Positions 1-64,000 of a stretch of DNA of 64,000 bases are shown here, piece by piece. The DNA is from an uncultured Verrucomicrobiae bacterium (lineage in GTDB: Bacteria > Verrucomicrobiota > Verrucomicrobiia > Chthoniobacterales > UBA10450). The position numbers and the translations under genes were made by a program. Location: the NCBI GenBank assembly GCA_963840305.1, contig CAWIYE010000003.1, positions 134,739 to 198,738 of the forward strand, in the 5' to 3' direction. Numbering within the stretch: the first letter of the stretch is position 1; each line of letters starts with the position of its first letter. A model generated the notes under the pieces. It saw nothing but the letters and a program-made list of their open reading frames with translations. It was not told the DNA's origin and did not search any database.

Positions 1-1
1 A

Positions 2-193
2 ACCAATGACAGCATGCAGGTCCACGTCTATGGGCCGAGCCTGGCAACGGTGGTCGGCACATCGACGGAAAAGGGCAAAGACAAGAATGGGAAACAATTC
101 AGTCACTCTTTCGGCTGGGTCGATACCTGGATGGAGCGCAACGGAAAATGGGAGTGCATTGGCGAAGCCGTCACGCAGCTTAAGAAGAAGTAA
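2..193 (+). CDS. 3' fragment of an NTF2-fold (SnoaL-like/DUF4440-like) protein; the N-terminus lies left of the window
   Basis: The frame is open from the window edge to TAA at 191-193. It translates to ...FSHSFGWVDTWMERNGKWECIGEAVTQLKKK, a DUF4440/SnoaL-type C-terminus. It is absent from the ORF track because there is no in-window start. Confidence 0.45.
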   Translation, partial: TNDSMQVHVYGPSLATVVGTSTEKGKDKNGKQFSHSFGWVDTWMERNGKWECIGEAVTQLKKK

Positions 194-275
194 TCTGCTT
201 TTCGGTAACCCCCAGTGGTAACCGACGGCTATCGCGTCTATGGGCTGCTTTCCTGAGCTGCAGCCAACAGCTCTC

Positions 276-422
276 GATTTAGCTGACATATAGTTTACAG
301 AAATTTTTTGGCACGCTGTTGCCCCACTATAGAGGTTGCCATCTTGCAGCCTTTTTCGGCAAACTCCCCCTCTATGGAGGCAGAAATAGATTGCACGTTG
401 CAGTCTAATTCTAGTTCGATGG
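276..422 (+). repeat. Cassette-junction repeat E1 (attC-like, long form)
   Basis: Left box AGCTGAC at 281-287 within GATTTAGCTGACATATAG. Right box GTTCGAT at 414-420, 9 nt before the ATG at 430. It shares the ...CTCTATGGAGGCAGAAATAGATTGCACGTTGCAGTCTAATT module with E6 and E7. Confidence 0.6.
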
Positions 423-429
423 ATTCGAA

Positions 430-957
430 ATGACAGGGCTCGAGCTTGCTGACACCGCAGTAAAGATCGGGTTGGGTGCTCTGATTACAGGCGTCGCGAC
501 CTATCTTAACAGTAAACTGGGATTTAAACGCGACGCGGCGAAGACGTATTCCACGAGACGTCGCGAGTTGCTAGAAAACATAGGCGAGCAGATCGAAGGC
601 TTTACTCATGTCGTCCTTAAATTTTGGGCGCGTGCCAGTGGAATCGGCAAGACGCTGGAGAAGGGCGACACGATATCGCAGGAGCAATCAGATCGGTTCG
701 GCGCAACGGTCGACGAGCTATTCGATGCATTTAAGAATTTGTCGACAGCTGAAGCCCGTCTTCTTCTGCTAGGCGAAGATTTGGCGCAACAACGCGTGCG
801 AGAGTACGGAGAATTGATCCAGACATTGCAGGGTGCCATCGATGCGGCAGGTAGTTTCAGCGAGAGTGAGAGTAAAGAATGGCGATTGCGAATTCTCGCG
901 GCGCGGCAAGCAGTCTTTACCGAATTAAGCCGCGCCTATCGAACATTGAGCATCTAA
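430..957 (+). CDS. Hypothetical protein with an N-terminal TM helix (cassette ORF)
   Basis: 175-aa ORF starting 9 nt after the E1 right box. It has a hydrophobic N-terminus (IGLGALITGVATYL). No family was recognised. Confidence 0.5.
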   Translation: MTGLELADTAVKIGLGALITGVATYLNSKLGFKRDAAKTYSTRRRELLENIGEQIEGFTHVVLKFWARASGIGKTLEKGDTISQEQSDRFGATVDELFDAFKNLSTAEARLLLLGEDLAQQRVREYGELIQTLQGAIDAAGSFSESESKEWRLRILAARQAVFTELSRAYRTLSI

Positions 958-977
958 CTCGGCCACATAGCGACATC

Positions 978-1135
978 GCAAAGGGCAAGATCGGAAGCGG
1001 GGGAAAAAGAAACGCTTGGCAGACTCACGAGCCTAGGGACTCAGACATCTGCCAAGCGATAATAAGCTCCAATACCCTAGTTCGGAAATGGGCGCTCTAG
1101 CGCGCGTATCGGGGCAATCGGAGGCAACACCTCCC
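978..1135 (+). repeat. Non-coding module B, copy 1 (candidate structured RNA)
   Basis: About 158 bp, near-identical to 1872-2029. It contains the 9-bp inverted repeat CTTGGCAGA...TCTGCCAAG and a terminal hairpin AATCGGAGG-caacac-CCTCCCGATT followed by TTTT. Confidence 0.55.
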
Positions 1136-1244
1136 GATTTTGTCTGACATATAGTTTTTTACGGAAATTTTCGGGCGCGGGTTTTGCTGCCGCCAGGAAA
1201 TGGCCTTCCGGCCCGGAGCATCGCCCAGAATTTCAACATTAGGC
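1136..1244 (+). repeat. Cassette-junction repeat E2 (attC-like)
   Basis: Left box GTCTGAC at 1142-1148 and right box ATTAGGC at 1238-1244 (103 bp box to box). An internal imperfect palindrome pairs GAAATTTTCGGGCG (1164-1177) with CGCCCAGAATTTC (1222-1234), leaving one unpaired base. Confidence 0.6.
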
Positions 1245-1248
1245 GCGG

Positions 1249-1644
1249 TCACCCTTGGTAATCGTGGCCCAATTGCCTGGACCAACTCCGAGTGAAGAAG
1301 TCATTCATCTGCTCTTCCGGTGCCTGCGCGACGTGCTGCTGTGCACAGAGCTGCTGATACCGTCGATGTTCCCGTTCTCCGCCCACATACTCCACGCCGG
1401 CTTTCTCGTCTTTAAAAACGTAGAAGACTTTGCCCTTCATTGTGCCCCGCTCGAGTTTGTTACTTGGAAACGCCGCGTAGAGCTCCTTTTGCTTTGCGGT
1501 CTGTGGAGTGTGCACACGGAAGCCGGCTGCGGAGAGTAACGATGTGGTCTTATTTGTTTCCATGCTGGCGCAGCCGGCAAAGAAAATGATGCCGCAGGCG
1601 GCCAAGATGAGCATCAGGTGCGAGTTGGTTATTCTGGTTTTCAT
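1249..1644 (-). CDS. Putative lipoprotein (cassette ORF in reverse orientation)
   Basis: 131-aa ORF with a signal peptide and lipobox (IIFFAGC). Its stop lies 4 nt from the E2 right box. Confidence 0.6.
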   Translation of the reverse strand: MKTRITNSHLMLILAACGIIFFAGCASMETNKTTSLLSAAGFRVHTPQTAKQKELYAAFPSNKLERGTMKGKVFYVFKDEKAGVEYVGGEREHRRYQQLCAQQHVAQAPEEQMNDFFTRSWSRQLGHDYQG

Positions 1645-1796
1645 GGTTCGTTGCGTGTTGATTGGCTACGACTTGCAGTAAAGCGCGCGTCGACCGCTGG
1701 CGTCAATAATATCTTGAGTCTGTCACGAAAAACAATCACGCGCGGATTGAACGGAGATGAAAAGCAAGATCCGCAACGCCAGGTCGCGCGATTCGC

Positions 1797-1851
1797 GGAT
1801 TCAATCTGACATATACAGGTACTGATTTTGTCGGGCAGGGGATTTGCTAGA
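1797..1851 (+). repeat. Cassette-junction repeat E3 (attC-like, short form)
   Basis: Left box ATCTGAC at 1803-1809 and right box GCTAGAT at 1845-1851 (49 bp). The two boxes are complementary except for one G-T pair and one mismatch. Confidence 0.5.
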
Positions 1852-1871
1852 TGAGGGCCCCGTTTTCAAGA

Positions 1872-2029
1872 GCAAAGGGCAAGATTGGAAGCGGGGGAAA
1901 AAGAAACGCTTGGCAGACTCACGAGCCTAGGGACTCAGACATCTGCCAAGCGATAATAAGCTCCAACACCTTAGTTCGGAAATGGGTGCTCTAGCGCGTG
2001 TATCGGCGCAATCGGGGGCAACACCTCCC
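1872..2029 (+). repeat. Non-coding module B, copy 2 (ORF-less unit between E3 and E4)
   Basis: Near-identical to 978-1135. No credible ORF on either strand. Confidence 0.55.
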
Positions 2030-2133
2030 GATTTTGTCTGAGATATAGTTTTTTACGGAAATTTTTTGGCAGGATCTCTGCCCTAGAATTGCGTTGAGGT
2101 TCCTCCGTCGGTACGATCTAACTGTCGTTAGAT
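2030..2133 (+). repeat. Cassette-junction repeat E4 (attC-like)
   Basis: Left box GTCTGAG at 2036-2042 and right box GTTAGAT at 2127-2133 (canonical GTTRRRY), preceded by its exact complement ATCTAAC at 2116-2122. There is a central imperfect palindrome around GGCAG-gatct-CTGCC. Confidence 0.6.
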
Positions 2134-2138
2134 GAGAT

Positions 2139-3076
2139 TCAGTGTGCCTTCGCTGCTAATCTAATCCACTTGTTTGCCAGGGTGACCCCGACAAACCCGG
2201 AATCATGGCATTGTGTGTTCACCGATATGAAAGCTACGGGCGCGGTGGCGGAGTTGGGCGCAGCCGCGGTGTCGGTCCAAGCCTTGGCGTCGGTGTTGGC
2301 GATGCAGTCGGCGTAGTTAGGAGGTTCGCATAGATTCGGTAAACCTGATCCGGCGCTGAAGGGTCTAAGCCGCACGTGGCTCCCCTGCGGCTCCAACTCG
2401 TGCAAGCCCCGAAGAAACCACTGGGGTTCCGCCACACAGCAGGGTCAAGGTCGGTGACGGTTCGATTAGTCCAACCCCACTCCCCGCAGCACATCGCTGT
2501 CATGTTGGCTTGGATCTCGACCCAATATTTGCCGGGAAATAGGATCGCCTGCTGGCAAGGGGGGTTGTCGCATATATGTAGAGTGAAGGTGCTACCGTTC
2601 TGCGTCCACAACGCGAAAGTTGGCTAGACCTGGTTGCCGGGAAAGCCATCGTTGTCAGCATAAACGAAGACAGTGAAAGTGTGGGCAGGTCCTGGCCCAT
2701 TGAAGTACGCGCCGTCAACATCGATCCACCGCACCATCCAGGCGTAACCTTGCACAACAAAATCGTCTGCTAGATCGGAATTCATGGCAGAAGCGTCAGT
2801 GAAGGTGCTTGATAATGTCACAGCGGTTCCGGCGTTGTTGTACTGATCCCAGACTACTACCGCCGTCGCTGCGGCAACTGGCGAGGGCTGCGCCTCAGCG
2901 GATCCACTTGTCGCGTGTCCCACTGCGAATGAGCTCTTCGTGGGATCGATAGCGGAGTCAGTAGCGTTTTGCTGTCCGAGCGCGAGCCGGATCACGAACG
3001 CAGACAGGAGCAGAAGCAGGTAGAGCGTGCCTCGAACAACATGCGCCTTAGTCGACGGCGGATTTTGTTTTTTCAT
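2139..3076 (-). pseudogene. Secreted protein of unknown function, disrupted by an in-frame TAG and a probable frameshift
   Basis: N-terminal signal peptide (LYLLLLLSAFVIRLALG). ORFs 2624..3076 and 2234..2611 share one frame and are separated only by a TAG at 2624-2626. The plausible C-terminus continues in ORF 2139..2435 after a frame change near 2400. Confidence 0.5.
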
Positions 3077-3135
3077 AAACCGGCGTTTACGCGTGGCGAG
3101 GGTTCATTCTGATCAAACGCAGATCAAGATGTCGA

Positions 3136-3225
3136 GAGTTTTGTATGACATATAGTTTTTTACGGAAATTTTCGAGCACGCGTTCTGTCCGAGGATCGCG
3201 TTGACGGTTCGGGTTCTAACTAGAT
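3136..3225 (+). repeat. Cassette-junction repeat E5 (attC-like)
   Basis: Left box GTATGAC at 3143-3149 within TTTTGTATGACATATAGTTTTTTACGGAAATTTT. Right box ACTAGAT at 3219-3225. Confidence 0.55.
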
Positions 3226-3262
3226 GTTGTAAGCGCAGGGCGAGTGCGCTAAAACCGTCCGC

Positions 3263-3580
3263 ATGTCGAAGGTTATCCTTGGTTTGATCGCTGGTGTGGT
3301 ATTTGGCGCTCTCGATGTCGGTTTGATGCTGCCGATGTCCTTTCCCGATAAGACAGCGGCCCTGCTCGGCGCATTCACCAGCCGATTCGCCATCGGCTTC
3401 GTCATTGGCTGCGTGCAGTTGCCCTCCTGGCCCGGATGGTTAGTCGGGTTGCTATTCGGGTCACTCATTAGTCTTCCGGATGCCATTATCACCCACAAGT
3501 ATGTTCCAATTCTCGTGCTCGGTGGGATTGGCGGCCTCGTGATAGGCGGGCTAATTCATGGGTGGAAAGTCCACATCTAA
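3263..3580 (+). CDS. Small integral membrane protein (cassette ORF)
   Basis: 105-aa ORF, almost entirely hydrophobic and Gly-rich, consistent with 3-4 TM segments. Its stop lies about 20 nt before the E6 left box. Confidence 0.6.
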   Translation: MSKVILGLIAGVVFGALDVGLMLPMSFPDKTAALLGAFTSRFAIGFVIGCVQLPSWPGWLVGLLFGSLISLPDAIITHKYVPILVLGGIGGLVIGGLIHGWKVHI

Positions 3581-3591
3581 TCAGGTCGAGC

Positions 3592-3737
3592 AATTTTACA
3601 TGACATATATTTTTTACGGAAAATTTTGGGCGCGGGTTTTGCCACGAATCGCGGTTGACGCCCTGCAGCGTTTTCGGGCAAACTGCCTCTATGGAGGCAG
3701 AAATAGATTGCGCGTTGCAGTCTAATTCTCGTTAGGC
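3592..3737 (+). repeat. Cassette-junction repeat E6 (attC-like, full-length reference copy)
   Basis: Left box ACATGAC at 3598-3604 and right box GTTAGGC at 3731-3737 (canonical GTTRRRY), 140 bp apart. It contains the 7-bp hairpin CTGCCTC-tatg-GAGGCAG. Confidence 0.6.
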
Positions 3738-3793
3738 CTCATGCCTGCGCGGAAAACTTCAAGTTATGCTATCGAGCATCAATACTATCGCAG

Positions 3794-4181
3794 ATGTTGA
3801 ACACTCTACGCACGTTTAGGCGAACGCGACTACGAAGCAGTGATGTCGTATTTGGCTGACGACATTGTCTGGATCGTGGCTGACAATTCGCCGTTGGCGG
3901 ACCGCAGCCCTTATAACGGGATTGGTGAGGTGCGCTCAGGCGTGTTCGAACGTCTCACGGCGGGTTTCGACAAACTCGTCTTTGCCACGGACGAAATCTT
4001 TGAGTGCAAAGGCGGCGAGAAAGTCGTGGCTCTCGGCTACTATTACTTCAGGTTTCACGGGCAAGCTGAAGAACGCAAAGCACAGGTCGCCCACGTGTGG
4101 ACGATCCGCGACGGTCGGGCCGTTAAGTTCCAGCAATACCTCGATACGCTCCGGGTCGCAAGAGACGCGGGAGCGCTCTAA
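3794..4181 (+). CDS. SnoaL-like / NTF2-fold protein (cassette ORF); an N-terminal frameshift is likely
   Basis: ORF 3840..4181 plus in-frame upstream ...YARLGERDYEAV match the SnoaL-like N-terminal pattern. The only ATG (3794, MLNTL) is in another frame, implying a 1-nt indel near 3805. Confidence 0.6.
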
Positions 4182-4195
4182 GGCTCCGGGCCCTC

Positions 4196-4329
4196 GATTT
4201 TGTCTGACATATAGTTTTTTACCGAAATTTTTGGGCAAATTGTGGCCCGGAATTGCGGTTGAGCGTACTGCAGGGTTCCGCGGCAGACTGCCTGAGCTTG
4301 CAAGTTGCAGTCTAATTTATATTGAGGCC
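4196..4329 (+). repeat. Cassette-junction repeat E7 (attC-like, long form)
   Basis: Left box GTCTGAC at 4202-4208. The right end ATTGAGGCC at 4321-4329 lies 2 nt before the ATG at 4332. It shares the GAATTGCGGTTGAG...GTTGCAGTCTAATT module with E6. Confidence 0.6.
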
Positions 4330-4331
4330 TG

Positions 4332-4942
4332 ATGACGCTGCCCACGCCAGCAGTTTGGTCCGCAGTCGCCGCCTCATTATCTGCTGTATCAGCGTTCCTT
4401 ATGTGGCGGATTCAGCGGTGTAACTTCTTCGAGGCTTCACGTCCCGAACTAGTGTTAACTGGATGGCGAAGACAGCCCAACTTCGAAGGCGGTAGCTCTG
4501 ACGAGACAATTTTCTTCGACACTGTCCGAAACATTGGACAGGGAGCTGCAGTTGGTGTCTCGATAAAAGGAGACTTCCCGAAAATCCGGTGACTGCTGTA
4601 GCCTCAGGCGACAGCATTGATATCCTTGCTGCTGGCGAAGCAACAAAAGTCCAAGGCAGGGTGTCGCTGTGGTGGAAGAATGCACCTGCTGAGGGCGACT
4701 TAATACGGTTCAACATCTATCTGCGGTTCGAGGATGATCGCGGAATGCACTATGAGACTCGCTACGGGCTCTTCACCGGGAGGCTTGGCGTCGAAGTCGG
4801 ATGTTATCTGAAGAGATGGCCCCCGGGTTGCATTTGGGCGAACGCAGCACCAAAAGCATGCCGCTACGGCGGCGCAACCTATTCAAGCGTCTCCGACGGG
4901 TCCCGAACACGGTTCAAACGATTTTTTGCTCCCAATCGTTGA
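4332..4942 (+). CDS. Hypothetical membrane-anchored protein (cassette ORF) with a frameshift near 4590
   Basis: ORFs 4332..4592 (N-terminal TM helix) and 4589..4942 abut and read as one protein if a 1-nt indel is assumed. No family was recognised. Confidence 0.4.
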
Positions 4943-5074
4943 GGCGTGAACTGTTCCCCCTAGAGGAAAGGGGTTTGGGGGAAAACGTGGTTTCCCCCAA
5001 CTAAAAGCGCTTCTGTAGGCATTCGAGCGCGCCTCGAATTAGTGCGAAATTCGGACACAAAAATGAATCACGGC

Positions 5075-5092
5075 CTCGTCTGAGATATGTGT
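5075..5092 (+). repeat. Truncated junction repeat E8 (left box only)
   Basis: CGTCTGAGATATGTG contains GTCTGAG at 5078-5084, the same variant as in E4. The rest of the repeat is replaced by AT-rich DNA. Confidence 0.4.
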
Positions 5093-5110
5093 AAAAATAT
5101 AAATAAATAC

Positions 5111-5139
5111 TTGACAAATAGGTATTTATATGTTATAAT
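5111..5139 (+). promoter_or_regulatory. Consensus sigma70-type promoter overlapping an AT-rich hairpin
   Basis: TTGACA (5111-5116), an exact 17-nt spacer, then TATAAT (5134-5139), about 30 nt upstream of the GTG at 5168. The inverted repeat ATAAATAC/GTATTTAT brackets the -35 element. Confidence 0.6.
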
Positions 5140-5167
5140 TGTGCTATGACAATGGGTAATCGAGCTT

Positions 5168-5701
5168 GTGAGCCCCGAATCGGCAACGGAATGGCAGCTC
5201 AAGCTGATCGTGTGGGAATTTTTCTGCACGCTCACCTGGGAGTCGCGGGCGCGGAGCTGTGTGCGTAAGAGGCGGGAACATGTAACGCGCTGGCTACGTT
5301 ATTGGGCGCGAACGGTGCGCCCAGGGGTGAGCCATGCATTGGAGCAACTCGCGTATGTGATTCGTTGGGAGCGAGGCGAGATCGGCGGCTTGCCGCATTG
5401 TCACGTTTTGATTTCGCGATTTCCTTTGCGGTCGATTCACCAGAGCACGTGCTTTGCGATGATACATACCTGGAAGCATGGAATCGCACAGGTTCGTCTG
5501 TATGACCCTTACGGGCCGGGCGACGCCTGCAAATATCTTTCGAAGGGGCGTTTCTCGTCAGCGGCAGATTGCGAGGGCGCGAATACATACGAGCTGCGCA
5601 AGTTCAACCGGGCGGACTGGCTTTACATCAGTCCAGGCGCTTGGGCAGAAATGCGAGAAGCTCGAACGGTGGCCATGAGAATGTCGCCGCTTCTGTCGTA
5701 A
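5168..5701 (+). CDS. HUH-superfamily rolling-circle Rep-like endonuclease (small, no helicase domain)
   Basis: 177 aa with three RCR motifs in the canonical order: FFCTLTW (motif I), LPHCHVLI (HUH, motif II), ACKYLSKG (catalytic Tyr, motif III). Confidence 0.55.
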   Translation: MSPESATEWQLKLIVWEFFCTLTWESRARSCVRKRREHVTRWLRYWARTVRPGVSHALEQLAYVIRWERGEIGGLPHCHVLISRFPLRSIHQSTCFAMIHTWKHGIAQVRLYDPYGPGDACKYLSKGRFSSAADCEGANTYELRKFNRADWLYISPGAWAEMREARTVAMRMSPLLS

Positions 5702-5769
5702 ACCGATTATACGCGGAAGTGCTTTGGTCACCGCGAGGGTTCCCGGCGAGCGCAGCGAGCCGGGTTCCT

Positions 5770-6042
5770 CTAACTAGTCGCTTTGACCCGCAGGATTGAT
5801 TCGTGATTGGGCGGAGGCGGAACGAACGTCGTCGGTGGTATTACCTCACTGATCGTCCCTGGCTTGAATCGCCAATGCCGAATAGGCGCTCCGTCGGGAT
5901 ATTTGCTCACTTCCAGTTCGGCCTCAATATATCCGTCCTGCGGTTGGGGCTGAGGTTGTGGTGATCTGAGCATCCTAGATGCAGCGACGAACGAAGCCAG
6001 TGCAATCGCTACAACCAGAAGATTGTGGAGAACGGAACGCAT
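5770..6042 (-). CDS. Small secreted/membrane protein with a PQ repeat
   Basis: Likely start at MRSVLHNLLVVAIALASFVAAS (hydrophobic N-terminus), followed by PQPQPQPQ. No family was recognised. Confidence 0.35.
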   Translation of the reverse strand: MRSVLHNLLVVAIALASFVAASRMLRSPQPQPQPQDGYIEAELEVSKYPDGAPIRHWRFKPGTISEVIPPTTFVPPPPNHESILRVKATS

Positions 6043-6125
6043 TTCTAACCAATCACAAAGCTTAAGCCACGTCATCAAAAGGTGCAAGACGCGGGTCCGG
6101 GGCAATCGGAGGCAACACCGAGCGA

Positions 6126-6751
6126 TTATTCAGGAGGTTTCCTGAATGAGACGCCGAAGGCTCGACGCCATACTGAACGGCGAACATTTCTGTGATTTCG
6201 GAAAAACTCGATTCGCCCGAGCTTCATCGCCTGATCGACAGTGATGCCTTCTGGCAGGAACTCGCTAGCGTGCTTAAGGATGCGCTTTGCCGCATCAGGG
6301 TCAGGGTGATCAGGATGAAGGAGAAAAAACGCACGAAATGTACGCACGTACAGCGTGACGTTGCCAAAAATCCGCTCAAAGGCGGTCAGGGCATCAAAAA
6401 GAATCGGAGCGTTTGCGGACGGCAGAAGATACTAGGCCGGAATAAGGATTACTAGAAGCATGACGCAAAAAATCATAAGCGGTTGTAAAGATTTCCGATC
6501 CGATTTTAGACTGAAGACGCGGGCCTTTTCCAGATTTCTTTCCCAGTGCTTCGAGACACTGATAGAGCGGCCATGATAAGCAGGTGGATAGGCAAAGGGT
6601 CTTTCTCGAAAAACCAAAGCCAGATTGCGGTGTCTATCAGCCTAGCAACCGCGTCATAACGAGAAACTGTAATCACCTTACCAGTTGCGCGTGCGGCAAA
6701 GTGAGCTGGGCCTGGCGGTCCTACGGTTCTTCTTTTCTGGGTCTTACCCAC
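6126..6751 (-). pseudogene. Disrupted hypothetical gene (frameshift plus in-frame TAG)
   Basis: Minus-strand ORFs 6506..6751, 6432..6617 and 6126..6347 read as one protein. The frame of 6126..6347 stays open upstream to a TAG at 6432-6434. Confidence 0.35.
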
Positions 6752-6782
6752 GCGACCTTAAACAAGCTTGTTTTTGACAATG

Positions 6783-7213
6783 CTACTCGCGGCCTTCATG
6801 GGTGATGTAAAGCTCTGGTTCAACTCCCATCATTCCAAATCCAGGCAGTTGAATCAGGAGACGATCACGTAACACACCGCAATGATAATCGGCCATTCCT
6901 TCAGAAATGCCAATAGCGTGGGCGATCTGCGACAAGGTAAGGTCGTGGTCGAACAGAAGTCTCAGGACTTCTCGATCGAGTCCTCTGCCAAATCTCGTTT
7001 TGGACGAAGGCGCTCAAGTTCCAGTTCAAGTTCTTCCACCTTTTTCTCAAGGTTAGAAGTCTTCGCAATCAGATCGGATTTCTCGCCTTCGAGCGTGACA
7101 ATTTGCTTCGTAAGCAAATCGAGCTGCTTCTCTTGAAGATCAATTACATCTTTTTTGACTCCGGCATTTCTGAACGCTTGCATGATGCCGCCCGCGATCT
7201 CTTGCCAGTTCAT
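6783..7213 (-). CDS. Coiled-coil protein with a C-terminal winged-helix HTH (ArsR-like); frameshift near 6965
   Basis: ORF 6962..7213 is heptad-rich (EKKVEELELELERL). The next frame continues VLRLLFDHDLTLSQIAHAIGISEGMADYHCGVLRDRLLIQ to a TAG at 6783-6785. Confidence 0.5.
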
Positions 7214-7296
7214 TCCGAGTCAGTAGATCAAAACCAGAATGCCGATGGCAACCCAATAATTCGACAAGTATGCAACAAAATCGTATATGTAGATTC

Positions 7297-7722
7297 ATGG
7301 CAGACCGTGACGCTAACAAAGAGGCTCTCGATCAAGTCGAGCACGCTACCGAATCAGAGCCAGTCAAAGGCGATGATCTTGTTGGAATCGTCAGAGGACT
7401 CAAGCGTCAGTTACGCGAGGCTAAAGAGCGGCTTAACGCCGAAGCCAATTCGGCGAGCAGCCGGTCTAGCAGGCCGGAGAAATTCGTTTCCCGTTTCTTC
7501 GCTCGCTTCACGTTCTTTTCCGTGAGCGTGACAGTATACGGCGCTCTTGCCCATCTGGCTTTCGGCCAGCGCCTTTTCGTTTTCCCGCCTCTGTTGGTTC
7601 TTGCATTGAAAAAATATATATCTTTTCTATTGACTATACTGTTGAATCTATATATATTATTTCAAGTAGTCAACCAACATTTATGGCAAACAAAAGACTC
7701 TCCAAAGAAAAGCAGACTTTAG
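7297..7722 (+). CDS. Hypothetical protein; the 3' end is doubtful
   Basis: ORF starting MADRDANKEALDQVE lies divergent from 6783..7213. Its 3' part runs through the AT-rich promoter-like region at 7600-7680, so the true stop is uncertain. Confidence 0.25.
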   Translation: MADRDANKEALDQVEHATESEPVKGDDLVGIVRGLKRQLREAKERLNAEANSASSRSSRPEKFVSRFFARFTFFSVSVTVYGALAHLAFGQRLFVFPPLLVLALKKYISFLLTILLNLYILFQVVNQHLWQTKDSPKKSRL

Positions 7723-8555
7723 TTCTAATGGCGCTCTGCGAAGGGACGCCGATTCGCGCCGTGCGCTCGCATGTTCAAGACTAGGCAAGAACACGATTCA
7801 AGCGTGTCATTCGTGAAACCGGCGAAGCGTTCGCAGATTACATGGACAGAAACTTTCGTGATCTGCCGTGCATCCGAATCGAGATGGATGAACAATGGCA
7901 GTATGTCGGCGTCACGGAGGCAGACTTCCGATAAGACGACAAGACAGAGCGCGGCGATTTTTGGCTGTGGTGCTGCATCGACGCGGACACGAAACTGGTC
8001 TTTTCGCACAAGGTTGGAAAGCGTGATTGCTGGACGGGCAACACGTTTGTTGAGGATGTTCGCAATCGCGTGAGGCTTCCGGTTCAGATCGCAACCGACA
8101 ATCACAGGCCATACGCTTTTCACATTCGCCAACATTTCGGATATGAGGGCTACAGCTACGGAACCGAAACAAAGGTATTCGGCGAGCCGAAGCTGCCAGA
8201 CGGCACGCTGGCACGTCTCGGACGCAATGAAGGCGTCCGCAGGATGCAGACAGCGGAACGCGCGGCAGTGGTAGGCTCGCCGGACTTAGAAAGCCTTACC
8301 ACGAGCCACGTAGAGCGCGCGTTCCTGACCGTGCGGCAGGAATTGAAGCGATTTGAGCGCAAAGGACTTGGCTACAGCAAGAGCTTGGAAATGCACAAGC
8401 TGGCGGTCGCGCTGCATTTCGGCGTTTACAATTTCGTGCGGAAACATCACAGCGCTCGGAACTACGCCAGCGGTAGCCGCTGGCTTGAAGAAAAGCCGTG
8501 GAGTTTAGAACAGGTCGTGGAAATGACGGAAGCCTATTGCTCGCGACGAAAATGA
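7683..8555 (+). mobile_element. IS1/IS1595-like DDE transposase gene, inactivated
   Basis: A single frame from ATG 7683 to TGA 8553-8555 gives IEMDEQWQYVG..., DFWLWCCIDADTKLVFSHKVGKRD, QIATDNHRPY, TSHVERAFLTVRQELKRFERKGLGYSKSLEMH and YNFVRKH. It is interrupted by an in-frame TAG (7782-7784) and TAA (about 7935-7937), plus local compensating frameshifts near 8455. A TTGACT-17-TATATT promoter-like site lies at about 7640-7668. Confidence 0.7.
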
Positions 8556-8575
8556 ATCTGACCCAACACCACATC

Positions 8576-8625
8576 GATTTTATATGACATATATTGTCTG
8601 ATGTTATTGGCATGCGCCGTAGGCC
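8576..8625 (+). repeat. Junction repeat E9 (short, terminal copy)
   Basis: CAACACCACATCGATTTTATATGACATATAT matches the end of module B plus the left end of the E repeat. Left box ATATGAC at 8582-8588; right end CGTAGGC at 8618-8624. Confidence 0.5.
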
Positions 8626-8772
8626 TGTTGCCTGAGGCCCTTTCGAGTCCTTCCCCTGCATTGGTCCCCTGCTGCGGTCTTTTTTAAATTAGCGGTGGGA
8701 TTCGCCTAGTTGCGCTACCTTGACGTTCCTGCGGCCGGTGTTAGCGTCGCGAAATTTCGGTAACGTGTAGAT

Positions 8773-9289
8773 ATGATGAAGACTTTGCGCAGCGGTTCGA
8801 TTTCTTGTCTGATGATCGCCGCGCTTTTCATTCTTGGCTCCGCGAGACCGGCCTGGGCAGCTGACCAGGTCCTCTCCGGAAGCATTAAGGAAATGATGTC
8901 TCCGGAGGAATTTAAGGCGGCAGGCCTAAATAAGCTCTCGTCCGAAGAGCTGGAAAAGCTCAATGCCTGGTTGCAGGGATACCGGGAAACCACCGAGAAA
9001 GTCACCGAGAAAAAGACTGAAAAGAGGGTTGCTGCGATCCAATCATTCTTCCACCATGACCCGATCGTAAGCCGGGTCGATGGTTCGTTTGCCGGTCTTA
9101 AGGGCCACACAGTGATCAAGCTCGAAGACGGAACGACCTGGAAGCAAGCAAACCTAGACGACCACTGCGGGCCCGAGTCCGATCGACCATCCTGGAGCGG
9201 CAGTTGTGTGGGCGGGTTTGGGTTACAAGATGCGAATTCAAGGTGTGGCGGAATTCTATGTTAATCCGGTGAAAACGCCGCCTAAGTGA
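8773..9289 (+). CDS. Secreted protein of unknown function; C-terminal frameshift
   Basis: Signal peptide ending ARPAWA. After about 9180 a second frame gives a more plausible end ...VVWAGLGYKMRIQGVAEFYVNPVKTPPK, with TGA at 9287-9289. Confidence 0.5.
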
Positions 9290-9305
9290 TTTGCGTTAGT
9301 GTGAT

Positions 9306-10557
9306 TTACGTCAGCGGCTGCGTCGCAGCGGCGGCGGACATCAATCGAGCCAGACCGAACTCGCTGTGTATCAGGCGCGCTGCGCGCTCCGCATCCTTTT
9401 CGTCGATGACGACCGCGATCTTGATCTCGGAAGTGGAAACCAGTTGAATGTTGATCTCGCCGCGGCCCAGGCACTCGAACATTCGTGCCGCGACGCCGGA
9501 GTGCGATCGCATGCCGATACCGACCACGCTCAGCTTCGCCACTCCGCTTGACGTATTCAGGCGTTTCGCGCCGATCTCCCCGACTACGGGCATCAGGATT
9601 TTACGGGCGTTCTCCAGTTCGTCCTCGTGAATCGTGAATGAAACGTCGGTCGTTCCGCTGATCGACGCATTTTGCACAATCATGTCCACGACGATGTGCG
9701 CCGCGGCGACGTTGGAGAAAATTCGCCCCGCAATTCCTGGTTTGTCGGGCACGCCTGCGATGGTGAGTTTCGCCTGGTGACGATCGAGGCTGATCCCGCG
9801 AATCACCACATCCTCCATGCTGGCGCTCTCTTCTTTCGCGATTGTTCCCCTGCTCTTGTTGAAACTCGAGCGCACCTCGAATTCGACGCCGAACTTTTTG
9901 GCAAATTCTACGGCTCGCGACTGCATTACTTTTGCACCGCCACTGGCCATTTCGAGCAGTTCGTCGTAAGCGATCTCGTCGAGTTTCTTCGCCTCTTTTA
10001 CAATTCGGGGATCGCAGGTGAAAACTCCATCGACATCGGTGAAAATCTGACATGCGTCGGCATTCAACGCGCCCGCCAGGGCAATTGCCGTCAAGTCTGA
10101 GCCGCCGCGTCCCAGCGTGGTGGTTTCTCCTTCCGGAGTCTGCCCTTGAAATCCCGCGACGATCACGATGTAATCGTCCGATAGCAGTTCGTGAATTTGC
10201 TTCGGACTGATGTTGGCGATTCGCGCCCTGGCGTGGTTGCGGTCAGTTAAAATTCCGGCCTGCGCACCGGTCAGCGAAATGGCTCGTCCACCAAGTGCGT
10301 TCACCGCCATCGCGGTCAGAGCAGTGGCGGCATGTTCGCCAGTCGCTAGCAAAATATCGAGTTCGCGCTCGGTAGGATTCGGCGATATCTCGCGCGCGAG
10401 TTTGAGCAAGGTTGTCGGTCACGCCCGCCATCGCAGAGATGACCGCCACCACCTGACAGCCTTGACGTTGCGTTTCAACAAGCCGGCGTGCAACGCTCTG
10501 AATACGCTTCGGAGTGCCGACGGAAGTGCCGCCATATTTTTGAACTACCAGAGGCAT
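9306..10557 (-). CDS. lysC: Aspartate kinase
   Basis: N-terminus [14 protein letters not shown] (ORF 10243..10557) joins ORF 9306..10409, which carries the kinase core and C-terminal ACT-domain region. One frameshift near 10400. Confidence 0.85.
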
Positions 10558-10591
10558 GTCAGATGGAGCTTAATTCCGTGTTTTCATAACC

Positions 10592-10793
10592 GTCATTCCG
10601 AGCAGAGTCGAGGAATCCCGTTGCGATATCTTAAGCTTCAATCGCGGGATCCTTCGACTCCTCCCGCGACGGCGGGATCCGCTCAGGATGACCGCGTTTT
10701 CCGTTCGTTCGTTCGGGCTTGCACATTCCTTCGTCATTCGTCATTAGGATTTCGTCATTTTCAGCCATGTCTCGACTTCGCTCGACATGACAC
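10592..10793. repeat. REP cluster, family 1 (GTCATTCCGAGC...TCGAGGAATC / GATGTCTCGACT..GCTCGACATGAC)
   Basis: A forward copy at 10592-10619, an inverted partner at about 10643-10692, and a further unit at 10766-10793, all in the lysC-thrC gap. Confidence 0.7.
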
Positions 10794-10806
10794 GTGGTCG
10801 GACGCG

Positions 10807-11870
10807 CTACAGTCCAATTGCGCGTCGCACATCGTTCACCGTCGCGGCAACGGGTTTGAGTTTTTTCATGCGCTGAATAACTGCGTCGGGATCTTTCAAG
10901 CCGTGTCCTGTGACTGTGCAAATTATCCGACTCGTCTCGGGAATTTCTTGGAATGAGTACGCCGCTTCGCGTGAATCGCAGCATTTGAACAATCCGGCGA
11001 TCGCTGCCGCGCTGGCAGGTTCGACAAAAATTCCTTCATGCCGAGCCAGCCAACTCTGCGCTGCGACAATCTCTTCGTCGCTCACCACGTCGATTGCTCC
11101 GCGCGATTCGGTGATGGCCGCGCGCGCTTGTTTCCAGCTTGCCGGATTCCCGATTCGAATTGCGGACGCGATCGTTTCCGGTTTTTCGATGATTCGGTTA
11201 TGAAAAATCGGCGCTGCCCCAGCCGCCTGAAATCCAATCATCACCGGCAGTTTCGTCGAGTTTTCACGTGCGCGATACTCCCGATATCCCGCCCAATAGG
11301 CAGTGATGTTTCCGGCGTTGCCGACTGGCAGCAAATGAAAATCGGGCGCATCGCCCAATTCATCGACAATTTCAAACGCGGCGGTCTTCTGTCCTGCGAT
11401 TCGGTCCGGATTGATGGAATTTACAACGACGAAGTCGCCGCTCTCGCCGAGCTCGCGCACGATTCGCAGAGCATCATCAAAATTGCCGTCGATCGCTACG
11501 ATTTTTGCACCGTAAACGAAAGCTTGCAGTAATTTCCCCGTCGCAATTTTTCCCGCAGGCAGAATGACGACGCATGAAATCCCTGCCCGCGCCGCATAGG
11601 CAGCTGCCGACGCGGACGTATTTCCGGTTGACGCGCAGATGATCGCCTGTCGCGCCACGCTCCAGCGCCTTGGACACGGCCACGGTCATGCCGCGATCCT
11701 TGAATGAGCCTGTCGGATTGACCCCTTCGTTTTTGACAAAGACTTCACAGCCGCGGCCAACCCGATTGCTTAATTGCGGACAATGAATCAGCGGTGTGTT
11801 CCCCTCGCCCAAAGAGACAATCGGCGTCGAGGCAGAGAACTGGGAGAAATTCGCGGTAATGTTCGATCAC
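10807..11870 (-). CDS. thrC: Threonine synthase
   Basis: [19 protein letters not shown] (PLP-binding Lys motif) and [18 protein letters not shown]. The gene is split over ORFs 10807..11658 and 11477..11812, plus an upstream piece [11 protein letters not shown]. At least 2 frameshifts; the start is approximate. Confidence 0.85.
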
Positions 11871-11976
11871 TCCCCTACTCCGCTGTGATTTTGCTGTTGC
11901 CGAGTCCATCTAGATTTCTTATGCGAAGCAAATCCGCCCGATTGTCGATCTAAAAGCGCGATGTAAAGTCAACCGT

Positions 11977-13945
11977 ATGCCGGCCCTTAGCAAAGAAGAT
12001 AAGCTGCGGCTGTTGACCACGATGCTGGAGAGTCGCCATGCGGATTTGCGCGAGCAGAATCTGATTCGGCAGGGCAAGGGACATTTTCACGTTTCCGGAA
12101 TGGGTCACGAGGCGCTGGCGGCGGTCTCCGTTCCAAATGGAACCGGGCGATTACATCGTTTCTTATTATCGCGACCGCGGACTGGTGCTCGGGCGCGGCA
12201 TGACCACGCGGCAGCTTGGTCTCGAATATTTCGCCAAGAGAAATACCGGAAGCGGCGGGCGCCAGATGCCGTCGCATTACAGCAACGCGGACCTGCACAT
12301 CTGGAGTGTGCCGACGCCGACCGGTTCGCAGCTGCTCCCCGCCTGCGGCATCGCCTGGGGCATTCAGCTCGATGGCAAAAAAAATCTCGTTGTAACCACC
12401 GTCGGCGACGCCGCGACTCGGCAGGGAGATTTTTTTGAAGCGATCTGTTTCGCCAAAGAGAAAAAACTTGCCCGTGCTCTTTCTCGTCGAAGACAACGCG
12501 TACGGCATCAGCATGCCCACGCGCGAAGACTAATCCACTCGCGTTGAATGTTCTCGAGTCTGAAAACTGGCGACGGATCGATGGAGAAAACGTGCAACAG
12601 GTCTACGACGCGCAGCGGAAGCGTTCGAAAAGATTCGCGCCGGTGGCGGGCCGTTCTTTTTCTGGATCAAGATGGAACGGCTCTCCAGTCACACCAGTTC
12701 TGACGATCAGAAACTTTATCGCAGCGAGGAGGAACTGCGGGGACTCGGAAAAATTCGATCCGCTTAAATGCTGGAAGGATCAACTGATCGAGGAAGGCAT
12801 TATCAGTGCAGAGGAATTCGCGAAGCTCGACAACGAAATTAAGGAGCGCATTCGTCGCGAATACGCCGAAGCCGAAAAAGCCGAGGACCCCTCGCCTAAC
12901 GAGCTTCTCGCCAACGTCAGCAAACCGCTGCCAAAGATCGACAAGGAAATTCTGCCGCCCGGGAAAATATCGGATTGGCGATACCGTGAACAAGACCTTG
13001 CGCGCGGGTTTAGAGGAAGATCCGCGACGAATTCTTTTCGGCGAAGACATCGAAGATCCAAAGGGCGGCGTGTTCCGTCTCACACAGAAACTTTCGACCG
13101 AGTTTCCGAAGCAGGTCTTCAATTCGCCGCTTGCTGAATCGACGATTCTCGGAGTCGCCTGCGGCCTGGCTGCGTACGGAAAGCGCCCAGTGTTCGAGGT
13201 GCAATTCATCGATTTCATTTATCCCGGATTCAATCAACTCGTTACCAACATCTCGAATTTGCGGTGGCGATCATTCGGCAACTGGAAATGTCCAGCCGTC
13301 ATTTATGCGCCTTATGGTGCGTACCTCCCCGGCGGCAGTTTGTGGCATAGCCAGGCGAATGAATCGGCGCTCGCACATTATCCCGGACTGAACGTCGTCA
13401 TTCCCAGCACGCCAGCAGACGCCGCAGGATTGCTTTGGACTGCGATGCACGGTGAGGACCCGGTGATTTTCTTAATTCCAAAGCATTTGCTCTGGGCCGA
13501 ACACGAATATGCAGAGCCAATCCGGGCCGTTCCGTTTGGGCGTGCGCGTCGATGCACAAACGGCTCCGATGTGACGGTGGTCGCCTGGGGAAATACGATC
13601 GAAAAATCTCTCGAAGCGATTGCGAAGATCGACAATGAAATCAGCGTCGAGTTGATTGACCTGCGATCGATCGTTCCGTGGGACAAGGCCGCAATCGAAG
13701 ATTCAGTGCACAAGACTAGACGACTCGTTGTGGTGCAGGAAGACACCGAGAACTGCAGCGTCGGGCAAATGATTATTTCCCACATCTCGAGCACGCCTGA
13801 ACTCTGGAATCGAACTGATCAGTCCGCCGATTCTCGTCAGCAAAGCCAACGTGATGATCGGCTACAATCCGATCTACGAATACGCGGCGTTGCCGGACGT
13901 AGAACGCATCGTCGCTGCGATCAGGCGTTCAGTTGCAACCAAACA
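11977..13945 (+). CDS. 2-oxoacid (branched-chain/pyruvate-type) dehydrogenase E1 component, fused alpha-beta subunits
   Basis: The alpha part spans ORFs 11977.., 12137.. and 12544.. (YRDRG..., [27 protein letters not shown] in a shifted frame). The beta part is ORF 12806..13975 ([34 protein letters not shown]). The two are joined by a linker with no stop. At least 4 frameshifts. Confidence 0.8.
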
Positions 13946-14066
13946 TGCACGCGCAGTTGTAGCCGCGGGCGCTGACCGCGGCCGTCCGGTGCCAGAACCA
14001 GAGTTCGCCCGGCCGGGATCAACGCCCCCGGCTACAGCGGATACGGGCCAACGTCGCAGCGAAAGC

Positions 14067-15098
14067 ATTACGGTGCCAGTCATGGGCGAAGGAATTCGCA
14101 ACGCGAAAATTGTTTCGCTTTTGAAAAAGACGGGCGATCCCGTCGCGCTGGATGACGAATTGTGCGAAGTGGAAACCGACAAAGCGGTTTATCCGATCCA
14201 ATCATCGTTCGCTGGAGTCATGGGCGAATGGAAAACGAAAGTCGGCGACACGGTCGAGATCGGTCAGCAACTTGGCACACTTCTCACCGACGAAGCGTCG
14301 CTTGCAGATCAGTTTCAACGGGCTGCTGAAACTTCGCCACATCGCGAAGCTGTAGCCGCGGACGCTGACCGCGGCGTCGCCTTGCCGAACCGCGAGGCAA
14401 GGTCACCGACCTGGGTTACAGGAATCGAGCCGGCGCTTTCGTCTACGATCACGCGCAAGCTCAGCCAAGTTATTCCGGCCAACCTGCAAATCGATGCGCG
14501 CTGGGACGCGATTCGGGAAGCGCGCGAGGCAGCAAAAAAGAAAGATCCGAAGCATGCTCCCTCCCCTTCCGTCATGATCGCGTGGTCAGTGGTGCGCGCG
14601 ATGGAAAAACATGCGCCTTTCCGACGACTGATTCTCGAAGACGATCAGATTGTACAGAATGACGATTTCGATCTTGGCGTTGCGGTTGCGCTCGAGGGCG
14701 ATCGCCTGGCAACCGCGGTAATCACAAATGCAAATAAAAAAAGCTGGCCGGAATTCGTAAAGATTTACGACGAGGCCGTTGCTGCTACTCGCAGCGGTCG
14801 CGTTGATGCTATGAATGCTCCAGTGGTAATCACGAGTCTCGGTGCGTTTGGAGTCAAAGCTGGCGCGCCGATTGTCGTACCGCCATCAGTCGGCACGCTT
14901 TTCGTCGGCACTGCGCATCACGAATTAATTCCTAACAAAAACAAAAACGAAAGTGCAGAGGTAATTACACTCTCACTCACATTCGATCATCGGGTCGTAA
15001 ACGGCGCCGGCGCAGCGGCCTTTGCCAACGAAATCAAAGAACAAATCGAAGGATTTAAAATCCCGAAGCCAGATAAACCTGCCACCGCGTCAGCGTGA
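14067..15098 (+). CDS. Dihydrolipoamide acyltransferase (E2); the start is unresolved
   Basis: Lipoyl domain (ITVPVMGEGIRNAKIV...CEVETDKAVYPI) and catalytic domain with FDHRVVNGAGAAAF. There is no in-frame stop or ATG between the E1-beta tail (from 13851) and the lipoyl domain. Confidence 0.75.
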   Translation: MTVPVMGEGIRNAKIVSLLKKTGDPVALDDELCEVETDKAVYPIQSSFAGVMGEWKTKVGDTVEIGQQLGTLLTDEASLADQFQRAAETSPHREAVAADADRGVALPNREARSPTWVTGIEPALSSTITRKLSQVIPANLQIDARWDAIREAREAAKKKDPKHAPSPSVMIAWSVVRAMEKHAPFRRLILEDDQIVQNDDFDLGVAVALEGDRLATAVITNANKKSWPEFVKIYDEAVAATRSGRVDAMNAPVVITSLGAFGVKAGAPIVVPPSVGTLFVGTAHHELIPNKNKNESAEVITLSLTFDHRVVNGAGAAAFANEIKEQIEGFKIPKPDKPATASA

Positions 15099-15233
15099 AT
15101 AGCGGAGGTCTTATCAATATTCCCAGTGTGGGCTGGACAGCGCGGGCGCCGAGTGACATAGAAGAGGAGCCCGAAGGGTGAGCTCGCTGGCGCGAGCGAA
15201 TCAAACGCCCTACAATTTGTCTACCCGCATGCC

Positions 15234-15839
15234 ATGACTACGGCCAACAAAATTACCATCATTCGGATTCTGATGATTCCGGCTTTCGTCACGATGGCGA
15301 TTTATTACGGCCAAAGCATTCAACGCGGCGCGCCACTCGAATGGATGCGCTTTACTGCAATTGCCATTTTTCTGATCGCTGCCGTCAGCGATGGTTTGGA
15401 TGGCTACGTCGCACGCCGCTACAATCAAAGGAGTTCGCTGGGAGTCATTCTCGATCCGATCGCCGACAAGGGCCTGCTGTTGAGCGGCATTATTACGCTA
15501 AGCATTAGCAATTGGAGTGAGGTTGATCCTGACTACGGAAGATTCCCTGCATGGTTCCCCGTTCTCGTGATTTCGCGCGACGCCATTCTTTTCGTCGGCG
15601 CAGGCGTTTTGTATTTGCTCATTGGCAAGGTGCACGTGAAACCGAGCTGGACCGGCAAAGTGGCGACTGTGTTACAGATGATCGCTATCGGCTGGGTCAT
15701 GCTGCAACTGCAACTGTTTCCCCTGCTCTATGTTGTGATTGCAGCCGGTTTTTTCACTTTAGTCTCCGGAATCATTTACGTCGCAGACGGCGTCCGGCAA
15801 TTGCAGGCTGCGGGCCATGCCCACCCGGCGAAACCGTAA
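15234..15839 (+). CDS. pgsA: CDP-diacylglycerol--glycerol-3-phosphate 3-phosphatidyltransferase
   Basis: CDP-alcohol phosphatidyltransferase motif DGLDGYVARR...GVILDPIADK in a multi-TM protein. Confidence 0.85.
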   Translation: MTTANKITIIRILMIPAFVTMAIYYGQSIQRGAPLEWMRFTAIAIFLIAAVSDGLDGYVARRYNQRSSLGVILDPIADKGLLLSGIITLSISNWSEVDPDYGRFPAWFPVLVISRDAILFVGAGVLYLLIGKVHVKPSWTGKVATVLQMIAIGWVMLQLQLFPLLYVVIAAGFFTLVSGIIYVADGVRQLQAAGHAHPAKP

Positions 15840-17350
15840 TGCGGCCTGCTGCGGTGAACGACGCGAACATGCTGCCGAATGTTGCAATCGTCGGCCGGCC
15901 GAACGTAGGCAAGTCCGCGCTTTTCAATCGGCTGGTCGGCCGGAAGATTGCCATCGTTCATGATCAACCCGGAATCACACGCGACCGGATTTCTGCGATT
16001 TGCACTCGCGGCGCGCGCCCGTTCACCCTGTGGGACACCGGCGGCATGGCGGTCCCGCAGGCGCGGGATGAGCTGAGCGCGCAAGTGCGGCGCGCTGCAG
16101 ACGACGCGCTGAGCGAGAGCGATCTTCTTCTTTTCGTTGTCGATGCCAAGGAGGGGTTGTCGCCCATCGATGAAGAGCTGGCGCGCCTGCTGCGCAAATC
16201 TCAAAAACCTGTTTTGCTCGTGATCAACAAGATCGACAATGAAAAGCACGAGCCGCTGGCAGCAGAGTTCGATTCGTTAGGCTTCGAACCGAGCTTTTCG
16301 ATCAGCGCAGAACATGACCGCGGAATTACGGATTTGTTAGCCGCAATCGAGCAGCGTCTCCCCTCGCCCGTTGCTCCAGGTGATCTCAAACCTCAAACCT
16401 CAAACCTCAAACCTGCATTGGCCATTGCCATCGTCGGCCGGCCGAACGTTGGGAAGTCTTCGCTCATTAATTCAATTGTGCGCAGTGAGCGCGCGATTGT
16501 AAGCGAATTACCCGGAACCACGCGCGATGCCGTTGACATTCTATACGAACGCGACGGCCAGAAATTCGTTTTCATCGACACTGCGGGCATTCGCCGACGT
16601 GGAAAACATTCGAGTTCAGTTGAGGTTTTCAGCGTCATGCGCGCAGAGCGAAGTATTCGCCGTGCTGACGTCTGCTGTTTTGATTGTCGATCTCACGATG
16701 GGCGTAACCGCGCAGGACAAACGGATTGCGGGATTGATCCAAAAAGAGCGCAAGGCGGCTATTCTTGTTTTGAACAAATGGGACTTGATCAGACCGCAAC
16801 GGAACCGAAAGCAAATGGTCTCGCGGCTTGTCGATGAAACGCGCGCGGGGATTTTCTTTCTGGAATTTTGCTCCGGTGCTGATTGCATCTGCGCTGACCG
16901 GCGAAAATATTGATCAACTATTTGCGCTCATTGAAAAAATCCAACGCGCGGCCCGGCAGCGCATCGGTACCGGAGTCTTGAACCGATTGTTGCGACAAGC
17001 GTTTGATGCAAATCCGCCGCCACTGGTAAAAGGGAAACGCTTGAAATTATTTTACGCAGCGCAAACAAGGAGCAGCGGCCTGCCCGCCGTAGCCTCGGCG
17101 AAGGCGCGTCTCTCGGCGTAGTCCCTGGACGCCGAAGCGTTGCGGCGAGCAGGGCGATCAGTCCGCCGAAGGAGAGGTTGACCGCATGTCACGCGGTGAA
17201 AAACCGCTCCAGCCTCCGGAATTCGTTCTTTTCGTGAATGACCCCCGGCTGATGAACGAAACTTATCGTCGTTATCTCGAAGCGCGCATTCGCAAAGCCG
17301 AACCATATCCCGGCCTGCCGATCATGTTAACCCTGCGCCCGCGGACACAA
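15839..17350 (+). CDS. der: Ribosome-associated GTPase Der/EngA
   Basis: Two G domains (GRPNVGKSALFNRL and GRPNVGKSSLINSI) and a C-terminal KH-like domain (PPEFVLFVNDP...YRRYLEARIR). The ATG at 15839 overlaps the pgsA stop (TAATG). There are several frameshifts and a roughly 124-nt insertion at 17068-17191. The 3' end is uncertain. Confidence 0.85.
16385..16412 (+). repeat. Heptanucleotide tandem repeat (CTCAAAC x4) inside the der inter-G-domain linker
   Basis: Four exact 7-nt units, translated in frame as LKPQTSNLKP. Confidence 0.8.
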
Positions 17351-17468
17351 AATATGCCAGAAGCAGGGCGCAGATCGCATTCCTCTGGGAAAGCATCGCA
17401 CCGGAAGGAGGCGGTTGCATCGGGTTTGATCGAACGTTCTCCCAGCCGAACATGTCTGACCAGACCGT

Positions 17469-18455
17469 ATGAAATCGACGCAGGAAATTACGCAGGAAGT
17501 GCGGGAGCTGGGGCAATGGATTCCGGCACTCCGCCAGCAAGTCGCTCACGTTGTGGTGGGCCAGAAATATTTGGTGGACCGTCTTCTGCTGGGGCTCCTG
17601 GCCAATGGCCATCTCCTGCTCGAGGGCGTTCCCGGCCTGGCCAAAACGCTCACCGTGAAAACGATGGCCGCGTGTATCCAAACCGGTTTTCAAAGATTGC
17701 AATTCACGCCCGATCTTTTGCCGGCGGATTTGATCGGCACGCTCATTTACAACCCGCGCACGGGCGAGTTTACGACAAAGCTTGGCCCGATTTTCTCTAA
17801 TTTGATCCTGGCCGACGAAATCAATCGCGCGCCGGCCAAAGTGCAGAGCGCGTTACTGGAAGCGATGCAGGAGCGACAGGTCACGATCGGCGAACAAACA
17901 TACCCTCTCTCCGATCCTTTTCTTGTTCTCGCGACTCAAAACCCGATTGAACAGGAAGGAACCTATCAACTGCCCGAGGCGCAACTCGATCGTTTCATGT
18001 TCAAATTAAACATTGGTTATCCGCAGAAATCCGAGGAACGAACTATTCTTGATTTGATGGCGACTTCGGCGCCCGATTTGCAAGTAGATGCCGTGATCGA
18101 ACCAAAGCAGATCATCGCCGCACGCAATGTGGTAAACGAAATCTACATCGATGACCGAGTAAAAGATTACATTGTCGATGTGGTCTGGGCGACGCGCGAG
18201 CCTGCCTCATATAATTTGATGCTTGAAGGACTGATTCGTTACGGCGCTTCGCCGCGCGCAACCATTTATCTGGCGCTCGGCGCGCGGGCCCATGCGTTTC
18301 TGAACGGGCGCGGGTATGTGACGCCGCAGGACGTAAAAAGCATCGGCCCCGATGTGTTGCGGCATCGGATCATCGTTAGCTACGAAGCCGAAGCGGAAGC
18401 GGTCACCAGCGAGACTATCATCGAGCGGATTTTTGCAGGGCTGCCTGTTCCGTGA
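17469..18455 (+). CDS. moxR: MoxR-family AAA+ ATPase
   Basis: Intact 328-aa ORF. It has Walker A GVPGLAKT and LADEINRAPAKVQSALLEAMQE, typical of MoxR. Confidence 0.9.
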   Translation: MKSTQEITQEVRELGQWIPALRQQVAHVVVGQKYLVDRLLLGLLANGHLLLEGVPGLAKTLTVKTMAACIQTGFQRLQFTPDLLPADLIGTLIYNPRTGEFTTKLGPIFSNLILADEINRAPAKVQSALLEAMQERQVTIGEQTYPLSDPFLVLATQNPIEQEGTYQLPEAQLDRFMFKLNIGYPQKSEERTILDLMATSAPDLQVDAVIEPKQIIAARNVVNEIYIDDRVKDYIVDVVWATREPASYNLMLEGLIRYGASPRATIYLALGARAHAFLNGRGYVTPQDVKSIGPDVLRHRIIVSYEAEAEAVTSETIIERIFAGLPVP

Positions 18456-18467
18456 TTTTTCTCGGTA

Positions 18468-19407
18468 ATGCAACGGGCTCCGTCGACTTCGCTTCGCTCC
18501 GCTCGGGATGACGAGCGCTCAGAGAAAACAAGCGAGATTCTCAAAAAGATCCGAACGCTCGAGATTAAGACCCGCGGCCTGGTCGAGACCGCATTCGCTG
18601 GCGACTACCACAGCGTTTTCAAAGGGCGCGGGATGAACTTTGAAGACGTGCGCGAATATCAACCGGGCGATGAAATTCGCTCCATTGATTGGAACGTCAC
18701 GGCGCGGATGGGCAACGCGTTTGTGAAAAAGTTTACCGAGGAACGCGAGCTAACGGTGATGCTGGTTGTGGACGTCAGCGCCTCCGGGAAATTTTGGAAG
18801 CACAACACAATCCAAACGCGAGCTGGCGGCAGAGGTTGCCTGTTTGCTCGCATTCAGTGCGATCAGGAACAATGACAAGGTCGGACTGCTTCTCTTCACC
18901 GATCGCGTCGAGCTTTTTATTCCACCAAAAAAAGGCCGGTCTCACACGCTGCGGCTGATCCGCGAGATTCTGTTTTTCCAACCGCAGGGGCGCGGCACGG
19001 AGCCGGCGCTGGCACTTGATTACCTGAATAAGATCGTAACACGACGTGCAGTCGTTTTTTTCATCTCGGATTTTCAGGCGCCCGATTTCTCGCGAGCGCT
19101 TGCGGTAAGTGGACGGCGACACGATTTCATAGCCGTCCATATTCGCGACGAACGAGAAAGCGTATTACCAAACATCGGCATGATTACGTTAGAGGACGCC
19201 GAGACCGGCGAACAGATCGAGATCAACACAGCCGATCGCAAAACGCGCGGTCTCTTTATGGATCTTGTCCGCGGCCGCGACACGGAACTTTCCCGCACGC
19301 TGCGGCGGAACAACATCGATGCGATCGCGTTGCAGACTGGAGAAGATTATTTGCCGGCGTTGCGCTCGTTTTTCAAACAACGCGAACGCCGGCTGGGTGT
19401 TCGATGA
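18468..19407 (+). CDS. DUF58 (vWA-like) protein of the MoxR/Bat operon
   Basis: FKGRGMNFEDVREYQPGDEIRSIDWNVTAR and VVDVSASG. Frameshift near 18790 joins ORFs 18468..18875 and 18766..19407. The first about 15 codons overlap a REP unit, so the start is uncertain. Confidence 0.8.
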
Positions 19408-19450
19408 ATTGGGATCGTTAAGCCGGTGAACCGTTGAAGCGGAGCGAAAA

Positions 19451-19965
19451 ATGAATATGCCGATTTTGCTCGCTGAAGAATTCCACGACATCGCGCCACC
19501 AGTGGATTATTCACTGATTCCGCCCTGGCTGGTGTTCGTGATCGTATTTGTGTCGCTCTCGCTTCTCGGCCTGGTGGTGTGGTTGTTCGCAAAGCGCCGC
19601 AGACCGGCGCCGCCTCCAAAGTTGCCGCGCGAGATCGCGCTGGAAGAACTCGAACGAATTAGTTGCGAAATTGAAAAGATAAGCCCGTATCAGTTTAGCA
19701 TTCGTGTGTCGGATATTTTGCGCAAATACGTCACGCAGCAGTATGGGTTGCCAGCCACGCGACAAACTTCGATCGAATTTCTGACCGCGCTGGCAGAAAG
19801 CGCTCGCCGTTCTCCGCCGAGGAAAAATTGTTACTGGAGGACTTCTTGAACCGGTGCGATCTGATTAAGTTCGCGCGATACGAAGCGACAACGTCGGACA
19901 GCGAATTGCTACTCGGAGAAGCGATCCGTTTCGTGAAAGGAGGCGAGCTGGCGACGGTTGAGTCC
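19451..19965 (+). CDS. DUF4381-type membrane protein of the Bat operon
   Basis: An N-terminal TM helix, then ...DLIKFARYEA in the next frame (frameshift near 19800). No stop separates it from batA in the assembled frame. Confidence 0.65.
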
Positions 19966-19995
19966 ATCCCGCAGCACGGCTCGACTTCGCTCGAC

Positions 19996-21051
19996 ATGAC
20001 AAAGTTGTTTGATTGGTGGCCGGCAAACAGCGCGCTGACGTTTGCGCGGCCGTGGCTGCTCCTGTTACTGCTGGCAATTCCGTTGCTGGCGTATTTGCGT
20101 GGAAAACGTGGGCCGGCTGCGGCGCTGACTTATTCATCCACAGCGACCCTTCGGGCAATCGGAAAACAAAGCGCCGCGCGCGCGGGAAAAATTCTGAGGA
20201 CGCTGCTACTGGCTTCGCTCGCGATTTTTGTAGTTGCACTTGCGCGTCCCCAACTCGGCAAGAGCCTCACCCAGATCGAGGCGAGCGGGATCGACATCAT
20301 GCTCGTGCTGGATGTCTCGGGCTCGATGCTGACGAAGGATTTCACGATCGGCGGACAAGAAGCGACGCGCGTCGATGCAATCCGCGAAGTCACACGCAAA
20401 TTTATTGAAGAACGGCCGAACGATCGAATCGGCATCATTGCGTTCGCCGGTCGTCCGTATGTCGTCAGTCCGATGACATTGGATCATGACTGGCTTCTGC
20501 AAAATTTGGATCGCGTGCGGATAGGTCTCGTCGAAGACGGCACTGCGATTGGATCGGCCATGGCAGCAGCAGCCAACCGGTTAAATGATAAACGTTCAAA
20601 GAGTCATGTTCTCGTTCTGTTGACCGATGGAGAGAATAATGCCGGCAAAATTCCACCAAATACTGCCGCCGAGGCAGTGAAAGCGTTAAAGATTCACTTC
20701 TACGCCATTGGCGCCGGCATCAACGGAATTGCGCCAGCGCCGATCTTCACTAACCGAGGGCCCTTAACCGATGCGCTGGGCAATATTCTCTACGAAAACC
20801 AGCGCGTGGAGTTTAACGAGACCGGTCTGAAAGAGGTTGCGAAAATTGCGGACGGGAAATTTTTCCGAGCGACCGACACGAAATCGCTTGAGCAAATTTA
20901 CAACGATATAGACAAGCTGGAAAAATCTACCGTGAGCGTAAAGAAATATCAGCAATACCGCGATCTATTTCCGCTGTGCCTGATGGGTGGATGCGGGCTG
21001 CTGGTCGCGCAGATTTTGTTGTCGCAAACGATCTGGAAAAAGTTGCCATGA
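19996..21051 (+). CDS. batA: vWA-domain aerotolerance protein BatA
   Basis: Start at MTKLFDWW, immediately after a REP unit. TM helices are followed by the vWA MIDAS motif VLDVSGSM and a C-terminal TM helix. Confidence 0.85.
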   Translation: MTKLFDWWPANSALTFARPWLLLLLLAIPLLAYLRGKRGPAAALTYSSTATLRAIGKQSAARAGKILRTLLLASLAIFVVALARPQLGKSLTQIEASGIDIMLVLDVSGSMLTKDFTIGGQEATRVDAIREVTRKFIEERPNDRIGIIAFAGRPYVVSPMTLDHDWLLQNLDRVRIGLVEDGTAIGSAMAAAANRLNDKRSKSHVLVLLTDGENNAGKIPPNTAAEAVKALKIHFYAIGAGINGIAPAPIFTNRGPLTDALGNILYENQRVEFNETGLKEVAKIADGKFFRATDTKSLEQIYNDIDKLEKSTVSVKKYQQYRDLFPLCLMGGCGLLVAQILLSQTIWKKLP

Positions 21052-21136
21052 GAAAGCTGTCGTTCTTAAAAGTGGGAGGGACCTTAGTGTCCCGACTCAT
21101 CCGTAACTGTCGCGGCACCAAGGCCGCTCCCACGTT

Positions 21137-23375
21137 ATGACCTTTGGCGCACCAGAATGGCTTTGGGGCTTGTTGCTGATCCCACCCCTGATCGCGCTCT
21201 TTATGCGCGCGGAGCGTCGAGGATATCGGCGCCTGCAGGAATTCGTTTCAGCGCGTTTGCTGCCGCAGCTTGCCGGAACCGTGAATCGGCCGCGGCGCAT
21301 CATAAAGTTTGCGCTCCTGTTGCTGGGACTTTCTCTGGCCGTCGTCAGTCTCGCGCAACCGCGCTGGGGTTACACTTTTCAGGACGTAAAGCGTAAAGGG
21401 CTCGATTTGCTGATCGCCGTGGACACGTCGCGCAGCATGCTTTCCAATGACGTCCAACCGAACCGCCTCGAGCGCGTCAAGCTTGCGGTCCAGGATTTGA
21501 TCAATGAGCTCCAGGGCGATCGTGTTGGTCTGATCGCTTTTGCCGGGCGCGCTTTCTTGCAAGCGCCGCTTACGATTGATTACGACGCCGTTGTTGAGGC
21601 CATCAATGATCTGGACACGAAGACGATTCCCGAAGGCGGGACCAATATCTCCAGCGCCATTGCGCTTGCGACGCAGAGCTTCGGCAAAAGCGCAACTGGG
21701 AATCGAGCGCTCATCATCTTTACCGACGGCGAGGACTTAAGCGGTGACGCTGATAAAGATGGCGAAAGAAGCGGCCGACGCGGGCGTGCGAATTTTCACC
21801 GTGGGCGTCGGAACACCGGAAGGCTCGCTGATTCCCATCACAGGCGACGATGGCCAAACGGCTTTTGTAAAGGACTCAGCCGGCCAAGTCGTCAAATCAA
21901 AATTGGACGAGAAACGTTTGCGCGAAATCGCACAGGCCACAGGTGGGTTTTATATTCATTTGGAAAGTGGGCCCCGCACGATGCAGCAAGTTCAAACTGA
22001 AGGATTGGCAAAAATGCAGGCTGCTGAAATGGACATGCGTTTGTCGCGGCGTCCAATTGAGCGCTACGAGTGGCCGCTGGGAGCGGCGTTGATTGCTCTC
22101 GCGTTGTCGATCCTCATTCCCGAGCGGCGATCCGCCACCGGACGGATTCGCCGTGGCGAACGCGTGCGCGAGAGAGGCTACGTTCCTGCCGCTGCCAGGG
22201 CTGCGGGTGCGACGGCTGCCCTCCTGATGTTCCTCTCTTCATTTGCGCTTGGTGCAGCGCCGGGAATTGACGCCTATCACGACGGGAAATTCGAAGATGC
22301 TTACGGCCAGTTTCAGCAGACGCTGAAATCACATCCGCAATCGCGTGCCGAGGACAAGCTCCAGTTCGATTCGGGCGCAGCGGCTTACAAACTAAAAGAT
22401 TATAACAGGGCTCTGGAATCGTTTAGTCAGGCCTTGCTTACGCCAGACACCGGTTTGCAAAGCAAAGGTCATTACAACCTGGGCAACACGCTTTATCAGC
22501 GCGGCGAAACGGAAAAAAGCGACGATAAAAAGCTGAGCGATTGGACAAACGCGCTGAGTCATTATGAGCAAACACTCAAGATCGATCCGCAAGATAAGGA
22601 TGCCAAAGATAACTACGAGTACGTCAAAAAGAAGATCGAGGAGTTAAAGAACAAGAAGTCCCAACAACAACCCTCCCCTTCCCCCTCTCCGCCGCAAAAG
22701 AACAAACAGAACCAACAACAGAATAAGCAAAATCAGCAGCAACAGCAAAACCAGAACCAGCAACAGCAAAAACAGTCGCAGCAGAATCAACAGCAAGACC
22801 AGCAGCAACAGCAGAACCAGCAGCAAAACCAGCAGAACCAACAGCCGCAGCAGGGTCAGAACCAGCAAGAGCAAAAGGAGCAACAGCAGCAGCAATCACA
22901 AAATCAGCAATCGCAAAACGAGCAAGCCCAGGCGAAGAACGAGCCACAGAAGAAACAGCAGCAACAATCGAGCGAGACGCCTTCTCCCTCGCCGGGCGCG
23001 GAAAACCAGCAGGCAAACCAGCCTTCACCGTCACCAGGAGAACGACAAGCTGAAGAGTCACCGAGCCCAGGAGAAAGTGAAAGTGAAATGCCATCGCCCT
23101 CGCCGGGAGAAGGTGAAGGCGAAGGAGAAGAACCATCAACTACGCCCGCGGAATCGCCGCAGAAAAAATTCGCCGGTGAAGTGAAAGGCGCGGGCGAAGA
23201 TAAATCGCAGAAGCCGCCAGACAAAAACGCACAGATTGCCGAGGCCGAGTTGGAAAAAGAGGGCCAGATGAGCGAGCGCCAGGCGCTGGCGCTGCTTGAA
23301 TCGATGAAGGACGAAGAGGCGCGAGTTCGACTTGATGAACGCCGAGTAACGCGCCATGTCTATAAAGACTGGTAG
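21137..23375 (+). CDS. batB: BatB-BatC-like fusion: vWA domain + TM + TPR + Q-rich / acidic P-S-E-rich tail
   Basis: AVDTSRSM MIDAS motif, a TM helix, TPR-like repeats (KLKDYNRALESFSQAL, GNTLYQRGE), then a long Q/N tract. Frameshift near 21740 joins ORFs 21137..22000 and 21744..23375. Confidence 0.8.
22660..22990 (+). repeat. CAG/CAA-rich low-complexity tract encoding poly-Q/N
   Basis: Over 100 codons dominated by Q, N and K (QNQQQQQNQNQQQQKQSQQNQQQDQQQQQNQQQNQQ...). The antisense ORFs 22644..22895 and 22624..23139 are artefacts of this tract. Confidence 0.85.
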
Positions 23376-23422
23376 CGACGTTTGTCATGTCGATCGAAGT
23401 CGAGACATCCAGGAAATATAGC

Positions 23423-23507
23423 TGTAGCGTGCGCTGTCCTCAGCGCACTTCCGTCGCATCACGTGTAACGCTGCCGGGGATATCCGCTGAGACAGCGGAC
23501 GCTACAC
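23423..23507. repeat. REP hairpin, family 2 type (TGTAGCG..CGCTG..TCAGCG)
   Basis: Inverted repeat GTAGCGTGCGCTGTCCTCAGCG ... CGCTGAGACAGCGGACGCTAC, between batB/C and batD. Confidence 0.65.
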
Positions 23508-23578
23508 CACGTGGGACAAGGAGCTGTTCGCAGCGAAGTCGAAAGGCTCGGAATAACGCTTGCAAGCTAGCCTCTACG

Positions 23579-25447
23579 ATGTTCCAGCGGATCTTCATCG
23601 CGGTTTTTATTGCACTCGCTTGCACTCAGTTAGCGTTTGCCGATTCGCCCAGCGTTACCGCGGTGTTGAGCAATTCGGAGACTGTTGTTGGCGAAACGGT
23701 TGAGCTGCAAATCAAGGTAATCGGCCCCGGCGATGCGAATCCTCCGGAAGAGATTTCAATCGACGGTTTGGAAATCCATTCCACCGGACAATCGAGGCAG
23801 TTCGAAATACACAATTTCAGCACCAGTTCGAGCGTGACGTACAATTACACGATTCTCCCGCTCAGGGCGGGCCGATTCACGATTCCGCCGCAAACCGTCC
23901 GCGCCGGTGGCAACTTGCTCAGGACGCCGGAGCTGACATTAAACGTCGCGGACGTACCAGGTCGTTCGTCCGCGGCAAGGCCGAGCCGTGGCATGCAGAG
24001 CCAGTCAGTCCGCGCAAGCGATCTGGTTTTTGCCGAACTGATTGTGCCAAAGAAAACTGCCTACGTCGGCGAGATCGTTCCTGTTCAGATCCGGATGGGA
24101 TTGGACCCGCGCGTGCGCCCAAGATTGATCGAGCCACCTGAAATCACTGGACAAGGATTTACTGCGCAGAAATTACAGGAATCCGGCCAAAATTCAGAAA
24201 CCATCAATGGCAGACCTTACGACGTGTTCACTTTTAAGACTGCGATCGCTGCGGCGCGCGCAGGAAAATTCGAGGTCGGCCCGGTGAAGGCCAAGGCGCA
24301 AGTTCTGGTTCCGCGTGTACGAAGTGCACCGCGAGCCCGCTCGCGTTCTCCATTCGATCTGTTCGATCTGGATGATCCGTTCTCGGATCCATTCTTTAGC
24401 AATCCGTTTGCTCAAATGGGTGAGCGCCGGGAGGTAGAGATCAAAAGCGAACCCGTCGCACTCGAAGTAAAACCGTTGCCGCCAAACGCGCCGTCGAGTT
24501 TTTCAGGCGCAATCGGGAATTTTACAATGACTACAGACGCTAACCCCAAGAGCGTGCAAGCAGGCGATCCCATCACCGTCACAACTGCAATCGCGGGCCG
24601 CGGCAATTTCGACCGCGTCAACGCGCCAGTAGTTGAAGACGAGCGCGGGTGGCACAAATATCCGCCGTCTTCCAAGTTTAAACAGGACGACGAGGTCGGC
24701 ATCAGCGGCACAAAAACCTTCGAGACGGTGCTTTCGCCTAACGAGAAGAAACAAAGCCTGCCGTTGCTGGCATTTTCTTATTTCGATCCGGTGAAGGAAC
24801 AGTACGTGACACTGCACAGCGAGCCGATCCCGATCGCTGTGCAGGGAGGAGCGGCTCCGGCGAATGTCGCCGGGGCCCAGCCGGCGTCGTCGCCCGCTGC
24901 TACAGTGACGCGCCCGGCATCAGCGGCCAAGATTACAGCCAAGCCGCAGGATATCCTTTATCAACTCACGGAACGACCGCGCGCAACGGAATCGTTTGCG
25001 CCAATCTACACGCGTCGCGTTTTCTGGGGCGTGCAAGGAATTCCGTTACTTGCTCTGATTGGATTTGTGGTCTGGAAAATTCGAAGAGCGAGGATCAACA
25101 ATCGCCAGGCACAACGAATGGCTGCGCTGCACCACGAAGCGGCCGAGCTAATGCACAACTTGCGTCGCAAAGATGCAACCCCGCGCGAATATTATGCCGA
25201 AGCCTCCAGAGTCGTCCGGGTTAAAACCGCGCTGGCGTCCGCTAGTCGCGGGATTGATCCGAACATTGTGGACGCGGAAACCGCAGCGGACACTTTCAAA
25301 CTGAACAGCAACGAGCGCGACCGGTTGCGCCGTTTGTTCGAACAAAGCGATGAGTGGCAATACAGCGGAGCGCATAACGGCCCGGGAAGAATTTCCCCGG
25401 AGAACCGCCGCGAAGTGCTGGAGTTGATTGAAAATTTGGGAACATGA
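23579..25447 (+). CDS. batD: BatD-like oxygen-tolerance protein
   Basis: Start at MFQRIFIAVFIALACTQLAFA (signal peptide), a large extracytoplasmic region, a C-terminal TM helix and tail. The ORF-track start at 23387 reads through REP units. Confidence 0.8.
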   Translation: MFQRIFIAVFIALACTQLAFADSPSVTAVLSNSETVVGETVELQIKVIGPGDANPPEEISIDGLEIHSTGQSRQFEIHNFSTSSSVTYNYTILPLRAGRFTIPPQTVRAGGNLLRTPELTLNVADVPGRSSAARPSRGMQSQSVRASDLVFAELIVPKKTAYVGEIVPVQIRMGLDPRVRPRLIEPPEITGQGFTAQKLQESGQNSETINGRPYDVFTFKTAIAAARAGKFEVGPVKAKAQVLVPRVRSAPRARSRSPFDLFDLDDPFSDPFFSNPFAQMGERREVEIKSEPVALEVKPLPPNAPSSFSGAIGNFTMTTDANPKSVQAGDPITVTTAIAGRGNFDRVNAPVVEDERGWHKYPPSSKFKQDDEVGISGTKTFETVLSPNEKKQSLPLLAFSYFDPVKEQYVTLHSEPIPIAVQGGAAPANVAGAQPASSPAATVTRPASAAKITAKPQDILYQLTERPRATESFAPIYTRRVFWGVQGIPLLALIGFVVWKIRRARINNRQAQRMAALHHEAAELMHNLRRKDATPREYYAEASRVVRVKTALASASRGIDPNIVDAETAADTFKLNSNERDRLRRLFEQSDEWQYSGAHNGPGRISPENRREVLELIENLGT

Positions 25448-25527
25448 ATCAGCGAAACAAAAGTAGCGCATGCGTCCCCGTTTGCGAAACCTTCCTGACA
25501 CGCGAGCGAGGGCGCTCGGGCTACGTT

Positions 25528-26259
25528 ATGGGTGCCTGCTGTTCGGTGATTTGCCTGCTAGTTGCTTCATTGGCTTTTGCGCAGCCAGATGCAGACTTTG
25601 CAAAAGCGAATCAGGATTTTGCCCAAGGCCATTTCAAGGAAGCGATTTCGGATTACGAGGCGCTGATTCGCGACGGACAATGGAGCGCAAACGTATTTTA
25701 CGACCTCGGCAACGCTTATTTTCGCGCTGGTGATTTCGGGCACGCCATTTTGAATTACGAACGCGCACTCGCCTTGGAGCGGCATCATCCGGAGGCGACG
25801 GCGAATTTGCAGATCGCTCGCGACGAGGCCGGCGCGCTGGAACTCCAGCCAAGCTGGCCGGAGCGTTATCTGAAGATTGCGAGTGTCAATCAGTACTGCA
25901 TCGCTGCAGCCGTGGCTTTCTGGGTCGCAGCATTTTGTTTGGCAGCATTGACTTTCACTCCTCGCCGATCAGTTGCCAGGATCAGCTTGGTTGTTGTGAT
26001 GCTTTTGGTTTTTGCTGGATCGATCTTTGCAATCTGGCAACTCGAGCGCGGAAGCAAAGGCGAGGTATTGGCTATTGTGACGGGCAAAGGTGTCCAGGCA
26101 CGTCTGGCGACTGCGGACACAGCGAACGCCGTTCTGGCGTTGCCTCCCGGCAGCGAAGTCAAAATTCTGAGTACGCGCGGTGATTGGATCTACGCAGCGC
26201 TGCCGAATAATCTGCGCGGCTGGATTCCGGCGAAGAACGCCGAGCAAGTGCGATTGTAA
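25528..26259 (+). CDS. batE: BatE-like TPR + SH3b protein
   Basis: TPR motifs (ANVFYDLGNAYFRAGDFGHAILNYERALAL), TM helices, and a C-terminal SH3b-like end (GDWIYAALPNNLRGWIPAKN). Confidence 0.75.
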   Translation: MGACCSVICLLVASLAFAQPDADFAKANQDFAQGHFKEAISDYEALIRDGQWSANVFYDLGNAYFRAGDFGHAILNYERALALERHHPEATANLQIARDEAGALELQPSWPERYLKIASVNQYCIAAAVAFWVAAFCLAALTFTPRRSVARISLVVVMLLVFAGSIFAIWQLERGSKGEVLAIVTGKGVQARLATADTANAVLALPPGSEVKILSTRGDWIYAALPNNLRGWIPAKNAEQVRL

Positions 26260-26281
26260 ACTGGAAGCGGCGGTCTCCAGT

Positions 26282-26393
26282 CCGCCGAACTTCAAGGAAT
26301 AACGGATTCCCAGCCCCGAAAGCTTTCGGGGCTGCCCAGTCGCCACGGCGAATCCGTCCTGTGGCGGACCGTCGCTCCTTGAAGTTTGCGGCG
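26282..26393. repeat. Nested long palindrome downstream of batE (REP/terminator-like)
   Basis: Outer arms CCGCCGAACTTCAAGGA / TCCTTGAAGTTTGCGGCG. Middle arms ACGGATTC / GAATCCGT. The core is a perfect 24-nt palindrome, CAGCCCCGAAAGCTTTCGGGGCTG (26311-26334). Confidence 0.7.
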
Positions 26394-26420
26394 ATTGCGA
26401 ATCGCCGTTACAGAAATCGT

Positions 26421-26858
26421 ATGACTCCCGAGATGGAAATCGGCACCGATAGAAAGGCGCTGCAAATCAATCTGGATCCGGCCAAGTACGGGACGTTCGC
26501 AGAGATTGGCGCCGGCCAGGAAGTCGCTCGCCGGTTTTTCCGCATCGGCGGTGCCGCCGGCACCATCGCCAAGACCATGTCCGCCTACGACATGACGTTC
26601 AGCGATGCCATCTACGGACCGGCGGACCGCTACGTCAGTCGTGTTCGTCTCCAGACAATGCTCGACCACGAATACAATCTCCTCATCGAGCGGCTCGACG
26701 GGAAATTTGGGGCGGAGAAAACTTTCTTTGTCTTTGCAGACACGGTTGCGGCACGCAGTTTTAAACAGCGCAGCTGGGAGCGAATGGTCCCACCGGAGGT
26801 CGTGCACATAATCAAGAAGCGCGAATTTTTCGGCTACCGCAGATCGATCGCCGCGTAG
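26421..26858 (+). pseudogene. N-terminal fragment of a conserved hypothetical protein (apparently truncated)
   Basis: A well-conserved-looking N-terminus (INLDPAKYGTFAEIGAGQEVARRFFRIGGAAGTIAKTMSAYDMTFSDAIYG) degenerates after about 130 aa and runs into a REP unit. I could not name the family. Confidence 0.35.
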
Positions 26859-26870
26859 CCACCTATCAAT

Positions 26871-26954
26871 GTCATTCCGAGCGAAGTTGAGGAATCTCTA
26901 ATTTTAAACGCAGCAAGAAAAGTCCAGAGATGTCTCGACTCCGCTCGACATGAC
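26871..26954. repeat. REP hairpin, family 1
   Basis: GTCATTCCGAGCGAAGTTGAGGAATCTCT ... AGAGATGTCTCGACTCCGCTCGACATGAC. Confidence 0.75.
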
Positions 26955-26969
26955 AATGCCAATTGTTAT

Positions 26970-27763
26970 ATGAAAATTGCAGTCGCTCAGATTTCGTGTT
27001 CGCTTGGTGATCCGGAAGCGAATCTTCTTAAGGTCCGCGACTTTTCTCGCCGCGCCAAAGATGAGGCGGGCGCGGAGCTGATCGTTTTCCCGGAGATGAC
27101 TGACACCGGTTACTCGATGCCGGTGATCCGAGAGCATGCGAGCGATTGGGCAAATGGATTTGTTCCCGGCGTCCAGGAAATCGCGAAGAGAATTTCGATC
27201 GCGATCGTCAGCGGCGTCTCGGAGCGGGATGGCTCATCGATCTACAATTCCCAGGTTTTTGTCGATTCGCAGGGCAACATCGCAGCGAAGTATCGCAAGA
27301 CTCACCTATACGCGGTCGCGCCCGTCGAGGAACAAACGTGCTTTGCCCCGGGCAACACGCTTCGCGAGCTTTGCGCTCGGCGATCTGCGTTTTGGCTTCA
27401 GCATCTGCTACGATCTTCGGTTTCCCGAGACTGTACCGAAAATTGGCGATCGAGCAGAAGGTCGACGCTTTTGTCATCTCTTCTGCCTGGCCTTTCCCGC
27501 GCGACGAACATTTTCGAATACTTGCCATGGCACGCGCGATCGAAAACCAGAGCTACGTCATTGCATCGAACCGCGTCGGTAAAGACGATGACCTGTGGTT
27601 TTGTGGCAGCTCCGCGATCATCGATCCCCGCGGAGTCGTCATCGCCGCCGCATCAGCAGACCGCGAAGAATTGATTCACGCCGATATCTCAGACGAACTT
27701 GTGCAGTCAGTGCGACGACGCGTGCAATCGTTAGGTCATCGTCGCCAGGATTTATACGGCTAG
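26970..27763 (+). CDS. Carbon-nitrogen hydrolase (nitrilase superfamily, omega-amidase-like)
   Basis: Glu motif LIVFPEM, KYRKTHLY, and catalytic Cys in FGFSICYDLRFPE. The gene is spread over three frames (26970.., 27136.., 27146..), implying 2 frameshifts. Confidence 0.8.
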
Positions 27764-27942
27764 TCAATTGCACTGAGCCGATGCATTCGGCGGAACGAAT
27801 TGCGAGAGTCTATCCGGCGTGTTTTCGCAACGACCGAAGAGGCTCTCCTGTGCGCTAGTTATTTGCTTTCGTTAGTTCTGGATTGGTCCACACCTTGACT
27901 ATTTTGTTTCGGAGTCGCTGCTAGTAAGTGACAAGCCGCTGG

Positions 27943-27998
27943 AAAAAAAAGCGAGAATCCGGAGAAGAGTCGCAGTTTGCTGCGATTCTCTCCGGATT
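27943..27998 (-). terminator. Rho-independent terminator of the HAF-repeat gene
   Basis: On the minus strand, a long GC-containing hairpin (AATCCGGAGAGAATCGCAG-caaa-CTGCGACTCTTCTCCGGATT) is followed by T8. Confidence 0.7.
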
Positions 27999-28014
27999 AA
28001 TTCATTGGGCGAGC

Positions 28015-28916
28015 TTACTTAGTCCGCACGAAGCCGTGCTGGTTGCCTGAGCCGTCGGTGTAGTTCCCGCTGATGTCGCCGCGGGCATTGACGCCCCGGT
28101 TGTTAGTCACGGTGGCCCCTGGTACGTCGGTCACTGTAAACGCGTTTTTGCTGAGTAGGAATGCATGGCCACCAGCATAGGTCCCCACGATATCGCCGCT
28201 CGAGTTGATGGCGCGGGCCGAGGTGTTGGGTCCAAACGGGACGTTAATCGTGCTGAACATGCCATTGTTGCTCAGCAGGAAACCGTGAGTGAATCCGGCA
28301 GCTGTCAAAGTACCTTCCAACAATATCGCCCTTGTCGTTGATTCCGTATGCCTGCGTGTCTGTTGCACCCGGATAATTGATGGCGGTGAACACTCCGTGG
28401 TTGTCGCGAAGAAAGCCATGGGCATTAACGCCATCATCCCAGAAGCCTACGATATCTCCGGAAGCATTGATTGCGCTCGGACTGGTGTCGGCCGCGCCTG
28501 GGTAATCTATGGTGGTGAAGCTATTTCCACTGCGGAGGTAGCCGTGGGTCGACGTGACGCCACCATCATCATATTCGCCGACAATGTCGCCCCGGGAATT
28601 GATTCCCCGGCACGTTGTGTCCACAGCTCCGGGCACATCAATGGTCAGAAAGGCTCCCCTTGCGAATAGATAACCATGAGCAGGCTGTCAAACCAGCAGC
28701 ATCGGCATTGTAGAACCCAACTATGTTCCCACCGTCATTATTGCCTTGGCCAGACGTCAAGCCGGCGCCTGGGACGTCGATGGTTGTGATCGTCGCCGCC
28801 TGCGCGGACCATGGAATTAGGATCGCCAGCGCGACCAGAACAATGAGAGATGGCGCGAGCCGGCAAGAGATTCTTGATTTTCCTAAGTGTAGAGTTGTCA
28901 TATTTTTTGTTTTCAT
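28015..28916 (-). CDS. Secreted HAF-type repeat protein (about six GIN-x-x-GDIVG repeats)
   Basis: A signal peptide, then repeated units: HGFL..G.FT.ID.PGA..T.A.GIN..GDIVG. The gene is split over ORFs 28638..29138, 28244..28636 and 28015..28437 (2 frameshifts). Confidence 0.65.
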
Positions 28917-29162
28917 TTTTGGTTTTAATTTTCCTTTTCTTGTTTTGGCCTTCTTTGACGTCCCGTCGTGGGAAGCCATTTCCGGCCGTTCACCGATGTA
29001 CTGCAGGAAATCGGATGTGAGGTTACGCAGGAAGAAACTGAAATTTTTAACCAGAGGGAAACAAAAGCAGGCCCGAACGCTTTCGAGTTGTCTTCTGCTT
29101 TGAAAGAAGCTCGATCGCGAGGGCGCAACCGCTGACACGCGATTGCGCGATCCTACCCAGAC

Positions 29163-31999
29163 TTACTTCAGCGCGACTGGCTGTTTGGCTTCCTCTAGGA
29201 TTTTTTCGAAGCGCGGATCGCCGCGCAGAGGGTCCCAAAAGGGCAGCAGTTTCAACTCGCCATAGCTGAGATTACTCGGGCGGCGGATGATGCTGGCAAG
29301 CTGGTCGAGGGCAAAATCTCTATCGCCCACCCAAGCAGCGATCATGGCCAAATACTTCGCCAGGACCACGCCCTCGAGCGCGTCTTTTTTGACGAGCTCG
29401 ACCGCACGCCGGCCTTCGCGCAGCGCTTCTTCTTTGCGTCCAAGTCCTGCATCGATTAAACCAAGGAAGACAAGCCCCTGGGCGAAATTGGGTTGAGCCT
29501 GCACAATTTTCTCCTGTTCCGCGCGTGCGGCCGTGAATGCGGCCTGCGCTCCGGCACCGTCATTTGTCATGCGAGCGAGAATGCCTTCGATAAACGGACG
29601 ATTGAAATCAACACTCTCGCCGAAGGAAATTGGACTCTGGCCTATGGCGACTAAGCCATTTTCGGCAGCTGCAACATTCCGTTCGATTAGTGCGCAGCCA
29701 AGCCAGTAATTGGGCCAATACGGCAGGGCACCAGGATTTGCGGCCCGAATCGAATCGATCAGTTGATGCAACGGCCGGATATCGGCTTTCTCAGCGTAAT
29801 CAACGTACGCAAGGTCAACTTTGGCTTGGACATTGCTCGGCTCGACGGCCAATAGCCGATTCAACGCCGATCTTTCCTTAGCATACCGTCTGAGCCACCA
29901 GTAATTTGTTCCAACGCGATTCATCAATTCGCGATCGCGCGGGTTGAGATCAAACACGCGCTCAAGATTTCGCGTGCTCTCTTCCCAGCGTCCTTGACGC
30001 CTCTGGATAGCACCCGTCATCTCGAATACCCGCGCATCATTGGGCAGGGTTTGCCGGGCAACATCCAGTTCGGCCAGCGCACCGTTGTAATTGAGGTATC
30101 CCCAATAAAGGTTTTGTGCACGCGCCAGGTGCGTTTCACCACGGTTGGGATTAAGGCGAGCCGCCGCTTGAATGGCCGCTTCTGCCAAAGCCAGGCGGCC
30201 GGAGGTATGGTCTAGGAGATCCCAATAAAGCCAGTCATGAACGCCAGGCCAGTTGGCAATAGGCATCGAAAAATGATGGATCACGCGCCACGGCCTGGTT
30301 CAGCAGATCGACTGCCTCAATATAAATCCGCTTTCTCGGTGAAGCTGTTGTCCGATTTGAGAACAAGATTGTTGGCGCGGCTGTAGAGATCGAAGGCTGT
30401 AAGATCCGCAGTTGGCTTGCTCTCGATGGCCAGTTTCTCAGAACCCGAGATTTTCGCGTGGAGCTGATCGGCAACTTTTTGCGCAATCTCGCGCTGGACC
30501 GCGAACATGTCGTTCAACTCGCGATCGTATTCTTCAGCCCATACGTGGGTGTCCGTGCGCGTGTCAATTAACTGCGCATTCAAATGAATTCTGGATTTGT
30601 CTCGTCGCACGCTACCTTCAAGCACGTGCGAAACGCGAAGCGCGTCCCCGATCTGGCGCGCATCTTGTTTCCCGCGATACTGCATAACGCTGGTTCGGCT
30701 GATCACTTTGAGATCGGCGATCTTTGCCAGCTTGGTCAAAATGTCATCCTGAACGCCGTCGGCAAAAAACGTGTGCTCCTTGTCGTCACTTAAATTTTCG
30801 AACGGCAGCACGGCGATACCGGTCGTAATCGGGCGGCGCATCAATTCACTTTTCCAAACGATCCAACCCGCTGCGGATGCCAGGGCGAGCAACGACGCCA
30901 CAAGAAGAGCGTTAGTTGGATTGCGCCGAACCCACTTTCTTCCGTGCTTGAAAACTCCAGTGCGCCGCGCCTGAATCGGCTCGTGTTTTAGCCAGCGCTC
31001 AACGTCCTCGGCCAGCGCGAGAGCAGAAGCGTAACGGCGCTGCGAATCTTTCTCGAGGCACTTAAGGCAGATCGTCGCTACGTCGCGATCTATTTTCGGA
31101 TTCCAGAGCCGCGGTTGCCGCGCCTCGGTGTTTAAAACGAGGTGGACCGTTTCAAACGTTGTCGCTCCAGCAAAAGGCGGGTGCCCGGTGAGCAGTTGAT
31201 AGAACACCGCGCCAAGTCCGTAAACATCTGTGGCTCTGCTGACGCGCGTGTTATCTCCCTCAGCTTGTTCTGGCGACATATAGCTGGGTGTACCCAGAAC
31301 ATCGGATGAATGGGTGATTGTGCTTTCCTGTTCGAGCAGCCGCGCCAATCCAAAATCGGTCAGGTGAGGTTCACCGCGTCGATCTAACAAGATATTTCCC
31401 GGCTTGATGTCGCGATGCAGGATTCCGTGCTCATGTGCGAACTGAACCGTGCGCGCAATCTTCACCAGCAACTCGGCCGCGTGACGGGGAGATAGTGACT
31501 CGCGTTTTAGAATCTGATCGAGCCGGCCCCCTTCGATGAATTGCATACTAAAATAACAAAAGCCGTCACGCTCACCGATTTCGTAAATCGGAACGATTTG
31601 TGGGTGCTCCAGACTCGCCGCCGCCTCAGCCTCGTGACGAAAACGTTTTAAATGTGGCGTGCTCGACCATCGCCCGAGGCCGATCAGTTTCAGCGCGACG
31701 ATCCGATTGAGGCTTTTCTGACGCGCCCGATAAACAACCGCTTGTCCGCCGCGTCCAATCTCCTCGAGTAATTCGTAATCGCCGAATTCGCTCATCGGCG
31801 ACGCCACTTTTGCGCCGTCACCTGCAAGGTTGACCCCCTCATCGTCGAGCTGTCCGAGCGCAGTCTCAAGCATGCAGGCGCTGCAAGCTTTTGCGTCTCC
31901 GAAAAGCTTCGCGCCGCATCTGCGGCAGGTTTTGACATTCGTGTCCATCAAAGGAGCACCGGTCGCACTCTCACTCTCTACTGCAGGAGATTCGCTCAC
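29163..31999 (-). CDS. Ser/Thr protein kinase with an N-terminal Cys4 ribbon, a TM helix, a periplasmic domain and a C-terminal TPR region
   Basis: HRDIKPGNILL, DFGLARL and GTPSYMSPEQ. CRRCG...CSAC lies at the N-terminus. A TM helix (LLVASLLALASAAGWIVW) is followed by VLPFENLSDD...ADGVQDDILTKL and TPR-like repeats. ORFs 30317..31999, 30235..30486 and 29163..30284 are joined by 2 frameshifts. Confidence 0.85.
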
Positions 32000-32002
32000 A
32001 GG

Positions 32003-32779
32003 TTACGCTCGCAAGACAGCAATTAGATGGCGCAGCTCATCTTCGATATCGCCAGGCACTGCGACAGTGTGCGCAATTTCTTCACGCAACAACTCGCGAT
32101 AACGCCTACGAAAGCGATGATACGCCTGCTTGACGGCGTTCTCTGTCATGCCCGATTCGGCGGCGATCTGCGCCTGCGAGAGTCCGTCAGGCTTGTCGGC
32201 AAGTAATTCCTTGAATCGCTCGAACAATCGATCGTTACCCGACGCATGATATTCCTGTCCAAGCCGATTGAGCACCTGCTCCAAAACTGTCAGTGCCCAG
32301 CGACGCTCGTAAATTCGGTCCGCCGTCAATAGATCCGCCGGCTCGGGGTCAGTGCGCTCACGCGCGACGAGTGCGTCGAGCGGAATTGCCAGACGTCCTT
32401 CACCGCGTTTGATCGACATCACTCGCTCTCGTTCATTCACCAGAAAATGTTTGAGCGACCCGAGCAGGTACGAGCGCAAGCGCCCTTTCTCTCGCCGCAC
32501 CGCATCGAAATCCCGCCGCTCCAGCAACCGTGCGAAGAAACTCTGCGTCAGGTCCTGGGCCTCTTCGATCGTGCGACCTTCTCGCCTGATGAACGAATAA
32601 ATCGGCGGCCAATAAGTGCGGCAGAGTTTTTCCAGAGCCTCCTCTGCTGCTGGGGACCGATCTTGCGCCTCCAGCACCACGCTCCAATGAGTCGTAGTAA
32701 ATGCAACGCCGCTCCCGCGACTGCGGGACCCGTTCGAATCAACATCAGTTAGTGACGTCACCTGATCATCAGCAGGCAC
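32003..32779 (-). CDS. ECF-type RNA polymerase sigma factor (kinase-associated type)
   Basis: Sigma-70 region 2-like (AQDLTQSFFARLL) and region 4-like HTH (LSQAQIAAESGMTENAVKQAYHRFRRR) sequences. The stop lies 3 nt from the kinase start. Confidence 0.85.
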   Translation of the reverse strand: MPADDQVTSLTDVDSNGSRSRGSGVAFTTTHWSVVLEAQDRSPAAEEALEKLCRTYWPPIYSFIRREGRTIEEAQDLTQSFFARLLERRDFDAVRREKGRLRSYLLGSLKHFLVNERERVMSIKRGEGRLAIPLDALVARERTDPEPADLLTADRIYERRWALTVLEQVLNRLGQEYHASGNDRLFERFKELLADKPDGLSQAQIAAESGMTENAVKQAYHRFRRRYRELLREEIAHTVAVPGDIEDELRHLIAVLRA

Positions 32780-32847
32780 TCTGACATCGAACTAAAGACG
32801 CGGGCGAAAATCAAGCCACGACAGTTCAAGTCAGTGATTTCTTCCAG

Positions 32848-34895
32848 CTAGAACTGTGCGAGTTGCGCAGGGCTAATCGTCACAAATTCGCTTTCGTGCA
32901 AAACGACGCGTTTTGTCCCGCGAATGAGCTGCCACCATTGTCGTGCAGAGCTGAGCACGATTGCCGCGCACGAGCACGAGAAAGAAAACGGCAACAAGCG
33001 CATCGAATCGCCAGACACCTGCCTGCCGGACGAGCTCCGCGGCCTTAGCGGAATCGGCCATTCCCGACGCCTCACGCAAAAGTGATCGTGCACCACTTAG
33101 AAAACCAAGTCTCGGATCAGACGAAAACACTTTGAGATAACCGGCCGAGAAAGTGACGGCGCACATGAAACAAAGCGGCACAAGCGTCACAAAGAGATAT
33201 TTGCTTTTGTGCATCTTGATCAGGAGCGTCGTGCCGAGGCAAAGCGCGATTACTGAGAGCAATTGATTCGCCAGTCCAAACAGCGGCCACAGCGAGTTGA
33301 TGCCGCCGAGAGGATCAATCACGCCTTCATACAGGAACCAGCCCCACGCCGCCACAAGCAACACACTCGAGATAAAATTCGCGGCTCCACGAGCGTGTGT
33401 TGCCGAGCGGCCCCCAGATGTTGCCTAGAAAATCCTGAAGTAAAAACCGCCCTACGCGTGTTCCGGCGTCAATCGTTGTCAAAATGAACAGAGCTTCGAA
33501 CATGATGGCGAAGTGATACCACAGCGCCAACGCAGACGGCTTTGCGGAGACTCGCGAAAACATATGCGCCATTCCGACTGCAAAGGTCGGCGCGCCGCCT
33601 GCGCGGTTAAACATGGTGGATTCTCCAAGGTTCGTGGCGAGCTTCTGCATTTGTGCCTCAGTCACTGGAAACCCGGCAGCGGAAGCCTTGGCGACGACTT
33701 CTGTAGGCGAACCCTTGGTATTAATCGCGAAATATTCTCCCGGTTGCAGCACGCACGCGGCGATCATCGCCATCAACGCGACCATCATCTCGGTCACCAT
33801 CGCACCGTATCCAATAGGGCGTATTCGCGATTCGCGTCTTATCATTTTTGGCGTGGTGCCCGAGGCAATCAGAGAATGAAATCCTGAGACTGCGCCGCAG
33901 GCGATGGTGATGCAGACGAACGGGAACACTGGCCCCGCAAAGACAAGACCGCTGCCGTCGATGAATTTTGTGATCGCTGGCATTTGCAGCGTGGGATTAA
34001 TCAGCACCACCGCAGCCGCGAGCAAGGCTACGGTGCCGAGTTTCAAAAATGTGCTCAGATAATCGCGCGGCGTGAGCAACATCCAGACAGGCAGGACCGA
34101 CGCGGCGAGTCCATAGATCATGATCGCCCATGCCAGCCATTTCTGGTCGTGACGGAACCACGCTTCAATCGCAGGAAAGTGCGCAAGAAATTGTCCGCCC
34201 CACACGCCAAATGCAAGACCGAGCAATCCAAAAACCGTAATTGCGATGACGCTTACTTTTCCCGTGCGCAGCGCGATGCCCATGATCAGCGCCAGAGGAA
34301 TAGTCGTTGCGATGGTGAAAACACCCCAGGGACTTTGCGCCAGCGCCTGGACCACCACCAACGCCAGAACGGCCAGCAGGATAATCATAATCGCCAAAAC
34401 ACTGACAAGAGCGAGCAGGCCAACACCGAACCCGATTTCGTCCTTTACCATTTGACCAAGCGTTTTTCCGCCGCGCCGGATCGACGCGAACAAAACAATC
34501 ATGTCGTGAACACCGCCGCCGAGCGTTGCGCCGATCAGGATCCAGAGCGTGCCGGGCAGGAACCCGAATTGCGCAGCTAACACGGGCCCAACCAATGGCC
34601 CGGGTCCGGCAATTGCCGCAAAATGGTGTCCGAACACCATCCATCGATTGGTCGGCACGTAATCCTTGTTGTCATTTTGCAGGATTGCTGGCGTGGCGCG
34701 CTCCTCATTCAACACAAGCACCTTTGTCGCCAGCCATTTGCTGTAAAAACGATAGCTGATGGCCAATGCGCAAAGCCCAGCCAGAACAATCCAAAGCGCG
34801 CTGATTTGTTCGCCGCGGGAGAGCGCCAGGCGCGCCATCGCCCACACGCCCAGCGCGGAGACGACAACCCAGAGCACCTTTTTCCACCAACTCAT
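32848..34895 (-). CDS. cstA: Carbon starvation protein A (peptide/pyruvate transporter family)
   Basis: Polytopic membrane protein with the CstA N-terminal pattern (ISYRFYSKW..., [23 protein letters not shown]). ORFs 33327..34895, 32873..33364 and 32848..33096 are joined by 2 frameshifts. Confidence 0.85.
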
Positions 34896-34939
34896 TGCAT
34901 TTGCAGCTTAGTTGAAATTGTTGCGGTGCGCCACAAGCT

Positions 34940-35660
34940 GTGATCTATCCTACGGTGCGAAGACTCAAGAAACTTCCTCATAAACTTAAGAAGGTTCTAA
35001 ATGGCGAAAGCCTGGCCAGTGCAAGAAGGCACACGCTCAGTCTTTTTCTGCCAAACCGTTTTCGTTTGGAGACGAAGCGAGTAATCGAAACGATCGATTC
35101 CCAGGGTTTCGAGCAGATCCGGCAGCGTTACGCCGTTGAAGGTCCCACCGAGGACTGGCCCAAATTTCTGGATCTCGAACGGTGGATTGGCGTCAACATT
35201 CGCCGGATTCGCAAAATCGAAATCGATCTGATGCGTCCGAAGCGAATTCTCGATCTCGGCTGCGGTACAGGGTATTTCCTGTACATCGCTCAACTGCTCG
35301 GACACGAAGGGCTCGGGCTCGATTTGGATGAGCTCCCCATGTTTGGGGACCTTACGCGCCTGCTCGGCGTGCGTCGAGTGATCTGGGAAATCAAAGCTTT
35401 CGATCCCCTGCCCGATCTTGGGAAAATTCGATCTCATCACTGCATTCCTGATCTGCTTCAATCGTCATAAACAGGCCAGTGTATGGGGTGTTCCTGAGTG
35501 GGAATTTTTTCTGGACGATCTATCGAAACATCTAACGCCGCGAGGTCGCGTCTGGCTCGAGTTAAACCAGGAATACGACGGGACGTTCTACACACCTGAC
35601 CTAAAGAAATTTTTCCAAAAGCGCGGCGCAAAAATCGACCGGCACAAAATAGTTTTTTAA
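34940..35660 (+). CDS. Class I SAM-dependent methyltransferase
   Basis: Motif I ILDLGCGTGYF. Frameshift near 35420 joins ORFs 34940..35470 and 35418..35660. Confidence 0.6.
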
Positions 35661-35710
35661 TTCAGCTCTTCCCTTCGCTGGTTTCGACCTCGCCAGTTGT
35701 GCGTTGAGAT

Positions 35711-35755
35711 TTTTGGACTGCGGCGATCCCGCGACTGCGGGACCACTTTGAAAGC
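35711..35755. repeat. REP unit, family 4 (TTTGGAnTGCGGCG...CCACTTT)
   Basis: TTTTTGGACTGCGGCGATCCCGCGACTGCGGGACCACTTTG resembles 46950-46990. Confidence 0.55.
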
Positions 35756-35789
35756 GCAGACACGTCCGCGCACTCTAAACCGCGAGCCG

Positions 35790-38458
35790 TTAGGACAAGC
35801 TATCGCGTGCCTGTTTCAGCTTCGCCAGTTGTGCGCTGAAATCTTTCACGCGTTTCCGATGCTCGTCCACGACTGCCGCCGGTGCGCGATCAACAAAGGA
35901 TTTGTTTTTCAATTTGTTCTCTGCGGTTCGCAGTTCGTTTTCGATTTTTGCGATTTCTTTATCCAGCCGCTCTCGTTCCCGAGCCGTGTCCGCTGCGGCG
36001 ATGGCTAGAAAAATCTCGCCGAGAGGTGTGACCGCCACCGGATTGCCAGCCGGAGCTTGATATTTCGCGATCCAGCCTTACCTCTTCGGCGTTCAGCAGC
36101 CGTGTTAACGTCGGAAGCTGCTCGGAAATCAATTTCTCATTTGTGCGTAAAATAAATCCTATCTTCCTGTTCGACGGCAGCTTGGATTCTGCGCGAAGAT
36201 TTCGCCCAGCCTGCACCGTTTGATAAATGGCCGAGACAAGCTCGCGTTTGCCTGCAAGATTCGTTACACCGTCTAGCGCCATCTTTTTCGGCGGGGCGGC
36301 AAATTGAATCGAGGCCTTTCCAAAGCCCAGCAACGACCACAGCTCTTCGGTGATGTGCGGCATGAAAGGATGCAGCAATCGCAAGATAGCCGAGAGAGCA
36401 AAATCCATTGTAGCCAGCGTAGATTTCTTCCTGGCCTGGTCGTCGCCGAAGATTTCGGTCTTGGCCGCTTCAACAAACCAATCGCAGTAATCGCTCCAGA
36501 CAAAATCATAAAGACGCTGTGCAACTGCGTTGAATTGATAATCGCAATACGCCGCGTCGATCGCATCAATCGTTTCGTTTAATCGCGAAAGAACCTCGAT
36601 CGCATAGATCGACAGATCCTTGTTGTCGATTTTTGGCTCGGCGGCATCGGGTCGGCCCATGCATTTGTCGCAAACGCGCCACATTCCAAAGCTTCGTGGC
36701 GAAATTGCGACCCTCTTCGATTTGTTTTTCGTCGTAGCGAATGTCCTGACCACTTGGCGCGATGCGCATCAGACCAAATCGCAAGCCGTCGGCGCCATAT
36801 TTATCGATCAACTCGAGCGGATCCGGCGAATTGCCCAGCGACTTCGACATCTTTCGACCGAGTTTGTCACGAATCAAGGCCTGTGAAATAAACATGGCGA
36901 AACGGAATATTGTCTTCGTCGCGATCCGATTTACCCGGTTTGAACTCAAGCCCCGCGATAATCATGCGCGCCACCCAGAAGAAAATGATGTCCGGTGCGG
37001 TCACGAGCACGCTGGTCGGATAAAATTTCCTCCGCGTCTCGTCATCCATCGTCTCATAAGCCCAAAGCCACGATGAAAACCATGTATCGAGCGTATCGGC
37101 ATCGTGGACCCAATTCTCCGGATCGGTCGGCGGCTCGATGCCCACATAAATTTCGGATTTCGGATTTCGGATTTCGGATTTTTGCTTCGGGTACCACGCC
37201 GGTATCCGATGTCCCCACCACACCTGCCGGCTAATGCACCAATCGCGGATGTTCTCCAGCCATTGAGCGTAAACTTTTTCCCAATGCACTGGGAAAGAAA
37301 CGGATGAGGTGATCGCGCACGACGGCGAGCGCTTCTTTCGTTTTTGGATAGCGCAGGAACCATTGCTCGCTGATGCGCGGCTCGATCGGCACATCGCTGC
37401 GATCGCTGAACCCAACATTGTTTTCATACGGCTCGGTCTTCGCCAGCGCTCCCCTCGCCTGCAATAGCTCCGCCGCTTTCTTTCGCGCTTCGAATCGGTC
37501 AAGCCCATTCAACTCCGGAACTGCCGGACAATTGATGCGTCCATCCGGATGCAGCACATCGACAATCGGCAGGTTGTGGCGCTGGCCGATCTCGAAATCC
37601 ACGGCAGTCGTGCGCAGGCGTGACTTTCAAAACGCCGGTGCCGAATTCCGGATCGATTGCTTCGTCGGCGATGATGGGAATTTTCTCGCGCGCGAGTGGA
37701 CGCCATGCATGTTTGCCGAGGAGACTGACGTATCGCTCGTCGTTTGGATGAAAAGCCATCGCCGTGTCGGCCATGATCGTTTCCGGCCGCGTGGTTGCGA
37801 CTTCGAGAAAACGACCCGGTTCTTCCACGATCTCGTAGCGAACGAAATAGAGATTTCCTTTCTGCGGCTTGGAGACGACCTCCTCATCCGAGAGCGCAGT
37901 TTGCGCAGCCGGATCCCAGTTAATCATCCGGCGACCGCGGTAGATCAGACCTTTGTTGTAAAGATCAACAAAAACTCTTTGGACTGCGCGCGCGTAATCC
38001 TCATCCAGCGTGTAGCGCTGGCGCGACCAATCGCAGGAGCAGCCGAGCCGTTTGAGTTGCTCGATGATGATGCCGCCGTGCTTGTCCTGCCATTCGAGAA
38101 CGCGCCGCAGGAATTCTTCGCGACCAAGATCGTGGCGCGTTTTGTTTTCAGTCCGCCGCAAATATTTTTCGACCGCCGTTTGCGTCCCGATCCCGGCGTG
38201 ATCCATTCCCGGCAGCCAAAGGACTTCGAATCCCTGCATCCGCGCGCGGCGGGAGAGAATGTCCTGGATCGTATCGTTCAAAACGTGGCCGAGCGTGAGC
38301 ACGCCGGTGATATTCGGCGGCGGCATCACGATGGAGAACGGCGGCTTTGACGATTTCGAATTCGCAACGAAATCGCCGTCGGCAATCCAGTGCTGATACC
38401 ATTTCGGTTCAACCGACTTTGGATCGTATCTTTTCGGAAGCTCAGCCATTGCGATCAA
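35790..38458 (-). CDS. valS: Valyl-tRNA synthetase
   Basis: [14 protein letters not shown] (HIGH-type motif), KMSKSLGN (KMSKS), and a C-terminal coiled coil (ORF 35790..36038). The gene is fragmented over at least 7 ORFs by frameshifts. Confidence 0.9.
37150..37181 (-). repeat. Heptanucleotide tandem repeat (AAATCCG x4 in the sense orientation) inside valS
   Basis: ATTTCGG x4 plus a partial unit on the plus strand, translated in frame as [11 protein letters not shown] in a variable loop after AWYP. Confidence 0.8.
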
Positions 38459-38562
38459 TCATCCGAAAGCATGGCCGGGTTTGCAAATCGGACGGCGCGC
38501 CCGGCGGTCGCGCCCTCCCATCCGCTTGCATCGGGATGCCCTCACCGCGACTTTCCCGCTGC

Positions 38563-39366
38563 ATGAGCGACGCGCGACCGATCGGCGTTTTTGATTCGGG
38601 AATTGGTGGTCTCACCGTGGCCAAGGCGCTGCAGGAACTATTGCCGAACGAAAGGATTTTTTACCTCGGCGATACGGCCCGGGTTCCTTACGGGAACAAG
38701 AGCGCAGACACGGTCGAGCGTTACAGCATCGAGTTGGCAAGCATGTTGATACGCGAGAACGCGAAAGTGATCGTGGTCGCGTGCAACACCGTTTCCTCGG
38801 TCGCCATCCCAAAATTGCGCGCGCATGTCTCGGTGCCAGTGATTGGTGTTATCGAACCGGGCGCGCAAGCGGCTGTGGCCACGACGCGTAATCGACACAT
38901 CGGCGTGATCGGAACGCGCGCCACGATTCGCAGCGGCGCGTACGAGAATGCTTTGCGTGCGCTGAATGTGCATGTTCGCGTGACCAGTCAGGCGTGTCCG
39001 TTGTTCGTGCCTCTGATCGAAGAAGGCTTGCTGAACGACGCGCTGACCGATCAGACGATTAAACGTTATCTCGATCCAATGATCGCGGACGGAATCGACA
39101 CACTGGTTCTCGGCTGCACCCATTATCCATTGCTCGCGGGTGCAATTGCCCGCGTTCTTGGCGAGAAAATCAAACTCGTCGATTCCGCACGCAATTGCGC
39201 CGTTGCGGTGAAGGAATTGTTGGATCGACAATCACTCCGCGCGCCCATTTCCGAAAAAGGTTTTCTGGAAATAACTTTGACCGATTCGGCCGACAATTTC
39301 CTCGACGTGGCGAAGGAAGCGCTGCAACTCGAGATCAGCGATTTAGAGGTGCGATCAGTTCTCTAA
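38563..39366 (+). CDS. murI: Glutamate racemase
   Basis: IGVFDSGIGGLTV, VVACNTVS and LGCTHYPLL (the two catalytic Cys motifs). The start is taken at the ATG at 38563. Confidence 0.85.
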   Translation: MSDARPIGVFDSGIGGLTVAKALQELLPNERIFYLGDTARVPYGNKSADTVERYSIELASMLIRENAKVIVVACNTVSSVAIPKLRAHVSVPVIGVIEPGAQAAVATTRNRHIGVIGTRATIRSGAYENALRALNVHVRVTSQACPLFVPLIEEGLLNDALTDQTIKRYLDPMIADGIDTLVLGCTHYPLLAGAIARVLGEKIKLVDSARNCAVAVKELLDRQSLRAPISEKGFLEITLTDSADNFLDVAKEALQLEISDLEVRSVL

Positions 39367-39709
39367 TTTCTTGCGGTCAGCCTTCGGCAGACTCTTCGTC
39401 ACCAACTCGTACGAGTGATCGATCATCTTACGCAGTTCCGCGTCTGGTATTCCGCTGTCAATCTCCACAGTGTTCCAGTGTTTCTTGTTCATGTGATAGC
39501 CGGGCCGAACTTGCTCATATCGGTCGCGAAGTTCCAGGGCCAAATCAGGATCGCACTTTAAATTTGCGGTCGGTCGGCACTTCGTCGAGAGCTGCCAGTG
39601 CGAACATTTTGCCGCCGACTTTGAACACAAGAACATCGGGCCCGAATGGCGTGCCCTCAGTTGCGCGTGGTTTGCTCAGGCAGTATTCGCGGAACTGCGT
39701 GAGATCCAT
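39355..39709 (-). CDS. MmcQ/YjbR-family DNA-binding protein
   Basis: MDLTQFREYCLSKPRATEGTPFGPDVLVFKVGGKMFA... and ...YHMNKKHWNTVEID. One frameshift near 39600. Confidence 0.7.
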
Positions 39710-39726
39710 CGGCAGAAAGTTAGCTC

Positions 39727-40123
39727 TCAAGACGCTTGTCCTACAATCAGAGGAATGGAACCTTCATGATGCCCATCAACGGCCAGATCAATCGAATACT
39801 CGCCAAATCTAGGCAGGTTTAACTGCTGAATTACCAAGCACGAGCGACGCAGTTGCAGTTGAGTCAGTGGGCCCGAATCGCACCTGCGTGGTGGCATTCA
39901 GAGTTGGCATGACCGGTTTTCCGTCGGCATCGACAAATTGAATTCGGATCGATTTCGTTCCTTCTTCAACACGTTCAAATCTCAACTTGATGGCTAGCGC
40001 ACATTGAGGGTGTATCACCGGAACCTGCGTCGCATTCAGCCGATCAAACGAGCCCAGGATATTCAATTTGCCAGCGGCGTCTGTTGTCGCGGCATCACAT
40101 AAAGTGAAAATTTCAACTTTCAC
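39727..40123 (-). CDS. Hypothetical small protein; C-terminal frameshift
   Basis: ORF 39809..40123 (MKVEIFTLCDAATTDAAGKLNILG...) continues in another frame as ...QQLNLPRFGEYSIDLAVDGHHEGSIPLIVGQAS, with TGA at 39727-39729. Confidence 0.5.
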
Positions 40124-40166
40124 GATTCAAAGCACTGCACATCCGCACATATCAAATCCGGATAAA

Positions 40167-41892
40167 TCAACGAATGCGCGGAGTCAAAGTTTCCACCAGA
40201 TCTTTGATGGCAACGCGTTTCTGTTTCATCGAATCGCGATCGCGCAACGTGACGGTATCGCGCAGCGCGGCATCTTTCTCCCCGAGCGTTTCGAAATCGA
40301 CCGTGATTCCGAACGGCGTGCCAATTTCATCCTGCCGGCGATAACGGCGGCCGATCGCGCCGCTCTCGTCATAGAAGACAAACATGTGCGGTCGCAAAAG
40401 ATCGACAATTTCTTTCGCCTTTGCGACGAGCTGCTCTTTGTTCTTGAGCAGCGGAAAGACCGCGCATTTGATCGGCGCCATACGTGGATGAAAACGCAGC
40501 ACAATGCGCGTTTCCATTTTTCCCTTCTCATCGGGCGCCTGATCTTCTGCATAAGCTTCGCAAATCAGCGCAAGCACGGTGCGATCTACGCCCGCACTCG
40601 GTTCGACTACGTGCGGAATAAATCTCTGTTTCGTCTCCTCATCGAAATACTCGAGCGATTTGCCACTCGCCTTTTGATGCTGCGACAAATCGTAGTCGGT
40701 GCGATAAGCGACGCCTTCGAGCTCCTGCCGGCCAAACGGAAAATCGTATTCGATGTCGTAAGTCCCCTTGGAATAAAACGCGCGCTCTTCATCCGGCACG
40801 TTGCGCACATGGAGGTTCGCGCGCGAGATGCCGATGTTTTCATAAAACTTCAGTCGTTCTTCTTTCCAGTAATCGAGCAACTTCATCCCCTGCTCTGGCC
40901 GACAAAAATATTCGAGCTCCATCTGCTCGAACTCGCGCGAGCGAAATGTGAAATTACGCGGATTGATTTCGTTTCGAAACGCCTTGCCAATTTGCGCGAT
41001 GCCGAACGGCAATTTTTTGCGCGACACTTCGAGAACGTTTTTGAATTGAACGAAAATCGATTGTGCTGTTTCCGGTCGTAGATAGGTGATCGACGATTCG
41101 TCTTCGGTTGCGCCCGACGTAGGTCTTAAACATTAAGTTGAAGGCGCGCGGCTCGGTCAGAAGTGAACCATTTTCTGGATTGTATCGTGTCGTATTCTCT
41201 ACCTTTTCCGTGCGCTCACCGGTCAACGTCGGATTAGCCAAGCCGCGCTGCTGATAGTATTGAACGGCTACCTTACGGGCACTCTCGGGTGGCTTACCCT
41301 TCGGCAAGAAAACTGAAAAAGGCTCGTCTACTCGAATTGGTCGCGCGATTTGCCCCAATCGTTTCTTCGCAAATTCACGAACGTCCGCATCCGGATGCTT
41401 TGTCAGATCATCGAGGTTTTTACATTGCCGATAGTGGTCTTCGAGGTCGCGACGCTTAGGTTCGTCAATGTCACCAAAATTGTAATCAAAGGTTTCGCGA
41501 AGTATTTTTTCATCAATCGCGCCAGCAAAATGGAGCACCGTCCCGGTTTGAGGCTCGATCTGATCAGCACGGAAACGCTTCTTAGTTAGGAGACAATCGA
41601 CCATCGGATCGCTGAAGGTGTCTTCGTGACCGCTCGCTTTCCAAACGGCGCGATTCATGAGAATCGAGCCGTCCATGCCGACAACGTCGTCGCGCTCATG
41701 CACCATGACGCGCCACCAGTAGTTTTTCAGATTGCGCTTCAACTCGACACCGAGCGGGCCGTAGTCCCAGAGACCATTTAGACCGCCATAGATTTCGCTC
41801 GATTGGAAAATGAAGCCGCGCCGCTTGCACAAGCTGACGATCTTCTCCATTCGTTGCGCAGTCGCGTCGGTCGTAGTCATGATTTTCGCCAC
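40167..41892 (-). CDS. glyQS: Glycyl-tRNA synthetase (alpha2 type)
   Basis: [38 protein letters not shown] (bridging frame), [24 protein letters not shown] and VEPSAGVDR. One or two frameshifts near 41050. Confidence 0.9.
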
Positions 41893-42017
41893 AGATTAAT
41901 GCACTGATTGCACAGATTCAAAGCAAAGTTGCGGGAATCGCCTGCTATCTCCAAGAACGCGAGCGATGTTCGACTCCGCTCGACTATGACACGCGCTGCA
42001 AAGCGCCATCGTGTTGA

Positions 42018-42488
42018 TCAGTGTAAATCTGTGGCTAACGTCTGCGGCTCGACTTTGACCTCGGTCTTGACCGAATTAGCGATGAAACATTGCTCGTGCG
42101 CCGCGTGATTCATTTCTTCGAGTTCCTGCGGCGTGGGTTGTTTGTCGCCGGAGAATTTGAGTCGCTGCCGTAACGTCACCCGGGTGATGGCCAATCTGCC
42201 TTCGGAGTTTTTCTCCATAATACCGACCGCGTCATCAACATATTCATCGAGCACGAACTTCTTTTTGCAGGCGATCGCCAGAAACGTGAGCATGTGACAG
42301 CTCGAGAGCGATGCGACAAACGCTTCTTCTGGATCGACGAGTTCTGGATTGCCCAGATAAGCGGGAGCAGCCGATGCCTGCATTTCGTGGCCTCCGTCAA
42401 ATTTCCAAGTGTGATCGCGCGAGTATTTCTGATATTCGAACGGCTTATCGCCGCGTTTCCAAGTGAGCGTGATTTTGTGTTCGGACAT
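42018..42488 (-). CDS. OsmC/Ohr-family peroxiredoxin-like protein
   Basis: Start at MSEHKITLTW. It carries the two OsmC-type Cys contexts (SLSSCHMLTF and HEQCFIANS). The ORF-track N-terminus is a read-through of a REP unit. Confidence 0.8.
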   Translation of the reverse strand: MSEHKITLTWKRGDKPFEYQKYSRDHTWKFDGGHEMQASAAPAYLGNPELVDPEEAFVASLSSCHMLTFLAIACKKKFVLDEYVDDAVGIMEKNSEGRLAITRVTLRQRLKFSGDKQPTPQELEEMNHAAHEQCFIANSVKTEVKVEPQTLATDLH

Positions 42489-42510
42489 GTCTCTAGATAA
42501 AATGCGACGC

Positions 42511-42576
42511 GTTGTAGGGCAAGCGCTTCGCTTGCCGACCGTCGCGTCTGGCAGCCGGAGCGGCTGCCCTACAATT
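42511..42576. repeat. REP hairpin, family 2 (GTAGGGCA...TGCCCTAC)
   Basis: GTTGTAGGGCAAGCGCTTCGCTTGCC ... GGCAGCCGGAGCGGCTGCCCTACAA. Confidence 0.65.
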
Positions 42577-42636
42577 CCAGCCTGACTGCTTGCGCTCCCC
42601 GGCACGCTCTCTATTTTCTCGGCTTCTGAAAACGTC

Positions 42637-44096
<1,460 letters not shown>

Positions 44097-44132
44097 TGGC
44101 ATAGATCCGCGCAAAAAGATTAAACAGATGAT

Positions 44133-44741
44133 ATGAAAAAGAATTCTTATACTCGTCTTAGCACCGAAGTTGGCGTCCCAGCAAAATGGGCACTGATAAT
44201 TTGCGCATTGATCTTTGTTTCTGCCGCTAATGCCCGTCAGCCTTCGGGAGGCTCTGCAGCCGGTCTGGACGGTCAGTGGTATCACGACGGCAAACCGACA
44301 CGGATTTTCGTCGCGCCTGATGGGCAAAGCATAACGATCGTCAATGAATTCGGCCAGCGTAACGACGGCTACGCGAATGGCCCCCGCAATTTAGTCATCC
44401 CCTCGTTGGGTATAAGCGGTGAGGTTAACAAAAAAGGACGACGAATCAGTTGGACGAACGGGACGGAATGGACACGCGACTCAAACAATCCCGGTCCGGA
44501 TTCTGGAGTAAATCTCAGCGGACGCTGGTTTCGCAACGGCCAGGCGACAAGCATCAATGTCGCACCCGACGGCAGAAGTTTCACCATCACGAATGAATGG
44601 GGACTGCCGGGGGTCGGCTATGTAACCCGGAGCGGCGAATTAAAGGTCCCAACTTGGGGAGTTACGGGTCATCTGAGTAAGAACGGCCAACGAATCTTTT
44701 GGTCAAACGGCACTGAGTGGACGCGTCCGCGACTGTATTAG
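44133..44741 (+). CDS. Secreted protein with two tandem copies of a roughly 80-aa domain
   Basis: A signal peptide, then GQWYHDGKPTRIFVAPDGQSITIVNEFG...RRISWTNGTEWTR, repeated as GRWFRNGQATSINVAPDGRSFTITNEWG...QRIFWSNGTEWTR. Confidence 0.55.
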   Translation: MKKNSYTRLSTEVGVPAKWALIICALIFVSAANARQPSGGSAAGLDGQWYHDGKPTRIFVAPDGQSITIVNEFGQRNDGYANGPRNLVIPSLGISGEVNKKGRRISWTNGTEWTRDSNNPGPDSGVNLSGRWFRNGQATSINVAPDGRSFTITNEWGLPGVGYVTRSGELKVPTWGVTGHLSKNGQRIFWSNGTEWTRPRLY

Positions 44742-44851
44742 TTCTCCCGGTCAGGTGTCGTCGCAGGCTACGGAAGAGTACCATGAAATTCACATGGTCA
44801 TGTAACCCGGGCGGCACGTAAATCCTACGTGAAATCCGAATATCAGTTTGT

Positions 44852-45157
44852 ATGAAAATGAAATCCCTTATTCTCCACGTTGCTTTAGGTTTCGCCGTGC
44901 TCTGCGCAGTAGGCTGTGAAGGGTATTACGGTGCTTACCCGGGCTATAACGGACCCTATTATGGTGGATATGGTGGACCGTATTACGGAGGTTATCCGGG
45001 CTCCGTAACGATCGCGGTTGGCGATCGGCCTTATTACGCTCATGGGCCTGGTTATTACACAGGCCACACGTATTACGCCTGGAGGTCAGGCCATTGGGCA
45101 TGGCGCCATGGTCAGCGAGTCTGGATCCACGGGCATTATGTCGTTCGAGGATACTGA
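44852..45157 (+). CDS. Gly/Tyr-rich small lipoprotein
   Basis: Lipobox LCAVGC, followed by YYGAYPGYNGPYYGGYGGPYYGGYPG and a His/Trp-rich tail. Confidence 0.55.
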   Translation: MKMKSLILHVALGFAVLCAVGCEGYYGAYPGYNGPYYGGYGGPYYGGYPGSVTIAVGDRPYYAHGPGYYTGHTYYAWRSGHWAWRHGQRVWIHGHYVVRGY

Positions 45158-45185
45158 TCGGACAGGGTCTCGTAGCAATCGATAT

Positions 45186-45923
45186 TCAAACAATTGGCTG
45201 AGCCAGGCCCCAGCGCGCCAAACGGAAACGCACCGACGTTGCCAGGCAACCTAGTCCGTAGCGCACGCTTCTCCGGAAATTGATTGATGACGCTTCGGGC
45301 ATGTACCGAGCTGGACACGTCACTTCACCGATTGCGGAGCCGAGAGCAATAATTTGCGCAAGGACCTGGTTGTCGAAAACAAAGTCGTCAGAGTTCGCCT
45401 CAAGCGGCAGCCGTTCCAATAATTGGCGCGAAAAGGCGCGATAACCAGTGTGATATTCCGAGAGCTTCGCGCCGATGAGAAAATTCTCTACCAGAGTCAG
45501 GAACCGGTTTGACACGTACTTCCACCAGGGCATGCCGCCGCGCAACGCGCCTCCGCCAAGAATCCGTGAAGCGAGCACGCAGGGGTAAAGGCCGCTTGCT
45601 ACTAGCGCGGCCATCGCAGGAATCAATTGTGGCGTGTACTGATAATCTGGATGAATCATGATAATGATGTCCGCATGTGCGGCCAGGGCGAGCCGGTAAC
45701 AGGTTTTCTGATTCGCGCCGTAACCGCGATTTTCCGGATGCACTTCCACCTGCACCTGTGGAAGGGTGCGCGCAATTGCCGCCGTGTCATCGTGACTGGC
45801 GTCGTCCACGACAATCACATGATCGACAATTCCATGCACCATCACTTCATCATAAGTCTGGCGCAATGTGCGCGCGGCATTATACGCAGGCATTACCACC
45901 ACAATTTTCTGGCCGTTTAGCAT
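45186..45923 (-). CDS. Family 2 glycosyltransferase
   Basis: VVMPAYNAA, VVDDASHDDT and the HPDYQY region, typical of GT2/DPM1-like enzymes. The ORF is intact. Confidence 0.8.
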   Translation of the reverse strand: MLNGQKIVVVMPAYNAARTLRQTYDEVMVHGIVDHVIVVDDASHDDTAAIARTLPQVQVEVHPENRGYGANQKTCYRLALAAHADIIIMIHPDYQYTPQLIPAMAALVASGLYPCVLASRILGGGALRGGMPWWKYVSNRFLTLVENFLIGAKLSEYHTGYRAFSRQLLERLPLEANSDDFVFDNQVLAQIIALGSAIGEVTCPARYMPEASSINFRRSVRYGLGCLATSVRFRLARWGLAQPIV

Positions 45924-45966
45924 CTTCGTAGTCGAATATCCGCTGGATCGCTGACTTGCAACCTCG

Positions 45967-46875
45967 ATGACGATTTTTTACGATCCGCGCTGCCTCGAAT
46001 ATTCGATGCCCGGTCATCCGGAACGGCCGGAGCGGATTGCTCGCACCGCGCCATTGCTCAAGGACCGACATCCTGAATGGGATTGGCGCGAGCCGATCGC
46101 GGCGACTGCTGATGAATTGTTGCGCGCGCATTCGCGTCAGCATATCGAACGCGTCGCCAGTGAGTGGCAAGATTTCGATGCAGACACGCCGTGGTATCCA
46201 AGCATCGAAACACATGCGCGGCGCTCGGCTGGAGCTGCGATCGAAACGGCACGCACAGCCTTGCGCGGCGAACCGGCGTTTAGCTTAATGCGGCCACCGG
46301 GGCATCACGCCACGCGAGATCGCGCGATGGGTTTCTGTTATTTCAGCAACGTCGCCATCGCTGCGCTCGATGCGCTCGCTGTAGCCGGCAGCGATGATGC
46401 CGGCATGCTGGGGTCAACGCCGCTGGTTACACCAAAGGTGCAGCGCGTTGCGATTTGGGATTTTGATGGACATCATGGCAACGGAACCGAGGCAATAGTG
46501 GCGAACAACCAGCGAATTCGATTCGCGTCGATCCATCAATTTCCGGCGTATCCGGGAACCGGCGCAAAATCGTTCGCGAACATCGACAATTATTCGGTCG
46601 CTCCTTTCACCCCGCGCAACGAGATTGTTAAGATTGCAAAGCAGTCGCTGGAAAAGCTAATTACATTTAAGCCTCATCTGCTACTTGTTTCCGCGGGATT
46701 CGACACGTATGCGCGCGATCCGCTTTTGCAGATGACGCTCGAACGCGAAGACTTTGCGACATTCGGCGAGTGGTTGAGCAAGATCGACGTCCCCATCGCC
46801 GTTGCCCTCGAAGGCGGTTACAGCGATGAGTTGCCAGAACTCATCAATGCGTTTCTAACAGCGTGGCAGAGTTAG
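45967..46875 (+). CDS. Histone deacetylase-family (acetoin utilisation/acetylpolyamine amidohydrolase-like) protein
   Basis: RPPGHHA, GFCYFSNVAIAA, DFDGHHGNGT and EGGY motifs. The ORF is intact. Confidence 0.8.
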   Translation: MTIFYDPRCLEYSMPGHPERPERIARTAPLLKDRHPEWDWREPIAATADELLRAHSRQHIERVASEWQDFDADTPWYPSIETHARRSAGAAIETARTALRGEPAFSLMRPPGHHATRDRAMGFCYFSNVAIAALDALAVAGSDDAGMLGSTPLVTPKVQRVAIWDFDGHHGNGTEAIVANNQRIRFASIHQFPAYPGTGAKSFANIDNYSVAPFTPRNEIVKIAKQSLEKLITFKPHLLLVSAGFDTYARDPLLQMTLEREDFATFGEWLSKIDVPIAVALEGGYSDELPELINAFLTAWQS

Positions 46876-46880
46876 CGCCT

Positions 46881-47423
46881 TTAATCGAAAGCCCCGGAGC
46901 ACCGGCGCATTCCAAGACGCAAGCTGAAAATTGACGCTTGCGATCGCACCCACGCTTTGGAGTGCGGCGCTGCTGCGCCACTTTTCGATTGTTTTACCGC
47001 GTGCTCCAATTCGGCAGCTGCGCTTTCGATTTCGGTGTAGTCGTATTGGCGAGCTCTGGCTTTCACAGCGAGCACGCCGCAGCGGTGCACATTTTTGAAA
47101 TCGCCGTAGGGGAATTTGTATCTCCGTTTCGTGTTCGCAGGGTACCGTTCATCGATTCCGAGATGCCACTTTGCATATTCGCCGAATCCGTGCAGACGGA
47201 TAAACTCATTCTCCTCGTCTGTTGAAGGGCGATGTTTGCTCCACGCGCCTTTGCCGTCCGCAATAACATGCCCCTCTTTAATGAGTCTCGCGGCAAACGC
47301 AGACGCATCTTCGTTCAACTTGATGGTCCCGCGTGCCTGAGCGCAAACATCGCGGGTCGCACAGAAAAGAACTCCAACTGCGATCAAACTGAGAAATGCA
47401 GGTCTTGAGATAGCGGATTTCAT
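46881..47423 (-). CDS. Secreted hypothetical protein; the 3' end reads into a REP unit
   Basis: Start taken at MKSAISRPAFLSLIAVGVLFC, because the longer ORF overlaps tRNA-Pro. The C-terminal about 35 codons (AAPHSKA...RRCSGAFD) are a translated REP family 4 element (46884-46990). Confidence 0.45.
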   Translation of the reverse strand: MKSAISRPAFLSLIAVGVLFCATRDVCAQARGTIKLNEDASAFAARLIKEGHVIADGKGAWSKHRPSTDEENEFIRLHGFGEYAKWHLGIDERYPANTKRRYKFPYGDFKNVHRCGVLAVKARARQYDYTEIESAAAELEHAVKQSKSGAAAPHSKAWVRSQASIFSLRLGMRRCSGAFD

Positions 47424-47482
47424 CAAATCAGCCGGAAACATTTGCCTCAGACCCGGAAGTGGCAAACAGTATTCGCTCTCAG

Positions 47483-47556
47483 CGGGCTGTAGTTCAGCTT
47501 GGTAGAACGCTTGAATGGGGTTCAAGAGGTCGTGGGTTCAAATCCCGCCAGCCCGA
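47483..47556 (+). tRNA. tRNA-Pro (anticodon GGG), no encoded CCA
   Basis: Manual cloverleaf: acceptor CGGGCTG/CAGCCCG, D arm GTTC-AGCTTGGTA-GAAC, anticodon arm CTTGA-ATGGGGT-TCAAG, T arm GTGGG-TTCAAAT-CCCGC. Confidence 0.85.
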
Positions 47557-47569
47557 GAGGATTTTAAGC

Positions 47570-47650
47570 CACGGATTAACACGGATGAAACACAGATTAT
47601 GCGTGGTGAAAATACAAATTTATTCGTGTAAATCTGTGTCCATCTGTGGT
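47570..47650. repeat. REP units, family 7 (CACGGATTAACACGGATGAAACACAGATT / GTAAATCTGTGTCCATCTGTGG)
   Basis: Related units flank the glyQS-OsmC gap at 41891-41919 and about 42018-42040. Confidence 0.55.
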
Positions 47651-47653
47651 TGA

Positions 47654-48778
47654 ATGCTCAGCGCTGGAATTGTCGGTCTGCCGAACGTCGGGAAATCGAC
47701 GCTTTTCAATGCGGTCACGCGCACCCACAAAGCGCCCGCAGAAAATTATCCGTTCTGCACGATCGATCCGAATGTCGGGGTGGTCACGGTGCCTGATCCA
47801 CGACTGGCCAGGATCGCGCAAATTTCCAATTCAAAAAAGATCACGCCGACTGCCGTCGAGTTCGTCGACATCGCAGGTTTGGTGAAAGGCGCAAGCGCGG
47901 GCGAAGGACTGGGAAACCAATTTCTCCATCATATTCGCGAAGTGGACGCGATTGTACAGGTGGTTCGTTGTTTTGAAGATCCGGACGTTCATCACGTCAG
48001 CGCTACGATTGATCCGATCCGTGACATCGAAGTGATCAATACAGAGCTGGTGCTCGCTGACTTGGCCTCATTGCAGAAACGACGTGACCGATTGCAGAAG
48101 CAACTGCACGCCGGTGACAAAGCTGCAAAGATTGAAAATGCGATCATCGAAAAGTTGCTCACGCATCTCAACGCCGGGAAGCCCGCCGTCACGGTGGAGT
48201 TAACTCCGGAAGAACAGGCAATCGCGCGCGGTCTTTTCCTGCTCACATCGAAGCCAACAATTTTTGCCTGCAACGTGGCCGAATCCGACCTGGCGGCAAT
48301 CTCAACCGGTGATCGAGGAAGTGCGACCGCACGACATGTCGATCTTGTCCAGGATTACGCGCGTCATCACTTTGCCACGGAAGCCATCGTGATCAGCGCG
48401 CAGATCGAGAGCGAACTCGTCGATCTCAGCGAGCAGGAGGCCCTGGAATATTTACGAAATCTTGGCGTTGAAGACAGCGGTGTGCACGCGCTCATTCGCG
48501 CTGTCTATCATCTGCTCGGTTTGCGCACGTTTTTTACCACCGGCGAAAAGGAAACGCGGGCATGGACAATTCATGAAGGCGAGAAAGCGCCAACTGCGGC
48601 AGGAACGATTCACTCCGATTTCGAGCGCGGCTTCATTGCTGCGGAAACGATTCACTCCGATGACCTGGCCGCGCTCGGCTCCTTTGCGAAAGCTCGCGAA
48701 GCCGGAAAACTGCGGCTGGAAGGAAAAGAGTATATCGTGCGCGATGGCGACGTGATACTCTTCCGGTTCAACGTCTGA
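47654..48778 (+). CDS. ychF: Ribosome-binding ATPase YchF
   Basis: Intact 374-aa ORF with GIVGLPNVGKSTLFNA and the C-terminal TGS-like end (YIVRDGDVILFRFNV). Confidence 0.9.
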   Translation: MLSAGIVGLPNVGKSTLFNAVTRTHKAPAENYPFCTIDPNVGVVTVPDPRLARIAQISNSKKITPTAVEFVDIAGLVKGASAGEGLGNQFLHHIREVDAIVQVVRCFEDPDVHHVSATIDPIRDIEVINTELVLADLASLQKRRDRLQKQLHAGDKAAKIENAIIEKLLTHLNAGKPAVTVELTPEEQAIARGLFLLTSKPTIFACNVAESDLAAISTGDRGSATARHVDLVQDYARHHFATEAIVISAQIESELVDLSEQEALEYLRNLGVEDSGVHALIRAVYHLLGLRTFFTTGEKETRAWTIHEGEKAPTAAGTIHSDFERGFIAAETIHSDDLAALGSFAKAREAGKLRLEGKEYIVRDGDVILFRFNV

Positions 48779-48836
48779 GTTGTAGAAGCGGGTGTGTCAG
48801 CCGCAGAGCAGATTTGCGCTTCGCACAGCGAAGCGG

Positions 48837-49586
48837 CTACAACGCGCCAAGATATAAGATCCGGCCGCATTGCTCGCAGTTGACGATTTCCTTTCCCGCT
48901 TTGACCCGCGCTGCGGTCGCCGTCGTTACTTTCATGTGGCAACCGGTGCAAACACCGTGCTCGACGGCGACGATCGCAGCGTCGCCTTTACTGTTGAACA
49001 GGCGCTCGAACTGGTCGAGCAAATCGGCGTCGATCTTAGACGCAAGCGCTTCCCGCTCATTTTCTAGTTCTCGCTGCTGCGTTTCCAGCGTTTTGGATTT
49101 CGTTTCGAGATCGCCTAATTGCCGTGAAATTGATTCCTTGGTTGCCCGCGATGCTTTATCCGCCGCTTCAAATTCGGCTTTGAGCTTATCGGCCTGGATC
49201 ATCACTTCCAGCTCTTCATCCTCCAGCCTTCGGATTTCATTTTCGTACCGCTCAATTTCGTGACCGATCGCCTGAAACTCATCATTCTTGCGGGTCTGAT
49301 ACTGCTGGGTTTTGAGACGCGATATCGTTTCGGTCCGCGTGCCTACATCGAGCTCCAATCTCTTGCGATCAATTTCAAGCTGCCGCCCCTTTTGCTTCAG
49401 GACCTCAACGCCAGCTGTAGTCGCGGCCAGTTGGGATTCGAGATGATTACGTTGCAACGGCAGTGTTTTGATCTCAGTCTGAATCTGTCTGATCTTTTGT
49501 TGTCGATCTTGAAGAACGAGCAGTTGTTCCAATTCAGAATGCACGCGCGCTCCAACGTATTGATTCGGTGGAGCGGCGTCAATCAC
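48837..49586 (-). CDS. Coiled-coil protein with a C-terminal C4 zinc ribbon (COG1579-type)
   Basis: A long heptad-rich region, then CTGCHMKV...NCEQCGRILY. Confidence 0.7.
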   Translation of the reverse strand: MIDAAPPNQYVGARVHSELEQLLVLQDRQQKIRQIQTEIKTLPLQRNHLESQLAATTAGVEVLKQKGRQLEIDRKRLELDVGTRTETISRLKTQQYQTRKNDEFQAIGHEIERYENEIRRLEDEELEVMIQADKLKAEFEAADKASRATKESISRQLGDLETKSKTLETQQRELENEREALASKIDADLLDQFERLFNSKGDAAIVAVEHGVCTGCHMKVTTATAARVKAGKEIVNCEQCGRILYLGAL

Positions 49587-50368
49587 TGCCCGCCGGACCC
49601 AATTTGATCGAAGGCATTGAGGACTTGCTCTGGCCGGGCGCGGACGGCGATGTTCTCCGTAAGATTGACCCAGCGAACCAAGCCGCTGGAATCAATTAGA
49701 AACTCCGCAGGTCGCGCAATGTCCGCGCCTTTTGGCCCCGCTCTGGGATGCAATACATCGTAACGGCGAATGACTTCGGCTTTGGGATCTGAAAGCAGCG
49801 GGAATGTGTAGCCGCGTTTTTGCGATTGCCGTCGGTTAATCTCCGGTGAATCGACGCTGATGCCGACGACGCGGATCCTGCGCGCATCGAAATCCGAAAG
49901 CCGTCGCTGAAAACTCCGCAACTCGGAGTTGCAAAGCGGTCACCAGAAGCCGCGGTAAAAAATCAGCACGACCGCTCTTGAGCCGGAAAGCAAATCCGCC
50001 AGGGCGACTGATCTTCCATTTTGATCGACCAACGTGAATTCCGGCGCCTTTTCCCCAACGCGCGGCGCCTGAGTGGAGAGCGGAACCTGGCGAAGGACGT
50101 AAAAAATTTCGTAACTAAAAACTGTGAAAAGAAACAGAGCGATCGCTGTGAATATCGAGCCGAAGATTTTACCACGATAACGCTGCGGCCTGCCAAACGC
50201 GCGAAAGAGGCCGAGGAGCAACAGCGAACCGCCAATTCCAAAGAGCAAAAGATTAGCCCAGGGAAAATCACGGGTGATTGGATATCGGGCGAAGAACTCA
50301 TAGGAGAACAATCCGCCGACGGCGACGACAAAACCGACCCAGATCGGCCAATTCCATTTCCGTTTCAT
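49583..50368 (-). CDS. Membrane-anchored AhpC/TSA (redoxin)-family protein with an in-frame TGA at the catalytic Cys position (selenoprotein candidate)
   Basis: ORFs 49940..50368 and 49583..49921 share one frame and are separated only by a TGA at 49940-49942. The joined sequence reads VVLIFYRGFW-[TGA]-PLCNSELRSF...GISVD, a U/C-x-x-C redox motif. The N-terminal half has about 4 TM helices. Confidence 0.65.
49912..49930 (-). promoter_or_regulatory. SECIS-like hairpin downstream of the in-frame UGA
   Basis: The mRNA reads UGA-ccgcuuugc-AACUCCG-AGUUG-CGGAGUU. This is a perfect 7-bp stem starting 9 nt after the UGA, with a 5-nt apical loop containing GU. Confidence 0.4.
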
Positions 50369-52342
50369 GTCGATCTTGCCGCCGCCATTCGCAAGATCCA
50401 GCGATACAGAACGAAAGTAATCACCGCAAAAGCGACGCCGCCGATGATTATTCCGGCAGTCTCGTACGCCGGGCCAACCACGGAGAGCGGGAAATCCTTG
50501 CCTGAAAACACCACGAGTGCCGATATGACAACTCCAATAATGCCCTCACCGACGATCAAGCCCGATGCCAGCAGCACGCCAAGCTGTTTGGTCGCTTCGG
50601 GCTTTGGCGTGCGATTAGCGCGCTGATCGAAAAACCAGCCGACGATTGCGCCGACGACAATCATCAACGTGCTTTGCGTGGGCAGATAAATTCCCAGACC
50701 CACGGCCAGCGGCGGAACACGCATGTGTTTCGTCGTGCGAGCCAGGATTTCGTCGAGCAGAATAATGCAGATGCCGATCAAACCACCCGTGCGGATCAGA
50801 CTCCAATCGATCTCACCGGTAATCACGCCTTGACCCAGCGATGAGATCAGGCCGGCTTGCGGCGCGGGCAATGGATGCGGACGAAGTTCAGCACCGGGTG
50901 CGCCGACGAAACCATAAGCGTGATTCACGAGATCGAGAATGGGTGGAATCACGAACGCACCTGCGACCACACCGATCACCAGCGCTACCTGTTGCTTCCA
51001 CGGCGTCGCATCCACCAGTTGTCCGGTCTTGAGGTCCTGGAGGTTATTGTTTGCGATCGCAGCCACGTTGAAGATCACTGCCGTTGTGAAAAGGGCGAAC
51101 GCCATGAGCGCCTTTCCTGCGTCCGGACCAACGTACGGTTTCACGCCGATCACGAGCAGCAGCGCCGCGCCGATCACCACTAAAATTCCAATACCTGAGA
51201 GTGGGCTGTTGGACGAACCGATCAGCCCGGCCATGTAACCGCACACCGCGGAAACGAAGAAGCTCATCAACACGATGTAAGCAACGCCGCCGATGATCAG
51301 CGTTGGCAGATGCGCGCCGAGCCCGCTGGTGTTGCCAAAATAACCGAGCAGCCAACCGATCGGCAGCATGCACGCCAACGTCGAAAACCCGACGATGCCG
51401 ATTGGAATGTCGCGCTCAGTAATCGGCAGCGTGTCGGCTTTGCCGGCTTTGCGCGCGCGCGACGCTGCCATCGCGCTCGTGAGGCCACGCGCGACCGGCT
51501 TTACCAGTTTAAGCAACGTCCAAATCGCCGAGACGCCGATCGCGCCCGCTCCGACGAAACGCACTTTGTGACTCCAAGTGCTTTGCGCGAGCGTGGCCGC
51601 GGCCGTCGTGACATCGCCGGCGATGCCCGAAAAATGCGGGACACCCCAGCCCCAGCCAATGAATGCGCCGATGAGCATTGCAATGCCGACGGACAAGCCA
51701 ACCAAATGGCCGATACCAAGCAGCGCGAACGAAAGAAAAAAATCGTAACCGCTGACCGCACCGCGTCTGCCGATCCGGAACGTCTGCGCTATATCCGAAG
51801 CGAATACTTGCGTGGCTACAATTACTGCGAACACAGCGGCAACGATTGATCCCCATAACACAGCCAGCAGACCGGAGCGGCCGTGTTCGATGTCGTGACG
51901 CATCCTTGGCCTCACCGCCGCTGCCGACCTTCAGCACTTCGGCACAGGCGACGCCTTCCGGATACGGCAAATCCGAAGTCGTGACCAACGCACGGCGCAG
52001 CGGGATTGAATACATCACGCCGAGAATTCCGCCGAGCGCGCAGATCCAAAACGAAGTCCAGAAAGGAAACTCCGTCCAATAGCCGATCATGATCAAACCC
52101 GGCAGCACGAAAATGATCGACGAGAGCGTGCCGGCGGCCGAGGCGACCGTTTGCACGATGTTGTTTTCCTGAATGGTCGCGTCGCGAAAACCGCGCAGGA
52201 TCGCCATCGAAATCACCGCCGCCGGGATCGATGTCGAAAAGGTGAGACCCGCCTTGAGGCCGAAGTACACGTTGGCCGCGGTGAAAACCAACGTGATGAT
52301 GACGCCGATAATGATGCCGCGGACAGTAAGTTCCTTGCGCAT
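50365..52342 (-). CDS. OPT-family oligopeptide transporter
   Basis: N-terminus RKELTVRGIIIGVIITLVFTAANVYFGLKAGLTF and a polytopic body. One frameshift near 51900 joins ORFs 51509..52342 and 50365..51915. Confidence 0.8.
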
Positions 52343-52479
52343 GTTTGCGTGGGATTGTGTAGTGCGACCGTTTCGGCTTCAAGCACGACTTAAGAAGCAG
52401 TGGCGCTCGGCGACTCCGGTGTTCGTGTTAAGAGCGCTCTGATCGTCAGCGTAGACTGACTCCCGAACATCGAAAGTGA

Positions 52480-53586
52480 TTAGTACCGCTCCACTGGCGA
52501 GCGTTTGCTGTCTTCGACACTGCGTTGTTTGGCGCGTTCTTCGCCCAGAGTTGCGACGCGCAGATCCCAGATTTCATTGTCGATCTTTCGGAAGGCGGCT
52601 TCGGAAAATTCGTCGCGGCGGCGTGAGATTGTCTTCTTGAACGTCGCAACGCTCGCAGGGCGCGATCGATTTGTTCGCGCGGCAATTTGCTCCAGAATCT
52701 CGATGCACGTTTTCGATTTCGGGAATGCGATGACAAATCATCACCAGATCGTTTCCAGCGCCGATCGCGAGACGAATCGTTTCTTCAAGCCCGTAGCCGT
52801 TCAAGAATCGCACCCATATCGAGATCGTCGGTCATGACGAGGCCCATCGAAGCCAAGTTCGTTGCGTAGCAAATCGGTGATGATCCGCCGCGATAAACTG
52901 GCCGGCGTTTTTTCGTCTCAAAGCACGGATACCAGCCATGGCAAATCATCATGCTGTCCACGTCGTCAACGAATTTTGCGAAAGACCGCCAGCTCGTTCT
53001 GATCGAGTTCTTCGCGGGTGCGATCGATTCGCGGCAACTGGTAATGAGCATCTGAAGTCGCGGCGGAGTATCCGGGGAAATGCTTGCCGCAGCTTGCGAT
53101 CCCCTGCCCTCTCATCGCTTCGTTAAATGCGCCGGCGTTGCGCACGACTTGTTCGACTGTTTTGCCGTAGCAACGGCCGCGCAACGAATTGTCGGCATCG
53201 TCATCAAACGAAATGTCGAGGACAGGACACAAATCTAAATTGAATCCGAAGAGGCGCAGCAAACGCCCGGTGATGTCGCCGTGACGCCGGATCAATTCGA
53301 CATCGTCTTTGTCGCGCAATTGTTGCGCGTTCGGCGGCTCGTTGCCGATCAGACGCAATCGCGAAACGCGGCCGCCTTCCTGATCGATAGTGATGATCGG
53401 CTCGACTTCGCTCAGGTCGCGCAAATCGTCGATGAGCTTTCGCAGTTGCGCGGCGCTTTCGATATTTCGGCCGAAAAGAATAAATGCGCCCGGTTGCACT
53501 TTGCGGAAAAGCCTGGCCGTCGCCGGCTCGAGCTCTTTTCCGGGCACACCCGTCATGATCAGTTGACCGAGCGAATTACTTTTCAT
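52480..53586 (-). CDS. nagZ: Beta-N-acetylhexosaminidase (GH3)
   Basis: IDQEGGRVSRL, CGKHFPGYS and MTDDLDMGAI. The gene is spread over at least 4 frames (52966..53616, 52785..53051, 52574..52813 and a C-terminal piece ending at the TAA at 52480-52482). Confidence 0.75.
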
Positions 53587-53613
53587 GTGCTTCAAGCAAT
53601 TCGAACACGTCTG

Positions 53614-53693
53614 CAACGTCCAAAGCGCTCAACGTCCAAAGCTCATTCTGGCAGGATCTAGTTGAACGTTGAGTGTTGAGCGTTGAGCGTTGA
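53614..53693. repeat. REP units, family 3 (CAACGTCCAAAGCGCTCAACGTCC / TTGAACGTTGAGTGTTGAGCGTTGAGCGTTGA)
   Basis: Inverted arrays of CAACG(T/C)T-type units lie between nagZ and nadD. The same family occurs at 58571-58650. Confidence 0.7.
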
Positions 53694-54266
53694 ATGTTGA
53701 AAAAGATCGGCATTTATGGCGGCTCATTCGATCCGATCCATCACGGTCATTTGATTCTGGCCCGCGAAGCGCGTGAGGCTTTGAATTTGGAGAAGATAAT
53801 TTTTGTTCCCGCCGCACTGTCGCCGTTTAAAGGGCGCGCCGCGGTCGCGAGCGGCGATATGCGATTAAAGATGCTGCGCGCTGCGATCGAAGGTGAAGAG
53901 GGATTTGCAATTGACGATTGCGAACTGCGGCGGCCACCGCCATCGTGGACGATCGATACGGTGTTGGAAATTCGGAAACGCGAAGCCGACTCCGAGATTT
54001 ATCTCCTGATCGGCGAAGATACCGTGGCGACGCTGGACCGTTGGCGGCGGTTCGACGAGTTAAATAAACTGGTGAGCTTTGTAGTCCTCGACCGCACCGG
54101 CTCACAAACGCAGAGCAATTATCAGGTCGTGCGCCGGAAGATCGACATCTCAGCCACGGACATCAGAAAGAGAGTTGCGCGCGGACAATCGATCCGTTAT
54201 CTCGTACCGCCAGCGGTGGAGGAAATTATTCAGCGCGAAAAACTTTACCGGGAGCAATCGAAATAA
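53694..54266 (+). CDS. nadD: Nicotinate-nucleotide adenylyltransferase
   Basis: Intact ORF with IGIYGGSFDPIHHGHL and the ISATDIRKRV motif. Confidence 0.85.
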   Translation: MLKKIGIYGGSFDPIHHGHLILAREAREALNLEKIIFVPAALSPFKGRAAVASGDMRLKMLRAAIEGEEGFAIDDCELRRPPPSWTIDTVLEIRKREADSEIYLLIGEDTVATLDRWRRFDELNKLVSFVVLDRTGSQTQSNYQVVRRKIDISATDIRKRVARGQSIRYLVPPAVEEIIQREKLYREQSK

Positions 54267-54668
54267 CGCCGGAAAACTTAGCAAAGACCTGCGCGGAACT
54301 CGCCTCGAACAAAAAGGCCGAGGACATTGTAGTGCTGGATTTGCGCGGCATCTCGACGTTTACGGATTTCTTCGTGATTTGCTCCGGCACGTCTGAGCCT
54401 CAGCTGAAAGCGATTGCAAACGAAATCGAGACGCGCTTGCGCGAGGATCATTCACTGCGACCCGTAGCGATCGACGGATTTCCGGCCAGCCAATGGATGG
54501 TCCTCGACTACCTGCAAGTGGTTGTCCACATCTTTCACCGAGACAAGCGCGCCTTCTACAGCCTGGAAGACTTTATGGGGCGACGCGCCCCGCATAGAAT
54601 GGGAAACGGCAGCGGCACAAGGATGGCCGCTAATTTCTATTTGCCCCCGCGATCAGCGCGCAAGTTGA
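54257..54668 (+). CDS. rsfS: Ribosomal silencing factor RsfS
   Basis: KKAEDIVVLDLRGISTFTDFFVICSGTSEPQLKAIANEI and VVVHIFHRDKRAFYSLED. There is no canonical start in frame. A frameshift in a TTT run near 54570 restores LWGDAPRIEW. The ends are approximate. Confidence 0.7.
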
Positions 54669-54726
54669 CGCCGATCGAGGACAATCGACGCACCTCATGC
54701 CAACTCGGCGGACGATATCGCTACAA

Positions 54727-55489
54727 TTATTTCGGCGATGGCTTGGGCGGCGGCGTAGCTTTCGGTGCAGCCGGTGACCCAGGTTTGGAACCTTGAGGAG
54801 CCGGCGTCGGAGGCGGTTTAACGTCCAGCAGTTCCACTTCAAAAATCAGAGTCGCGTTCGGAGCGATGTCCGGACCGACGGCCCGCTCGCCATACGCCAG
54901 GTTCGACGGGACGAAGAATTGATATTTTGATCCCACCTTCATCAGTTGAAGGCCTTCCGTCCATCCCTTGATGACGCCGTTAAGCGGGAACGTGGCCGGT
55001 TGCCCGCGCTTGTATGAACTGTCGAACTCCGTGCCGTCAATCAGCGTGCCACGATAATTTACTGTCACCATGTCGGTCGCTTTGGGTTGCGGTCCTGTTC
55101 CCTCTTTTTCGACTTTATATTCCAACCCGCTGGCAGTGCTCTTTACCCCGGGTTTCTTTTTGTTCTCCTCGAGGAACTTCGCGCCTTCCGTCCTTATTTT
55201 TATCTCCGGCTGCCTTCTGTTTTTGTTCCATATCTTTCTCGAATTGCGTCATGACGTCCTTGACTTGGTCCTGTGTGAGCTGCGGTTTCCCGGCCATGGC
55301 GTCTTTTATGCCGGCAACCAGCACATCGGGATTGATATCCACCTTCTGCCGGTTCAGGTTCAATCCGATATTCATGCCGATGCTATAACTGACCTTGTCT
55401 TTCTGGTCTTTTAGTTGTGTTGATTTCTCTTGCCCGAACAAAGGCAATGCCAGTAAGGATGCGCTGACAATAAGAATAAAACGTTTCAT
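54727..55489 (-). CDS. FKBP-type peptidyl-prolyl isomerase (FkpA/Mip-like) with a Pro-rich tail
   Basis: A signal peptide, an N-terminal dimerisation-like domain (ORF 55115..55489), and an FKBP domain (VTVNYRGTLIDGTEFDSSY..., GWTEGLQLMKVGSKYQFFVPSNLAYG). One frameshift near 55190. Confidence 0.8.
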
Positions 55490-55682
55490 AAGATGGTTTT
55501 CCCCGCGTCGCTTTAGTTAAATTGATCGCCGCGGAAAGTCGCACGCTAATGGATAAATGCCGCCCGTCAAGAAAACACCGTTGGCGCCAAATCAGGCGGG
55601 TAGCGCTGGTCATTTTTCGGTTTGCGGGATCGGGTCGCCTCGCCCTTTGTAAGGGAGAGGGGAGGGTGATTGTGGTTCTAGT

Positions 55683-56594
55683 ATGATTGAGGCTATGGAA
55701 GCTGACTCCTCACCTCAATCCTCTCCCCTTCAGCTAGCGGAGAGACGGAAAGAACCGCGGGGGGTCGGAACGGCTAATCAACGAATCCCACTGTTCAGGT
55801 TCCCTGGAATTTTGGCTATACTGTCCGCTATTTTCACAATCGTCCTCTGGTCGAACGTATCGTGTGCAATCACGCTCTCGCATGCGGACATTCTGAGAAT
55901 TGGAAAAAGAGTCTGGCAAAATGAATGCAATGGAACGATCTCCGGACTTACTTCATGGAATGAAGGCGAAGACTTCGCATCGCTGGGCATCGGGCATTTC
56001 ATCTGGTACCCGAAGGGGCGACCCGGCCCTTTCGAAGAAAGTTTCCCCAAACTTGTGAGCTTCATTTCAAAGCGCGGCGCCAAATTGCCAACATTACTCT
56101 TGACGAGCGGCGAACAGCCATGTCCATGGAACTCACGGGCCGAGTTTCTGCACGCGCAACACACACCGGAGATGAATCAGTTACGCCAGTTTCTCGTCGA
56201 TACAATCGATCTTCAGGCTGAATTTCTTATTGCGCGATTAGAGGAGGCGCTGCCTAAAATGCTGGATGAAGCAGCGCCTGGCGATCGAGCAAACATACAG
56301 CAACAGTTCGAGCGCCTGTCGAGGACACCGCGTGGATGTTTCGCGCTGGTCGATTACGTAAACTTCAAGGGGGAAGGCGTGCTGCACACGGAGCGTTATC
56401 AAGGCCAGGGATGGGGTTTGCTTCAAGTCTTGGAAAGCATGCATGGGACTTCAGACGCCGGTGCGGTAGATGAATTTGTGCGCGCGGCGAAGGCTACCTT
56501 GATTCGACGCGTGCAGAATTCTCCAGCCGAACGGCACGAGTCACGATGGTTACAGGGTTGGATTCGGCGCGTGAACAGCTACAGTGGCGGCTAA
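55683..56594 (+). CDS. Conserved-looking hypothetical protein with one N-terminal TM helix
   Basis: Intact 303-aa ORF. The first about 20 codons overlap a palindromic repeat (55625-55740), so the start may be further downstream. No family was recognised. Confidence 0.5.
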   Translation: MIEAMEADSSPQSSPLQLAERRKEPRGVGTANQRIPLFRFPGILAILSAIFTIVLWSNVSCAITLSHADILRIGKRVWQNECNGTISGLTSWNEGEDFASLGIGHFIWYPKGRPGPFEESFPKLVSFISKRGAKLPTLLLTSGEQPCPWNSRAEFLHAQHTPEMNQLRQFLVDTIDLQAEFLIARLEEALPKMLDEAAPGDRANIQQQFERLSRTPRGCFALVDYVNFKGEGVLHTERYQGQGWGLLQVLESMHGTSDAGAVDEFVRAAKATLIRRVQNSPAERHESRWLQGWIRRVNSYSGG

Positions 56595-56596
56595 TT

Positions 56597-57218
56597 ATGC
56601 GGTCAAAACTTCGCATACTGTTTTGCGCCATGGTACTGGCTGTTCTCACCAGTTCGGTCAACGGTCAGTTCCATCTCTTCGGACCAAGATCACCCAGACC
56701 AACGCCACAGCCGATGCGCAAAGCCTCCGAGTTTATTAGCAGGCAACCACCGTTGAAAGTGAATCAATCTTTACTTAGAGAAGCGACGCCGGACAACACG
56801 CACATCGTCGTTTCGATTCCGAAGCAGCGCGCTTACCTGATGATCGACGACCAGGTCGTGGCAGACGGTCCAATCTCGACCGGCCGACGCGGACACGAAT
56901 CGCCAACGGGCCACCTGCACGTGCTTGAGAAGGACCCGAATCACTATTCTAATATCTATGGCGATTTTGTAGACTCTTCGGGTCGCGTAGTGCGCGCTGG
57001 AGTTAGCGCCCGGATCGATTCAGCTCCGAGCGGCACGCATTTCGAGGCGCGTCGATGAAATGGTTCCTGCGTTTGACCGATGAAGGCGTCGGCATGCACG
57101 TGGGATTTTTGCCCGGCTATCCAGCTTCGCACGGTTGCATTCGCCAATCGGCGACGGCGCAAAATTATTTTACGATCACGTAAAGGTCGGCACGCCCGTG
57201 GACGTGGGCGACTATTGA
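56597..57218 (+). CDS. L,D-transpeptidase (YkuD family)
   Basis: A signal peptide, then STGRRGHESPTGHLHV. In shifted frames: MKWFLRLTDEGVGMHVGFLPGYPASHGCIR (catalytic His/Cys). At least 2 frameshifts. Confidence 0.75.
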
Positions 57219-57226
57219 ACAAAATT

Positions 57227-57292
57227 GTCATGTCGAGCGGAGTCGAGACATCGCGAAATAATCAGAGATTCCTCCACTACGGTCGGAATGAC
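57227..57292. repeat. REP hairpin, family 1
   Basis: GTCATGTCGAGCGGAGTCGAGACATC ... GAGATTCCTCCACTACGGTCGGAATGAC. Confidence 0.75.
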
Positions 57293-57312
57293 ACAGAACA
57301 CAACGCGAACTG

Positions 57313-58556
57313 CTACGCGTGTCCGATCAACTTGCGCCGCAACATCTCAAGTGCCGCCTGGGAAGTTAATTGTTTGAATGTCTCGCGATCAGTGGGGAAA
57401 AAGAATTTTTTCGCGATCGTTTCCGACTCTGCTGAAGCCAAAGCAACGTAAACTGTTCCCACTGGTTTTTCTGGCGAGCCACCCGTTGGCCCGGCAATTC
57501 CAGTTGTTGCGAGTGCGTAGTCAGATCCTGCACCGGCACGGGCTTGTTCGGCCAGCGCGCGCGCGACTGGCTCGCTCACGGCGCCGTGCGCTTCGATGAG
57601 CTTTGGATCGACATCCAACATGTCAGTCTTGGCGCGATTGGCGTAACAAACATAGCCAGCCAGAAAAATCTTCGATGCGCCGGGAACGTTCGTGATGCGG
57701 TTCGCAAGCAGTCCGCCGGTGCACGATTCGGCTGTGGCCAGCGTTTGATTGCGTTTTGTGAGCAGTTTGACGATCACGTCTTCAAGGATTTCGTCCGCTG
57801 TAGAAAAGATCGAGACGCCCAGCGTCGATTTGATGATTGACGTTCCGCCTGTTCGATCGCCTCTGCTTTTCCGATAATCCGCACTTCGACTTCGCCCGGG
57901 CGCGCGCAGTAGCCCAGCTCGATTCCCGGAATCGCGAGAATTTTTTCACCGATTGCTTCTTCAACCAGCGACTCGCCCACTCCGGCGATCCTGTACATTC
58001 GCCGCTCCAGTAATGCCGAGGGCGGTACGAGCGAGCGCAAGATCGGCATAACATATTTCGAAAACATCGGCTGAAGCTCGCGCGGCGGGCCTGGCAGAAC
58101 AAAAACGTGCGGCGATGGAATGCGTGGATTGATATTTGTCTTCAAATAGAATCCGGGTGCGCTTCCGTTTTCGTTTGGAAGAACCTGCGCGCCAGCTGGG
58201 ACGTTGGACTGACGGGCAATTCCCGCGGCCCATTTGATTCCGCGAATTCGGAGTCTCTGCTTGAGGGAACTCAGCAATTCTGGATCCTGACGCAGTTCCA
58301 ATCCGAGCGACTCCGCAACCATCTCTCGTGTGATGTCGTCGGTGGTTGGCCCCAAACCGCCAGTCACAAAAAGAATTTCGCAACGGGGAAATAATTCAGC
58401 CAACGTATGCCGGATTGCCTCGCTATCGGGAACCGTGCGCCGCTCCTCGATTCTCAGACCCAACGGAAAAATCTCACGCGCAATGAACGCCAAGTGCGCG
58501 TCTTGAACGTCGCCGAGCAGAAGTTCGGTGCCGGTGTTGACGAGAATTGTTCGCAT
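57313..58556 (-). CDS. cinA: Competence/damage-inducible protein CinA (MoCF-type domain + PncC NMN amidohydrolase domain)
   Basis: N-terminal LVNTGTELLLGDV...FVTGGLGPTTDDIT and C-terminal TLATAESCTGGLLA. One frameshift near 57800. Confidence 0.85.
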
Positions 58557-58570
58557 AAGAGCAGTGAAAC

Positions 58571-58650
58571 GCTCAACGTTACAACGTTCAACACTCAACG
58601 TCCAATTCGCTTTGGGTTGTAACGTTCAAAGTTGAACGTTGAGCGTTGGA
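58571..58650. repeat. REP units, family 3
   Basis: GCTCAACGTTACAACGTTCAACACTCAACGTCC ... GTAACGTTCAAAGTTGAACGTTGAGCGTTGGA, an inverted arrangement. Confidence 0.7.
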
Positions 58651-58666
58651 TGTTTGTCAGCGATTG

Positions 58667-59949
58667 CTACGCCGCGGTCTTGTCCTGCTTCTTGCGAATC
58701 AGCGGTAGCTTTTTGCCTTCTACCACCGCGCGGTTGATCGTGACTTCGGCGATGTCTTCGCGACTCGGCACATCATACATGATGTCGAGCATGATGCGTT
58801 CGAGCATCGAACGCAATGCGCGTGCACCAGTCCCCTTTGTGACGGCCTGCGCAGCCAGCGCGCGCAAGGCATCCTTGGTGACCGATAAGACGCACACCTT
58901 CCATCGAGAAAAGCTTGGTGTACTGCTTCACCATCGCGTTCTTTGTCTCGGTCAGAATGGCTACCATTTCTTCCTCGAGTCAGCGCATCGAGCGAACTGA
59001 CCACCGGCAGGCGTCCGATGAATTCGGGAATCATTCCAAAGGCGAGCAAGTCTTCCGGTTCCACATGGCGGATGGCTTGCTTTCGCAATGCTTCCTCCAC
59101 TTCGAGCGTCGGGCTGCCAAAGCCCATCACTTTTTGGCCGATGCGTTTTTGAATGATTTTGTCGAGTCCGATGAATGCGCCACCGCAAATGAAAAGAATT
59201 TTCTCGGTATTGACCTGGATATATTCCTGATGCGGATGTTTGCGGCCGCCTTGCGGTGGAACGTTGCACATGCTGCCTTCCAGAATTTTCAAGAGCGCCT
59301 GCTGCACTCCTTCGCCGGAAACATCGCGTGTGATGCTCACGTTATCGGTCTTGCGGCCGATCTTGTCGATCTCGTCAATGTAAACGATGCCGATCTCCGC
59401 TCGTTTCACGTCGTAATCGGCATTTTGAAGCAATCGCAGAATGATGTTTTCGACGTCTTCGCCGACGTAGCCGGCTTCGGTCAGCGTAGTCGCGTCGGCA
59501 ATGCAGAATGGCACGTCCAGGATTCTGGCCAGCGTTTTGGCCAGCAACGTCTTCCCGGAGCCCGTTGGTCCAATGAGCAAAATGTTGCTCTTCTCAATCT
59601 CAACGTCCGCAAACGGGTCCGGCTGAAAAGTAGTGGAGGCGTCACCTGGCGATGCGCTTTGCAACACGCGCTTGTAGTGATTGTGCACAGCCACCGATAG
59701 CGTCTTTTTGGCGATGTCCTGGCCGATCACATACTGATCAAGCGCGCGCCGGATTTCTGCGGGCTTCGGGACGCGAATGTTCGAGGACTGACGCCGAGCG
59801 TCTTCGTTGAGTTCTTTATCGAGAATGCTTTTGCAAACGTTGATGCAGCTATCGCAAATATAAACGCCCGGCCCGGCGATTAGTTTGCGCACCTCTGCGT
59901 GGCTCTTGCCGCAGAACGAGCACATCGTGAGGTTGGAAGCGCGGGCCAT
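58667..59949 (-). CDS. clpX: ATP-dependent Clp protease ATP-binding subunit ClpX
   Basis: Zinc-binding N-terminus (CSFCGK...CDSC), Walker [19 protein letters not shown], and a C-terminus [14 protein letters not shown] in ORF 58667..58897. At least 2 frameshifts. Confidence 0.9.
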
Positions 59950-59973
59950 ATTGTTTGGGGGGTAAAAACGCTG

Positions 59974-60676
59974 TTATCCCGACAGCTTGCGCGGTAACGC
60001 CACCTCCGCGACTTCTACTGACCGATCAGCGGACGGCGGCGTGGCGCCATCGAGCAACTTTATTTCCTTTCGCGACTTGATCACTTCGTCCACCAAGCCC
60101 GTATGCCTTCGCCTCTTCGGCAGACATATAATAATCGCGGTCTGAATCGCCCCGGACCTGCTCCTCGGATTTGCCAGTGTGTTGCGCGATGATTCGGATG
60201 AGACGTTTCTTCAGCTTGAACATGTAATCGACCTGGCGTTCCACATCACTCGCCGCGCCTTGCGCGCCGCCGGAAACCTGATGGATCATGATGTCGGAAT
60301 TTGGCAGCGCGAAGCGTTTGCCTTTTGTACCCGCGCACAGCAAGACCGCGCCCATGCTCGCCGCCATGCCGAGACAGTACGTTGTCACGTCGCAGGTGAG
60401 AAATTGCATCGTGTCGTAAACGGCCAGCCCGGCTGTAACTACGCCGCCGGGACAATTGATGTAAATGTTGATGTCCTTCTTGGAATCCTCCATCTGCAAA
60501 AACAGCAACTGCGCGATCACAAGATTCGCGACGTGATCGTCAATCGGCGTGCCGATAAAAACGATCCGATCTTTGAGCAGCCGCGAGTAGATATCATAGC
60601 TGCGTTCGCCACGGCCAGTCTGCTCCACGACCATCGGGATCAGCACCTGCGAAACGTTTTCGTCTGACGCGCTCAT
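59974..60676 (-). CDS. clpP: ATP-dependent Clp protease proteolytic subunit ClpP
   Basis: [29 protein letters not shown] (active-site Ser) and MIHQVSGG. The 3' end depends on a 1-nt indel in a GG run near 60090 (YGLVDEVI restored). The ORF-track end is 60026. Confidence 0.88.
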
Positions 60677-62013
60677 GGTTTTTCTTCTTTGACAGTGGAT
60701 TCTTGTGCAGGTTCGATGCTAACATTCGCCTTCAGGAAATCAAGGGTCTTACCCAGCAGAATCTGTTCGGCCACGTCGTCCAACGCGTCTTTTTGCTGCA
60801 ATTCCTTGCGCATTTTCTCAGGCGAAATGTTGTAATGCGCCGCCTCCTGTCTAATTCGAAGATCGACGTCTTCCTTCTTCACCTGAATGTTCTCGCGCTC
60901 TGCGATCCGATGCAGAATGAAATTTGTTTTCAACCGATGAGCCGCCAGACTCCGGCGGCACCGTCGATCAGCTCTTTTTCTTTTTCCTTCAGCATCTCAT
61001 CGGTAACACCACGCTCGCGATTCCGTTGCACTAATTCGGCCAGCGCGCGGCGCGTTTCGTTTTGCAGAAGCGCCGGAGGCAACTCGAACTGGATGTGCTC
61101 ATGCAAATATTTAAGGATCTGCGCTTCCTTGGCCCGCTCGACATCATGCTCTTTTGCGTGCTCGATATCGTGCTCGATCATCTGGCGCAAGATCGGTAAG
61201 CGTTTTTCCGGGAACCAGTTTGGCCGCAAGCGCGTCATCGATCGCTGGCAAAACTTTCTTCTTAATCTCACGCAGCGTAACGGCGTAGTCCGCTTTTTTG
61301 CCTGCCAATTCTTTAACCGGAAAATCCGCTGGGAATTCCACGATCACCAGGCGCGTCTCGCCCGGCTTTTGTTCGACCAACTGCTCGCAAAATTTCGGCA
61401 GAAAATTGTCAGCCGCCAGGTGCAGCCAGAATTTCTTGCCGCCTTGTAAATTCTTGCTGGCCTGCGGCGCGATTTCGCTGATCGGCTTCGTGTCCACCGA
61501 ACCTTCGAAATCGATCACCGCAAAATCGCCCATTTGCAGTCCGCGTCCCGGCACATCGACAAAATCAGCTGATTGATCACGCAAACGCTCCAGCGCCGCT
61601 TCAACTTCGGAATCAGAGACTTTTGTCTCCGGCAACTGCACCGAAATGTTTTTGTAATCCGGCAGCTCGAACTCGGGCGCGGTGACGATAGTCGCGCGGA
61701 AACGCATCGATTTATCCTCGCCGAACTGGATGTCTTCGATGTTCGTCAACGAAGCCACGCGCAATTGCTCCTGTTCGACTGCTTGGTGATAACTTTTCGA
61801 GACCAGTTTTTTGGTCAGTTCATCCTGGATTTCCTTGCGAAATCTTTTGTCGATTACGGTGCGCGGCGCCTTGCCCGGCCGGTAGCCTGGGATTTTGGCA
61901 AATCGCGCAAAGCTGTTCGCGATCGCGTCCCACTCCTTCGCCACTTCTTCTGGCGGCAATTCAATCTGTAGCTTCGAGACCGAGCCGGGCTGCTTTTCTA
62001 CTTCAACCTTCAT
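60673..62013 (-). CDS. tig: Trigger factor
   Basis: N-terminus [20 protein letters not shown]...[12 protein letters not shown]-type motif ([16 protein letters not shown]). The order tig-clpP-clpX is conserved. 2 frameshifts (ORFs 61144..62013, 60930..61271, 60673..60933). Confidence 0.85.
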
Positions 62014-62046
62014 TGTTAGAAAGCGACGATTGTAGCGGCGCTTGTG

Positions 62047-63290
62047 TCAAGCGCCGGCCACGCATTCGCCTTTCGCGTAAACCAAATGCAATTGCGGCAT
62101 TCCAAACCAGTACGCCGATCTCGCGAAAATCTTCGCAATCGAAGGTTGCGAAGTTGGCGAGCTTCCCCTCCTCCAGTGAACCCATCGTGTTGCCGCGATT
62201 GAGGCTGTAAGCCGCGTTGATCGTCGCTGCTGTTATGGCGTCCGCAGGCGACATTTTCATATGCGTGCAAGCCAGAGACAAAATCATCGGCATGCTCGGG
62301 GTCGGTGACGAGCCAGGGTTGAAATCAGTCGCAATCACAACGGCAAGCCCGGCTTCAATCATTTCGTGGGCGCGCGGATAATCTGACGACCCAAGCGCGT
62401 ATACGGAACCTGGCAACAGGTACAGGCTGCACGCCAGCGGATTTCATTACCGCAATCCCACGTTCACCCGTTTTTTCCAGGTGATCAGCAGTCGTGGCCT
62501 CCAATTCTGCCGCCAGTTTTGCGCCTCCGCAGTTACTGAGTTGGTCAGCGTGAATTCGCAGCTTTAGCCCGAGTTTTTTTGCCGCCGTCAAAATTCTTCT
62601 CGATTGCTCGACGTCGAAATAACCCCGTTCGCAAAACACGTCGCAGAACTCCGCGAGCTTTTCTCCTGTAACCCGTGGCAACATCTGATCGATCACAAGC
62701 TCGATATATTCATTGGCGTCCATGCCGCGCGGCACTGCGTGTGCTCCGAGAAACGTCGGCACAATCTCGAGCGACGATTCCTCATTGAGCGATCGCATTA
62801 CGCGCAAGATCTTGAGCTCATCTTCAAGCGTCAGCCCGTAGCCGGATTTGCTCTCAATAGTTGTTGTCCCGCAGCGTAGAAACCAATGTGCGTGGTTCTT
62901 TGCCTGCGCGAGAAGATCGGCCTCGCTGGCTGCACGCGTCTTCTCGACCGTGGACCAAATCCCGCCGCCAGCTTTGGAGATTTGCTCATAAGTTTCGCCA
63001 CGCGCACGCCGTTCAAAATCGTCGAGCCGATTTCCGGCAAAAACCAAGTGCGTGTGCGCATCGACAAATCCTGGCAACACAACGCGCCCGCAGGCATCAA
63101 CGATCTCCGCACCGCGCGATTTCTTTTCAATCTCATCGCTCGTGCCGACACTGTCGATCTTGCCGTCACGAATTAGCATTCCGCCATCGCGAATGATTGC
63201 CAGCTCGGCCATTTCTGACCCGACGCGCGGTCTTGTGGGTCCTGCTAGCGTGACAAGCTGTGCGGCATGAAGGACAGCGAACGAGCCCAT
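62047..63290 (-). CDS. hutI: Imidazolonepropionase
   Basis: [20 protein letters not shown] and [10 protein letters not shown]. Frameshifts near 62400 and near 62090. The restored C-terminus [16 protein letters not shown] ends at the TGA at 62047-62049. Confidence 0.85.
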
Positions 63291-63322
63291 GATTCGTCAG
63301 ATGTTAAGAGTCAATCGTTATT

Positions 63323-63416
63323 GTCATGTTGAGCGGAGCGAAGACATCTCAAACTGATTCTCCCATGACCAGCGCTGGAACGACAACCAGAGATGTTTCG
63401 CTTCGCTCAACATGAC
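63323..63416. repeat. REP hairpin, family 1
   Basis: GTCATGTTGAGCGGAGCGAAGACATCT ... AGAGATGTTTCGCTTCGCTCAACATGAC. Confidence 0.75.
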
Positions 63417-63436
63417 AGGCTGAACACATTAACGGT

Positions 63437-64000
63437 TCAACGCTTCAACCCAATTTGCTTTCCACAGCTTGAATAACCTTGTTGAACTGTGTCCTCTGAG
63501 TCGGCGCTGAGCTTCCGAGCTTTTTCAAAAAGAGATGATTTGAATTTTTCGTCCTTCAATTGGCCGAGGTTGATTCGCACGTTTAGCGCTGCGCCTTCTA
63601 TGCACGCGTGAGTAGCCAGCGCGCCGACACCCACATCCGAGATAGAGGCCGGATTTCCTTTTCCGGCCATTTCTGCCAGCAATGCATACGATTTCAATGC
63701 TATTTCCATAACTTTCAGAGGCACTTCCGCCGCGCATTTCGTCGCCGCTTCAATTGCAGCCGAACGCGCTGTCTTTTCTTCCGCCGACTCTTTGGGCAGC
63801 GCGAATGCGTCCATCACCTTGTTAAACGCAGCAGTGTCTTCGTCCACCAGCGACAGCAATTCATCTTTGAGTTGCTGCGCTTTGACCGCCCAATCGCTGA
63901 AATATTCGAGTTTGTCGTCCCAGCCGCGCTTTCCAGCCGAAAGATTCGCGACCATTCCGCCTAACGACGCACCTAAGGCTCCCATTAACGCTGCAACGGA
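63437..64000 (-). CDS. Cyclodeaminase/cyclohydrolase-family protein (FTCD C-terminal domain type), partial at the window edge
   Basis: GALGASLGGMVANL..., DTAAFNKVMDAFALPK and NPASISDVGVGAL. It sits next to hutI, consistent with histidine/formimino-group catabolism. The N-terminus lies beyond 64000. Confidence 0.7.
   Translation of the reverse strand, partial: SVAALMGALGASLGGMVANLSAGKRGWDDKLEYFSDWAVKAQQLKDELLSLVDEDTAAFNKVMDAFALPKESAEEKTARSAAIEAATKCAAEVPLKVMEIALKSYALLAEMAGKGNPASISDVGVGALATHACIEGAALNVRINLGQLKDEKFKSSLFEKARKLSADSEDTVQQGYSSCGKQIGLKR

Follow-up and report, generated by a model that had tools for sequence, protein, structure and literature searches.

A probable CALIN-like cassette array in a Candidatus Udaeobacter-like chromosome in which a composite repeat takes the place of most attC sites

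The first 8.6 kb of the 64-kb window, by which we mean the whole stretch of DNA analysed, are divided into units by copies of one repeat family, all on the plus strand. Pattern searches returned 4 and 10 matches, where 0.0 and 1.0, respectively, were expected from shuffled sequence, and copies E1, E2, E4, E5, E6 and E7 were detected both by pattern and by a left-end profile, while E3 and E9 have only the GATT..TGACATATA core in common with the other copies. An earlier sequence-only reading had listed nine copies in the same orientation; eight of these hold up on a single strand, and E8 (5075-5092) drops out, being missed by the pattern (at up to two mismatches) and by the profile. Its counterpart in related locus L024 reads TTTTAGATAG and is part of the left end of a Rep-gene unit. 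Between 8.7 and 64 kb the pattern search found no repeat copy, the single minus-strand near-match being at chance level, and the repeat was rejected as a dispersed REP/MITE, given that its copies are clustered and co-oriented.

The repeat occurs in long and short forms, with a left core, termed S1, and a right end, termed S2. Long copies are E1 (276-422), with the S1 core TGACATATA at 284-292, hairpins in the body and S2 GTCTAATTCTAGTTCGAT ending at 422; E6 (3592-3737), which is near the family consensus, with S1 at 3601-3609 and S2 GTCTAATTCTCGTTAGGC at 3720-3737; and E7 (4196-4329), with a degenerate right end, ATTGAGGC. The short copies are E2 (1136-1244), with S1 at 1145-1153 and an imperfect hairpin at 1164-1234; E4 (2030-2133), with S1 TGAGATATA at 2039-2047, a hairpin and, at 2116-2133, ATCTAAC-TGTC-GTTAGAT, an inverse core and a core separated by 4 nt; and E5 (about 3136-3225), with right end TTCTAACTAGAT. 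E3 (about 1797-1851) is a variant short form in which TGACATATA is followed by CAGGTACTGATTTTGTC, a form that recurs in L032 (6201-6363). The right ends that had been listed, GTTCGAT (416-422), ATTAGGC (1238-1244), GCTAGAT (1845-1851), GTTAGAT (2127-2133), ACTAGAT (3219-3225) and GTTAGGC (3731-3737), were all present on checking the sequence. The central palindromes described for E2 and E4 were also found, the former by an inverted-repeat check and the latter as a central hairpin in the fold.

The cargo between the repeats is cassette-like, as the same reading had proposed. At the window edge, a truncated cassette of which the 3′ end remains (1-275, plus strand) carries a DUF4440/NTF2-like ORF (14-193; E=6e-4, below Pfam's cut-off), and the plus-strand cassette at 423-1135 carries an ORF of 175 aa without a Pfam match (430-957). 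A 160-nt segment of this cassette (978-1135) is duplicated at 1872-2029 with 95% identity, and this copy lies in an ORF-less plus-strand unit (1852-2029) that ends in the hairpin GGGGGCAACACCTCC and a T tract. The minus-strand cassette at 1245-1797 encodes a lipoprotein (ORF 1249-1644, lipobox read from the translation) and has 88% identical copies in L029, while the minus-strand cassette at 2134-3136 holds a frameshifted secreted-protein gene, in ORF pieces 2139-2435, 2234-2611 and 2624-3076, with an 89% copy in L025. The plus-strand cassette at 3226-3591 encodes a hydrophobic small membrane protein of 105 aa (ORF 3263-3580, read from the translation); together with E5 and E6 it is 87% identical to L021. 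The next (3738-4195, plus strand) encodes a SnoaL_2 protein (3794/3840-4181, the match being for 3840-4181) and is present in six other arrays, each time in another context. The division into small units had been claimed across the first 8.6 kb, and it holds up to 4329; the last unit (4330-8575, plus strand) is a single long composite with ORFs at 4332-4592 and 4589-4942, a Rep-gene unit at 5088-5701, small ORFs and an IS1-like DDE gene (7683-8555) that is broken by stops. The positions of the ORFs relative to the right boxes were as claimed, with starts 2-56 nt past the repeat.

The array is closed by a terminal site, GATTTTATATGACATATATTGTCTGATGTT, at 8576-8605 on the plus strand within E9 (8576-8625), in which the left half of S1 is fused to a conserved 12 nt, such that the fixed array end is a half-copy of S1 joined to TTGTCTGATGTT. 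All 30 nt of the site are identical in eight genomes (the window, L001, L002, L003, L013, L019, L021 and L034), and the sequences around it diverge. The site is palindromic (ATATGACA-TATAT-TGTCTGAT). This conserved end of the array had not been foreseen from the window alone. Beyond it lies a conserved flank (8773-10409) with an ORF at 8773-9264 and an aspartokinase gene at 9306-10409 on the minus strand.

Co-oriented arrays of the repeat were found in more than 150 Verrucomicrobiae/Udaeobacter contigs. Of 152 related loci, 150 have the repeat in a single orientation; together these loci hold 395 copies at a median spacing of 687 nt. The flanks are kept, with nadK upstream and the terminal site and lysC-side genes downstream, and one full array on a 531-kb contig spans 10 kb from nadK to the terminal site; on a 1.17-Mb contig, the exact repeat pattern occurs at one locus only. 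Cassette content varies among genomes, and comparison of the related loci, where the same cassettes appear in differing contexts, bears out the expectation that units are shuffled. Among 209 units of the related arrays (median 718 nt), the longest ORF runs in the direction of the repeat in 154 and opposite to it in 52. The cargo of the arrays includes SnoaL, GNAT and glyoxalase proteins as well as unknowns.

Comparison of related copies revealed two sharply localised exchange points, one at each end of the repeat. S2, GTCTAAT-TCTA-GTTAGRC, places an inverse-core-like box beside a GTTRRRY core, and homology of the downstream cassette begins at its GTT, whatever repeat body or attC precedes it (at this junction, G|TT is indistinguishable from |GTT). 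A canonical GTTRRRY end is present in 124 of 180 long copies. The S2 junction is an integron-type crossover that exchanges with the textbook attCs of sister arrays, and the right box, suggested earlier to match the integron core, behaves as a working GTTRRRY core. A second point, S1 (GATTTTnnnTGACATATAGTTTTTTACGGAAATTTT), is used equally for exchange, with the crossover confined to about 10 bp inside TGACATATA. Identity with the left partner is kept to position -1 and falls to background by +9/+16, conservation extends to +26, and TATAGT is invariant within S1. Copy pairs with an identifiable homologous flank share the left flank only in 111 cases, the right only in 206 and both in 18. When internal copies are compared with the terminal copy, the S1 crossover lies to the left of the G of GTT, a misfit to the canonical G|TT rule. 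A second crossover in the left core was likewise not anticipated by the sequence-only reading.

A covariance model of attC (R1) was used to compare the repeat with textbook sites. R1 was built from 11 class-1 sites and is therefore narrower than the model of IntegronFinder; it recovered class-1 attCs outside its training set in L161, at 36 and 22 bits. Over positions 1-15000 of the window it detected no textbook attC, the best match (E=1.2) being merely the ATCTAAC-4-GTTAGAT of E4. In related arrays it found 28 textbook attCs at 22-40 bits, of which 26 have the orientation of the nearest repeat; two in L131 lie about 250 nt apart and the others are scattered over related loci. An identical cassette can be found behind either a repeat or a textbook attC, and an ORF and its attC move as one, with the break at R′. 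In minimum free energy folds, nine class-1 attCs formed 11-20 end-to-end pairs, versus a mean of 0.5-0.9 for 112 long repeats. No inverted repeat joins the repeat ends, no covariation was found within the repeat, and the left TGAC box has no complementarity to the right box. The repeat thus does not form the hairpin of a folded attC. The proposal that the left RYYTGAC box serves as R′′ is not supported. As a known structured RNA family the repeat was also rejected; Rfam 15 returned only two tRNAs in the window at the gathering threshold and nothing in 1-9000 at E<=1.

That no integrase is in view was confirmed by tblastn, as IntI1 (a query sequence verified at 100% against plasmid records), XerD and the L016 integrase had no match within the 64 kb of the window. 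Among the 154 loci retrieved by the repeat pattern, the same searches found no intI but only phage-type integrases (L016, L135/L139), whose scores fall well short of the NCBIfam IntI cut-off. In two contigs, the genes over the 10 kb upstream of nadK are housekeeping ones, with no integrase among them.

Taken together, the co-oriented repeats, shuffled units, GTTRRRY junctions and interchangeable attCs in sister arrays agree with the earlier suggestion of an integron-type cassette array. We favour, with reasonable though far from complete confidence, the reading that 1-8605 is the distal part of a chromosomal cassette array, sedentary and of integron type, that belongs to a Candidatus Udaeobacter-like bacterium and is served by an IntI-type recombinase in trans. 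The array appears CALIN-like, its recombination sites being a new composite variant and its recombinase probably acting in trans; most of its attC sites are replaced by the lineage-specific repeat of 50-150 bp, which standard integron tools probably miss. On the chromosome the array is bordered by a tlyA-nadK side and a lysC side, and co-oriented copies of the composite repeat, in the place of attC, separate its single-gene or ORF-less units. A tyrosine recombinase of the IntI type, with its gene in another part of the genome, would act in trans at S2, which would probably be handled as an attI-like double-stranded 'simple site' or paired with attC-bearing circles; for S1, either this enzyme, acting on a secondary GTT site, or a different site-specific recombinase may be responsible. 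No IntI is known to excise cassettes bounded by sites of this kind. More tentatively, the composite repeat could represent a new class of cassette site, in which a double-stranded, attI-like GTTRRRY is combined with palindromic TGACATAT and its terminal 'docking' copy, and one or two recombinases act in trans rather than as classical neighbours of the array. If so, there would be a second route to integron-like gene libraries, to which surveys based on attC models would be blind, and its bearer, Candidatus Udaeobacter, is among the most abundant lineages of soil bacteria.

Other explanations of the repeat were weighed against this integron-type reading. It seems rather unlikely that S1 and the body are a small mobile insertion, either MITE-like or from elements of the attC-targeting IS1111-attC/group IIC-attC kind, that colonised integron attCs; attC halves would then flank the element, S2 would be the surviving L′-R′ side and the exchange at S1 would be the element's own recombination. 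A canonical attC left half (RYYYAAC and an L′′-like box, for example GTTAGATCTAACAATGCAGCC...GATTTTGGCTGAC) does lie 10-45 nt upstream of S1 in about 8% of copies; in L004 and L130, GGCTAACCCTTCCA precedes S1 on an ORF that elsewhere bears an intact attC; and a clear right half of attC, GGTGGCTCAG-TTCTTTTTC-GTTAGG, forms the end of some bodies, in L009 and L032. Some repeats follow a complete attC at 33-54 nt as an ORF-less unit, and one array holds an IS110-family gene. However, the left half is unrecognisable in 92% of copies and often has no space, the SnoaL stop codon, for instance, being separated from S1 by 14 nt; neither a transposase nor an intron RNA is associated with the repeat, which has no Rfam match, and no pair of empty and filled sites was found.

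The palindromic terminal site, identical over its 30 nt despite diverging flanks, could instead be where a non-IntI tyrosine recombinase, housekeeping or island-borne (Xer-like, as for IMEX elements stacked at dif, or the abundant L135-type Udaeobacter integrase), inserts circles and regenerates the site, a scheme we regard as improbable. As is the case for dif, the site has no recombinase next to it, and discovery of a Legionellales dif site through mobile-element integration (10.1101/2021.09.12.459815) offers a precedent. The arrays repeatedly contain a rolling-circle Rep gene of the inovirus G2P type, and the integrases that lie about 1.2 kb or less from an S1 copy, in L016 and L135, belong to one family, although three other contexts of L135-type integrases have no S1 nearby. 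No match to the conserved XerD arm of the dif consensus, TTATGTTAAAT, was found, GC skew has no switch at 8.6 kb (in a 64-kb span, too short to decide), and the GTTRRRY junctions and co-oriented textbook attCs would be left unexplained. We consider it highly improbable that a hypervariable island is shuffled here by homologous recombination between copies of an intergenic element that is REP/MITE-like or regulatory, such as a promoter, terminator or leader. The invariant TATAGT of S1, the short distance from repeat to ORF start, the frequent movement of the upstream body along with the downstream ORF, and the hairpin-plus-T-tract motifs adjoining S1 in E2 and E4 would suit such a role, but the repeat is undispersed, with 55 kb of flank free of copies and one exact-pattern locus in the 1.17-Mb contig, and crossovers, instead of being spread over the conserved block, fall at the GTT of S2 and in a stretch of about 10 bp of S1. 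About one quarter of ORFs are reversed, and a promoter/terminator scan stayed at shuffle level.

Among known systems, IS1111-attC insertion sequences and group IIC-attC introns are elements that target attC, and an example of an attC-targeting element is present in L161. The repeat resembles them in its single-orientation occupancy of attC sites and in the attC halves that flank a minority of copies; unlike them, it has no transposase, intron RNA or Rfam match, and most copies have no attC left half. The attI 'simple site' consists of adjacent L and R boxes and is recombined as double-stranded DNA. S2, with an inverse-core-like box, 4 nt, GTTAGRC and a crossover at GTT, resembles attI1, CCTAAAAC-AAA-GTTAGGC, in its sequence layout; unlike attI, which occurs once per integron beside intI, an S2-type site marks almost all boundaries and has no neighbouring intI. 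IMEX arrays at dif (CTX/TLC/RS1 of Vibrio) offer a further parallel, in that stacked elements lie between hybrid sites of one orientation, the recombinase would be encoded at a distance, one end would bear a regenerated conserved site and Rep genes of the filamentous-phage type occur; unlike these, the Udaeobacter units are single genes rather than phages, lack the dif consensus and have integron-type GTT junctions. The right arm of S1 (reverse complement TTTCCGTAAAA) also partially matches the left arm of difSL, TTTCCGAAAA, of the xerS-difSL system (PMC5357621).

Set against a complete integron, the window has the GTT boundary and lacks intI and the attC fold, and related arrays have the textbook attCs. 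CALINs are clusters of attC sites without an integrase, called by IntegronFinder where two or more attC sites fall within 4 kb and intI is not close by, and integrons have been reported in Verrucomicrobia (PMC4889954). By the R1 matches, the window falls short of this definition, whereas some related loci, L131 among them, reach it. The Udaeobacter array differs from integrons and CALINs in that about 93% of detected boundaries (395 repeats vs 28 attC matches) are a non-palindromic, non-hairpin repeat that an attC covariance model leaves unscored, and in its second crossover at the left end and its fixed, conserved terminal site. Like sedentary chromosomal integrons and CALINs, it has co-oriented repeats between small, mostly co-oriented ORFs, mostly of unknown function, GTTRRRY exchange and interspersed textbook attCs; a neighbouring intI is absent, as in most CALINs; and, like the VCRs of chromosomal integrons, its repeat is homogeneous within the lineage.

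Reading positions 1-9000 of the window, together with a repeat finder, picked up a family of direct repeats whose copies share the left end (C)GATTTTnnnTGACATATAGTTTTTTACGGAAATTTT. A 27-nt pattern matched the window four times with none expected, and a looser 15-mer matched it 10 times with 1.0 expected. Eight of these 10 matches, all on the + strand, are copies E1-E7 and E9 of the nine that a sequence-only reading had listed; E1, E2, E4, E5, E6 and E7 were also retrieved by a left-end profile, and E3 and E9 are conserved only as far as TGACATATA. The truncated copy E8 was not recovered as a repeat; its homologue in another array assigns it to the left end of a unit with a Rep gene. A search of window 8.7-64 kb found no further copies. 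The right ends, the distances from ORF to box and the cargo were as that reading had described them.

Several other features of the window were observed. A 199-nt segment at 978-1176 is duplicated at 1872-2070 (95% identity), and the related locus L025 has it at 99% identity; its end is the hairpin GGAGGCAACACCTCC, after which comes the T tract of S1, the left core of the repeat, a terminator-like arrangement. A third, partial copy at 6098-6127 lacks S1. A gene for a secreted protein of ~310 aa at 2139-3076 (- strand) is broken into pieces of 98, 125 and 150 aa in three frames and is probably a decaying cassette gene; L025 has a copy with 89% identity. Two tRNA genes (Rfam, 71 and 65 bits), at 42637-42708 and 47483-47556, have no connection with the array.

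When one genome per species was scanned for the exact pattern, 34 loci were returned, nearly all from soil MAGs of Verrucomicrobiae or Candidatus Udaeobacter, and a metagenome scan with the repeat pattern returned at least 120 soil contigs. Of 152 loci, 150 have all their copies on a single strand; the copies number 395, and their median spacing is 687 nt. The housekeeping pair tlyA-nadK lies upstream of the array in twelve loci, and in eight genomes (the window and seven loci) the array ends in the identical 30-mer GATTTTATATGACATATATTGTCTGATGTT, the terminal site (window 8576-8605), followed by the same flank, which in the window encodes an unknown ORF, aspartokinase, a PLP enzyme, a 2-oxoacid dehydrogenase, Der, MoxR and BatA. 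One complete array, from nadK to the terminal site, occupies 10 kb of a 531-kb contig. This clustering in co-oriented loci with shared nadK and terminal-site flanks indicates that the repeat is confined to a single chromosomal locus and is not dispersed genome-wide, the alternative that the sequence-only reading had named.

The two loci breaking the one-strand rule include L120, where positions 1-6864 hold two mirror-image half-arrays around duplicated IS110-family and TonB_C-like genes. An interpretation as divergent arrays was rejected, as this is an inverted duplication around the IS110-type gene and probably an assembly artefact. The end of that gene abuts an S1 copy in L120, and the same end sequence recurs ~100 nt downstream of S1 in L135, another related contig. 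A further contig, L016 (CAVXSV010000017.1), is binned as Alphaproteobacteria yet carries Udaeobacter-type repeats, which adjoin an integrase, its truncated inverted second copy and an HTH gene; it reflects either misbinning or a piece of array transferred on an integrative element.

The repeat had been proposed to be attC-like, with its left TGAC box serving as R''. As a positive control, 11 attC sites from three class-1 arrays were used to build a covariance model including the R and L helices, which scored the untrained attCs of qacG2 and blaIMP-4, both on a fourth plasmid, at 36 and 22 bits. On window 1-15000, with filters off, its best score was 9.6 bits (E=1.2), and this match is just the ATCTAAC-4-GTTAGAT of E4. 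Class-1 attCs folded with 11-20 end-to-end pairs at -0.19 to -0.36 kcal/nt, and long copies of the repeat (n=112) with 0.5-0.9 end-to-end pairs at -0.12 kcal/nt. RNAalifold returned no consensus structure for 56 long copies, the hand-drawn hairpins H1-H3, the S2 mini-hairpin and a GGCAAAC/GTTAGGC R-box paired no better than column shuffles, and the hairpins of the 150-nt consensus lacked covariation beyond such shuffles, results that weigh neither for nor against structure. The variable triplet of the TGAC box is not complementary to the right-box RRY, either within one element or within one cassette, nor does the TGAC box covary with the right box, which removes the TGAC box as R''. An Rfam search gave no match for the repeat at the gathering or E-value threshold. 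Because the attC model finds nothing and the ends do not pair, the repeat is not an attC by structure. The integron-like part is its right end (S2) only, where an inverse-core-like GTCTAAT stands 4 nt before the core, an arrangement like that of an attI simple site.

Comparison of the window with the other loci by BLAST showed that shared cassettes sit in different neighbourhoods; the SnoaL unit at 3726-4195, for example, is present in six other loci. When all S1 copies were anchored on TGACATAT and their flanks compared pairwise, the left flank alone was shared by 111 pairs, the right flank alone by 206, and both flanks by 18. In the left-only pairs, identity of 0.82-0.99 extends as far as position -1, including the variable triplet before TGAC, and falls to background by +9/+16, whereas conservation of the block reaches +26; the exchange point at S1 therefore lies inside TGACATATA(G), and homologous recombination over a 36-bp block would not give so sharp a breakpoint. 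The right end of the repeat forms a second class of breakpoint. With junctions anchored on GTTRRRY and distinct ones listed, one downstream cassette is found behind unrelated upstream sequences that differ right up to GTT, as in ...CATGTCAAAC|GTTAGGCAAAAAAC in L008, a textbook attC, aligned with ...GTCTAATTCTC|GTTAGGCAAAAAAC in L085, a repeat. The canonical GTTRRRY terminates 124 of 180 long copies, and exchange at S2 is well supported by these natural recombinants. Recombination between S1 and S2 was rejected, as neither kind of hybrid junction occurred in the ~155 oriented sequences searched.

With the class-1 covariance model, textbook attCs such as GCCTAACCTTTCGTTGCACC...GGTGAACTCAAACGTTAGAT were found in the related arrays (28 sites, 22-40 bits), 26 of them oriented as the nearest repeat is, and in the cassettes that bear them ORF and attC move as one, with homology ending at R'. 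In L013 (oriented 1476-1655) and L021 (oriented 929-1064) a complete repeat follows a textbook attC at a distance of 33-54 nt, leaving an ORF-less unit of ~200 nt between two GTTRRRY cores. That S1 plus the repeat body is an insertion that spread through attC sites is an explanation kept alive because attC remnants are seen in some copies: an attC left half lies directly upstream of S1 in ~8%, some repeat bodies finish in an attC right half, and the attC of one ORF is intact in some genomes but broken, and accompanied by S1, in others. Such halves are, however, absent from most copies. A resemblance of S1 and the terminal site to dif/difSL was taken no further than a possible lead, and GC skew gave no indication of a terminus over the 64 kb, a span too short to be informative. 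A scan for sigma-70 promoters and terminators gave signals at shuffle level, with nothing recurrent at S1.

Probes for XerD, IntI1 (a query 100% identical to plasmid records) and island integrases found no recombinase in the window, and the 10 kb upstream of nadK in two contigs held housekeeping genes and no recombinase. The only tyrosine recombinases near repeats, in L016 and L135/L139, are phage-type enzymes of 391-392 aa that score far under the IntI and Xer cut-offs; this family was rejected as the cognate recombinase, as three other genomic contexts contained no S1 copy. The 392-aa integrase of L135 (7264-8553) has >2000 relatives in soil data, the best 120 of which are 81-94% identical across soil contigs, and one relative is named Candidatus Udaeobacter. 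Integrases of this type (L135, L155-L157) lie where housekeeping genes give way to stretches of small unknown ORFs, and L156 has an attC-like match (5887-6030, 27.5 bits) ~4 kb upstream. Because no recombinase for the array is in view, the enzyme would act on it in trans, and an IntI-type enzyme at S2 is the economical guess.

Two further genes recur in the arrays. The compact unit at window 5088-5701, with a perfect predicted sigma-70-like promoter (TTGACA-17-TATAAT, 5111-5139), encodes a 177-aa HUH protein with Pfam REP_ORF2-G2P, a predicted rolling-circle Rep of the inovirus G2P type. Its gene, at 5168-5701 in the window, recurs in five other loci (L024, L060, L109, L133 and, as a fragment, L050), always oriented as the repeats are, and was rejected as the enzyme of the array, being one recurrent unit without a fixed position. 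Directly before the terminal site, an IS1-like DDE gene (7683-8555) is broken by stops; it is intact in L162 (19427-20311, 294 aa). In the window, L034 and L003 its 3' tail AATC(T/G)GACCCAACACC directly adjoins the terminal site, as does a more divergent tail in L002; in five other loci the tail adjoins ordinary S1 copies. The gene could be a recurrent cassette, or else an IS that prefers S1. Just upstream of it, 7592-7679 contains a 30-nt inverted repeat that is AT-rich and 77% complementary, and both strands have promoter-like sites there.

The units have a median length of 718 nt and a median ORF of 154 aa, 154 ORFs being co-oriented with the repeat and 52 opposite, which is consistent with an integron-type system; cargo includes SnoaL, GNAT and glyoxalase proteins. 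Integrons have been reported in Verrucomicrobia (PMC4889954). A literature search on Udaeobacter arrays found nothing. We conclude that this is a real, widespread and actively shuffled cassette array of the integron type, and that the elements at its boundaries represent a new composite variant, which has two exchange points as well as a fixed terminal site.

Integron surveys detect cassettes by modelling the attC hairpin. Most boundaries of this large, fast-changing array are a repeat that retains the GTTRRRY core alone, and because of this such surveys would largely overlook arrays of this kind, or register a few stray attCs in their place. Should the repeat prove to be a working site, it would widen the definition of integron-type recombinase substrates and bring to light a sizeable hidden reservoir of cassette genes in Candidatus Udaeobacter, a lineage dominant in soil. 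The array also offers a test bed that bears on how cassettes and their sites arise, as its sites are defined, natural recombinants are numerous and textbook attCs occur in the same system. A working repeat would further indicate S1 as a second exchange site alongside the fixed terminal site, neither of which has a known counterpart in described integrons; the breakage at R', with ORF and attC as the unit, is the same in integrons as in these related arrays.

Follow-up and report, generated by a model that had tools for sequence, protein, structure and literature searches.

The Prx-like thiol:disulfide oxidoreductases (Prx-like 1; PF00578, UxxC) are a family of prokaryotic selenoproteins predicted by Kryukov, Zhang and Gladyshev, for which a recent review gives WP_010940744.1 as an example (2026 review). 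PF00578 proteins with a UxxC motif form an established class of predicted selenoproteins that has been known since 2004-2005. Bacterial SECIS (bSECIS) elements are described, in the legend to Fig. 2 of PMC13188914, by a loop of 3-9 nt, a stem of 4-16 bp, a G in the first two loop positions, a position 16-37 nt from the UGA and a minimum free energy (MFE) of -7.5 kcal/mol or lower. Here we describe a gene of this kind in a 64,000-nucleotide stretch of DNA from an uncultured Verrucomicrobiae bacterium, the whole of which is referred to below as the window. The predicted product carries a PF00578 domain with a UxxC motif (W-U-P-L-C) and not TxxU. Based on the comparisons reported here, we favor, with a probability of roughly 0.88, the reading that the gene encodes a 261-residue selenoprotein in which selenocysteine is inserted at the UGA of codon 143 and the hairpin downstream of that UGA serves as the SECIS element.

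Two minus-strand open reading frames (49940..50368 and 49583..49921) lie in one frame and are interrupted solely by the TGA at 49942..49940, as the earlier note on this DNA had stated. The joined product that it proposed, ...AVVLIFYRGFW-[TGA]-PLCNSELRSFQRRL...VVGISVDSP..., was confirmed when the sequence was read again. The stretch 49583..50368 on the minus strand is a single gene rather than two; it constitutes a complete candidate selenoprotein coding sequence of 261 codons plus a terminal TGA, with its ATG at 50368..50366. The predicted selenocysteine codon (TGA at 49940..49942, minus strand) is codon 143 and occupies the first position of a W-[U/C]-P-x-C motif. Exactly one in-frame stop is present in each gene of the set formed by the window and 80 genomes (81/81). 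The terminal stop of the window gene is an ordinary TGA without a SECIS-like hairpin, and the terminal stops of the orthologues drift between TGA (47), TAG (21) and TAA (12). A genome-wide reassignment of TGA was rejected because TGA serves as the normal stop in 14 of the 26 long open reading frames in the window, and in this gene as well.

Codon 143 is TGA in every one of 161 independent sequences, which fall into two clades that are about 50% identical to one another. These sequences comprise the window, 80 species-level genomes, almost all of them Ca. Udaeobacter/Chthoniobacterales, and 80 soil-metagenome contigs (JGI) that represent the second clade. True homologues have a Cys at position 143 (WCPLC; P0001, P0002, P0010, P0011 and P0067), and one homologue, P0008, has a Ser (SPFC). 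The alignment of orthologues bears out the suggestion that Sec and Cys forms might alternate at this site, since they do so at exactly codon 143, with TGA in 161/161 sequences and Cys in the five homologues named. The locus has the arrangement of a Sec/Cys pair, in that the TGA is aligned with the Cys of the homologues and the coding sequence is conserved on either side of it.

The AhpC/TSA (thioredoxin-fold, Prx-like) catalytic domain covers residues 104-233 (49670..50059, minus strand; PF00578, E 6.6e-33), and the PF00578 match continues without a break through codon 143, the TGA. The active site reads R139-x-x-x-U143-x-x-C146. Cys146 (49931..49933, minus strand), the second Cys of this UxxC site, is invariant and aligns with the peroxidatic Cys of BCP/PrxQ (HMMER, 2cx3), and its codon alternates between TGC and TGT (43:38) among the 81 genes. 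The earlier description of an AhpC/TSA/redoxin-type W-C-P-x-C site with the UGA at the first Cys holds, but the site is of the Prx-like UxxC type and is not a canonical peroxiredoxin motif, P-x-x-x-T/S-x-x-C, of which neither the Pro nor the Thr/Ser is kept. The protein reaches no equivalog or subfamily cut-off in NCBIfam.

Membrane anchoring had also been proposed and is retained, but with three hydrophobic segments by hydropathy rather than about four transmembrane helices. The N-terminal membrane anchor (50093..50344, minus strand) consists of hydrophobic helices at residues 9-27, 40-58 and 68-92, and an AlphaFold2 model of the Cys homologue P0001 has membrane helices at residues 7-29, 38-60 and 70-94. 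The short loop joining helices 1 and 2 contains a conserved P-x-TRDFPW motif. Loop charges are +3, +1 and +5, and this distribution predicts an N-in, C-out topology in which the redox domain probably lies outside the cytoplasmic membrane and faces the periplasm.

The candidate bacterial SECIS hairpin, AACUCCG-AGUUG-CGGAGUU (49912..49930, minus strand), starts 9 nt after the TGA. We confirmed the perfect 7-bp stem described previously, with the loop at nt +17 to +21 and a dG of -8.4 to -9.0 kcal/mol; this range refers to the 7-bp form, and the second clade keeps 5-6 bp of the stem. The SECIS-like geometry claimed for it is likewise upheld, since the 7-bp stem, the 5-nt loop AGUUG and the spacing of 16 nt agree with every published bSECIS criterion given above. 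Within the loop, G and then U occupy positions 2-3. The conserved core of the hairpin, CUCCG-AGUUN-CGGRG (49914..49928, minus strand), is paired in 161/161 sequences. The sole changes among its five pairs are U-A to U-G (35 sequences) and C-G to U-G (2 sequences), all of which preserve pairing, and the variable nucleotide sits in the loop. Double-sided covariation is absent from the hairpin because its sequence is nearly invariant.

Conservation of this element is also apparent at the level of synonymous sites. Codons 147-152 are nucleotide-invariant at all three positions, and nowhere else in the gene is synonymous variation as low, with a synonymous entropy ratio of 0.023 for the six hairpin codons versus a gene median of 0.70. 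Across 81 genomes, the longest run in the gene that is conserved at >=95% is a block of 20 nt that includes the hairpin, the next longest being 7 nt. When the same peptide was recoded with random synonymous codons, 0.58% of 20,000 recodings folded as stably. The 15-nt core motif is absent elsewhere in the 1.65 Mb that was read, and it always lies at the same distance after the TGA. A simple bSECIS filter was passed by 3 of 63 in-frame TGAs in the window that have long open frames on both sides; one of the three is in fact the stop codon at which the upstream gene ends, and one is antisense to a real gene. The bSECIS-like TGA at +29494 was rejected, as it is antisense to a real 373-aa gene and its translation is of low complexity. 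Searches against Rfam matched no family in the window at the gathering threshold other than two tRNAs, and none at E up to 10 in the 131 nt at 49860..49990, a result that is expected because bacterial SECIS elements are short and have little sequence in common. Overall, the hairpin is constrained at the nucleotide level and fits the bSECIS consensus, as a candidate SECIS element.

The gene is flanked upstream by an OPT-family transporter gene (50365..52342, minus strand), the TGA stop of which overlaps the ATG of the selenoprotein gene (ATGA), and downstream by a CT398_CC/Zn_ribbon_9 gene (48837..49586, minus strand), the GTG start of which overlaps the terminal TGA of the selenoprotein gene (GTGA). 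Relative to four intact orthologues, the OPT copy in the window has an additional A at 51896 that breaks its reading frame. The OPT gene is found upstream in 78/80 orthologous loci and the CT398_CC/Zn_ribbon_9 gene downstream in 75/80, and OPT transporter, selenoprotein and zinc-ribbon protein would form, in that order, a conserved and translationally coupled unit in Udaeobacter. The OPT family includes peptide and glutathione carriers. This synteny is confined to the Udaeobacter clade and is missing in the second Sec clade and in the Cys forms; therefore, gene context does not define the function of the family.

Several other explanations for the TGA were weighed against the selenoprotein reading. 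If the TGA were a genuine stop, the locus would produce a membrane fragment together with the C-terminal half of the domain, translated from a restart at TTG 49921; otherwise it would be a decaying pseudogene. Public gene calls do split the locus (148 aa + 112 aa in L083), and a TTG is present 7 codons past the TGA in 72/81 genomes. This TTG is, however, replaced by TTA in some genomes, and among the 81 genes there is no conserved restart codon after the TGA. Termination would sever the thioredoxin fold at its active site. Furthermore, the stretch from the TGA to the TTG contains codons 144-146, among them the codon of the invariant Cys146. Their nucleotide diversities at the first, second and third codon positions (0.15, 0.07 and 0.60) show purifying selection at the amino-acid level. 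The corresponding values for the gene match on the two sides of the TGA, with 0.24, 0.16 and 0.51 upstream and 0.20, 0.15 and 0.52 downstream of it; on either side third positions vary far more than first and second positions, unlike the pattern of a decaying pseudogene, and the 81 genes have diverged to 63% identity without extra stops or frameshifts. The two-gene arrangement that the earlier note had allowed for is excluded by the fold that would be cut at its active site, the selection on codons 144-146, the lack of a restart codon and the single stop per gene, and a genuine stop of any kind is very improbable. As judged from the pattern of substitution, the TGA is shown to be translated through, and the codons directly after it differ only synonymously. 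Translation past the TGA does not by itself identify the residue that is inserted, which leaves room for SelB-independent read-through, in which Trp, Cys or Arg would be inserted by a near-cognate tRNA and the hairpin would be a general stimulator in a lineage without SelA, SelB, SelC and SelD. Consistent with this, neither selA, selB and selD (tblastn with E. coli proteins from NC_000913) nor tRNA-Sec (ARAGORN) was found in the window plus 1.59 Mb of flanks from 160 loci (80 genome loci and 80 metagenome loci), and no Rfam SECIS family was matched. This negative result says little either way, because the search covered the syntenic neighbourhood only. On the other hand, the UGA falls on the first, redox-active residue of a CxxC-type motif, where the homologues have Cys, the signature of a Sec/Cys pair, and insertion of Trp or Arg would destroy that motif. 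The hairpin geometry and the G-U of the loop fit the SelB-type consensus. The TGA also shows no drift to TGG or TGC in either clade (161/161), which argues that the stop codon itself is required. We consider such read-through improbable, if less so than a genuine stop. The last of these explanations, a sequencing or assembly error that would hide a TGC or TGT codon and thereby an ordinary Cys Prx-like protein, had been named in the earlier note with reference to a noisy assembly. At least one probable error is indeed present in the assembly, the 1-nt insertion at 51896 that shifts the frame of the adjacent OPT gene, but the TGA is independent of this assembly: it recurs in 80 independently assembled genomes (short- and long-read) and in 80 JGI metagenome contigs, and more than 100 database proteins terminate exactly at ...FYRG[FYH]W. 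Because 160 independent assemblies share the same TGA, an error at this codon is excluded for all practical purposes.

It is also conceivable that the gene encodes a selenoprotein but that the working SECIS is a different fold, UG[C/U]AACU / AGUU[G/A]CG, with a CCG triloop and lower stems that pair the UGA. For the free window RNA (ViennaRNA), this fold (UGCAACU-CCG-AGUUGCG, extended to 11 bp) is the MFE structure, at -12.7 versus -9.0 kcal/mol. RNAalifold likewise chooses it for the sequences of the Udaeobacter clade, in which a single pair seems to covary (C-G 42, U-G 35, U-A 3). In the second clade, however, this pair is broken in 34/80 sequences (C-A 31, C-U 2, U-U 1) and the lower stems collapse. 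The alternative fold also departs from the bSECIS consensus, since its loop opens at a distance of 13 nt from the UGA (<16) and lacks a G among its first two nucleotides. Additionally, its 5' arm begins 6 nt after the UGA, within the footprint of a ribosome that has the UGA in the A site, and removal of the first 3-12 nt makes the AACUCCG-AGUUG-CGGAGUU hairpin the MFE structure. We therefore judge the alternative fold less likely than that hairpin to be the SECIS; it is an unlikely reading, but one with more weight than any of the other rival explanations weighed above.

Under the favored reading, a selenoprotein with the AACUCCG-AGUUG-CGGAGUU hairpin as its SECIS, the hairpin 9 nt past the UGA (5-7 bp stem, AGUUN loop) would act as a bacterial SECIS and, by analogy with established SECIS biology, would bring SelB with its Sec-tRNA(Sec) to a ribosome halted at this codon. 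The three N-terminal transmembrane helices would hold the protein in the membrane, with the C-terminal peroxiredoxin-fold domain probably facing the periplasm. Sec143 may be the nucleophile that attacks a peroxide or a disulfide, and Cys146 may resolve the product as a selenenylsulfide, which some thiol donor would next reduce.

Published work describes Ca. Udaeobacter as a lineage that is highly abundant in soil. Conservation of a selenoprotein across at least 80 species-level genomes would imply the use of selenocysteine by this largely uncultured group, and a literature search found nothing connecting Udaeobacter or Chthoniobacter with selenoproteins. If selenocysteine is used, one of the most abundant bacterial lineages in soil would be selenium-dependent for a Sec enzyme that is anchored in the membrane, faces the periplasm and is translationally coupled to an OPT transporter. 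If this dependence is true, the availability of selenium in soil would be tied to the ecology of the Ca. Udaeobacter lineage. There are also consequences for annotation. Many public records break the gene into two unnamed or 'hypothetical' fragments, and in other records the gene caller changed to genetic code 4 on short contigs, which yields a full-length 'peroxiredoxin' that contains a false Trp. Such mis-annotation would distort soil-metagenome surveys both of selenoproteins and of stop-codon reassignment. Furthermore, the invariant 15-19 nt element offers an example of what appears to be an RNA signal that overrides synonymous drift within a coding sequence. The selenoprotein class is already known, and thus the finding is useful rather than surprising to specialists.

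The candidate SECIS element can be compared with that of E. coli fdhF, the bacterial SECIS that has been defined by experiment, in which the loop carries G23 and U24 and the minimal element begins 11 nt after the UGA. In both, the hairpin is immediately 3' of the UGA within the coding sequence and the G-U of the apical loop is about 20 nt from the UGA; in the window the loop has G21 and U22, and the hairpin starts 9 nt after the UGA. Unlike the fdhF element, the window hairpin has no bulged U and has a pentaloop rather than a tetraloop, the two share no sequence similarity, and SelB binding to the window hairpin is putative.

Among described protein families, PrxU (a selenocysteine peroxiredoxin, NF040737) and the SelL-related family (NF040769), which are selenoproteins or relatives of selenoproteins with a Prx-type fold, are weak NCBIfam matches. 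Their scores are below the cut-offs (34 versus 270 for PrxU and 48 versus 120 for the SelL-related family), and therefore the protein belongs to neither. In PrxU, Sec occupies the peroxidatic position (TxxU), whereas here it is at the first position. The TlpA/ResA/CcmG proteins, which are periplasmic, membrane-anchored thiol-disulfide oxidoreductases, are similar to the window protein in having a W-C-x-x-C-type motif, an N-terminal anchor and a thioredoxin-fold domain predicted to lie outside the membrane. ResA is the top NCBIfam match, yet the score of 54.1 bits is below the cut-off of 170, so the protein is not a ResA member; the scores for DsbE (20 versus a cut-off of 359) and TlpA (17.8 versus 230) are lower still. 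In contrast to the single anchor of the TlpA/ResA/CcmG proteins, the window protein has three helices, its fold is nearer to the peroxiredoxins than to ResA, and there are no cytochrome-maturation genes in its context.

The best PDB sequence matches are BCP/PrxQ and AhpE peroxiredoxins (for example Aeropyrum pernix BCP, 2cx3; S. solfataricus Bcp4, 3hjp; M. tuberculosis AhpE, 1xvw), with E values of 2e-19 to 1e-15. Proteins of this group are the best fold matches too, as Foldseek indicates a Prx-like fold with target-normalised TM-scores of 0.78-0.88 to Bcp4, BcpB, AhpE and PrxQ for the model of the homologue P0001. In addition to the alignment of their peroxidatic Cys with Cys146, their catalytic Arg falls within one residue of the invariant R219 (HMMER). 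The motif P-x-x-x-T/S-x-x-C of these proteins corresponds to R-x-x-x-U-x-x-C here, in which the Pro is replaced by Arg and the Thr/Ser by Sec or Cys, and they are soluble whereas the present protein is membrane-anchored. The SPFC of homologue P0008 represents the canonical peroxiredoxin arrangement.

With Prx-like 1 the gene shares an AhpC/TSA (PF00578) domain with many Cys homologues and a small SECIS hairpin, with a G in the loop, directly downstream of the UGA. Unlike the descriptions of Prx-like 1, with which the comparison was made by description only, the Udaeobacter subfamily has a conserved three-helix anchor with the P-x-TRDFPW loop. The host likewise differs, being an aerobic soil Verrucomicrobiota (Ca. 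Udaeobacter) as opposed to the marine and deltaproteobacterial sources reported for Prx-like 1. Taken together, the gene adds to the known Prx-like UxxC selenoprotein class, to which it is assigned by domain and motif and not by orthology.

The gene at 49583..50368 (minus strand) consists of two ORFs, 49940..50368 and 49583..49921, that share a common frame and are broken only by the TGA at codon 143 (49942..49940, minus strand). The joined ORFs translate to a 261-residue product that reads ...VVLIFYRGFW-U-PLCNSELRSFQ... around this codon. Residues 104-233 match Pfam AhpC-TSA (PF00578, E 6.6e-33), and thus a single domain crosses the stop. An earlier note had described two minus-strand ORFs in one frame, separated by a UGA within a redox motif of AhpC/TSA-family proteins; coordinates, translation and domain match bear this description out, and all of its coordinates are correct.

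Among the matches listed in the protein search, about 100 close relatives (77-90% identity) are only 147-153 residues long, and those retrieved all terminate in ...FYRG[FY]W. Scanning a single genome for each GTDB species gave at least 80 loci with 63-90% amino-acid identity, nearly all from Candidatus Udaeobacter, Chthoniobacterales or Verrucomicrobiota MAGs. Codon 143 is TGA in all 81 genes (80 scan loci and the window), each of which has exactly one in-frame stop, whereas the terminal stop drifts between TGA (47), TAG (21) and TAA (12). Nucleotide diversity at codon positions 1, 2 and 3 is the same upstream (0.24, 0.16, 0.51) and downstream (0.20, 0.15, 0.52) of the TGA. The pattern also holds for codons 144-146 (Pro-Leu-Cys; 0.15, 0.07, 0.60), which adjoin the TGA and precede any possible restart codon; the nearest candidate restart, TTG at codon 150, is replaced by TTA in four of the genomes. 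On the basis of these comparisons, we conclude that the mRNA of 49583..50368 is read through the TGA. Elsewhere in the window genome TGA is an ordinary stop, as 14 of the 26 long ORFs in the window end with it, and so does the predicted selenoprotein gene.

The earlier note placed the UGA at the first Cys of a W-C-P-x-C motif and called for an alignment of orthologues for Cys/Sec alternation. Distant full-length matches (47-58% identity) have Cys at this position, as YWCPLC (P0001), YWCPAC (P0010, P0067), YWCIMC (P0011) or YVCPFC (P0002). One further homologue, P0008 (L087 8001-8945, on a 7.3 Mb contig), has Ser there (ASPFC), which restores the canonical peroxiredoxin S/T-x-x-C arrangement; the active sites of the family therefore include UxxC, CxxC and SxxC. 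Fourteen JGI/IMG "peroxiredoxins" from 1-2 kb soil contigs appeared to have Trp (YWWP.C; P0003-P0007, P0012, P0014, P0015, P0018, P0019, P0023, P0059, P0064 and P0114). With these proteins as seeds, a metagenome scan yielded 80 loci (L088-L167) whose DNA has TGA, not TGG, in 80/80; evidently, the false Trp arises from a gene caller that applied genetic code 4 to short contigs. Metagenome surveys could mistake such records for stop-codon reassignment. These loci form a second Sec clade from soil metagenomes that shares about 50% identity with the window protein (e.g. L143 2992-3795). Overall the codon is TGA in 161/161 sequences of the two clades, and true Cys homologues lie outside both. Public annotation of the family is systematically wrong, giving either split fragments or false Trp.

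The proposed hairpin, AACUCCG-AGUUG-CGGAGUU (49930..49912, minus strand), lies 9 nt past the TGA with the 7-bp stem that had been claimed. Codons 147-152 (AAC TCC GAG TTG CGG AGT) are 2-, 6-, 2-, 6-, 6- and 6-fold degenerate, and synonymous variation is therefore expected, yet they are essentially nucleotide-invariant in the 81 Udaeobacter-clade genes. Their synonymous entropy, the unique minimum of the gene, is 0.023 of maximum (gene median 0.70), and the longest stretch with at least 95% conservation in every column (20 nt, from 10 nt after the TGA; runner-up 7 nt) falls here. Flanking codons vary synonymously as normal, with six codons for Leu145 and TGC 43 versus TGT 38 for Cys146. The five core pairs CUCCG/CGGRG form in 161/161 sequences, and every core substitution leaves its pair intact (35 sequences have U-G for U-A, and 2 have U-G for C-G). 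The last loop position (G, A or U) is the sole freely varying nucleotide. The outer two A-U pairs are confined to the Udaeobacter clade, and the second clade keeps the SECIS core without them. The suggestion of bacterial SECIS (bSECIS) geometry holds on every point of the published consensus (PMC13188914): apical loop 5 nt (consensus 3-9 nt), upper stem 7 bp (4-16 bp), the required G in the first two loop positions, usually followed by G or U (here A-G-U-U-G), UGA-to-loop distance 16 nt (16-37 nt) and MFE -8.4 to -9.0 kcal/mol (-7.5 or lower). When the peptide is recoded synonymously at random, no more than 0.58% of the recodings are equally stable. Of 63 comparable in-frame TGAs across the window, a simple bSECIS filter passes just 3, and neither of the remaining two qualifies as a candidate. 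No Rfam family matches the hairpin region, and no SECIS-like hairpin follows the terminal TGA of the gene.

A rival fold would pair UG[C/U]AACU with AGUU[G/A]CG around a CCG loop. Although this is the MFE structure of the free RNA and the choice of RNAalifold for the Udaeobacter clade, we judge it less likely because the single pair that varies in it fails to form in 34/80 second-clade sequences, where the lower stems also collapse, because it violates the consensus on spacing and loop G, and because its 5' arm is only a few nt away from the UGA. When the leading 3-12 nt are left out to mimic a ribosome, the hairpin at 49930..49912 becomes the MFE structure. Double-sided covariation is absent from both folds, since the sequence is nearly invariant, and we infer a preference for the 49930..49912 hairpin. 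SelB-independent read-through of the UGA seems improbable but keeps a small probability, since selA, selB, selC (tRNA-Sec) and selD were absent from the window and from 1.59 Mb of flanks; these flanks represent one neighbourhood across many genomes, so that the absence weighs little in either direction. A genuine stop or split gene, as in a real two-gene arrangement, is more improbable still, as orthologue diversity and codons 144-146 speak against it. The chance of an assembly error converting TGC/TGT to TGA, raised in the earlier note, is negligible, given that other genomes and metagenome contigs share the same TGA.

The stop of an upstream OPT-family transporter gene overlaps the selenoprotein start (ATGA, 50365-50368), and the start of a downstream CT398_CC/Zn_ribbon_9 gene overlaps its stop (GTGA, 49583-49586). 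The neighbours recur in 78/80 (OPT) and 75/80 (zinc ribbon) loci, so in Udaeobacter the three genes form a conserved unit, for which the four-base overlaps suggest probable translational coupling. This association is absent from the Cys forms and from the second clade, whose unrelated setting, to judge by the L143 ORF translations, has phosphatases followed on the opposite strand by ftsK and a probable prfB. Thus the context is lineage-specific and weakly informative on function. The window OPT gene (50365..52342, minus strand) has one extra A at 51896, outside any homopolymer, that splits it into overlapping ORFs 51509..52342 and 50365..51915; intact 672-aa orthologues occur in L073, L001, L002 and L083, and the frameshift reflects an assembly error or else marks a true pseudogene in this genome. 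Downstream, tRNA-Val(CAC) (42637-42711) and tRNA-Pro(GGG) (47483-47556) keep their relative position in most orthologous loci, so synteny reaches several kb. The order OPT, Sec-Prx-like, Zn-ribbon and ychF also occurs in MAGs labelled Nitrospirota (L022, JBLMXH010000183.1), Alphaproteobacteria (L052, CAWFVV010000001.1, 1.3 Mb) and Dormiibacterota (L064, DATIOX010000118.1); the shared arrangement and 72-88% amino-acid identity to the window suggest that these contigs are mis-binned or mislabelled.

In sequence, the nearest solved structures are those of BCP/PrxQ and AhpE peroxiredoxins (E 2e-19 to 1e-15). For the Cys homologue P0001, standing in for the window protein, AlphaFold2 gives a confident model (pLDDT 90.4, pTM 0.85) with three membrane helices ahead of a Prx fold; in Foldseek this model matches Bcp4, BcpB, AhpE and PrxQ best (target-normalised TM-score 0.78-0.88). 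The window protein has three hydrophobic N-terminal segments (residues 9-27, 40-58 and 68-92) rather than the roughly four TM helices previously suggested. Loop charges (N-terminus +3, loop 1-2 net +1, loop 2-3 +5) predict an N-in, C-out topology that would put the redox domain on the outer side of the cytoplasmic membrane. The motif P-x-TRDFPW, nearly invariant, sits in a short loop predicted to be external. Aligned by HMMER, Cys146 lies opposite the peroxidatic Cys of BCP and Sec143 opposite the Thr/Ser of P-x-x-x-T/S-x-x-C, the Pro of which is Arg139 here, indicating a thioredoxin-like UxxC within a peroxiredoxin scaffold. Sec143 would attack a peroxide or disulfide, Cys146 would resolve the product as a selenenylsulfide, and some thiol donor would recycle it.

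The window protein reaches none of the curated NCBIfam cut-offs (best scores: ResA 54 bits versus 170; SelL-related 48 versus 120). It differs from canonical peroxiredoxins at the Pro and T/S of P-x-x-x-T/S-x-x-C, and its UxxC, as opposed to TxxU, means that it is not a PrxU-type enzyme. By domain and motif, it fits the known "Prx-like" class of predicted selenoproteins, defined by PF00578 and UxxC. We found no link between Udaeobacter and selenoproteins in the searchable literature. Predictions of Prx-like UxxC selenoproteins date back to 2004-2005, and marine metagenomes and deltaproteobacteria commonly contain them. The novelty lies in the subfamily described here, with its three-helix membrane anchor, its unusually invariant SECIS, and a conservation that is both very wide and strict across Ca. 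Udaeobacter/Chthoniobacterales and a second soil clade.
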